Assembly (NCBI GenBank): GCA_903952785.1
Contig: CAJBHC010000064.1
Location: 1-32,046 of the forward strand
Reading direction: 5' to 3'
DNA: 32,046 nucleotides
Source: an uncultured bacterium
GTDB lineage: Bacteria > Patescibacteriota > Minisyncoccia > Phycocordibacterales > CAIZLB01
Part shown: positions 1-32,046 of the stretch, piece by piece
Layout of the letters: every line of letters starts with the position of its first letter
Position numbering within the stretch: the first letter of the stretch is position 1
Notes under the pieces: generated by a model
The model's input: only the letters and a program-made list of their open reading frames with translations
Databases searched by the model: none
Told to the model about the DNA's origin: nothing
Made by a program: the position numbers and the translations under genes

Positions 1-1
1 C

Positions 2-172
2 GACGCTGGAGATGAGGAAGCTCAAATGGCAGATCAAGAATATGTTGAAGCAATGGAATATGGTATGCCTCCAGCATTTGGATTTGGAATTTCAGAGCGT
101 CTATTCAGCTTTTTGGAAGGCAAATCAGTGAGGGAGTGTCAGGCGTTTCCATTGATGAGGAAGAGGGAGTAG
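2..172 (+). CDS. lysS: Lysyl-tRNA synthetase, 3' end (partial)
   Basis: Frame 2 reads DAGDEEAQMADQEYVEAMEYGMPPAFGFGISERLFSFLEGKSVRECQAFPLMRKRE*, the class II LysRS motif-3 C-terminus; TAG at 170-172. Confidence 0.93.
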   Translation, partial: DAGDEEAQMADQEYVEAMEYGMPPAFGFGISERLFSFLEGKSVRECQAFPLMRKRE

Positions 173-189
173 TTCATATTAAATTTATT

Positions 190-330
190 ATGCGCGCGAA
201 ACATATATCAACAAGTAAAACAAGAAGGAGATTGGCTATCCGCGCTACTTGGGATAAAGAGGTCAAGGTGGCATTAAAAACCAAGGGATTTAAGTCTGTT
301 AATTCTGCAATAAAACACGCATTGAAATAG
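190..330 (+). CDS. Small basic protein (46 aa), possibly ribbon-helix-helix-like
   Basis: ATG at 190 after an AT-rich spacer; RLAIR..EVKVALKTKGFKSVNSAIKHAL loosely fits the RHH strand-helix-G-x-S-helix pattern. Confidence 0.4.
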   Translation: MRAKHISTSKTRRRLAIRATWDKEVKVALKTKGFKSVNSAIKHALK

Positions 331-378
331 ATGTCAGATGTTTTGTAATAAGTTCCAATAAAAGGTTACGTGGAACTG

Positions 379-512
379 TAAAATCCTATAATTCCTACTC
401 TCAGGGAAACTTGCGAACTGCAGTGAGCAGATGATTTCCGTTCCCCATAAGGAAATCACGTTTTCAGCAGAAAAATGGCGTGTTCCCTGAGGGTAAGAAT
501 TATGGAATTTTA
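379..512. repeat. Structured dispersed repeat, copy 1 (74-nt core 409-482 inside 30-bp imperfect inverted arms)
   Basis: Core matches 22696-22769 at 68/74. Arms 379-408 and 483-512 are reverse complements with 4 C/T differences. Confidence 0.9.
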
Positions 513-535
513 GTGTTTGTATGTAAGCTTTTAAA

Positions 536-544
536 TGCTATAAT
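536..544 (+). promoter_or_regulatory. Extended -10 promoter of murG (near-leaderless)
   Basis: TGC-TATAAT, 8 nt before the ATG at 553. Confidence 0.65.
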
Positions 545-552
545 CTATACAT

Positions 553-1695
553 ATGAAGATATTGCTTACAGGAGGTGGCACAGGAGGCCATTTTTACCCA
601 CTCATAGCGGTTGCCGAGGAAATTCGTGAGGTAACTCATAGAGAGAAAATTCTTGCGCCAAAGATATATTATATGGCTAATTCGCCATATAATTCTAAAG
701 TTCTGTTTGATCAAGAAATTGAATTTGTGCATGTTTCTGCTGGAAAAAAAAGGATTAACCCTCAAGGAATTTCTAAGCTTTTAAACTTAATAGATGTCTT
801 TAAAATGGGCTTTGGTATTATGACCGCTGTCATAAAAATGTACTTCATAATGCCAGATGTTATCTTCGCCAAGGGAGGCTTTGTAAGTTACCCAGCACTT
901 TGCGCGGGAAAGTTTTTCAAGATTCCAATAATAATTCATGAATCAGATAGCGTCCCAGGAAGGGTTAGCAAATGGGCAGGTAAGTTTGCTACTAAAGTTG
1001 CAGTCTCATATAAAGAAGCATCCGTGTTTTTTGATGAAAAAAAAGTAGCGTATACAGGTAATCCTGTTAGAACTGAGATCAGTCAGATACTTTCACACGG
1101 CGCTGGCGAATATTTAGGACTTGAAGAAAATGTCCCTGTAATATTTGTAACAGGAGGATCTTCAGGTGCAAAGATAATTAACAACATTATTCTTGAAGCC
1201 TTACCAAGACTCGTAGAAAAATATCAGGTAATCCACCAAACAGGGAAATTGAATTTTCAAGAAGTATCAAGATCTGCTGATGTAATATTGGAAAATAATC
1301 CTCACAAAAATAGATATAAACCATATGATTATTTAAATGCGCTTTCAATGAGGATGTCAGCAGGTGCCGCTAGCGTTATAATTTCTCGTGGAGGATCTCA
1401 AATATTTGAAATTGCTCTATGGGAAATTCCAGCAATCATAATTCCAATTACAGATTCAAATGGCGATCATCAACGTAAAAATGCATACAACTTCGCAAGA
1501 AGTGGAGGCTGTGTGGTTGTAGAGGAAGCTAATTTGAATACAGAAATTATTCTAAATGAAGTAGATAGAATCGTCACAAATACACATGTTAGAGGAAAAA
1601 TGATAGAAGGGATGAAGGAATTTAGAAGACCAGACGCGGCAGAGTTAATTGCAAAAGAAGTTTTAAAAATTGCATTAGGTCATGAAATACAATAA
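553..1695 (+). CDS. murG: UDP-GlcNAc:lipid I N-acetylglucosaminyltransferase
   Basis: GGGTGGH, KGGFVS, HESD, GNPVR, GGSSGA, SRGG and HQRKNA motifs. Confidence 0.97.
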   Translation: MKILLTGGGTGGHFYPLIAVAEEIREVTHREKILAPKIYYMANSPYNSKVLFDQEIEFVHVSAGKKRINPQGISKLLNLIDVFKMGFGIMTAVIKMYFIMPDVIFAKGGFVSYPALCAGKFFKIPIIIHESDSVPGRVSKWAGKFATKVAVSYKEASVFFDEKKVAYTGNPVRTEISQILSHGAGEYLGLEENVPVIFVTGGSSGAKIINNIILEALPRLVEKYQVIHQTGKLNFQEVSRSADVILENNPHKNRYKPYDYLNALSMRMSAGAASVIISRGGSQIFEIALWEIPAIIIPITDSNGDHQRKNAYNFARSGGCVVVEEANLNTEIILNEVDRIVTNTHVRGKMIEGMKEFRRPDAAELIAKEVLKIALGHEIQ

Positions 1696-1722
1696 TCGAT
1701 TTAAATATTAAAAAAATATAAA

Positions 1723-3144
1723 ATGAATAATCCAGAGAATAAAGAACAAATAATAACAAGATTTGCCCCATCACCAACGGGATATCTTCATGCTGGAAAC
1801 TACAGAACTGCGCTTTACGCATATTTTGTAGCAAGAAAAAACGGTGGAAAGTTCTTGCTTAGAATTGAAGACACAGACCGAGAAAGAAGTGAGAAACAGT
1901 ATGAGGCTAACATTTTTGAAACACTTGAGTGGCTAGGGTTGGAGTTTGATGGAATGGAGAGACAATCTGATAGAGTTGCAAACCACAAAGCTTATTTGGA
2001 AAAATTAATTAAAGAAGATAAAGCATATATTTCAAAAGAAACTCCCGTTAAAGAAGGGGACAGGGCTGAGGTTATAAGATTCAGAAATCCAAATAAAGTT
2101 GTAACTTTCACGGATCTAGTTCGTGGAGAAATATCAGTTGACACAACAGATTTGGGAGATTTTGTAATAGCAAAAAGTATTGATGATCCAGTTTTCCACC
2201 TAGCGGTTGTTGTTGATGATTATGAAATGGGAGTTAACCACGTTATAAGAGGTGAGGACCACATACCAAATACACCCAGGCACATATTAATTATGGAAGC
2301 AGTTGGAGCTCCAATTCCAAAATTTGCGCACCTTCCAATTGTACTTGCACAAGACAGAACAAAACTTTCAAAAAGAAAGGGGGCTCTTCCTTTGACTGAT
2401 TATAGAGACAGAGGATATTTACCAGAAGCGATGATAAATTACATGGCAATGATTGGTTGGAACCCAGGAGGGGAGCAAGATATTTTTACAAAAGATGAAA
2501 TCATAGATCTTTTCGATATAACTAAAGTTCAAAAAGGTGGAGGAATTTTTGATGATGTAAAACTAAAATGGGTAAATAGGGAACACATGCTTAAACTTTC
2601 CCCAGAAGAATACAAGAAAAATCTTGAAACATTTATGCCAGAGCATCTCTCTACACTTGACACTTATAAACCAAGAATTGATTCAGTGTGCACTATAGTT
2701 AGAGATAGATTGGAATATTTTAAACAAATTCAAGAAATGTACGATGAGGGTGATATTGAATATTTCTTTGTAGCACCACTCTATGATGCGGATATTCTTT
2801 TGTGCTCCGAGAAGATGAGAAAAGGTAAGGATTTAACACACGCTGGTTTAGCAAAAATTTTAGCAACATGCAAATTAGAATTAGAAAAACTTCCAGAAGA
2901 AAAGGGTGAATTTGTAGAGGGCGGGGAAGTAAAGTGGAATAAGGAATCGGTAAAGAATGTTCTATGGCCAATTGCAGAATCAGAAGGTAGGGGAATAGTA
3001 CTTTGGGCAGTTAGGGTTGCTCTATCTGGCAAAGAGAAGTCCCCTGATCCATTTATTCTTGCGGAGACAATCGGAAGAGATGAAACTTTAGCAAGAATAC
3101 AGAGAGCGGAAACATTTTTAAAGGAGAAGACCATAGTCTCATAA
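1723..3144 (+). CDS. gltX: Glutamate--tRNA ligase
   Basis: RFAPSPTGYLHAGN (HIGH), LRIEDTD, HVIRGEDH, KLSKR. Confidence 0.97.
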   Translation: MNNPENKEQIITRFAPSPTGYLHAGNYRTALYAYFVARKNGGKFLLRIEDTDRERSEKQYEANIFETLEWLGLEFDGMERQSDRVANHKAYLEKLIKEDKAYISKETPVKEGDRAEVIRFRNPNKVVTFTDLVRGEISVDTTDLGDFVIAKSIDDPVFHLAVVVDDYEMGVNHVIRGEDHIPNTPRHILIMEAVGAPIPKFAHLPIVLAQDRTKLSKRKGALPLTDYRDRGYLPEAMINYMAMIGWNPGGEQDIFTKDEIIDLFDITKVQKGGGIFDDVKLKWVNREHMLKLSPEEYKKNLETFMPEHLSTLDTYKPRIDSVCTIVRDRLEYFKQIQEMYDEGDIEYFFVAPLYDADILLCSEKMRKGKDLTHAGLAKILATCKLELEKLPEEKGEFVEGGEVKWNKESVKNVLWPIAESEGRGIVLWAVRVALSGKEKSPDPFILAETIGRDETLARIQRAETFLKEKTIVS

Positions 3145-3165
3145 TCATAATTACGAAAACAAACA

Positions 3166-4503
3166 ATGAACATTCAAAATATTAGAATAAAAGAAAATAA
3201 ATACTCATTCATAATTAGTGTTTTAACTGTCTTAATTTTAATATTTCAGATGAGTCCAATTGCAATACACAAAGCCTATTCAGCCACAGTTGAAGAATTG
3301 CAAGCAAAGATTGATGAGAAGAACAAAAATATTGAAAATCTGAACAAGGAAATTCAACTTTATGCTGATTTGACAGACAAAACTTCTAAAGAGGCGAAGA
3401 CGCTTCAAAATAAAATTAAATCATTAACTCAGAATGGTAAGATGTTGGATTCTGATATTAAGAAAACAAAGTCTCAAATTGATGTTGCAAACCTAGCCAT
3501 TAAAAAGATTGGAATAAATATTCAAACTTCTGAAAATAAAACGGATCATTATAAAAATGTTATTGAGACAGAGCTTAAGAACATCCAGTTTAAGGAAGAC
3601 TCCTCACTCATAGAAAACATGCTTAGCAAAAGGAATCTCTCAGATGTCTTGGTTGAAATCGATAGCATCAGAAAGGTCAATGAACAATTAGGTAAAGAGA
3701 TTGATTCATTAAAATCAGAAAAAGAAATACTCCTTGAAAATAAAACCAAAAAAGAGGAGACTAAAAAGCAATTAACAACACTACAGTCTGAACTATCAGG
3801 AAAGAAGAAGGTTGTTGAAGAAAATAAGCAAGAGCAATCTCAAATATTAAAGGAAACAAAAAATCAGGAAAAAACATATCAGCAAATACTGGCTCAGCGA
3901 AAAAAAGAAAAAGAGGCGTTAGATAAAGAATTATTTGATTATGAAGCAGCGCTTAAATATACTCTAAATCCATCCCTAATTCCTTCAAAAAACTCTGCTG
4001 CAATGTTTGTTTGGCCATTTGATAAGGTTGTAATTACACAATTGTTTGGAAAGACCTCAGCATCGAAGAGATTATATGTTTCAGGAACTCACAATGGAAT
4101 TGACTTTGGAGCTAAAATTGGAACACCAGTAAAGGCAGTTGCATCAGGGGTTGTTGCGGGTTTTGGAGATACTGATTTAACTTGTAAAGGTGCGTCTTTT
4201 GGACGATGGATCCTAATCAAATTTGATAACGGCCTTGCTGCAACATATGGACACTTATCAGTAATAAGTGTTGTGGATAATCAAAGAGTGGAATCTGGGG
4301 AAATTATTGGGTATTCTGGAAATACAGGATACTCAACGGGGCCGCACCTTCATATGAGCGTATATGATGCTAGCGTAGTGAGTGCTCAAACAAGGCCAAG
4401 TGTTTCTTGCGGTGGTAAAATCTATAGAATGCCGATAGCACCGGTTGGAGCATATCTAGACCCAAGGGTTTACTTTCCCAAGAGCACAGCTTCAAATAAT
4501 TAG
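3166..4503 (+). CDS. Secreted coiled-coil + M23 family peptidoglycan endopeptidase
   Basis: N-terminal hydrophobic segment, long coiled coil, then HNGID, YGHL and GNTGYSTGPHLH with intact zinc ligands. Confidence 0.92.
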   Translation: MNIQNIRIKENKYSFIISVLTVLILIFQMSPIAIHKAYSATVEELQAKIDEKNKNIENLNKEIQLYADLTDKTSKEAKTLQNKIKSLTQNGKMLDSDIKKTKSQIDVANLAIKKIGINIQTSENKTDHYKNVIETELKNIQFKEDSSLIENMLSKRNLSDVLVEIDSIRKVNEQLGKEIDSLKSEKEILLENKTKKEETKKQLTTLQSELSGKKKVVEENKQEQSQILKETKNQEKTYQQILAQRKKEKEALDKELFDYEAALKYTLNPSLIPSKNSAAMFVWPFDKVVITQLFGKTSASKRLYVSGTHNGIDFGAKIGTPVKAVASGVVAGFGDTDLTCKGASFGRWILIKFDNGLAATYGHLSVISVVDNQRVESGEIIGYSGNTGYSTGPHLHMSVYDASVVSAQTRPSVSCGGKIYRMPIAPVGAYLDPRVYFPKSTASNN

Positions 4504-4580
4504 GCCCGATGATAGTTTGGTTTAGCAAAATTATTTAATGGATGATATAATTAAAGTAATAAAATATTCTAAATAATCTT

Positions 4581-4829
4581 ATGAAAAATATTCAAATCAA
4601 CCCAAATAAAAACGATTTAAACGCCATAGGAAAAAAAGGTTTTATAGAAATAATAGTTGTAATTATTGTTGCTCTTGTGTTGTTAAATCTTTTAGGAATT
4701 GACCTGAAGGCCATCTTAGCCAAGGAGTCAGTAAAGCAATTCTTTGCATATGTTAAAGATATGATGATTCTGGTTTGGAATGATTTAAAATTGATTGTTG
4801 ATTTTATAAAAAATTTAGCCAATAACTAA
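4581..4829 (+). CDS. Small membrane protein
   Basis: KKGF followed by a hydrophobic helix (pilin-like N-terminus, but no canonical E5); TGA-TATAAT at 4543-4551 upstream. Confidence 0.7.
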   Translation: MKNIQINPNKNDLNAIGKKGFIEIIVVIIVALVLLNLLGIDLKAILAKESVKQFFAYVKDMMILVWNDLKLIVDFIKNLANN

Positions 4830-5038
4830 TTTGCAGGTATTATTTAAATAATTATAGCTTAGACACTAATTTCAGTATTATCATAAAAATCACAAATATT
4901 GGCAAATTTTGACGTCACAGAATCGCTCTACAGGCTCGGGAAAATATTTAGATGAGTATTTGTATCTTGGAAAATAACTCAGAATAGCTTCTGTAGATCA
5001 TACGGTATGAAATTAGAATTGAAAAGCGGGGAATGGAA

Positions 5039-5084
5039 AAGCGCTACAGGAATCCTTGTTTAAGGGATAAAGCCCGTAGCGCTT
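5039..5084 (-). terminator. Long hairpin downstream of 5108-5584
   Basis: AAGCGCTAC...GTAGCGCTT outer stem with inner ATCC/GGAT stem; T-run follows on the minus strand. Confidence 0.65.
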
Positions 5085-5107
5085 AAAGTTAGACAAAGCC
5101 GATTCTC

Positions 5108-5584
5108 TTAGTCTTGATGCGTCGCCGCATGGTTGACAGCCTTCCAGTAAGTATCTCCAACCGCCTCTTGCATATTTTCCAGAGCACAGGCAATGAGAGA
5201 ATCAATGTCAAACCTAGCATGAGGCTGATCAACTTTGGATTGATATAGATCGTTAAGCCAGATCAAAACCTGAGCAAAGTGACCATATTCAGACACGATC
5301 AAATCTGAACAACCTGAAGAGCTTTTTTGGATTGATCTCCGAACCCAATCCACCAGCAAAACCCAGCGATTGTTTCTTTGCCATGGTGAATTGCTTTTAG
5401 ACCATGACGGCCCGCCACCTTCATGGTGACAAATAATTTCCGCTGCACCGGGATTCTTGGCGATAAGATCCATTGCTGCTAAGCCGTAAGCGACAAGGAT
5501 CATCTCCTGGCTAACTTTGGTGAATTGACGCCATAGTTCAATCGTCTTCAACTTTTTTTCTTGATCAATTAATCTTTCCTTCAT
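5108..5584 (-). CDS. Hypothetical protein (158 aa)
   Basis: Clean ORF with its own promoter (5735-5763) and 3' hairpin; no recognisable motif. Confidence 0.7.
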   Translation of the reverse strand: MKERLIDQEKKLKTIELWRQFTKVSQEMILVAYGLAAMDLIAKNPGAAEIICHHEGGGPSWSKSNSPWQRNNRWVLLVDWVRRSIQKSSSGCSDLIVSEYGHFAQVLIWLNDLYQSKVDQPHARFDIDSLIACALENMQEAVGDTYWKAVNHAATHQD

Positions 5585-5734
5585 AACTGAATTAATTTTG
5601 TATTTTAGATTATTCTTAGCCTAGTCTGATTTTACGAAATAAGAGGGAAGTGGCCACCTAGCCAAATCCATTGATTCCCAAAACCTGTTCTAAGCTAGAA
5701 TTTCAAAAACCACTCATATCTAAGTCCGGGGAAA

Positions 5735-5763
5735 ATGATATACCAAAAACTTCTCCTGGTCAA
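5735..5763 (-). promoter_or_regulatory. Sigma70-type promoter
   Basis: TTGACC-17 nt-TATCAT on the minus strand. Confidence 0.55.
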
Positions 5764-6154
5764 AGAAAAGGATACTTAGCTCAACTAATACACAAAAGCT
5801 AAGCCAGAATCTAAATTACAGCCGAGGTAGCAACGGCCCTTATTTATATATAGGCATGTCGCAAAAGATATATTGTGCGACGTGCCTATATTCTTAAACC
5901 CCGTTTCCCCGCATCTATTAAGGCCAGCTAATTGATTACGCCAAATTTGGATTTGAATTTCAAATCTGCCGGACTCACCTACCTTTCTAAACCCGTGATG
6001 AAATTTATTTTGATTTAATTATTCAAATTTGAAATTTGGCGAATTTTGAAATTTCTAGAGTCTGGAATTTTAGAACCATCTCCCCCACTATTTATACGTT
6101 TTAACGGACAGGCAAAAAATGAATATAAATTAATTAAAGATTTTGAAAAAGTTT

Positions 6155-6184
6155 AGCGCGGCAGGGATTGATCCCTGCCGCGCT
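6155..6184 (-). terminator. GC-rich perfect hairpin downstream of 6213-7121
   Basis: AGCGCGGCAGGGA-ttga-TCCCTGCCGCGCT, 13 bp. Confidence 0.7.
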
Positions 6185-6212
6185 TGTTTAGATACCAACT
6201 GAAGGTCTTCTT

Positions 6213-7121
6213 CTAAAGCAGACCCAGGCGTTCCATGTCAATACCATACTTGACCCCAACCGCATGGCCTGCACCTTTGTATAGCTGATTGAGACTGAGG
6301 TTTATCAGCAAACAGAAGTTTTCAGCAACCTCGAATAGTTCTGTCAGCCTACTTCTGGTCAAAATCATCTCCGCTTCAAGTGCGTCCTTCTTCGAGGCAG
6401 CGACAGGATACTGTTCAATCGCCCTAGTTGAAGTGGGCCACTCTGCACCAATGAAATCAAATTTCGCAAAAGTGCAATCTTCGACGAGTATTCGATTTTC
6501 AACCATCTTTTGCTTTAGCCATGACGGGCTCATGCGCAAAATGAGTTCGCACTCCTTCACGGTGAAGGCTAATACCGCCAACCGATCACGCACGATGCGG
6601 CTAAATCGTTCAACAGGATTGAATGTAGGATATCCATGAGCTTCCTGGTACTCGCCAGTGGTTGTAGCCAAGTGGTAGATATCCTTCTCCGTTACTTCAT
6701 CTGAATTTAGCACCACTCTTAGTAGCACCATGACGCTGGACAAGAAACGATTTGACTCGCCCCAAAATCCAAATACAGAGCGAGCTTCCTTCAAGTACCA
6801 ATGCAATCCGACAATATAAACCATACTACTTGCCAGGACGCCCAACACACACAGTGCGTAAAATAAAATATCGGCCTGAATACTGGTGTGTGGATTTACT
6901 ATTCCCTTACAATGCTCATTCACGTACATCAGGGATGAGCTACACACCGATATAAACGCCAAGAAATAAACTATACTAAGGACTTTGTACAACAAAGTAC
7001 TCGCAATTGGGCCAAACGCATTAGGCTTCTGTTTTTTATACTGGTGGCTGTAACGCCAATTTTGTGGAAGCCAACTTAAGTGTCTGTTGAGTCTAAACGC
7101 AATCAATGTTCTAGTTTTCAT
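6213..7121 (-). CDS. Hypothetical membrane protein (two TM helices)
   Basis: Long ORF; ATG at 7121 (MKTRTL) after GAGAGACAAAAAA preferred over the GTG at 7196. Confidence 0.7.
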   Translation of the reverse strand: MKTRTLIAFRLNRHLSWLPQNWRYSHQYKKQKPNAFGPIASTLLYKVLSIVYFLAFISVCSSSLMYVNEHCKGIVNPHTSIQADILFYALCVLGVLASSMVYIVGLHWYLKEARSVFGFWGESNRFLSSVMVLLRVVLNSDEVTEKDIYHLATTTGEYQEAHGYPTFNPVERFSRIVRDRLAVLAFTVKECELILRMSPSWLKQKMVENRILVEDCTFAKFDFIGAEWPTSTRAIEQYPVAASKKDALEAEMILTRSRLTELFEVAENFCLLINLSLNQLYKGAGHAVGVKYGIDMERLGLL

Positions 7122-7254
7122 TTTTTTGTCTCTCTTCCCCGAAGTTGAATTATTTAACAAGAGGGCTACTAACCCAGCTCTACTCAGGCTACTCACCTAA
7201 CGCAGAGGGGACTTGAAATAATAGACGAGAGATCGGGAGGTCGCTAATCTGTGT

Positions 7255-7285
7255 ATTATAGTAGAACAAAATCTTGAAAAGTCAA
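7255..7285 (-). promoter_or_regulatory. Sigma70-type promoter
   Basis: TTGACT, then TACTAT (16 nt spacer) overlapping TATAAT. Confidence 0.55.
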
Positions 7286-7722
7286 CGCCGCGCCTTGAAT
7301 TCTAACCTAAAACACAGAACCTCGAACACTACATAGTGGAACCACAGGTCCCTCTATCTAGTCTTCATTAAATTATATATTCCAACACAAGCGTATAAGC
7401 TTCAGGAACCAATACCACCGATGAAATAAATACTAAAATACTGGTAATTAAAATAACCTTAGTCTTATTTACCGTACCAGCGGTACCTAGATTTTGTGTA
7501 TTACGCTGCTTTCTATCTACAAGCTAACTGATTATAGACAATATTAATCTCTAGAGACAAAAATTAAAAACTATAGACATAGGCTGCTTTCCCTCAAATT
7601 GAACCTAGCACAACAAAACACCACCCCTTTCGAGGTGGCGCCTTGTTTAGATAGTTTTTAATTCTGTGCAATGAATATTACATATCACTAACGGTAACTT
7701 TGTGGCCACTTATCTCCACTTG

Positions 7723-8283
7723 TTACTTAATATTATCAGCCAGTATTTTATTAGAATTGTTAGACATAGCTTTGGCTACCTCTGACTTTTTCCAACAAGG
7801 AGCTGAGGACTTCCATGGAGTAGTACCTTCTTCATCGTAAAGTAACTTGGCATACGCCAGGTTTCCCTCGACAGAATAGATATCCATCCCCAGTTTCTTA
7901 GCACGCTTTGCGTGGTAATATTCATTAACTTGAGCTATACCAATATCTTGGCTGTTAGCTATTCCTCTAAGTGCAGTACCGTCTGCGTTAAACTGTCTGA
8001 ATCTTGACTCACATTTAACGATCTCTGCCATTATAGGTGTATCCTTGAAATATAATCTAACCTTACTTTCTATTTCTGCGTTTCTATCAAGTTTAATTGT
8101 CTTTGCCTTTGTAGCTTCAACTGCATCATGTATTGATTCTGCTTCTGCTACCTTAACAAGACCAATGGCTCTTGAAGATGTTGCGGTTATTGACGATTGT
8201 GTACTGGTCTCTGTAATTACAGGAGCATCTGTTCCCACCATACCTGAGACAACCATCGCTATACCTATTGTAAGTTGTAAAAT
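7723..8283 (-). CDS. Secreted lysozyme-like / lytic transglycosylase (SLT-like) protein; start uncertain
   Basis: IVKCESRF (catalytic Glu), DIGIAQVN, GNLAYAKLLY, PW..S..CW. The listed ATG at 8388 lies inside the predicted promoter, so the real start is downstream. Confidence 0.78.
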   Translation of the reverse strand: MLQLTIGIAMVVSGMVGTDAPVITETSTQSSITATSSRAIGLVKVAEAESIHDAVEATKAKTIKLDRNAEIESKVRLYFKDTPIMAEIVKCESRFRQFNADGTALRGIANSQDIGIAQVNEYYHAKRAKKLGMDIYSVEGNLAYAKLLYDEEGTTPWKSSAPCWKKSEVAKAMSNNSNKILADNIK

Positions 8284-8378
8284 AAAGAATCTATTAGGTT
8301 TGTAATGCGCATGTCTTTGTCTGAGTTGGCTATGCGCTTGCACGGAACTTAAAAAGCACATCTCTGTGCTACCCCAAT

Positions 8379-8407
8379 ATACTAGCATGACCGGCCAAAT
8401 CTGTCAA
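8379..8407 (-). promoter_or_regulatory. Strong sigma70-type promoter
   Basis: TTGACA-17 nt-TAGTAT with TGn extension. Confidence 0.7.
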
Positions 8408-8717
8408 TCGTTTTTAGGGTACTTTTACCCCCCAAAAAGACCAAAGTAGCCCTATATATAACGATATAATCAATACAATACAGTTGACTATGCGTCAATG
8501 TATGTGTTTTAGTTTTCAGCCTTAGACATAGCCCTATAATGCCAAAAAGACCATTTTGGGTAATTTGGCATTATCCACATCCCCTACCCCAGAATACTTG
8601 ACTTTAAAAAATGGCATGGGTTCAGCAAAGTTGGACAAAAGTTATAATAATACGCCCAATATTTGACCCCCTTGTCGAGGTAAAATCGACCAGTATGACT
8701 TTATCTTGTTAAAGCCC

Positions 8718-8954
8718 CTATTCTCTCTTCTTAGCCGGTTTCTTTTTACCTTGCAACAGAATATCGTTCTGAAGGTTCAGTTCCCTCTTAAAGGTCTCGC
8801 TGGCCTTAATTAAGGTGTTTGTGTCACAGTTTAGAACGATATCCGCTGGCTCTTTATATACCCCAAGGAGATATATCAGAAAGCTGAAGTTAAACACCCC
8901 CAAAAGGATGGCTATCAGGAAAACCCAAAAATGTATTGATATTTTGTTCGTCAT
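8718..8954 (-). CDS. Possible small membrane protein
   Basis: 78-aa ORF with one hydrophobic helix and a basic tail; no other support. Confidence 0.35.
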   Translation of the reverse strand: MTNKISIHFWVFLIAILLGVFNFSFLIYLLGVYKEPADIVLNCDTNTLIKASETFKRELNLQNDILLQGKKKPAKKRE

Positions 8955-9115
8955 AGGTTATACTGATGACCACTTCTCATATGGCACCAGCTGGGATATC
9001 ATCTCATGATCACCCCAAAGAAGTCATAAAGATTTTATAAAGATTTCCCAAAGTTTTAATAAAGTCTCAAAAGGAATGTTTTAAAATCCCAAATAACATA
9101 AAATAAGATAATAAT

Positions 9116-9388
9116 ATGGCAACAAAAAAAGCTGGAGGTTCAGCTAAAAACCTAACCGATTCAAATCCACAATACCTAGGTATAAAACTATACGCAGGTG
9201 AGCGCGCTCAAACTGGTTCAATTATTGTAAGACAAAGAGGAACAAAGATCATGGCTGGCAAAAACGTTGGAGTTGGTAAAGACCACACACTTTACGCTAC
9301 AGCCCCTGGAATTGTTGAGTACTCAACAAAGAGAAAGGTAGACTTTGATAACAAAGTAAGCAAGAAGAAGGTTGCTAATGTTAAGTAG
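9116..9388 (+). CDS. rpmA: 50S ribosomal protein L27
   Basis: [30 protein letters not shown]. Confidence 0.98.
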
Positions 9389-9438
9389 TCACATAAGCTC
9401 GTCCTCACGCTAACTGGAGTAAGGCTCCAAAGTAAAGC

Positions 9439-9468
9439 AAAACACCCGTCGTAATTGGCGGGTGTTTT
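9439..9468. terminator. Bidirectional terminator between rpmA and the CAP gene
   Basis: AAAACACCCGTC-gtaatt-GGCGGGTGTTTT between convergent genes. Confidence 0.75.
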
Positions 9469-9540
9469 GGTGTCACTAAAATATATCGAAAATATATCGC
9501 GAGTTTCAAGAAGTCGGAGATGACTTTAGATGCCGGGGTC

Positions 9541-10467
9541 TTACTGATAGAACTCCGCAAAGCTGGTCTCAGCGCTCCCGCTCTTAAAAATGAGTAGCAC
9601 ATAAAGGATCAAAAGAATGGATAGTGGAATAAGTGCCATCTTGGCTATTCTGACAATCATCTTCCCGCTTGGATTCATGAGTGCTAAAAGCAATACTATG
9701 ATTATTAGGATGATGATGGTGCTTAGCACAATCGTTCTTATTTTGCCAGAAAAGATTAGCTCGTATAGAGAGATTGTATCGAAGGATGCACCCAAGACAT
9801 TAGTTGTGCTTGTCGCTGTACCAGCGCTGATTGCTGTTGTACTCCCAACATTTGTGCCACTCACGGAGCCTGTGGTTGATACTGGTAAATTACCAAATCC
9901 CATCTCTTCTTTTGGAGTTCCAAAAAGCTGAACAACAAAGACGGTTGGACGACCTTGATAGAAACCCTCTGCAATTCCAATGCCAATATCTTGATATTTA
10001 GATTTAACGATATTTGCTTTGTGAGTTGGCGAATTCATCCAAGCATTTACTACATCCCTAGAATAGTCAAAATTAACGGCCAAGTTCTCTCCCGCTGCTC
10101 TATAGGTATAGCCAGTTTGATCTATCCAGTACCATGGAGTTTTACCATCTGGGCTCTGATGGGCGAAGTATCCATTCTTCGCCATATCATCTGCCTTAGC
10201 TTGCGCCGCCTTTCTTAACGCCTCGTTAGATTTTAATTCTCCTAGGCCAAGAGATTGTCTCTCTTGGTTTGTGTCTTCAACTACTATGGAATTAATTACT
10301 AAGCCAGATAGACTATGATTTATTTTAAGGAAAAGATATTGATTAAATTGAGCAAAAACAATGAGCCCAATAATTACGATAGACAATAAAGAAACACCAG
10401 CTCCAGTCCAAAGATATGGCATCTTTTCGTTTCTGTGTATGAATGTCTTCTTTATTATGTTTTTCAT
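9541..10467 (-). CDS. Membrane-anchored CAP/SCP-domain protein
   Basis: TNQER..LGL, AAQAKADDM..GYFAH, GENLA, WMNSPTHKANI, IGIG, VVQLF; TM helices at both ends. Confidence 0.92.
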   Translation of the reverse strand: MKNIIKKTFIHRNEKMPYLWTGAGVSLLSIVIIGLIVFAQFNQYLFLKINHSLSGLVINSIVVEDTNQERQSLGLGELKSNEALRKAAQAKADDMAKNGYFAHQSPDGKTPWYWIDQTGYTYRAAGENLAVNFDYSRDVVNAWMNSPTHKANIVKSKYQDIGIGIAEGFYQGRPTVFVVQLFGTPKEEMGFGNLPVSTTGSVSGTNVGSTTAISAGTATSTTNVLGASFDTISLYELIFSGKIRTIVLSTIIILIIIVLLLALMNPSGKMIVRIAKMALIPLSILLILYVLLIFKSGSAETSFAEFYQ

Positions 10468-10585
10468 TTTATGAATTGTTTTTTACTCAGTTCCTTACCC
10501 GATTAATGAAATTATTCAAATCTTTGTGGGTTTATTATAACAAAAAACTACCCTTGCGGATAGCTCTTTGTATATCTATCTTTTA

Positions 10586-11569
10586 TTATTTCAAGATTGG
10601 GAAAGCTCTGATCTCACTTGAACAAATAATCTTGTTTGCTGCGTATTGAGTTGTCTTATAGAAGTATCCTGTAGCAACAGGTTTTTTCATTAGACCAGCC
10701 TCAACCCAGGGGGCAAGAACAGTACTTAAATACTTTGTTTGAAAAACATTAACAGCTCTCTCAGTTTGTGATCCGAATTTTCCTGTTATAGGTAGTTTTG
10801 TGCCAATTTGTTCATTCAAGAACTTCTGTAGCTTCTTAACTTCAGCTTTATTGTTGTTCTTATTTGACTTTTTCATGTAGGTCTTGAACATCTGCCCACA
10901 AACAGCTTCTTTATCTGTATCAACAGATGCACCTAAAACTGACCCCGTTGTTGTTCCAAGTATAGTTGGAAAACCATAGTAACTTCCACCTGAACCACCA
11001 CTTGAGAAGCTAGTAGTTGAAGGTGCTGGAGTTGCGGGGACAACAGGAGGTGTTGTTGTGGCCACTGGTTCTTGAGCAAAACTATTACAGTTTCTATCTC
11101 CCATGTCTGTTGTTCCGTTATTGTCATTGTCTAGTCCGTCGTGACATAGAGCATATGAGTTTTCTACAACTACATTTATTGTATCAGGAATAGTCTCAGG
11201 TGCGGTTGCAAAACCAGCACAGTTTCTGTCACCCATATCTGTTGTTCCATTGTTATCATTGTCTAGTCCGTCGTGACATAGAGCATATGAGTTTTCTACA
11301 ACTACATTTGTTGTATCAGGAATAGTCTCAGGTGCGGTTGCAAAACCAGCACAGTTTCTATCTCCCATATCTGTTGTTCCATTGTTATCATTGTCTAGTC
11401 CATCGTGACATAGAGCATATGAGTTTTCTATAACTGGTGTAGAGACATCCTCTGACACTGAACCTGCAGCCTTTGCTATTGAAGCACCCAAAATCAACGC
11501 TACTGCGAAGAATGATGCACCCAATATTAGTACTGAAAAGGCAGTTACCTTAATATTTTTTGTAAACAT
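10586..11569 (-). CDS. Secreted protein with three Cys/Asp-rich repeats and a C-terminal peptidoglycan-binding domain
   Basis: Signal peptide; 3x CHDGLDNDNNGTTDMGDRNC; EVKKLQKFLN..ITGKFGSQTERAVNVFQ resembles PG_binding_1. Confidence 0.85.
   Translation of the reverse strand: MFTKNIKVTAFSVLILGASFFAVALILGASIAKAAGSVSEDVSTPVIENSYALCHDGLDNDNNGTTDMGDRNCAGFATAPETIPDTTNVVVENSYALCHDGLDNDNNGTTDMGDRNCAGFATAPETIPDTINVVVENSYALCHDGLDNDNNGTTDMGDRNCNSFAQEPVATTTPPVVPATPAPSTTSFSSGGSGGSYYGFPTILGTTTGSVLGASVDTDKEAVCGQMFKTYMKKSNKNNNKAEVKKLQKFLNEQIGTKLPITGKFGSQTERAVNVFQTKYLSTVLAPWVEAGLMKKPVATGYFYKTTQYAANKIICSSEIRAFPILK
11087..11429 (-). repeat. Intragenic tandem repeat, 132-nt (44-aa) period, about 2.6 copies
   Basis: GTGACATAGAGCATATGAGTTTTCTA recurs at 11141, 11273 and 11405. 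Confidence 0.95.
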
Positions 11570-11633
11570 ATAATAAATTTAAATTTTGGCTAATACCAGC
11601 ATAGTACCACTAAAGATAAAATAGTCAAGAAAA

Positions 11634-11665
11634 ATTGCCCGACTCCTGGGGTGGAGCCGAGCAAT
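11634..11665 (-). terminator. Hairpin + U-tract downstream of 11695-12582
   Basis: Minus strand ATTGCTCGGCTCC-acccca-GGAGTCGGGCAAT-TTTT; G-U pairs favour the minus strand. Confidence 0.75.
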
Positions 11666-11694
11666 ATTACCGGTGTGACCGGCACTTTTTGACG

Positions 11695-12582
11695 TTACGG
11701 GGACGTCTTGGGTATCTGGACGTAGCGGGCGAAACGCTTCCCGATCTTGGGTACCCCTGGAATCTCGGTGGTTTCCGGCATTAAAGCCATGATATTCAGT
11801 GGAAGAGTAGGCCTGGATGACGGAATTACGACGTTTGGCGCCGTGACCCAATTCACCAGATCATTACTGACCTGAAGCTCCACGAGGCACGGAACCTGCT
11901 TTGAAGGATCGGTTGGCGCCACATATTCAAGCAGTCCATCCGTCATCCGGACCAAAACCTCGGTATCCGACTGGGTCAGAGTCTTGTTATAAGTCACCCC
12001 ACCGTACGTGTACGAGATGGAGATGTTGTAAACCAAACTGTAATAGTGTCCTGATAGGCCGAGCAACGGCCGGTCTGGGGTCCCGAGTGTGGTGGTCTGA
12101 TCCAACAATTGAAACCGTGACATTGTTGGGATGGTAGTCCCGCTGTTGTCTCCCAAGTATCCGGCAACGAAGCCAGAGGTTGGAGTAACATCGTTGCCGA
12201 CCGAGTCAAAGACGTAATAGTCTGGCGACCCTTGCGGGGCCGGATGGTACGAGCCGATTGGGACGTCCTTCCAAACGACAGCGCCGTTCTGGATGAGGGT
12301 GTATTCGAAGCGCCCGAACTTCACATCGGTGACATTCACAGGTGTACCATCGGCGGACTGAAACTCAATCTGCAGACCAGTGCCCAAGCGAACGATCTTC
12401 TGTGGAACAGCGTTTTGTGCTGGAGTAATTTTCGCCCTCCAGCTACTGGACTAGCTACCCGAGGGCGACCCGTTGATGGCAACACCGCTTTTCACGACGG
12501 GGTTGATTGGGGATGTCACATCAGCCGAGGCCAAAGTGACGAGTGACAAAAAGGCAATTAAGCCTTGAATTGTTTTTTTCAT
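11695..12582 (-). pseudogene. Secreted protein gene (295 codons) interrupted by one in-frame TAG at codon 44
   Basis: ATG at 12582 gives signal peptide MKKTIQGLIAFLSLVTLASA in the same frame as ORF 11695-12387; the only interruption is TAG at 12453-12451. Confidence 0.75.
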
Positions 12583-12851
12583 GGTTCTAATCTAATGGTT
12601 GTGTTGTGTGTTTCTGAATCGTCTTTGTCTGAGTGGACCACATAGAAGTCCATTAACAACAATACATACATTTTTAGAAAAGTCAATGACTTTTCCTTGA
12701 ATTCTGATTTTAAATCAATTGTATTAAAGAGATTCACCCCAGCTCTCGCGAGCCGGGGTGGGTTTGGGTTGAGTGGTGCAAGACCACGTTTTAATACTAT
12801 GTTATCACTACTCTTGCTAAACAGCACCTCTTGGTTGCTTGCCTTGCATCC

Positions 12852-14099
12852 CTACTGCCATTTGCTGATCCGGTAGAAGAACTTAGGTGCACCCTTATCT
12901 TTATCATAGACCCGCAGTGACTGATCACCAACAGTTCCGGTGTACAGGTTACTGTTGGAATCAATAGCAACAATTTTTCTACCATCACCTGACAGACGGA
13001 CGCAGGTCCAACTAAAGGTGCGGTCCGAACTGAAGTAGCCCGTGAGACCAAAATCTTCCGATATAAGCAATCGGCTGGCATGGTCTCCAATTGCTACCAA
13101 GTTTGTCCCGACAGAATCCATAGACAGCGAGCCAAAACCTGCATCAGTCCAACCGTTGTCTGTCCATGTAATACCGCTATCAAGTGATTTTCGGATTGGC
13201 CCGCCGGCGCCACTGACTACAGCATATTTACTGCCATTTCCTGAAATCGCAATTGATGACCAGAAATAGCTATGCGTATAGTCAATATCGTTAACAACGC
13301 CATCCAATGGATTAGGTATCCTATTCAGCGTGTTTCCTCCGTCAGGAGATACCCAGACAGAACCACCATTGACTGTGGCGCCAAGCTTTAAGCCAGAGCC
13401 GTCAGAATCAATGGATGACCAGTTGGATCGGCCAGTTGATGTTCTTTCAATCCATGTGGTACCAAAGTCCGTGGATGTATGGATATAATCTTCCTGAGCA
13501 ACCGCAGCCAACCGTACACCACCATTGGATATGGTGACGCCAGTCCAACTGTGTATTCCAGACGAAGATCTCTCTACCCATGTATTGCCAGAATCACTAG
13601 AAGTGTATATATAGCCACCGTACACCGTTGCAACAAGGTAGGTGCCAGTTGGGTCAGAATCAACAAACCCCCACGATCTCATGCCGGCATTTAATCTTTC
13701 GACAAAGGTATTTCCAGAGTCTGTAGAGGTGTAGATGTAGCCAAGGCTTGTGATAGCCACAAGTTTGGTACCGTCATAAGAAGGGGTTACAAACCTCCAG
13801 CCCTTCTTCAACTCAGATGTTGTCATAGACGGCCCGGACGCAAACCCTTCTAATGACCAATTGATCAGGTCCGTGGATTTTTCCACCTGATAGAAGGCCA
13901 TCGGTTTTGAAACCCACCGAAGCATTGCAGGTTTTGAATCCGCGGGTGGTGAGTAGACTACCTTCATCGTACTTACATCCTGCCCTTCCGCTCTAGAACT
14001 CACGCGGAGCAATGGAGAGCAGAGAGTAAGGACTGTCATGACAAGCCATGCAAATGTGCTCGCGCACTTTCCATTCTTTGTTCTTTTTTCAATTTTCAT
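12852..14099 (-). CDS. Secreted BNR/Asp-box beta-propeller protein
   Basis: Signal peptide; repeated SxDxGxxW/F boxes (TSTDSGNTF, TSSDSGNTW, TSTDFGTTW, KSLDSGITW). Confidence 0.85.
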   Translation of the reverse strand: MKIEKRTKNGKCASTFAWLVMTVLTLCSPLLRVSSRAEGQDVSTMKVVYSPPADSKPAMLRWVSKPMAFYQVEKSTDLINWSLEGFASGPSMTTSELKKGWRFVTPSYDGTKLVAITSLGYIYTSTDSGNTFVERLNAGMRSWGFVDSDPTGTYLVATVYGGYIYTSSDSGNTWVERSSSGIHSWTGVTISNGGVRLAAVAQEDYIHTSTDFGTTWIERTSTGRSNWSSIDSDGSGLKLGATVNGGSVWVSPDGGNTLNRIPNPLDGVVNDIDYTHSYFWSSIAISGNGSKYAVVSGAGGPIRKSLDSGITWTDNGWTDAGFGSLSMDSVGTNLVAIGDHASRLLISEDFGLTGYFSSDRTFSWTCVRLSGDGRKIVAIDSNSNLYTGTVGDQSLRVYDKDKGAPKFFYRISKWQ

Positions 14100-14324
14100 T
14101 CGTTCTGTTTCTTTCTATCGTTTTTTTGTTGTTCGATTTGTTTTGTCTTTTCAGTTTCAGCTTAAGCTTTTGAGCCCAGCCCTTTGTTCAGAGTGGACAG
14201 AAAGTCCAGACATAAGAATACACTAAATATTCAAAAAGTCACCCCAGATTGAATTACTACGATTTGGGAGAATCGCCTACTGGGTGATTTTGGAGAATCA
14301 CAACTAGGTGCTATAATAAAAAAA

Positions 14325-14441
14325 ATGATTAAGAAGATCATCTTAATTTTCTTGCTGGTTCTACTTCTTGTGTTTCTTTATTTTTTCTTTAATTCAAATG
14401 AAAATCTAAATGCCTATATTAATAAATATTCCAAAAATTAG
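14325..14441 (+). CDS. 38-aa single-TM peptide or truncated gene
   Basis: TGC-TATAAT (14309-14317), 7 nt before the ATG; MIKKIILIFLLVLLLVFLYFFFNS... Confidence 0.45.
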   Translation: MIKKIILIFLLVLLLVFLYFFFNSNENLNAYINKYSKN

Positions 14442-14567
14442 CACAATGCCAGAAGAAAGTAATGGCGTAAATGAAGATCAGGAATTAATAGTGATTTTTT
14501 GTGGTGTAATTATACTTATATAAATAGGAAATTTCGATTTTATTTGATAAAGTGCCTTAAATTTCCA

Positions 14568-15137
14568 CTATATCTCCATCTCTTTATTAGAGAAAGGTTT
14601 GATCAAATTATCTAAATAACAAGCAGGATCTTCGCATGGCCAATCATATAATCTGATATTTGCTATATTTTTAGAATTGTAGGAATTCATTATGTATCTT
14701 TGATGCAAACTTGAATATTTCCAATCCAAGACATTATCTACAAATCCAGCAGTGAGAGGGTTTCTTTCAACATACCTAATAACAGTTTCAAGATGCTTTT
14801 GATCTTTTATTAAGAATGATTTAAATCTACCTTGGTATAAATGCCCTGTTCCAGTTGTATTATTATCTTTATGACACCTTTGTGTATGAACCACCGTCAG
14901 CCATTTCATAAAATGTGACAGCTCTTTATCATATCTTGTCTTTATCACGATATGAAAATGATTGTTCATTACAACATAAGCTACAATATCTGTGTCAAAC
15001 ATCTCTTGCGCATCTGATAAAACATTCATAAATAACGCAAAGTCTTTCTCAACGAAATTTATTTTTAGCCTTGCGTTGGCCCTATTTATATAATGATAAT
15101 ATCTATCTGCGATATCTATTCTTGGTTGTCTTGTCAT
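14568..15137 (-). CDS. REP-associated tyrosine transposase (RAYT, HUH Y1 family)
   Basis: MTRQPR..YYHYINRAN, AYVVMNNHFHI (HUH), GHLYQGRFKS, RYVERNP (catalytic Tyr), WKYSS; ATG at 15137. Confidence 0.93.
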   Translation of the reverse strand: MTRQPRIDIADRYYHYINRANARLKINFVEKDFALFMNVLSDAQEMFDTDIVAYVVMNNHFHIVIKTRYDKELSHFMKWLTVVHTQRCHKDNNTTGTGHLYQGRFKSFLIKDQKHLETVIRYVERNPLTAGFVDNVLDWKYSSLHQRYIMNSYNSKNIANIRLYDWPCEDPACYLDNLIKPFSNKEMEI

Positions 15138-15232
15138 CCCTATATAATAAACATATCGACATGAAATAAACCCGAAGATTTTATAAAGAATTAACAAACA
15201 ACAACATTACAACATCTTTTTTACATCATGTA

Positions 15233-15289
15233 TGGGGTCAGGCCCCAATTAAGACATGATTTATGAAAAAGGTGTGGGGCCTGACCCCA
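15233..15289. repeat. REP-like doublet (perfect 15-bp inverted repeat, each arm itself palindromic)
   Basis: TGGGGTCAGGCCCCA (15233-15247) and TGGGGCCTGACCCCA (15275-15289) with a 27-nt spacer, upstream of the RAYT. Confidence 0.85.
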
Positions 15290-15292
15290 AGA

Positions 15293-16804
15293 CTAAATGG
15301 CCAAATGATCACTATCGCCCATAAAAATAGTTCTGTTCTCGCTTGTCATGTTTTTCATAAATTTATTGATTCTCTCATCAATCATAATATGACGCCTAAT
15401 CAAAGGAGTTTTCAATATCATACCTTCCAGACTTCTGCATCTACTGAGCGCAACATATGCCTGACCATGAGTGAATGTTCCCCTACCAAAATCAACTATT
15501 ACATTATTGTATGTCTTCCCTTGTCCCTTGTGAATTGTGATTGCCCAAGCAAGTCTAATTGGAAACTGTGCAAATGTTCCAATGACATCCGTATCAACGG
15601 AGTCAAAATCTTTATCATATGAAAATTTAACCATCTCCCAAGTATATTTTGGAACGAGCGCTTCTACGCCATTTTCTAGTCTCACGTAAATTTCTTGTTT
15701 ATATTCATTTATCTTTGTAACAGTTCCAAGATCTCCATTAACCCATCTCCCCTCTTTGTCATTATTGAGCATCATGATTCTAGCGTTCTCCTTAAGAGCC
15801 AAATCTTCATTGGTTGGCAAATTTCTCTCAAACATTCCGCTTTTCTTGCCTTTAAAAATTATTTTATTTGACTCCAACTCATTTAATTTTCCATTATTAA
15901 TTGCATCTGCCATTGCATTGGTTGTAACAAGAAAAATATAATCATTAAATATCGATGGATCAAGGTTTTCATCCATTGGATCTTGATGTCTTTTATTCAA
16001 TAAGTCCAAATGTGAGTCTCTAATATTTCCACTTCTAATTCCTTCCAAAATATCTATGAATTTACTATCATCCTGTCTATAAATTTTATTTAGTTCAATT
16101 AATTTAAAATCCGCATCAATAAAAACTTTTGAATCAAAAAAGTATGGACTTTTATAGTACGATGAAAACATCTCCTCCTCATAACTGGTTACAACTGGTG
16201 GAAGTTGAAATAAATCCCCCACTGCAATAATTTGTACACCTCCAAATGGTAAGTTTTTATTTTTACCATTCAAACGCATGAACATATCAACACAATCAAG
16301 AAGATCTGCTCTAACCATTGAAATCTCATCAATGATTATTGAATCTAGGTTTTTATAAATTGCAGTACTCCCTGTCGCTTTTTTAATTGAAACAGGGCTG
16401 ACGTTTATTCCAAATTTAAAGAATGAATGAATTGTTTGACCTCCAATGTTCACAGCTGAAACTCCAGTTGGAGCAAGAATCACAACTTTCTTTTTTGTAT
16501 TTTCTTTAAAATATTTTAAGAGCGTAGTCTTACCTGTCCCCGCCTTCCCTGTTAAAAAGATATTTTGTGATGTACTCTCCATGGAATTTAGCGCCATGAG
16601 TGTTTCATCACTCAACTCTATTTTTTCACCATTTATATAAAATCCATCTTTTTTAGAAACTCCTCCACCCCCTTCTGCTTCTGCTTTTTCTTTTGCAATT
16701 TTGGCTAAAGTTTTTTTAAAGGTCTCCGTTTTTGAAGGGCCCGCTTTTTTCTTGGCGCCGCCGTCTGTGTATTTTTTAAATTTAGAGTATGAGGAAAATG
16801 CCAT
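15293..16804 (-). CDS. PIF1/RecD-like SF1B DNA helicase
   Basis: FLTGKAGTGKT, LAPTG, GQTIHSFF, IIDEISM, PFGG, GDLFQLPPV, QFPIRLAWAITIHKGQG, YVALSR; ATG at 16804 sits 7 nt after TGA-TATAAT. Confidence 0.93.
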   Translation of the reverse strand: MAFSSYSKFKKYTDGGAKKKAGPSKTETFKKTLAKIAKEKAEAEGGGGVSKKDGFYINGEKIELSDETLMALNSMESTSQNIFLTGKAGTGKTTLLKYFKENTKKKVVILAPTGVSAVNIGGQTIHSFFKFGINVSPVSIKKATGSTAIYKNLDSIIIDEISMVRADLLDCVDMFMRLNGKNKNLPFGGVQIIAVGDLFQLPPVVTSYEEEMFSSYYKSPYFFDSKVFIDADFKLIELNKIYRQDDSKFIDILEGIRSGNIRDSHLDLLNKRHQDPMDENLDPSIFNDYIFLVTTNAMADAINNGKLNELESNKIIFKGKKSGMFERNLPTNEDLALKENARIMMLNNDKEGRWVNGDLGTVTKINEYKQEIYVRLENGVEALVPKYTWEMVKFSYDKDFDSVDTDVIGTFAQFPIRLAWAITIHKGQGKTYNNVIVDFGRGTFTHGQAYVALSRCRSLEGMILKTPLIRRHIMIDERINKFMKNMTSENRTIFMGDSDHLAI

Positions 16805-16897
16805 AGCTAGAATTATATCATACCCCACAGAACTCCACTCTTAAAATTATCCAAAATGTGGTTTATAAAATGAAATAATAAAGCAATAAACAAAATG

Positions 16898-16937
16898 GCG
16901 CGCCAATAAGTACTATACCCAGTACTTATTGGCGCGC
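16898..16937 (-). terminator. 17-bp perfect hairpin downstream of 17016-17390
   Basis: GCGCGCCAATAAGTACT-ataccc-AGTACTTATTGGCGCGC. Confidence 0.7.
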
Positions 16938-17015
16938 TGATGAATAACGAGACCTCTACCCCTTCATGGAAATATTGGGATTGGATCTAATTCTCCTGAC
17001 AGATCAGGCATTTCA

Positions 17016-17390
17016 TTAAACACCCTCATCTTCAGGGTCGATGACGGGAGAAAGATCTGCCATCAAGAGTGCTTGAAAGAACTCCGCGTCCGCCTTTTTA
17101 GCCTTCAATTCAATTTCGCTGTGTGTCCATGGGATATTGTGCTCAGTCGCACACAGTTGCAACCTAACAATCGTCTCATGCCCAATTCCAGGGAGAAAAG
17201 AGACCGTGTGTGTTCCAAGCCTAGCCAAGTCTCCTAGGGTCTTCAGCTCAATACCCTGATTTTTTGCATAATTCCTGATTCCCCTTTTTACATTCTTGTT
17301 CAAGCCGAGGCTTCTAATGCTGGGGTCTGATGATGACTGTTTTCGCGGCCCTCGCCCCTTATGTTTCCTGCGGTGCTTATTATGGATCAT
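17016..17390 (-). CDS. Stand-alone RNA polymerase alpha-CTD-like (HhH) protein
   Basis: SIRSLGL...GIELKTLGDL...LPGIGHETI pattern; promoter TTGACA-16-TACTAT at 17459-17486. Confidence 0.62.
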   Translation of the reverse strand: MIHNKHRRKHKGRGPRKQSSSDPSIRSLGLNKNVKRGIRNYAKNQGIELKTLGDLARLGTHTVSFLPGIGHETIVRLQLCATEHNIPWTHSEIELKAKKADAEFFQALLMADLSPVIDPEDEGV

Positions 17391-17649
17391 TTACTTAGAT
17401 AGTTTCAGTTTTCCAAGAGCTCTTCCTCACACGTCTCGCGCAAGGGTTGCCCAGATAAATAGTAGACTAAAAATAACAGCTGTCAACAAAAAAAGGATAT
17501 AATAAGAAATTTCGTAAATCAAATTCTTTACAAAAACAGAAAACAGAAGACCCCACCAACTCTTGGCAGTAAAGCGGTAAGATTTACTGTTGAGTCGCGG
17601 TGGGGCGTGGCTTTGAGGCCTTTATCCAAAAAAAACAACCAAATCACTG

Positions 17650-17814
17650 CTAACGTGCCAAAAAAGCACGTTTTGCAAGAAAATCATCTTGACCAGCCGG
17701 AAAGTTTCCCCGCACCGTTCTAATATCCTGTGGTGGTTTTTTTGAAGACTTCGTTTTTCTACGAGTTCCCTTTCGATCTTCTAAATCTTGACTGAAATAC
17801 ATTTTGTTGCTCAT
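17650..17814 (-). CDS. 54-aa basic ORF or gene remnant
   Basis: MSNKMYFSQDLEDRKG...; followed by a long hairpin at about 17551-17605, like neighbouring orphan genes. Confidence 0.3.
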   Translation of the reverse strand: MSNKMYFSQDLEDRKGTRRKTKSSKKPPQDIRTVRGNFPAGQDDFLAKRAFLAR

Positions 17815-18157
17815 TGTTTCAATTCCTAGTTTGGTTTGGTTTATTTTATTTCTAAATTAATAACTACACTTTTCAAGATATTTTAATAAATACCCTCAAA
17901 GATGTAGTCAAATAAAAAAATAACCAACATCAAAATGTTCAATTTCATCACAACATTATCACATTGTAAACAACTGTCAACATGTAGGTACAAATTTAAG
18001 TTTCTTTGTCCGTATAACTTCCTAGTGTGGTATAATTAACTTATTAAAACTTAATCAAAATATTATACCTCCACAAGAAATAAAAATAGGAAAATTTAAG
18101 GCCAGCAGAATTATCGTTAAAGAATCATGGAATGTTTTAAAACAAGATAAAGAAATA

Positions 18158-18931
18158 ATGTGGTTCCCTGTTATTTCCACAATTCTTACACTAATAGTAA
18201 TTGGTGCCATGGCTGCTTATTTCTACTTCATGCTACTTGGAGGAAGTTCAACAGAATTTAAGATTGATGAATCAAAAGAAATAAGCAATATAATTATATA
18301 TGGCACAATATTCATTTATTACCTCGTCATATTCTTCATCGTCAATTTCTTTCAATCAGCACTATTTATAATTGTTCAAGGACGTTTCTCTGGCCAGGAT
18401 TTAAATTTTAACGATGGAATACAAAGTGCCGGAAAATATGTTGGTAAAATATTTATATGGTCCCTTATCTCAGCTACGGTTGGTATTATATTAAAAGTAA
18501 TTTCAGATAATTTTAAAATAGTTGGAAGAATTCTATCAAGCATCCTTGGGGCTGCTTGGGAAATACTTACATACTTCAGCCTCCCCGCTCTTGTAATTGG
18601 AAACCTAAACATCAAAGAGTCGTTTAAAGAATCAGCATCTATTATCAAGAAAACTTGGGGCGAAACATTGATTGTAAGTTTTGGAGTAGGATTATTCTTT
18701 GTAGCAGTAGTTGTTTTAGGATTAGTTCTCTCTGTTGCAATAATAATAATAGCACCAACAACTTATGTTGTAGTTTCTGTAGCTGTAATCTTTACAATCT
18801 TCTATATCGCGATGATGCTCCTCGCAACCACACTTAGCTCAATCTTCAAACTCACTCTATTCAATTACGCGAGAACTGGAAATATTCCACAGGGCTTTTC
18901 AGATTATATTGTTAAGGGAGCAATAAAATAA
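18158..18931 (+). CDS. Multi-pass membrane protein (DUF6159-like); frame open upstream to 18026
   Basis: About 6 TM helices, SASIIKKTWGE motif; upstream in-frame GKFKAS..VKESWNVLKQDKE looks like part of the protein. Confidence 0.78.
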   Translation: MWFPVISTILTLIVIGAMAAYFYFMLLGGSSTEFKIDESKEISNIIIYGTIFIYYLVIFFIVNFFQSALFIIVQGRFSGQDLNFNDGIQSAGKYVGKIFIWSLISATVGIILKVISDNFKIVGRILSSILGAAWEILTYFSLPALVIGNLNIKESFKESASIIKKTWGETLIVSFGVGLFFVAVVVLGLVLSVAIIIIAPTTYVVVSVAVIFTIFYIAMMLLATTLSSIFKLTLFNYARTGNIPQGFSDYIVKGAIK

Positions 18932-18981
18932 TAGCCAGCAAGAATTAATTTAGGTTAGAACAATTTTAGAATACTAAAAAA

Positions 18982-19019
18982 TGGCACCAGCAAATACGCG
19001 GGTGCCACTAACAGTTTTG
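18982..19019 (-). terminator. Hairpin TGGCACC/GGTGCCA, copy A
   Basis: Stem plus flanking CTAAnAGTTTTG shared with 19674-19718; T-run on the minus strand. Confidence 0.7.
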
Positions 19020-19058
19020 ACTGTCGGCAGTTTTACTTAAAGACACGGAAGCGATTCT

Positions 19059-19619
19059 TTATTTCACTTCCACCAATCGAGCCTCGCCCGTCAAGTCATA
19101 AAGGCCGCCACCCATAGCGCTCATGGCCGGGCTAAAGCTGCTTTCTTGAGGGCGAAATGCAAGTGTGCCGTGGTCGATCCGATACGTCTTTCCCGCCTCG
19201 AAATGGCCCTTTACGATGACCCTGTTCAAGGAGTGAATCGCACTAGGTTGCCGAGGCTTGATTAGTTCAGCATCATGCCCCAAAACGCCGATAGTGAAAC
19301 TGACCCCACCGCCGGGATCTTGAAGTTCAGCGTAATCGCATGAAAGGGTGTGAACGCCCGGAGTAAGCAGAACATACTTTTTCTCCACGTCCGTCGAACC
19401 ATCATCATCAATGGTCCTGACGATTGTCACCGTCGAGCCCGCAGCTCCGCCGCCGTCGTCAGTGATCACCTGCAGTCTTGCTGTACCGCCGGAAGAGAAA
19501 CCTTCATCGCCTCCCCCGCTGGGCCCCATTGAGGAGGCACAGCCAGTCAAGATGACCAAGAGTAAAGAGATTGAAGCAATACCGGCAAACATCAGAACTT
19601 TTTTCAATATTGATTTCAT
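19059..19619 (-). CDS. Predicted lipoprotein with a beta-rich domain
   Basis: Basic N-terminus, hydrophobic core, lipobox LTG-C; LTPGVHTL...FEAGKTYRI. Confidence 0.8.
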   Translation of the reverse strand: MKSILKKVLMFAGIASISLLLVILTGCASSMGPSGGGDEGFSSGGTARLQVITDDGGGAAGSTVTIVRTIDDDGSTDVEKKYVLLTPGVHTLSCDYAELQDPGGGVSFTIGVLGHDAELIKPRQPSAIHSLNRVIVKGHFEAGKTYRIDHGTLAFRPQESSFSPAMSAMGGGLYDLTGEARLVEVK

Positions 19620-19673
19620 GGTAATTTTGTCTTTCTTTTTCGTTTCTATTTTCTACATATACTTTAAAAGAGA

Positions 19674-19718
19674 AGTGGCACCTCCTGGACGAATCCAAGG
19701 GTGCCACTAATAGTTTTG
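19674..19718 (-). terminator. Hairpin AGTGGCACC/GGTGCCACT, copy B
   Basis: Same stem and flank as copy A, different loop. Confidence 0.65.
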
Positions 19719-19750
19719 GTAAATGGTACTTCAGAGTTAGTCGTCCATTG

Positions 19751-20434
19751 CTAGAACGACACCGTAAAACTCAAGGCACCACCGATAGTATCCGGCCCAA
19801 TGAGTGCCGACGCCCGAAGGCCCCAGCTTTCATTGAACTTGTACTGAATGTTCGGACAAACCATCGGAATGCACTTGGTGTCGGAACTCACTTCTTCGTC
19901 TGAGCCCCAGCGGTCCCAACCATGACTTATGAACAGAAACATCGCGCGCCCATCAACTCCTACGGAGAGGCCGGGGACATTGGGGATCTTATAGGAGAAC
20001 CCAACGCCGACATCTGCCGCCGTGCTCAAGGCAGAATAGATAAACGCGCCTTTTTGTTCGGGGCGAGGATCATTCACGTTTTGTTTTTCATCACGGGCGT
20101 TGCCCATCATCCAGTTAGCGCCGGCATTGAAGTTGAAGTTTCCTGACGGCTGCCACAGATAGCGGAAGCCGATGGATCCAAAGTTCAAAAGCTCGTCACT
20201 AAGGTCTGTCTCACCTGCCGATCCGGAACCCAGAAACGAACGGTCATCGGGGTGCGTCGAGTGGGCAGAGGAGGCATCAGAACCTCCGTATTTCAAGCCA
20301 ACCCACCCGACACTGACCTCCCAGTTGTGGTGGGAAGTTGAAGCGAAGTCTTGGGCCGAAGCCGTCGACGAGGCCGTGATCAAGCTGGCGGCACACATGG
20401 CGGCCAGCGTCAGTTTCATCAATTGCGTTTTCAT
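19751..20434 (-). CDS. Secreted outer-membrane beta-barrel-like protein
   Basis: Signal peptide ending ASA; about 8 amphipathic strands (GSIGFRYLW, VGVGFSYKI, IQYKFNESWGLRAS); C-terminal GALSFTVSF; promoter TTGACG-17-TAATCT at 20516-20544. Confidence 0.72.
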   Translation of the reverse strand: MKTQLMKLTLAAMCAASLITASSTASAQDFASTSHHNWEVSVGWVGLKYGGSDASSAHSTHPDDRSFLGSGSAGETDLSDELLNFGSIGFRYLWQPSGNFNFNAGANWMMGNARDEKQNVNDPRPEQKGAFIYSALSTAADVGVGFSYKIPNVPGLSVGVDGRAMFLFISHGWDRWGSDEEVSSDTKCIPMVCPNIQYKFNESWGLRASALIGPDTIGGALSFTVSF

Positions 20435-20622
20435 TGTCGTGTCTTGTCTTTCTATGTTATTCAGTTTTCAAGCGACTCGGAGGCCAACACCAGTGTTGTT
20501 ACCCAGCCCAAAAAAAGATTACCATCTGGAATTAGAATCGTCAAATAAATACTCGTCAAAATTCATTAAACAAAATTGGATGTCATTTTCCCCTATCTCT
20601 GCTAATATATTATGTATAGATT

Positions 20623-21552
20623 ATGAAAAAACTAGTTGAAATTATTTTTCTAATATCGATTGTTATTTATGCAATTGCCAATAAAGATTCACTAACAAAC
20701 ACTTGGCAACTTGCGTATCACAAATATTTTCCATGCAGAAGTCCAATCTACTATAGTATTGGAGAATTTGATACTAGATTTGGAATATCAAAAGAACATT
20801 TCATCGAAGACCTTGCGACAGCCGAGAAAATTTGGGAAGACCCTATGGGCAAAGACCTGTTTAAATATTCTTCAAATGGAAATTTGAAAATAAATCTAAT
20901 TTATGATTCTCGTCAACAAACCACAGACGAGTTAAGTAACATGGATTCATCACTTGATAACAGCAGAGGTTCATATGATAGATTGACAGCACAATATAAC
21001 AAAGAGCTTTTGGCACACAATCAGAAAAGTTCAGATTTTGAATCTAGGCTTGCAAATTTTAATGCAAGAAAAGGAAATTACGAAAGAGATGTGGCGATGT
21101 TCAATAGACAAGGCTCGGTAAGTACTGATGTTAAGAATCGCCTAAATACTGAGCGAGATTATTTAAACACAGAATCATCGGCAATAAATCAATTACAGAC
21201 AGAACTGAACAGTGAAATCGCAAAGCTGAATGCGATGGTTGCTGATATAAATCAAAACGCGAATAGTCTAAATGCTGGAGTCAATCAATATAATAGAATT
21301 AGTGAACCTCTATCTGAGGGATTCAATGAAGGACTTTACAGAAGCAATTCTAAGGGTCAAGAAATTGATGTTTATCAATTTAGCGATGATACAAAGCTGG
21401 TTAGAGTTCTCGCTCATGAATTAGGACATGCTCTTTGGCTAGAGCATGTTGATGATGAAGATGCGATTATGCACAGGCTAAACACAAGTGAAAATATGCA
21501 AGCTACAGAAAGTGATTTGGAGGAAGTAAAAACGGTGTGTAAAATTAAATAA
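20623..21552 (+). CDS. Matrixin-like (M10/metzincin) metalloprotease with coiled-coil insert
   Basis: HELGHALWLEH plus AIM Met-turn; N-terminal anchor. Confidence 0.85.
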   Translation: MKKLVEIIFLISIVIYAIANKDSLTNTWQLAYHKYFPCRSPIYYSIGEFDTRFGISKEHFIEDLATAEKIWEDPMGKDLFKYSSNGNLKINLIYDSRQQTTDELSNMDSSLDNSRGSYDRLTAQYNKELLAHNQKSSDFESRLANFNARKGNYERDVAMFNRQGSVSTDVKNRLNTERDYLNTESSAINQLQTELNSEIAKLNAMVADINQNANSLNAGVNQYNRISEPLSEGFNEGLYRSNSKGQEIDVYQFSDDTKLVRVLAHELGHALWLEHVDDEDAIMHRLNTSENMQATESDLEEVKTVCKIK

Positions 21553-21709
21553 TCTGAAATTTATTCAAGAAAGAGTAAATGAGTAAATATAGATATGCGG
21601 TAAAAAAAGAAGAACCCGCCAATGAATTGGCAAGCTCTCCAATTCTGACGGGTTTGGTTTTTAGATTTTGGTTAAGGTTTACAACCCCATATCGGCGAAA
21701 TCTGTGGAA

Positions 21710-22462
21710 TTATTTCTTGGTTGTTAAACCATCAATTTTTCCATAAATGTTTTGAACAGCATTGACCCAAACTGGATCTTTAGTGTTCCCGTTGGCAATC
21801 TTCCACGCCCTGTACAAGCCGTCCTCGGTTTTAAATAACGGCAAACCGTATATTTCCACCATCGGATCAATAACGTACCGGCAGGTATCATCCCAGGCTC
21901 TTGATTCCTCACTGATATCAATATGATCCGAGGGCGAAGCAATTCTGGCGTGCTCCATTTCGTGCATGAATATCACAATTACATGAGATTGGAATACCTT
22001 GCGCCACTCTGGGTTACCTGAATCCCTGAGCCGTTCAAACGTGTTCATGATTGCAGGAATGTACAACTCCAAACATGCAACTGTACCGTCTGAGCTACAA
22101 CCTTCCGCCGCTTCCACTCCCTTATGAGCCCAGTGATAGTTTGCAACCAGCGTGACATTTACGTTTTTGCCGGTACGCCCAACGACGAGCTTGTTCGAGC
22201 TTTTAAACCGCTCATTGATTTCCACATATGGTAACTCGCCCATGACGAGCTGACTGCGGAGAATCCCGTTAATCTCGGTCATGATAAAATACTCCATGTC
22301 CGATTTAGTAAGCACACGCGGCTTCTGCACTTGGCTGGTTTGGCAAATCTGTTCAGTGACAGTAGGCTTGGATTTCTCACCATTTGCGCCACTAATCAAG
22401 AAACAAACTCCTCCCACCAACGCAAGGATTCCGGTGAGCAAAATAAACAAATTCTTTCTCAT
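21710..22462 (-). CDS. Membrane-anchored HExxH metallopeptidase-like protein
   Basis: N-terminal TM; FMHEMEH followed by EESRAW (gluzincin-like third ligand); promoter TTGACG-17-TACTCT at 22569-22597; 3' hairpin at about 21613-21654. Confidence 0.68.
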   Translation of the reverse strand: MRKNLFILLTGILALVGGVCFLISGANGEKSKPTVTEQICQTSQVQKPRVLTKSDMEYFIMTEINGILRSQLVMGELPYVEINERFKSSNKLVVGRTGKNVNVTLVANYHWAHKGVEAAEGCSSDGTVACLELYIPAIMNTFERLRDSGNPEWRKVFQSHVIVIFMHEMEHARIASPSDHIDISEESRAWDDTCRYVIDPMVEIYGLPLFKTEDGLYRAWKIANGNTKDPVWVNAVQNIYGKIDGLTTKK

Positions 22463-22674
22463 CTTCCTATTGTCTTTCTAATTCTAACGTTGTTCTATAA
22501 TTCTAACTGAATCATTCCGGCTTACGCCTACAAAAAATGATCCAATCTATTTTCAAAAAGCCAAAAAAAGAGTATCACGCGGAAGTTGTGTCGTCAACGC
22601 CTGAAACTTGAATTCTAACCTGAATCATCTCCTCCCTCAGTTTTACAAACCAAATGTACAAACCAAATGAACGA

Positions 22675-22790
22675 AAAATCTCCCTGCCATGAAAGACTTG
22701 CGAACTGCAGTGAGCAGATGATTTCCGCTCCCCATAAGGAAATCACATTTTCAGCAGAAAATCTCCGTGCTTTCATGGCAGGGAGATTTT
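22675..22790. repeat. Structured dispersed repeat, copy 2 (74-nt core 22696-22769 inside perfect 21-bp inverted arms)
   Basis: AAAATCTCCCTGCCATGAAAG / CTTTCATGGCAGGGAGATTTT flank the same core as 409-482. Confidence 0.9.
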
Positions 22791-22800
22791 AAGTGAATCT

Positions 22801-22954
22801 GTGAACCCGACAGGACTCGTCCCTTACAGGGACTGTACAGGTTTCGTATCGTGCTCGCCGTCCAAATACAGACGGCTCCGCGCGATAAACTCCACCTTGA
22901 AAACAAAAACCGCCGAAGCGGTTTTGTTTTCTACGGTGGACCCGACAGGACTCG
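22801..22954 (-). mobile_element. 135-bp hairpin-rich element bounded by a duplicated tRNA-Ala 3' end (att-like)
   Basis: GTGAACCCGACAGGACTCG (22801-22819) vs GTGGACCCGACAGGACTCG (22936-22954), 18/19 identical. Confidence 0.6.
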
Positions 22955-23009
22955 AACCTGCCACCCCCTCAGTGCAAGTGAGGTGCTCTACCAGATGAGC
23001 TACGGGCCC
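22937..23009 (-). tRNA. tRNA-Ala(UGC)
   Basis: GGGCCCG/CGGGTCC acceptor with G3:U70, anticodon arm CCTCA-cttgcac-TGAGG, GGTTCGAGTCC T-arm; CCA not encoded (ACCG). Confidence 0.96.
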
Positions 23010-23043
23010 GTTTGTTTATTTAATTGTTGAAAGCATTATAGCT

Positions 23044-24066
23044 TTATTTCTTTCCCATTGCAAGCTTCAAAATATGGCCAAGAAACTCGTGAGCTTTTAC
23101 CCCAACAGAGCTAAGGGATTTAAAGATTGTAGCTTCTTCTTGTAAACTTGGTTGGGTATTTACCTCTAATAAATAGACCCCCCGCTTTGGATGTATCAAA
23201 AAATCAAAGGTTCCATAATGCCTTAAATTAAAACTCTCCTTAATACTCCTTACTGCATTCTCTATTATCCCCTTCTCTTCATCCGTGATCATCGCCGGCG
23301 CTTCATAATCATAAATTCCAGAATTTTTAGATGACCAATCAAAATGCCCACTACTAGCACTTGCACCTACCCCGCTTTTTCCATGATGCTTAACCTGAAC
23401 TGGCACAGTATTATACAAATCTTGTCCCCTAAAGTCTTCTATAAAACCAGAAATAATTTCCTTCCCTGTTAAATATTCTTCAACTACAATTTCTTCACTA
23501 AAACCTCTAGAATGCTCTAGCGCATCTATCAATTCATGAAAGTTATGTGCTACAGAAATTCCAAGAGATGATCCGGAACTTCTCGGCTTTACAATAACTG
23601 GCATTGGAAAACTTTTAAATAATTCATGTGCGATAGGCTCCACATCATCGTCTAATTTTATTTTTATCTCCTTGAAATATGGAGATTTGATTCCAAGATT
23701 TTTGAAATGTTCTTTTGCCAAAGCTTTATTCAGCGCCATTGCAGAACCTAGTGCTTTTGTTCCAGTATATGGTTTTGCAAAAGAATCCAATATTCCCTGA
23801 ACTCTTCCATCACCACCGTACGCTCCATGCATTGCGTTAAATAGAACATCTACCCTGCTAACTGCCTCCTCAGGCGTCACAGGCGCACCAGAAATGTGCC
23901 AAACACTGTCTCTATCCACAAAGATATCAACCGGTTCATACTCTTCGCATAATGGCTCTTTTTTTAATAAACTCAAAATGTGTTTTCCGGTAGTTAGGGA
24001 TATATCATATTCTTGAGAAGGTCCACCCCTCAAAACTCCTACTTTAGTTTTTGCTCTATATAACAT
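23044..24066 (-). CDS. ddl: D-alanine--D-alanine ligase family protein (divergent active site)
   Basis: GGPSQEYDIS, MHGAYGGDG, VKPRSSGSSLG, LEVNTQP ATP-grasp motifs. Confidence 0.85.
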   Translation of the reverse strand: MLYRAKTKVGVLRGGPSQEYDISLTTGKHILSLLKKEPLCEEYEPVDIFVDRDSVWHISGAPVTPEEAVSRVDVLFNAMHGAYGGDGRVQGILDSFAKPYTGTKALGSAMALNKALAKEHFKNLGIKSPYFKEIKIKLDDDVEPIAHELFKSFPMPVIVKPRSSGSSLGISVAHNFHELIDALEHSRGFSEEIVVEEYLTGKEIISGFIEDFRGQDLYNTVPVQVKHHGKSGVGASASSGHFDWSSKNSGIYDYEAPAMITDEEKGIIENAVRSIKESFNLRHYGTFDFLIHPKRGVYLLEVNTQPSLQEEATIFKSLSSVGVKAHEFLGHILKLAMGKK

Positions 24067-24110
24067 GCTTGAATTATAGCACGACGAAAAATATATTTAT
24101 CCACAATGTA

Positions 24111-25454
24111 TTAAATAAAATCTTTTGCCCTTCTATTCTTATGAAAAGCGATAGCAAATCTATGCGCTTCTGCGTTAATTTTTATGATTTGTTCTTTGTA
24201 TCTTACGTCTAATCCTTTCCAAGCCTTCTTATTGAAAAATAGAATGTCTTTGGGTTTATGATGAATATCTTTTACAACACCACAAAAAAGCATATCTTGG
24301 TTCGGAGTATTATCCACACTTTCAACTCCAGAAGATTTACTCCACGCCTCACGTGCCCTTTTAAGCTGTATCTCATTTCCATCAAGAACTACAATATCAG
24401 GTCTTCCCCACTCATGGTGCTCAATTCTTCTGTTGATCATCTCTTCCAATGCTCCAGGGTCGTTTGCTTTATCGAAATTGTTTATGATAAATTTTCTATA
24501 TTGGTCGCTTTTTAGTTCTCCATTTTCCATCACCACCATTGCACCCACCATGTTTTTTCCAGACATGTGAGCGATATCATACGCCTCAATTCTTGTACCT
24601 CTAATTTTACCAACCTCAGTTTCATCAATCTCTTCCGGTATATTCTTGATCAAAGAAACATCTTGAATATGATTTAATGCAAAAATAGTTTTTTTGATTT
24701 TGTTAGCCTTTTCAAATTCCTTCTCTTTTGCAAATCCCGCCATTTGTTTTTTCAGACTATTTAGAAGTGCTGGCTTTTTACCTTCGAAAAACATTTTAAT
24801 ATTTTTTATCTGCACTCCGTAATCTTTTTTTGAAATTTCACCGGTGCACACCCCAGGACATAGGCCAATCATTCTATTAAAGCATGGTCTAGGGTTAATA
24901 TTTGTCACTTCCGTCACGGAACCCTGCCCTGTTTTTGAAACAAAAGGTATACATTTATCTCTGAAAGGAAATATCTTTCTAACTAACTTTAAGGCCTCTT
25001 TTAATTCTCCACCATGCGGATATGGTCCGAAGACGTCTTTGTATAGGTTCTGCTGGTTTGAATCTTGATTCGATTGTTCCAAAAGCCTTCCACGAACAAC
25101 AAGAACCTTGGGGTATTCCTCATCAGTTATTACAACGTAATTGTAACTTTTATTATCCTTATCCTTAGTATTGTACTTAGGTTGATTTTTCTTAATTAAA
25201 TGAGCTTCCAAAATCAAGGCCTCTAGAACTGAGTCTGTAGTCTGAAATTCAACCTTATCCGCGAGCGTAACCATATCAACCAAAAGACGCCCTCTGGTCT
25301 TAATAAGATCATTGGAAAAATAGCTACGAACACGCTGTTTCAAGCTTGTTGCCTTTCCAACGTAAAGCAGGTCTTTCCCACATTTAAAAATATATACGCC
25401 AGGTGCATCTGGTAGTTTTGGAATAAATAATGATTCAAGTTCCTGCTTGTTCAT
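24111..25454 (-). CDS. uvrC: Excinuclease ABC subunit C (short form, no C-terminal HhH)
   Basis: PGVY..YVGKA..RVRSYF GIY-YIG, Cys cluster, UVR helix, IEAYDIAH and EAHRFAI RNase H-like domain. Confidence 0.93.
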   Translation of the reverse strand: MNKQELESLFIPKLPDAPGVYIFKCGKDLLYVGKATSLKQRVRSYFSNDLIKTRGRLLVDMVTLADKVEFQTTDSVLEALILEAHLIKKNQPKYNTKDKDNKSYNYVVITDEEYPKVLVVRGRLLEQSNQDSNQQNLYKDVFGPYPHGGELKEALKLVRKIFPFRDKCIPFVSKTGQGSVTEVTNINPRPCFNRMIGLCPGVCTGEISKKDYGVQIKNIKMFFEGKKPALLNSLKKQMAGFAKEKEFEKANKIKKTIFALNHIQDVSLIKNIPEEIDETEVGKIRGTRIEAYDIAHMSGKNMVGAMVVMENGELKSDQYRKFIINNFDKANDPGALEEMINRRIEHHEWGRPDIVVLDGNEIQLKRAREAWSKSSGVESVDNTPNQDMLFCGVVKDIHHKPKDILFFNKKAWKGLDVRYKEQIIKINAEAHRFAIAFHKNRRAKDFI

Positions 25455-25764
25455 GATGTGAAGAGTCTATCATTTATTTTGAACTTTGTGGAGAAAACCA
25501 TTTTATAAATCAACTATATTGATGAAGGTACTTTTCAAAAATAGATATATAAAGACAGCAAAACATATCACAATTTTCTCGTTGTGATGTGTTTTTATCT
25601 TTTAACACCCCCGAAAGTTACCCACCTTGACGCCTATTTACTATTCGCCCGTGCTCGCTCTGCAAAATGGAGTTTTAAGATGATGGCCCAACTGTCTTTG
25701 TGACATAATCTTTTAGAACTATAAGCTACCAGCCTAACAACTAATTTGTAGTCAACAATTAATA

Positions 25765-27561
25765 TTAAGATAGGGCTTCCAGTATCTTAGTCCACCAACT
25801 TTTTGATTTCTCTGGAACCTCTTTTTTAGCAGTCAAGTCAGGACCAAAAATATCTATAACTTCATTAAAGGATAACCCAGGAATAGTTACTGTTGCCTCT
25901 CGATCATTAAAATACTTTACCTTTATGGCAATACTACCAAAACCAATAAATTTAGCCAAATAGTTTTCCGTCGCAGTTGTATCGTACTCGTACACCTTAC
26001 CATATGAGCTTAGGTATGATTTCGTCTCAACCAAACAGTCACGTTTATTACGACTACTATCATTTATACTCAATTCATACCAACGTGATGCATTCATAAA
26101 GACTTCTTCATGGTTTAATTCTGTAATTCTTTTCAAATCTCCTGATACTATAAACTTGTCATACAAATCTAAATAATATTTTTGTTCTTTTGTTGGAGTC
26201 ATCTGTCCAAATCCTTGCGCGCTCCAGACTGCCATTGGAATATCATCTGAACTACCCACAAAGAAAACGGGTGTAAGTTCAAACTTATAATTAATACCTT
26301 CGTATCCAAAACCATCAAAGCCTTGACCATATTTTTTAGAAGCGTATAACTTCGGCTTCGGCACCGGCTCGTACAAATCCGGACAGGCGTTTGGATACGG
26401 CCCACTCCCGCTCGCCCCTGTTCCACTCGCTCCCGCTGGTGTCGTAGTTGCCGCCACCTTCGCCCCAGCTCTCTCTCCCCAGAACATATAACCAAAGAAG
26501 TCAGAGATTGCGGTCCAGATGCCACCAAACCAGTTACCAATAGAGTTAATAACACTCGCCTTCTGTGTTGGTGGTTGTTGTTGAACTATAGGAGGAGTGT
26601 TTGCTGGTACTGCTGGTGTTGTGGTGCCATAGAGAGAACCAAACAAAGTAACTGAAGATTGTATTAAATCTCTATTACCAGCAGAATACATTTCTGCAAA
26701 TCTTGTCTTATTAGCATTGAATGTATTTACATACTCTTGTAATGATCTAAATGCAAGGTGACCCACTCTCTTGTCTGTCACATTGTTTGTCAATCCAAAG
26801 AAAAGAAATATGTTAGGCATACTTAGTACTGCTGAAGGAGCCTGTGGTGCAACTCTTGATCTTGGTGTGACAACAGTTGTGTTTGTTTTGAATGTAATTT
26901 GTGCAAGGGTGCGTAGATTAGCTGAAGACGGTGTAGCATCAACAAACTTATCAGCTGTAACCGCCGCATTTAACTTACTCACCAAGTTCTTGTTCACGTT
27001 ATTGAGGAGTGTAGCATAGTCAGTGAACTTCTTGTTTACATATGCGTCTCTTACTGATGCATAGGTTAGAGCTACTATGTCTATTCCATAGTATGTCTTC
27101 TTGTATACATTAGGCTTCCTTGTATTGTCTGCATTACATATATAAGTCTTCTCCTTGGCTTGTTTTAAACCTTCCACTTGGTATGTGGCAAAGGTTAGAG
27201 TTAGGTTGTTTATTGTATCAATGTAGCTATTACATGTTGTGGAGGGAGTGGTTTCTGTATTACACGACGCACTGTTATACATTGCTATCATATCCTTAAT
27301 TTGAGTAGTCAAGAGATATGTTATCTTTGTAGTATCAGATGCAATGTTTGCGTATGCAAAGCAGGAGTCAGGGAGCATGGAGACACCGAAGCCAGCAAAT
27401 GGAGTTATGTAGTCTCTTCCTGAGGCTCCGATGATGTATGCGGAGGAAGTTGCAAAGGATTGAGGTGATGGAGGAGTTTGTGCTTCCGTGTGGTTAGTAA
27501 AAGATACAGTAGTTAGAATAGCAAGAGTAGCTATTAGTAACTTGATCGTTAATCTGTTCAT
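25765..27561 (-). CDS. Large secreted hypothetical protein (598 aa) with Pro/Thr/Gly linkers
   Basis: Signal peptide ending TEA; terminator-like hairpin at about 25560-25596. Confidence 0.8.
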   Translation of the reverse strand: MNRLTIKLLIATLAILTTVSFTNHTEAQTPPSPQSFATSSAYIIGASGRDYITPFAGFGVSMLPDSCFAYANIASDTTKITYLLTTQIKDMIAMYNSASCNTETTPSTTCNSYIDTINNLTLTFATYQVEGLKQAKEKTYICNADNTRKPNVYKKTYYGIDIVALTYASVRDAYVNKKFTDYATLLNNVNKNLVSKLNAAVTADKFVDATPSSANLRTLAQITFKTNTTVVTPRSRVAPQAPSAVLSMPNIFLFFGLTNNVTDKRVGHLAFRSLQEYVNTFNANKTRFAEMYSAGNRDLIQSSVTLFGSLYGTTTPAVPANTPPIVQQQPPTQKASVINSIGNWFGGIWTAISDFFGYMFWGERAGAKVAATTTPAGASGTGASGSGPYPNACPDLYEPVPKPKLYASKKYGQGFDGFGYEGINYKFELTPVFFVGSSDDIPMAVWSAQGFGQMTPTKEQKYYLDLYDKFIVSGDLKRITELNHEEVFMNASRWYELSINDSSRNKRDCLVETKSYLSSYGKVYEYDTTATENYLAKFIGFGSIAIKVKYFNDREATVTIPGLSFNEVIDIFGPDLTAKKEVPEKSKSWWTKILEALS

Positions 27562-27580
27562 AATTTATTTATTTGTTTAT

Positions 27581-27618
27581 TAAAATTAAACCACTCTTTA
27601 GGGAGTGGTTTAATTTTA
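27581..27618. promoter_or_regulatory. 16-bp perfect palindrome overlapping the -10 box of 25765-27561
   Basis: TAAAATTAAACCACTC-tttagg-GAGTGGTTTAATTTTA; TGC-TAAAAT on the minus strand lies in the arm. Confidence 0.6.
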
Positions 27619-27761
27619 GCACAGTATATAGTTTTGGGGATGGGATGGGTTGGGGATAACTATTGTGCACTAAGCACTTGGATTTATTGTAAATAGATAA
27701 TGTGGCAAGTATAAATAATAATTGTTGGATTGATTTTCAATTAATTGCTATAATTTATTAC

Positions 27762-28340
27762 ATGAACACAATTATTACTCTGACGACAATTCAGCTCGTT
27801 GCGATTGCGCTTGGTGCAGCGGGAGCACTTATAATAGATTTGTTTTTTATTACATCCTTAAGCCACAGTAAATTAAGACCTCATGAAATCCTTATGGTTA
27901 GAAGATTAAGTCTGCTAAGTATAGTATCAGCATGTTTTGCGATTTTCATTCAAACCCTAATATTATTTTCTATTCAAGCCTCAATTCTTGAAAATTTTAT
28001 TTCATTTTCATTTATAACAATCGTCTTTACCATCGCTGCACTAATTTGCTCCATCACATTAAGAAAGATTCACATCCCTGCACTACTCCGACACCAAAAA
28101 GATCACGCCCACCTATCAGATCACCACCTTCATCACGGAGAGGAAATTGTTTTAATCTCTACCATCTCAACTGTCTCGTGGATTATTGTTTTAATAGTTT
28201 ACGCGGTTGCACAAGATGGCAATTACAGCGGTCCATATCCCTTCATTATCGGTTACATAATATTTGTAGTGATTATGTCAGTCTTGACAAAGATGATTAA
28301 AAGACACCTGTTGGATTCTAGAAAACATAAGAAGAACTAA
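27762..28340 (+). CDS. Multi-TM membrane protein with His-rich loop
   Basis: ATG at 27762, 7 nt after TGC-TATAAT; HQKDHAHLSDHHLHH between hydrophobic helices. Confidence 0.8.
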   Translation: MNTIITLTTIQLVAIALGAAGALIIDLFFITSLSHSKLRPHEILMVRRLSLLSIVSACFAIFIQTLILFSIQASILENFISFSFITIVFTIAALICSITLRKIHIPALLRHQKDHAHLSDHHLHHGEEIVLISTISTVSWIIVLIVYAVAQDGNYSGPYPFIIGYIIFVVIMSVLTKMIKRHLLDSRKHKKN

Positions 28341-28496
28341 TCCGCTGTTATTGTTAGGCTTTATATTTGGGCAAAAAAGATGCTCCAAAAACATCTTTGT
28401 TATACACAGCTTGTGAACAGCTTTTGCTCTGTTTTGGGCTTTTTCCTGTCAAAACTTATTTTTAATTTTGTATGTGTATGTTAAAATTGGGACACT

Positions 28497-29939
28497 ATGG
28501 CAACAGACACAAACACATACAGCGGAACATATAAAAAGAGTGGTTATGGCTCCCAAAAGGTGGAGCCTTTTCACAACAGAAGAGAACTGCGTGTTCCGCC
28601 ACACAGCATTGAAGCTGAACAAGCCGTGCTTGGTTCTGTCATGCTTCGACAAGAAGCCATCATAGACATTTCAGATCTCATAAAAGCAGAATCATTTTAT
28701 AGTGAAAAACATAGAATGATTTTTCTAGCAATGCTTGAACTATCAAGCAAGCATGAACCAATTGATCTTCTCTCCGTTAGATCCAAAATTGAAGAGCAAG
28801 GTATACTTGACCAAATTGGTGGAGCGAGTTACTTAACAGAACTTGTCCACTCCGTTCCATCTTCTGCAAACATTGAGCACTATGCAGGACTTGTTAGAAA
28901 GAAGTTTATGATGAGAAACCTAATTGGAGCTTCTGAGTTTATTTCTCAGCTTGGTTTTGATGAACAAGGTGATTTGGATGAAATCCTAGACCTAGCGGAA
29001 AAGAAGGTCTTTGAACTTACAAACGTTGGAAATGCTAAAAAGTTTACAGATCTTAAGAGTGCCCTTGAAGATACCTGGAATCATATCGATAGACTTCACA
29101 ACGCTCCAGATGATCTTCGTGGTGTTCCAACGGGCTTTAAAGACTTGGATAATAAACTAGCAGGCCTTCAGAAATCGGACTTAATAATTCTTGCCGCTCG
29201 TCCATCCGTTGGAAAGACATCTTTTGCGTTAGACATCGCTCGTCATGCTGCTGTGGAGTGTAAGGTGCCAGTTTGCATCTTCTCACTGGAAATGAGTGCA
29301 CAACAGCTGGCACAAAGAATGCTCTCCGCGGCGTCTCGTGTTGATTCGTGGAAAATTAGAACTGCAAAGAATTTAAATGATAATGACTTTGAAATGCTTC
29401 AACTCGGTCTTGGAAAACTAAATGACGCGCCAATTTATATTGACGATCAGGCCGGGAACAATATCGTTAAAATGAGGAGTTTTGCAAGAAGAATAAAAGC
29501 TGAAAAGGGCTTGGGGCTTATCATTGTTGATTACTTACAACTTATGTCTCCGACTGCTGCCAAAGGATCAGATAACTTGGTCCAGCAAATTACAGAAATT
29601 TCTCGCTCCCTTAAGCACCTTGCGAGGGAGATGGATGTACCAGTTCTTGCCCTCTCACAGCTCTCTCGTGCGGTTGAGCAGCGTGGAGGAAAGCCAAGAC
29701 TGTCTGATCTTCGTGACTCTGGCTCTATTGAGCAGGACGCCGATGTTGTTATGTTCATTCACAGAGAAGATAGATATAAGGAACATAATGAACGAGACGG
29801 TATTGCTGAGATTCTAATTGAAAAGCATAGAAACGGTCCAACTGGAGTTATTAATCTTAAATTTGACGGTGAGCATACATCCTTCATCTCAATTGAGAAA
29901 AGTGACTTTGGGGATTTTGCTGATCATATGCAGGGATAA
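28497..29939 (+). CDS. dnaB: Replicative DNA helicase
   Basis: PPHSIEAEQAVLG, AARPSVGKT, FSLEM, IVDYLQLM, LSQLSR, DLRDSGSIEQDAD, KHRNGP. Confidence 0.98.
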   Translation: MATDTNTYSGTYKKSGYGSQKVEPFHNRRELRVPPHSIEAEQAVLGSVMLRQEAIIDISDLIKAESFYSEKHRMIFLAMLELSSKHEPIDLLSVRSKIEEQGILDQIGGASYLTELVHSVPSSANIEHYAGLVRKKFMMRNLIGASEFISQLGFDEQGDLDEILDLAEKKVFELTNVGNAKKFTDLKSALEDTWNHIDRLHNAPDDLRGVPTGFKDLDNKLAGLQKSDLIILAARPSVGKTSFALDIARHAAVECKVPVCIFSLEMSAQQLAQRMLSAASRVDSWKIRTAKNLNDNDFEMLQLGLGKLNDAPIYIDDQAGNNIVKMRSFARRIKAEKGLGLIIVDYLQLMSPTAAKGSDNLVQQITEISRSLKHLAREMDVPVLALSQLSRAVEQRGGKPRLSDLRDSGSIEQDADVVMFIHREDRYKEHNERDGIAEILIEKHRNGPTGVINLKFDGEHTSFISIEKSDFGDFADHMQG

Positions 29940-30036
29940 GTGATTTTTAAGCGTAAAAATCACACCCAAATCGTCCGATTTGGTCAGCAGATTTTGGTGC
30001 AGAATTAAGTAAAATATTAATCAACAAACAAATAAA

Positions 30037-30759
30037 ATGGACGCCTTAGATAAATTATCAGAGATATTCAAAAGATTTCCCGGAATTGGCCCCAGGCAGG
30101 CCAAGCGTTTTGTATATCATATTCTGCAGGAGAATGAAGAAGATACGGCGGAGTTGATAAACGCCATCGGAAATATTAAACGAGGTATTTCTATTTGCGA
30201 TAAATGCTATCGCTACTTTGAAAACAAAAATAAGCAGGCCATTGTCCCCTGCCCAATCTGCTTTAGCAACAGCCGTGATCAGGGAACATTAATGATTGTT
30301 GTGAAAGATATTGATCTCTTAGCTGTTGAGAGAAGTAAGGCTTACAATGGTTTATATTTTGTCCTAGGAAACACGGTACCAATTTTAGATGAATCACCTC
30401 ACAAGAAAATCAGACAGGGTGAACTACTTTATAGGATTGGAGAGTTATGTGGAGTGAAAGATGGCGATGTAAGAGAAAAGGAATCCGAAACAATAGAAGA
30501 ACTATCTGAGGAGTTAAATTCTCTCTCTAAGGCACATGAGTCCGCCAAAAAAGTGAGCCCACTCAAAGAAGTGATTATTGCAACCAGCGTTAATACAGAA
30601 GGAGAACACACCGCATTTTATCTCAACACCCTCCTTAGACCATATGTAGAGAAATATGGATTTAAAATTACAACTCTCGGGCGAGGTCTTTCAACGGGAA
30701 CAGAATTGGAGTATTCCGATGGGGATACGCTGAAGAGCGCGCTGGAGAATAGGCATTAG
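30037..30759 (+). CDS. recR: Recombination mediator RecR
   Basis: FPGIGPRQAKR HhH, C4 zinc finger, TEGEHTA, GRGLSTGTELEYSD. Confidence 0.96.
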   Translation: MDALDKLSEIFKRFPGIGPRQAKRFVYHILQENEEDTAELINAIGNIKRGISICDKCYRYFENKNKQAIVPCPICFSNSRDQGTLMIVVKDIDLLAVERSKAYNGLYFVLGNTVPILDESPHKKIRQGELLYRIGELCGVKDGDVREKESETIEELSEELNSLSKAHESAKKVSPLKEVIIATSVNTEGEHTAFYLNTLLRPYVEKYGFKITTLGRGLSTGTELEYSDGDTLKSALENRH

Positions 30760-30783
30760 TTGGAATAAATTTTTTAAAAAATA

Positions 30784-30803
30784 ACACCATCCGAAGATGG
30801 TGT
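30784..30803. terminator. Hairpin between convergent recR and MaoC-like genes
   Basis: ACACCATC-cgaa-GATGGTGT with an A-rich 5' flank. Confidence 0.65.
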
Positions 30804-30876
30804 GCCCCAAAGAGTTGAACTTCGGTAACGGTTTGCAACCGAGTGGAGGATACCACTATTAGATGACTACTTGATT

Positions 30877-31506
30877 TTACGGACCAAGAGGAAAAGCGTA
30901 AGGGCTATCGAACGGCGGTTGATAACTCAAACAACTGTAAACCAACACGAACGCAAAAAGAAGTAAGAGCGTATGTTCGACAGGGTGTCGCCATATTTCT
31001 GTCACTGTTTCAAGAAGTTTTTTCAGTATTGGTTGAACGAACTGCCGTTTCTCAACTGGCGAATAAAACATTCTCCAAGTCGACGAGGCAACAAGCTCTC
31101 CTTTTTCTGTTTTCACTTCAATCAACCAGTCACAGTAGGCTCTACCTTTTTTTAGCGAACGGTTCGTCAAGGTGTATGAGTACTTATAGCACATACCGAG
31201 GTGAAGCGGTCGCTTCAACTCGACAGAACTATAACCCAGAGCGATTATCTCCGTGTCTTCGTCGATACGAAGGATTTTGTGAATCCCTGGTTTCGTTAAG
31301 GCAAGGACCAAGTCTCCACAACAAGCCAGACCTTTGAGGTTAGACCTATAACGCCAAGCAGTGAATGGATTGATGTGAACCTTGTTCCAGTCTCCAGTTG
31401 CGATTGCAAAAAGGATAAAACGAAAAAAGGACACGAACAATAAACCAGACTGCCAACGGAATCCAATCGGAAGACTGGAGATGTCAGATATGTTTTTAAG
31501 GTGCAT
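30877..31506 (-). CDS. MaoC-like hotdog-fold protein with C-terminal TM helix
   Basis: FAIATGDWNKVH..G.ACCG and VELKRPLHLG match the MaoC GDxNxxH and FxxPV patterns; ATG at 31506 is downstream of TATAAT (31556-31561). Confidence 0.7.
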   Translation of the reverse strand: MHLKNISDISSLPIGFRWQSGLLFVSFFRFILFAIATGDWNKVHINPFTAWRYRSNLKGLACCGDLVLALTKPGIHKILRIDEDTEIIALGYSSVELKRPLHLGMCYKYSYTLTNRSLKKGRAYCDWLIEVKTEKGELVASSTWRMFYSPVEKRQFVQPILKKLLETVTEIWRHPVEHTLLLLFAFVLVYSCLSYQPPFDSPYAFPLGP

Positions 31507-31655
31507 TTGTGTAGCAGAGTTTTGCCCAGAATTAGGCGTAGACACATTAACACTAATTATACATGTCGTCAAATTATTTTTGAGCATGTTAGCCAAAAGA
31601 AAAACCTCAAGCTCTTAAACCTGAGGCTTCTATTGATATAAAACGCAAAGGCAGA

Positions 31656-32021
31656 CTACGCCACTGAAACAATCTTCACCTTAAAGAAAGGTTGTCTGTG
31701 TCCAAACTTCATAGATCTTGAACGAGACTTTTGCTTGTATCTCATTCCAACCACCTTAGGTGATCTACCAATCTCTACTATCTCCCCTACTACCTTAGCT
31801 CCAGTTATCATTGGTGCCCCAACAACTGTCTCAGTTCCATTATCCTTAAGAAGTACGTCTGTGAACTCTACCTTCTCTCCTACAGCGTGTTCTCCCTTAA
31901 GTATTTCCATACTGATAATAAGTCCTTCAGAAACTCTGTATTGTTTTGCCCCAGTTTTAATAACGGCAAAAGCCCCCTCTGAACTTGCGATTTTTGGTGA
32001 TATTTTATTAGTTATAGCCAT
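31656..32021 (-). CDS. rplU: 50S ribosomal protein L21
   Basis: FAVIKTGAKQYRV, VGAP, GHRQPF. Confidence 0.97.
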   Translation of the reverse strand: MAITNKISPKIASSEGAFAVIKTGAKQYRVSEGLIISMEILKGEHAVGEKVEFTDVLLKDNGTETVVGAPMITGAKVVGEIVEIGRSPKVVGMRYKQKSRSRSMKFGHRQPFFKVKIVSVA

Positions 32022-32046
32022 ATGGATGTAGAGTATACACTACGAG

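What the first reader, a model, noticed from the sequence alone, without database searches (positions are those of the whole stretch)
379..512. Conserved 74-nt branched core carried inside interchangeable inverted-repeat arms (copies at 379-512 and 22675-22790)
Seen: the two cores are 68/74 identical, but their clamping stems differ in sequence and length (30 bp imperfect vs 21 bp perfect) and share only an outer AAAATC. The core folds on the + strand into three hairpins: TTGC-GA-AC(tgca)GT-GA-GCAG with tandem G.A mismatches, TGATTTCC(11 nt)GGAAATCA, and TTTTC(agca)GAAAA. This inverts the usual MITE/REP design of conserved ends and variable middle. Both copies have the same orientation although local transcription is + at one site and - at the other, which hints at a role as ssDNA rather than mRNA. 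Inference: an undescribed non-autonomous mobile element or structured RNA/ssDNA module that inserts into, or generates, palindromes, possibly moved by an HUH enzyme such as the RAYT in this window.
Basis: partly seen in the sequence, partly recalled or inferred. Interest (0 to 1): 0.85.

Follow-up and report, generated by a model that had tools for sequence, protein, structure and literature searches.

The report
Structured hairpin repeat family in Saccharibacteria
The two look-alike stretches belong to a large, uncatalogued family of about 100-nucleotide hairpin repeats scattered between the genes of Saccharibacteria, each a long locus-specific stem capped by a conserved branched fold, and what they do is still unknown.

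Summary
Both window copies (379-512, 22675-22790) are real and belong to a multi-copy family: 5 full copies plus 1 remnant in this genome, 25 of 50 genomes of its family, and 48 of 151 sampled genomes of its order, with up to 21 copies per genome. No Rfam family matches.

The family core is a roughly 50-nt three-way junction:
- P2 has an invariant tandem G.A loop.
- P3 has an AGCA loop.
- The junction bases are invariant.
- The window's middle hairpin is an optional, subfamily-specific expansion.

Every helix covaries (95% paired against 63% in shuffles; 32 of 33 pairs change on both sides).

The arms are not interchangeable cassettes or pre-existing palindromes. The whole hairpin is the unit gained or lost (one clean empty site). 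Arms are homologous between related copies and change by compensated substitutions.

The RAYT link is rejected. Y1 transposases occur in 10 of 50 genomes and in none of the six richest outside this genus, and orientation shows no bias against GC skew.

Placement is polar. The 3' side abuts a promoter in this genus and a convergent gene's stop codon in a sister genus.

Best reading: a selected, single-strand-folding element (probably RNA) acting as a polar transcription boundary and spreading rarely. No RNA data exist.

The parts
379..512 (+). Copy 1, long form: the whole hairpin element
   Evidence: R1 match of 72.6 bits. RNA fold z -6.7. The ortholog in G005:C31 has the same arms but the short core. 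Both junctions are confirmed by X3 contigs.
379..408 (+). Copy 1, 5' arm of closing stem P1; pairs with 483-512
   Evidence: 30 positions: 26 Watson-Crick, 2 G.U, 2 A.C.
411..430 (+). Copy 1, P2: UUGC/GCAG stem, tandem G.A (415-416 with 425-426), AC/GU tip, UGCA loop
   Evidence: Read directly from the sequence. The G and A positions are 96-99% conserved in 90 copies. The tip pairs covary.
432..458 (+). Copy 1, optional extra hairpin UGAUUUCC(11 nt)GGAAAUCA, the long-form expansion between P2 and P3
   Evidence: Absent from C28, C91, C41 and from the G005 ortholog. Present in other loci of the genus.
461..474 (+). Copy 1, P3 tip: UUUUC-AGCA-GAAAA
   Evidence: Loop A51 and A54 are 100%, G52 94%, C53 84% in 90 copies. 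All 10 P3 pairs change on both sides.
480..482 (+). Copy 1, conserved junction G-U-G before the 3' arm
   Evidence: G65 is 100% and U66 97% in 90 copies.
483..512 (+). Copy 1, 3' arm of P1
536..544 (+). TGcTATAAT extended -10 of murG, starting 26 nt after the element (TATAAT at 539-544); the murG ATG is at 553
   Evidence: Read directly from the sequence. The positional pattern in the genus is 15 of 24 loci on the 3' side against 4 of 24 on the 5' side. The consensus scan did not list this site.
22675..22790 (+). Copy 2, long form: the whole hairpin element
   Evidence: R1 match of 77.5 bits. RNA fold z -7.4. G001 and G005 carry an element at the same site. G002 and G003 have ordinary short terminators there.
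22675..22695 (+). Copy 2, 5' arm; pairs perfectly with 22770-22790
   Evidence: 21 of 21 Watson-Crick pairs.
22698..22717 (+). Copy 2, P2 with tandem G.A
   Evidence: Read directly from the sequence. Fold.
22719..22745 (+). Copy 2, optional extra hairpin
22747..22762 (+). Copy 2, P3: AUUUUC-AGCA-GAAAAU
22770..22790 (+). Copy 2, 3' arm, ending in UUUU

Best explanation
The two stretches are members of an uncatalogued family of 100-135-nt intergenic hairpin repeats. The family is spread through the window's whole order of Candidatus Saccharibacteria.

Anatomy (shown):
- A long closing stem, median 26 bp, whose sequence is locus-specific.
- A cap formed by a conserved three-way junction.
- P2 has a UUGC/GCAG stem, an invariant tandem G.A internal loop and a short variable tip.
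- P3 has a variable stem and an AGCA loop.
- The junction bases A-C, A-G and G-U are invariant.
- The window's 27-nt middle hairpin is an optional expansion found in a genus-specific subfamily.

Origin of the arms (shown): the arms are not swappable cassettes. The whole hairpin is the unit gained or lost. Arms are homologous between related copies and drift by fully compensated changes.

Folding strand (inferred): the strand carrying the G.A and G.U pairs is the one that folds. RNA is the most likely molecule, and single-stranded DNA is not excluded. Individual copies appear to be kept by selection, because helices differ between copies of one genome while the unpaired core bases stay the same.

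Function (inferred):
- The element is placed in a polar way. Its 3' side abuts an outward promoter in the window's genus and the stop codon of a convergent gene in a sister genus.
- From this I infer that it works as a polar transcription boundary.
- In that model the long stem is a terminator or insulator that stops transcription from entering the next unit.
- In that model the junction serves as a platform for a host protein.

Spread (inferred): it spreads rarely, as a non-autonomous unit, by an unknown mechanism that does not use the RAYT.
For: Family and breadth:
- R1 finds 5 full copies plus 1 remnant in the own genome.
- It finds matches in 25 of 50 family genomes, up to 17 copies each.
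- It finds matches in 48 of 151 sampled order genomes, up to 21 copies.
- Rfam gives no match at gathering scores and only chance-level hits at E up to 10.

Structure:
- On a MAFFT alignment of 17 copies, 94.1% of cells pair against 70.1% in shuffles, 25 of 33 pairs change on both sides, and 0 of 500 shuffles reach this.
- On 91 model-aligned rows, 95.2% pair against 63.3%, and 32 of 33 pairs change on both sides. That alignment is fitted to the model.
- Conserved unpaired bases in 90 copies are G24 97%, A25 99%, G34 96%, A35 99%, A51 and A54 100%, G65 100%.

Folding strand:
- The tandem G.A would read as C/T mismatches on the other strand.
- The pair at the base of P2 is U.G in 78 of 91 rows.
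- In the arms, G.U outnumbers A.C 50 to 25, counted with symmetric scoring (p 0.005); by copy it is 24 against 10.
- Reverse-strand R1 scores are about 24 bits against about 102 bits.

Arms belong to the element:
- G005:C35 is a clean empty site for the C41 copy.
- G002 lacks the murG-site copy.
- C91 and C41 arms are 16/26 identical with all changes compensated, read from the arms printed.
- Two unrelated G073 loci share an identical 24-nt arm segment.

Selection on each copy:
- The 17 copies of G072 and 13 of G035 share junction bases but differ in the P1, P2-tip and P3 helices.
- 105 copies fall into 76 loci, and one locus is shared between two genera.

Polarity:
- In genus g6 the downstream gene is on the opposite strand at 35 of 46 scorable loci (p 0.0005).
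- In g6 its stop codon lies 2-25 nt from the model edge in 34 of 43 such copies (one more overlaps the edge at -5).
- In genus g1, a -10-like hexamer lies 15-40 nt beyond the 3' end at 15 of 24 loci, against 4 of 24 on the 5' side (p 0.0027).
- A T-run of 4 or more sits at the 3' end in 39 of 105 copies, against 28 of 306 control 16-mers.
- The flank just after the 3' arm is T-rich on the + strand.
Against: - No RNA data exist. No listed sequencing run is RNA.
- No conserved promoter lies upstream. The -10 score distributions on the two sides are alike.
- Orientation relative to the upstream gene is near random: 53 same strand against 36 opposite over 95 copies.
- In the window's genus the per-locus bias of the downstream gene is only a trend, 15 against 7, p 0.13.
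- Only 39 of 105 copies have a T-run at the 3' end, and an A-run at the 5' end is about as common, 37 of 105. The own-genome copies C91 and C41 have neither.
- The simple terminator scan flagged neither window copy, since their loops exceed its limit.
- Arms are more often perfectly Watson-Crick (38 of 105) than I would expect for drifting RNA stems. That expectation is my recollection of typical G.U content. It suggests a DNA-level correction process, which could also produce some of the apparent covariation.
- Some orthologs are decayed: the C73 remnant, the mismatched arms in G001:C42, and the second copy in G003:C55. Not every copy is therefore essential.
- No binding protein and no mobilising enzyme was identified.
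- The two genera show different neighbours on the 3' side, so the single 'boundary' reading that covers both is my inference.
Confidence: 0.5

Rival explanations
1. A purely selfish, structure-recognised mobile element, moving through RNA or DNA. The conserved junction would be the handle for a trans-acting enzyme. Copies would have no host role, and the polar placement would reflect target choice or tolerated sites.
For: - Presence or absence differs between species of one genus.
- Copy number ranges from 0 to 21 between related genomes.
- Two unrelated G073 loci share identical arm segments.
- Three G072 copies sit at contig ends.
- At the tRNA-Ala site, nearly identical flanks hold entirely different arms and core types in G000 and G005.
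- Some copies are decayed.
Against: - Within one genome the helices have diverged to unrelated sequences while the unpaired bases stay fixed. This fits selection on each copy better than recent bursts of copying.
- Many loci are kept across species, and one across two genera.
- No candidate enzyme tracks the element: Y1_Tnp in 10 of 50 genomes, RVT_1 in 28 of 50, neither correlated with copy number.
- No target-site duplication is evident at the one clean site.
Confidence: 0.22
2. One reading: a single-stranded-DNA element moved by an HUH enzyme such as the window's RAYT, inserting into or creating palindromes.
For: - The fold is strand-specific.
- A T-shaped hairpin resembles substrates of HUH nucleases. 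This resemblance is recalled, not tested.
- A Y1_Tnp gene lies at 14568-15197 in the window.
Against: - PF01797 is found in 10 of 50 genomes and in none of G072, G035, G073, G031, G016 or G017.
- Orientation against GC skew is 42 to 53, and against the coding majority 45 to 50.
- The RAYT is flanked by its own GGTCAGGCCCC inverted pair.
- The empty site holds no palindrome.
Confidence: 0.06
3. A double-stranded-DNA or cruciform regulatory site. A protein would bind the branched palindrome just upstream of promoters, and the palindromes would be kept perfect by template-switch correction rather than by RNA selection.
For: - In the window's genus the element ends 23-34 nt before the -10 hexamer at many loci.
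- 38 of 105 arms are perfectly Watson-Crick.
- No promoter for the element itself was found.
Against: - G.U exceeds A.C two to one.
- The G.A/G.A loop and the U.G pair are conserved on one strand only.
- In genus g6 the neighbour is a gene end, not a promoter: 11 of 46 loci against 13 of 46 for -10-like sites.
Confidence: 0.12
4. A hairpin guide RNA. The variable arms would be spacer-like sequences aimed at foreign DNA or RNA, and the junction would be the protein scaffold, in the manner of TIGR stem arrays or RNA interference.
For: - The arms are variable and the scaffold is conserved.
- Tandem G.A pairs recall box C/D-type motifs. TIGR stem arrays are hairpins with conserved motifs in the loop (PMC12045711, passages read).
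Against: - The Nop domain PF01798 is found in 0 of 50 genomes.
- Copies are dispersed singly, not in arrays.
- Arms have no other match in the own genome.
- Two 21-nt arms have no viral match, and the single match of an 18-nt arm does not extend.
- Orthologous arms drift together with their loci.
Confidence: 0.04

Closest known systems
REP / BIME and REPIN-RAYT systems (recalled)
   Same: Short intergenic palindromic repeats in many copies. They form hairpins, often sit after genes, and a RAYT gene lies in this window.
   Different: - In REP/REPIN the arms are the conserved part and the loop varies. Here the loop is conserved and the arms vary.
- There is no co-occurrence with Y1 transposases.
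- The window's RAYT has its own palindrome.
Hairpin-forming MITE-type repeats such as Correia, ERIC, RUP and BOX (recalled)
   Same: Non-autonomous intergenic repeats of 100-150 bp that fold into long hairpins in transcripts. They can sit next to promoters or gene ends and can alter transcription.
   Different: - Those have conserved terminal inverted repeats recognised by a transposase, and they make target duplications.
- Here the terminal sequences differ between copies, apart from one young subfamily in G073.
- No duplication is evident at the clean site.
- The conserved part is a covarying three-way junction.
Intrinsic (Rho-independent) terminators
   Same: - A stem followed by a T-run in 39 of 105 copies.
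- At the tRNA-Ala site the element occupies the place where G002 and G003 have ordinary terminators.
- It directly follows stop codons in genus g6.
   Different: - The stem is about 26 bp and the 'loop' is a 50-75-nt branched fold.
- Most copies lack a clear T-run.
- The scan for ordinary terminators does not list the two window copies.
T-shaped terminal hairpins of parvoviruses (recalled analogy only)
   Same: A long stem capped by two small hairpins at a three-way junction, read by a protein in single-stranded form.
   Different: There is no viral context and no Rep or HUH partner. No strand-changing joint was listed at the site laid, though one site in contigs cannot exclude flip/flop forms. 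No sequence relationship was tested.
TIGR stem arrays (PMC12045711; passages read)
   Same: Hairpins with palindromic stems and small conserved motifs in the loop. They are found in CPR bacteria.
   Different: TIGR units stand in tandem beside a Tas (Nop-domain) gene and carry variable spacers in the loop. Here copies are dispersed, the loop is conserved, and Nop is found in 0 of 50 genomes.

Membership tests
Any Rfam 15 family | Score at or above the family's gathering threshold | tested here: not met
   Over the whole window only tRNA-Ala passes. For 300-600 at E up to 10 there are four weak hits, the best being snoF1_F2 at 21.2 bits against a gathering score of 60.
REP/REPIN-RAYT | Conserved arm (REP) sequence shared by the copies | tested here: not met
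   Arms differ between loci. Only the inner 3-5 bp are conserved.
REP/REPIN-RAYT | Co-occurrence with a RAYT (Y1_Tnp) gene in the genome | tested here: not met
   PF01797 is found in 10 of 50 genomes and in none of six genomes holding 5-17 copies. Genomes are 79-99% complete.
TIR-type MITE | Conserved terminal inverted repeats across copies | tested here: not met
   Outer arms are unrelated in G072, G035 and genus g1. Only the G073 subfamily shares arms.
TIR-type MITE | Direct target-site duplication | tested here: inconclusive
   Only one clean filled/empty pair was found and it shows no evident direct duplication. The other sites were not clean indels.
IS200/IS605-derived element (PATE) | Orientation tied to the replication strand | tested here: not met
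   GC skew on the element strand is positive in 42 and negative in 53 of 95 copies. Skew over 20 kb or less is only a proxy.
Intrinsic terminator | Stable stem directly followed by a T-run | tested here: inconclusive
   A T-run of 4 or more occurs in 39 of 105 copies against 28 of 306 controls. Copy 1 ends in TTTTA and copy 2 in TTTT. The scan tool lists neither.
TIGR-Tas | Tandem array beside a Nop-domain Tas gene | tested here: not met
   PF01798 is found in 0 of 50 genomes, and copies are dispersed. A very divergent Tas protein could escape the Pfam model.
Retron msr/msd | Adjacent reverse transcriptase | tested here: inconclusive
   RVT_1 is found in 28 of 50 genomes without correlation to copy number. 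Adjacency was not examined systematically. None of the 20 window ORFs scanned matched RVT_1.
Self-cleaving ribozymes (hammerhead, twister, pistol, hatchet) | Match to the family model | tested here: not met
   No such Rfam hit appears even at E up to 10. Cleavage itself cannot be tested here.

The most novel reading that the evidence does not exclude
The element is a domesticated, polar RNA device specific to Saccharibacteria. The long stem plus G.A-bearing three-way junction would be read by a dedicated, still unknown protein. This would set transcription boundaries in genomes that have almost no intergenic space. The same fold would also let the element copy itself to new boundaries without a transposase of its own. 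That combination would make it a structure-guided class of mobile regulatory element.
Probability: 0.15. Interest if true: 0.85.

Novelty: new variant of a known kind. Interest (0 to 1): 0.66.

Why it matters
Saccharibacteria are ultra-small epibionts with genomes of about 0.6-1.1 Mb (rounded sizes) and hardly any non-coding DNA. Against that background a structured element kept in up to 21 copies per genome across a whole order is conspicuous.

Why it is worth following up:
- It is a ready-made candidate for a new RNA family. Every helix covaries and a tandem G.A loop is invariant.
- Its design is the reverse of classical REP or MITE repeats.
- Its placement, abutting promoters or gene ends on one side only, makes a testable claim about how these reduced genomes insulate transcription units.
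- The many perfectly paired yet fast-diverging arms are natural material for studying how palindromes are kept perfect.
- On the practical side, the repeats break assemblies, and they would be useful markers for strain-level comparison.

Tried and rejected
Phage or spacer origin of the arms:
- The whole C91 element was compared with 50,697 phage records and gave no match.
- The core pattern gave 0 hits in IMG/VR.
- Two 21-nt arms gave 0 hits.
- One 18-nt arm gave 1 hit that does not extend beyond the 18 nt, so I treated it as chance.

RAYT, RT and Nop partners were rejected or found uninformative.

Replication-strand and coding-strand bias: none was found.

A conserved upstream promoter: none was found.

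Expression: no RNA holder is listed.

Read laying used contigs only:
- The source run X1 has no piece over about 252-408.
- An X2 contig joins 93 to 516 with 94 other letters between. I read this as a related strain with a different arrangement.

Genome-contig scan:
- 36 stretches matched the pattern.
- 13 had the family's match lengths. Of these, 12 also matched the stricter pattern, and L028 was recovered by R1.
- The other 23 lacked the adjoining CTTRYGA motif and were not followed. Several come from unrelated phyla.

More clean empty sites: two further G005 loci and the C91 locus were not clean indels, because the intergenic DNA had been rebuilt or synteny was broken.

A crude 38-codon open-frame test of gene-end adjacency was noisy and is superseded by the test using ORFs of 100 aa or more.

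Rows dropped before counts:
- One reverse-strand duplicate was dropped from A3 before the counts. One search used all 91 rows.
- One search used 87 of 105 copies; those with more than 3 non-transition mismatches in a gapless register were left out.
- One search used 103 of 105 copies, and searches left out copies with flanks under 60 nt.

Literature: five searches returned nothing describing this element. Only search listings were seen, except PMC12045711, where passages were read. Subscription journals and supplementary files were not searchable, so prior description cannot be excluded.

Full report
**Observation.**
- The cores match 64/66 over 409-474 against 22696-22761. They match 68/74 when the next 8 nt are read directly.
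- Copy 1 has 30-position arms with 26 Watson-Crick, 2 G.U and 2 A.C pairs. Copy 2 has 21 perfect pairs.
- Whole elements fold much better than shuffles, z -6.7 and -7.4. The 74-nt cores alone do not, z -1.3 and -1.7.
- Contigs of run X3 cover 22-440 and 411-561 without a difference, so copy 1 is not an assembly artefact.
- The window comes from a genome of 876 kb in 99 contigs, 88% complete. Record titles of near relatives name Candidatus Saccharibacteria.

**A family, not a pair.**
- blastn-short found shorter relatives on contigs C28, C91 and C41, plus a remnant on C73. All of these lack the middle hairpin.
- An exact pattern found the family in 6 of 61 genomes, G000 included, with 0 hits for the reversed control pattern.
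- Seventeen distinct copies were aligned with MAFFT.
- The structure I derived has three parts: 17 bp of the closing stem P1, then P2, then P3.
- On that alignment, 94.1% of cells pair against 70.1% in shuffles, 25 of 33 pairs change on both sides, and 0 of 500 shuffles reach this. Slid controls give 42-48%.
- The covariance model R1 finds 5 full copies plus the C73 remnant in the own genome.
- R1 finds matches in 25 of 50 genomes of the family, up to 17 per genome.
- R1 finds matches in 48 of 151 sampled genomes of the order, up to 21 per genome.
- Rfam 15 has nothing comparable.

**Anatomy.**
- Over 90 copies from 10 genomes the conserved bases are the unpaired ones:
  - A18-C19 at the junction.
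  - G24-A25 and G34-A35, at 96-99%. These form a 2x2 tandem G.A loop inside P2.
  - A40-G41.
  - The P3 loop A-G-C-A, with both A's at 100%.
  - G65-U66, at 100% and 97%.
- All helices vary with compensation. On 91 model-aligned rows, 32 of 33 pairs change on both sides and 95.2% pair against 63.3%. That alignment is fitted to the model.
- Order-level members keep the same plan. Some add a second G.A-type internal loop in P1.
- The window's 27-nt middle hairpin is an optional expansion between P2 and P3:
  - It is present in several loci of the genus.
  - It is absent from the G005 ortholog of copy 1, which has the same arms.
  - Either core conversion between copies or a nested insertion would explain this.

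**The arms.**
- In 105 copies the arms have a median of 26 bp (range 17-47). 38 are perfectly Watson-Crick, and 59 contain only Watson-Crick and G.U pairs.
- The arms are not pre-existing palindromes:
  - The C41 copy is missing cleanly from G005:C35, and the site there holds no palindrome. It is also absent from G001-G004.
  - G002 lacks the murG-site copy.
- The arms are not random either:
  - C91 and C41 arms are 16/26 identical with every change compensated, while their cores differ at two compensating positions (sequences).
  - Two unrelated loci of G073 carry an identical 24-nt arm segment.
- Within G072 (17 copies) and G035 (13 copies), the junction bases are near identical but the P1, P2-tip and P3 helices are unrelated in sequence.
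- At the tRNA-Ala site, G000 and G005 have nearly the same flanks but different arms and core types. G001 looks like a recombinant of the two.
- The excess of perfect stems suggests that a DNA-level correction of quasi-palindromes acts alongside selection. That mechanism is recalled from the literature and was not tested here.

**Which strand folds.**
- The G.A/G.A loop and the dominant U.G pair at the base of P2 (78 of 91 rows) exist on the + strand only.
- In the arms, G.U exceeds A.C 50 to 25 under symmetric scoring, p 0.005.
- This shows a single-stranded fold of the + strand. It does not tell RNA from DNA.
- No RNA run is listed for this organism.

**Where copies sit.**
- All copies examined are intergenic.
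- Orientation is unbiased against GC skew (42 against 53) and against the local coding majority (45 against 50).
- Placement is nevertheless polar.
- In sister genus g6:
  - The downstream gene is on the opposite strand at 35 of 46 scorable loci, p 0.0005.
  - Its stop codon lies 2-25 nt from the model edge in 34 of 43 such copies (one more overlaps the edge at -5).
  - Co-oriented upstream genes end a median of about 120 nt away.
- In the window's genus g1:
  - A -10-like hexamer lies 15-40 nt beyond the 3' end at 15 of 24 loci, against 4 of 24 on the 5' side, p 0.0027.
  - Copy 1 shows this pattern. TGcTATAAT begins 26 nt after the element and 9 nt before the murG ATG.
  - At the C41 site the promoter was already there in the empty allele.
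- Copy 2 follows the g6-type rule instead. In G001 and G005 the element lies 13 nt from the 3' end of tRNA-Ala, where G002 and G003 have ordinary terminators.
- T-runs follow the 3' arm in 39 of 105 copies, against 9% of control 16-mers.

**Interpretation.**
- The descriptive part is well supported: a selected, strand-specific, branched hairpin family.
- The functional part is inference. The element would be a polar transcription boundary, probably at the RNA level, that also serves as a protein platform and spreads rarely.
- A purely selfish element, a DNA-level regulatory cruciform and a guide-RNA reading remain as rivals, in that order of likelihood.
- TIGR-Tas was considered after reading passages of PMC12045711. 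It was set aside because Nop is found in 0 of 50 genomes and the copies are dispersed.

**Novelty.**
- Five literature searches found no description of this element. Only listings were seen, and supplements were closed.
- I rate it a new variant of a known kind, the interspersed hairpin repeat or structured RNA motif. Its design is inverted (conserved branched loop, drifting arms) and its breadth is unusual.

Noticed in passing
window 14568-15197 (-), 15236-15286, 15293-16828 (-): A RAYT-like Y1_Tnp gene (52.6 bits) is flanked by an inverted pair of GGTCAGGCCCC. The same palindrome recurs on contigs C83 and C52. A PIF1-like helicase gene lies next door. This looks like a separate REP/RAYT-type system, unrelated to the finding.
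   Followed up: partly
window 22801-22821 and 22906-23009: A duplicate of the tRNA-Ala 3' end (TGTGAACCCGACAGGACTCG) lies right after copy 2. It is about 120 nt from the real tRNA-Ala (22935-23009, -), which has its own small bidirectional terminator at 22906-22925. In G001 and G005 the element sits 13 nt from the real tRNA end. This looks like an att-like remnant of an integration.
   Followed up: partly
own genome C10:8600-9570 and C28:1228-1690: There are clusters of perfect palindromes of about 30-39 bp of the type ...TTGATATCGCAA(n)TTGCGATATCAA... with 0-1 nt loops. This is a different repeat family, seen in the inverted-repeat scan.
   Followed up: no
window 536-555; L082 about 1600-1640; several genus loci: Promoters of the form TGnTATAAT lie only 8-10 nt before the ATG, which suggests leaderless or near-leaderless mRNAs for murG and other genes.
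   Followed up: no
G001:C29 (L112), G003:C13 (L113), G004:C19 (L093): At one orthologous locus the element is wrapped in a further conserved outer inverted repeat (GAAGGTGGGGGTTTGTC ... GACAAACCCCCACCTTC). This gives about 52 paired positions, and the 3' half contains a TTGACA box.
   Followed up: no
G003:C55 7376-7815; G005:C6 24564-25559; G031:C13 4890-5934: Pairs of copies in divergent orientation (- then +) lie 0.25-0.9 kb apart and bracket a short conserved segment.
   Followed up: partly
G072:C10, C6, C2 (L172, L173, L175): Three copies sit at or within about 55 nt of contig ends, and some own-genome contig ends coincide with element loci (C61/C73). The repeats break assemblies.
   Followed up: no
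family genomes, e.g. G000:C27:13541-14149 and G001:C29:2039-2461: Reverse-transcriptase genes of about 340 aa occur in 28 of 50 genomes of the family. One lies 1.8 kb from an element in G001:C29. Their type (retron, Abi or group II) was not determined.
   Followed up: no
window 94-515 in run X2: A contig from an independent lake study replaces 94-515 by 94 other letters. A co-occurring strain therefore lacks this arrangement upstream of murG.
   Followed up: no
G072:C60 1993-2137; G035:C7 9923-10052: Other expansions of about 40-55 nt occur at the same place (between P2 and P3) as the window's middle hairpin. This junction appears to be a hot spot for insertions.
   Followed up: no
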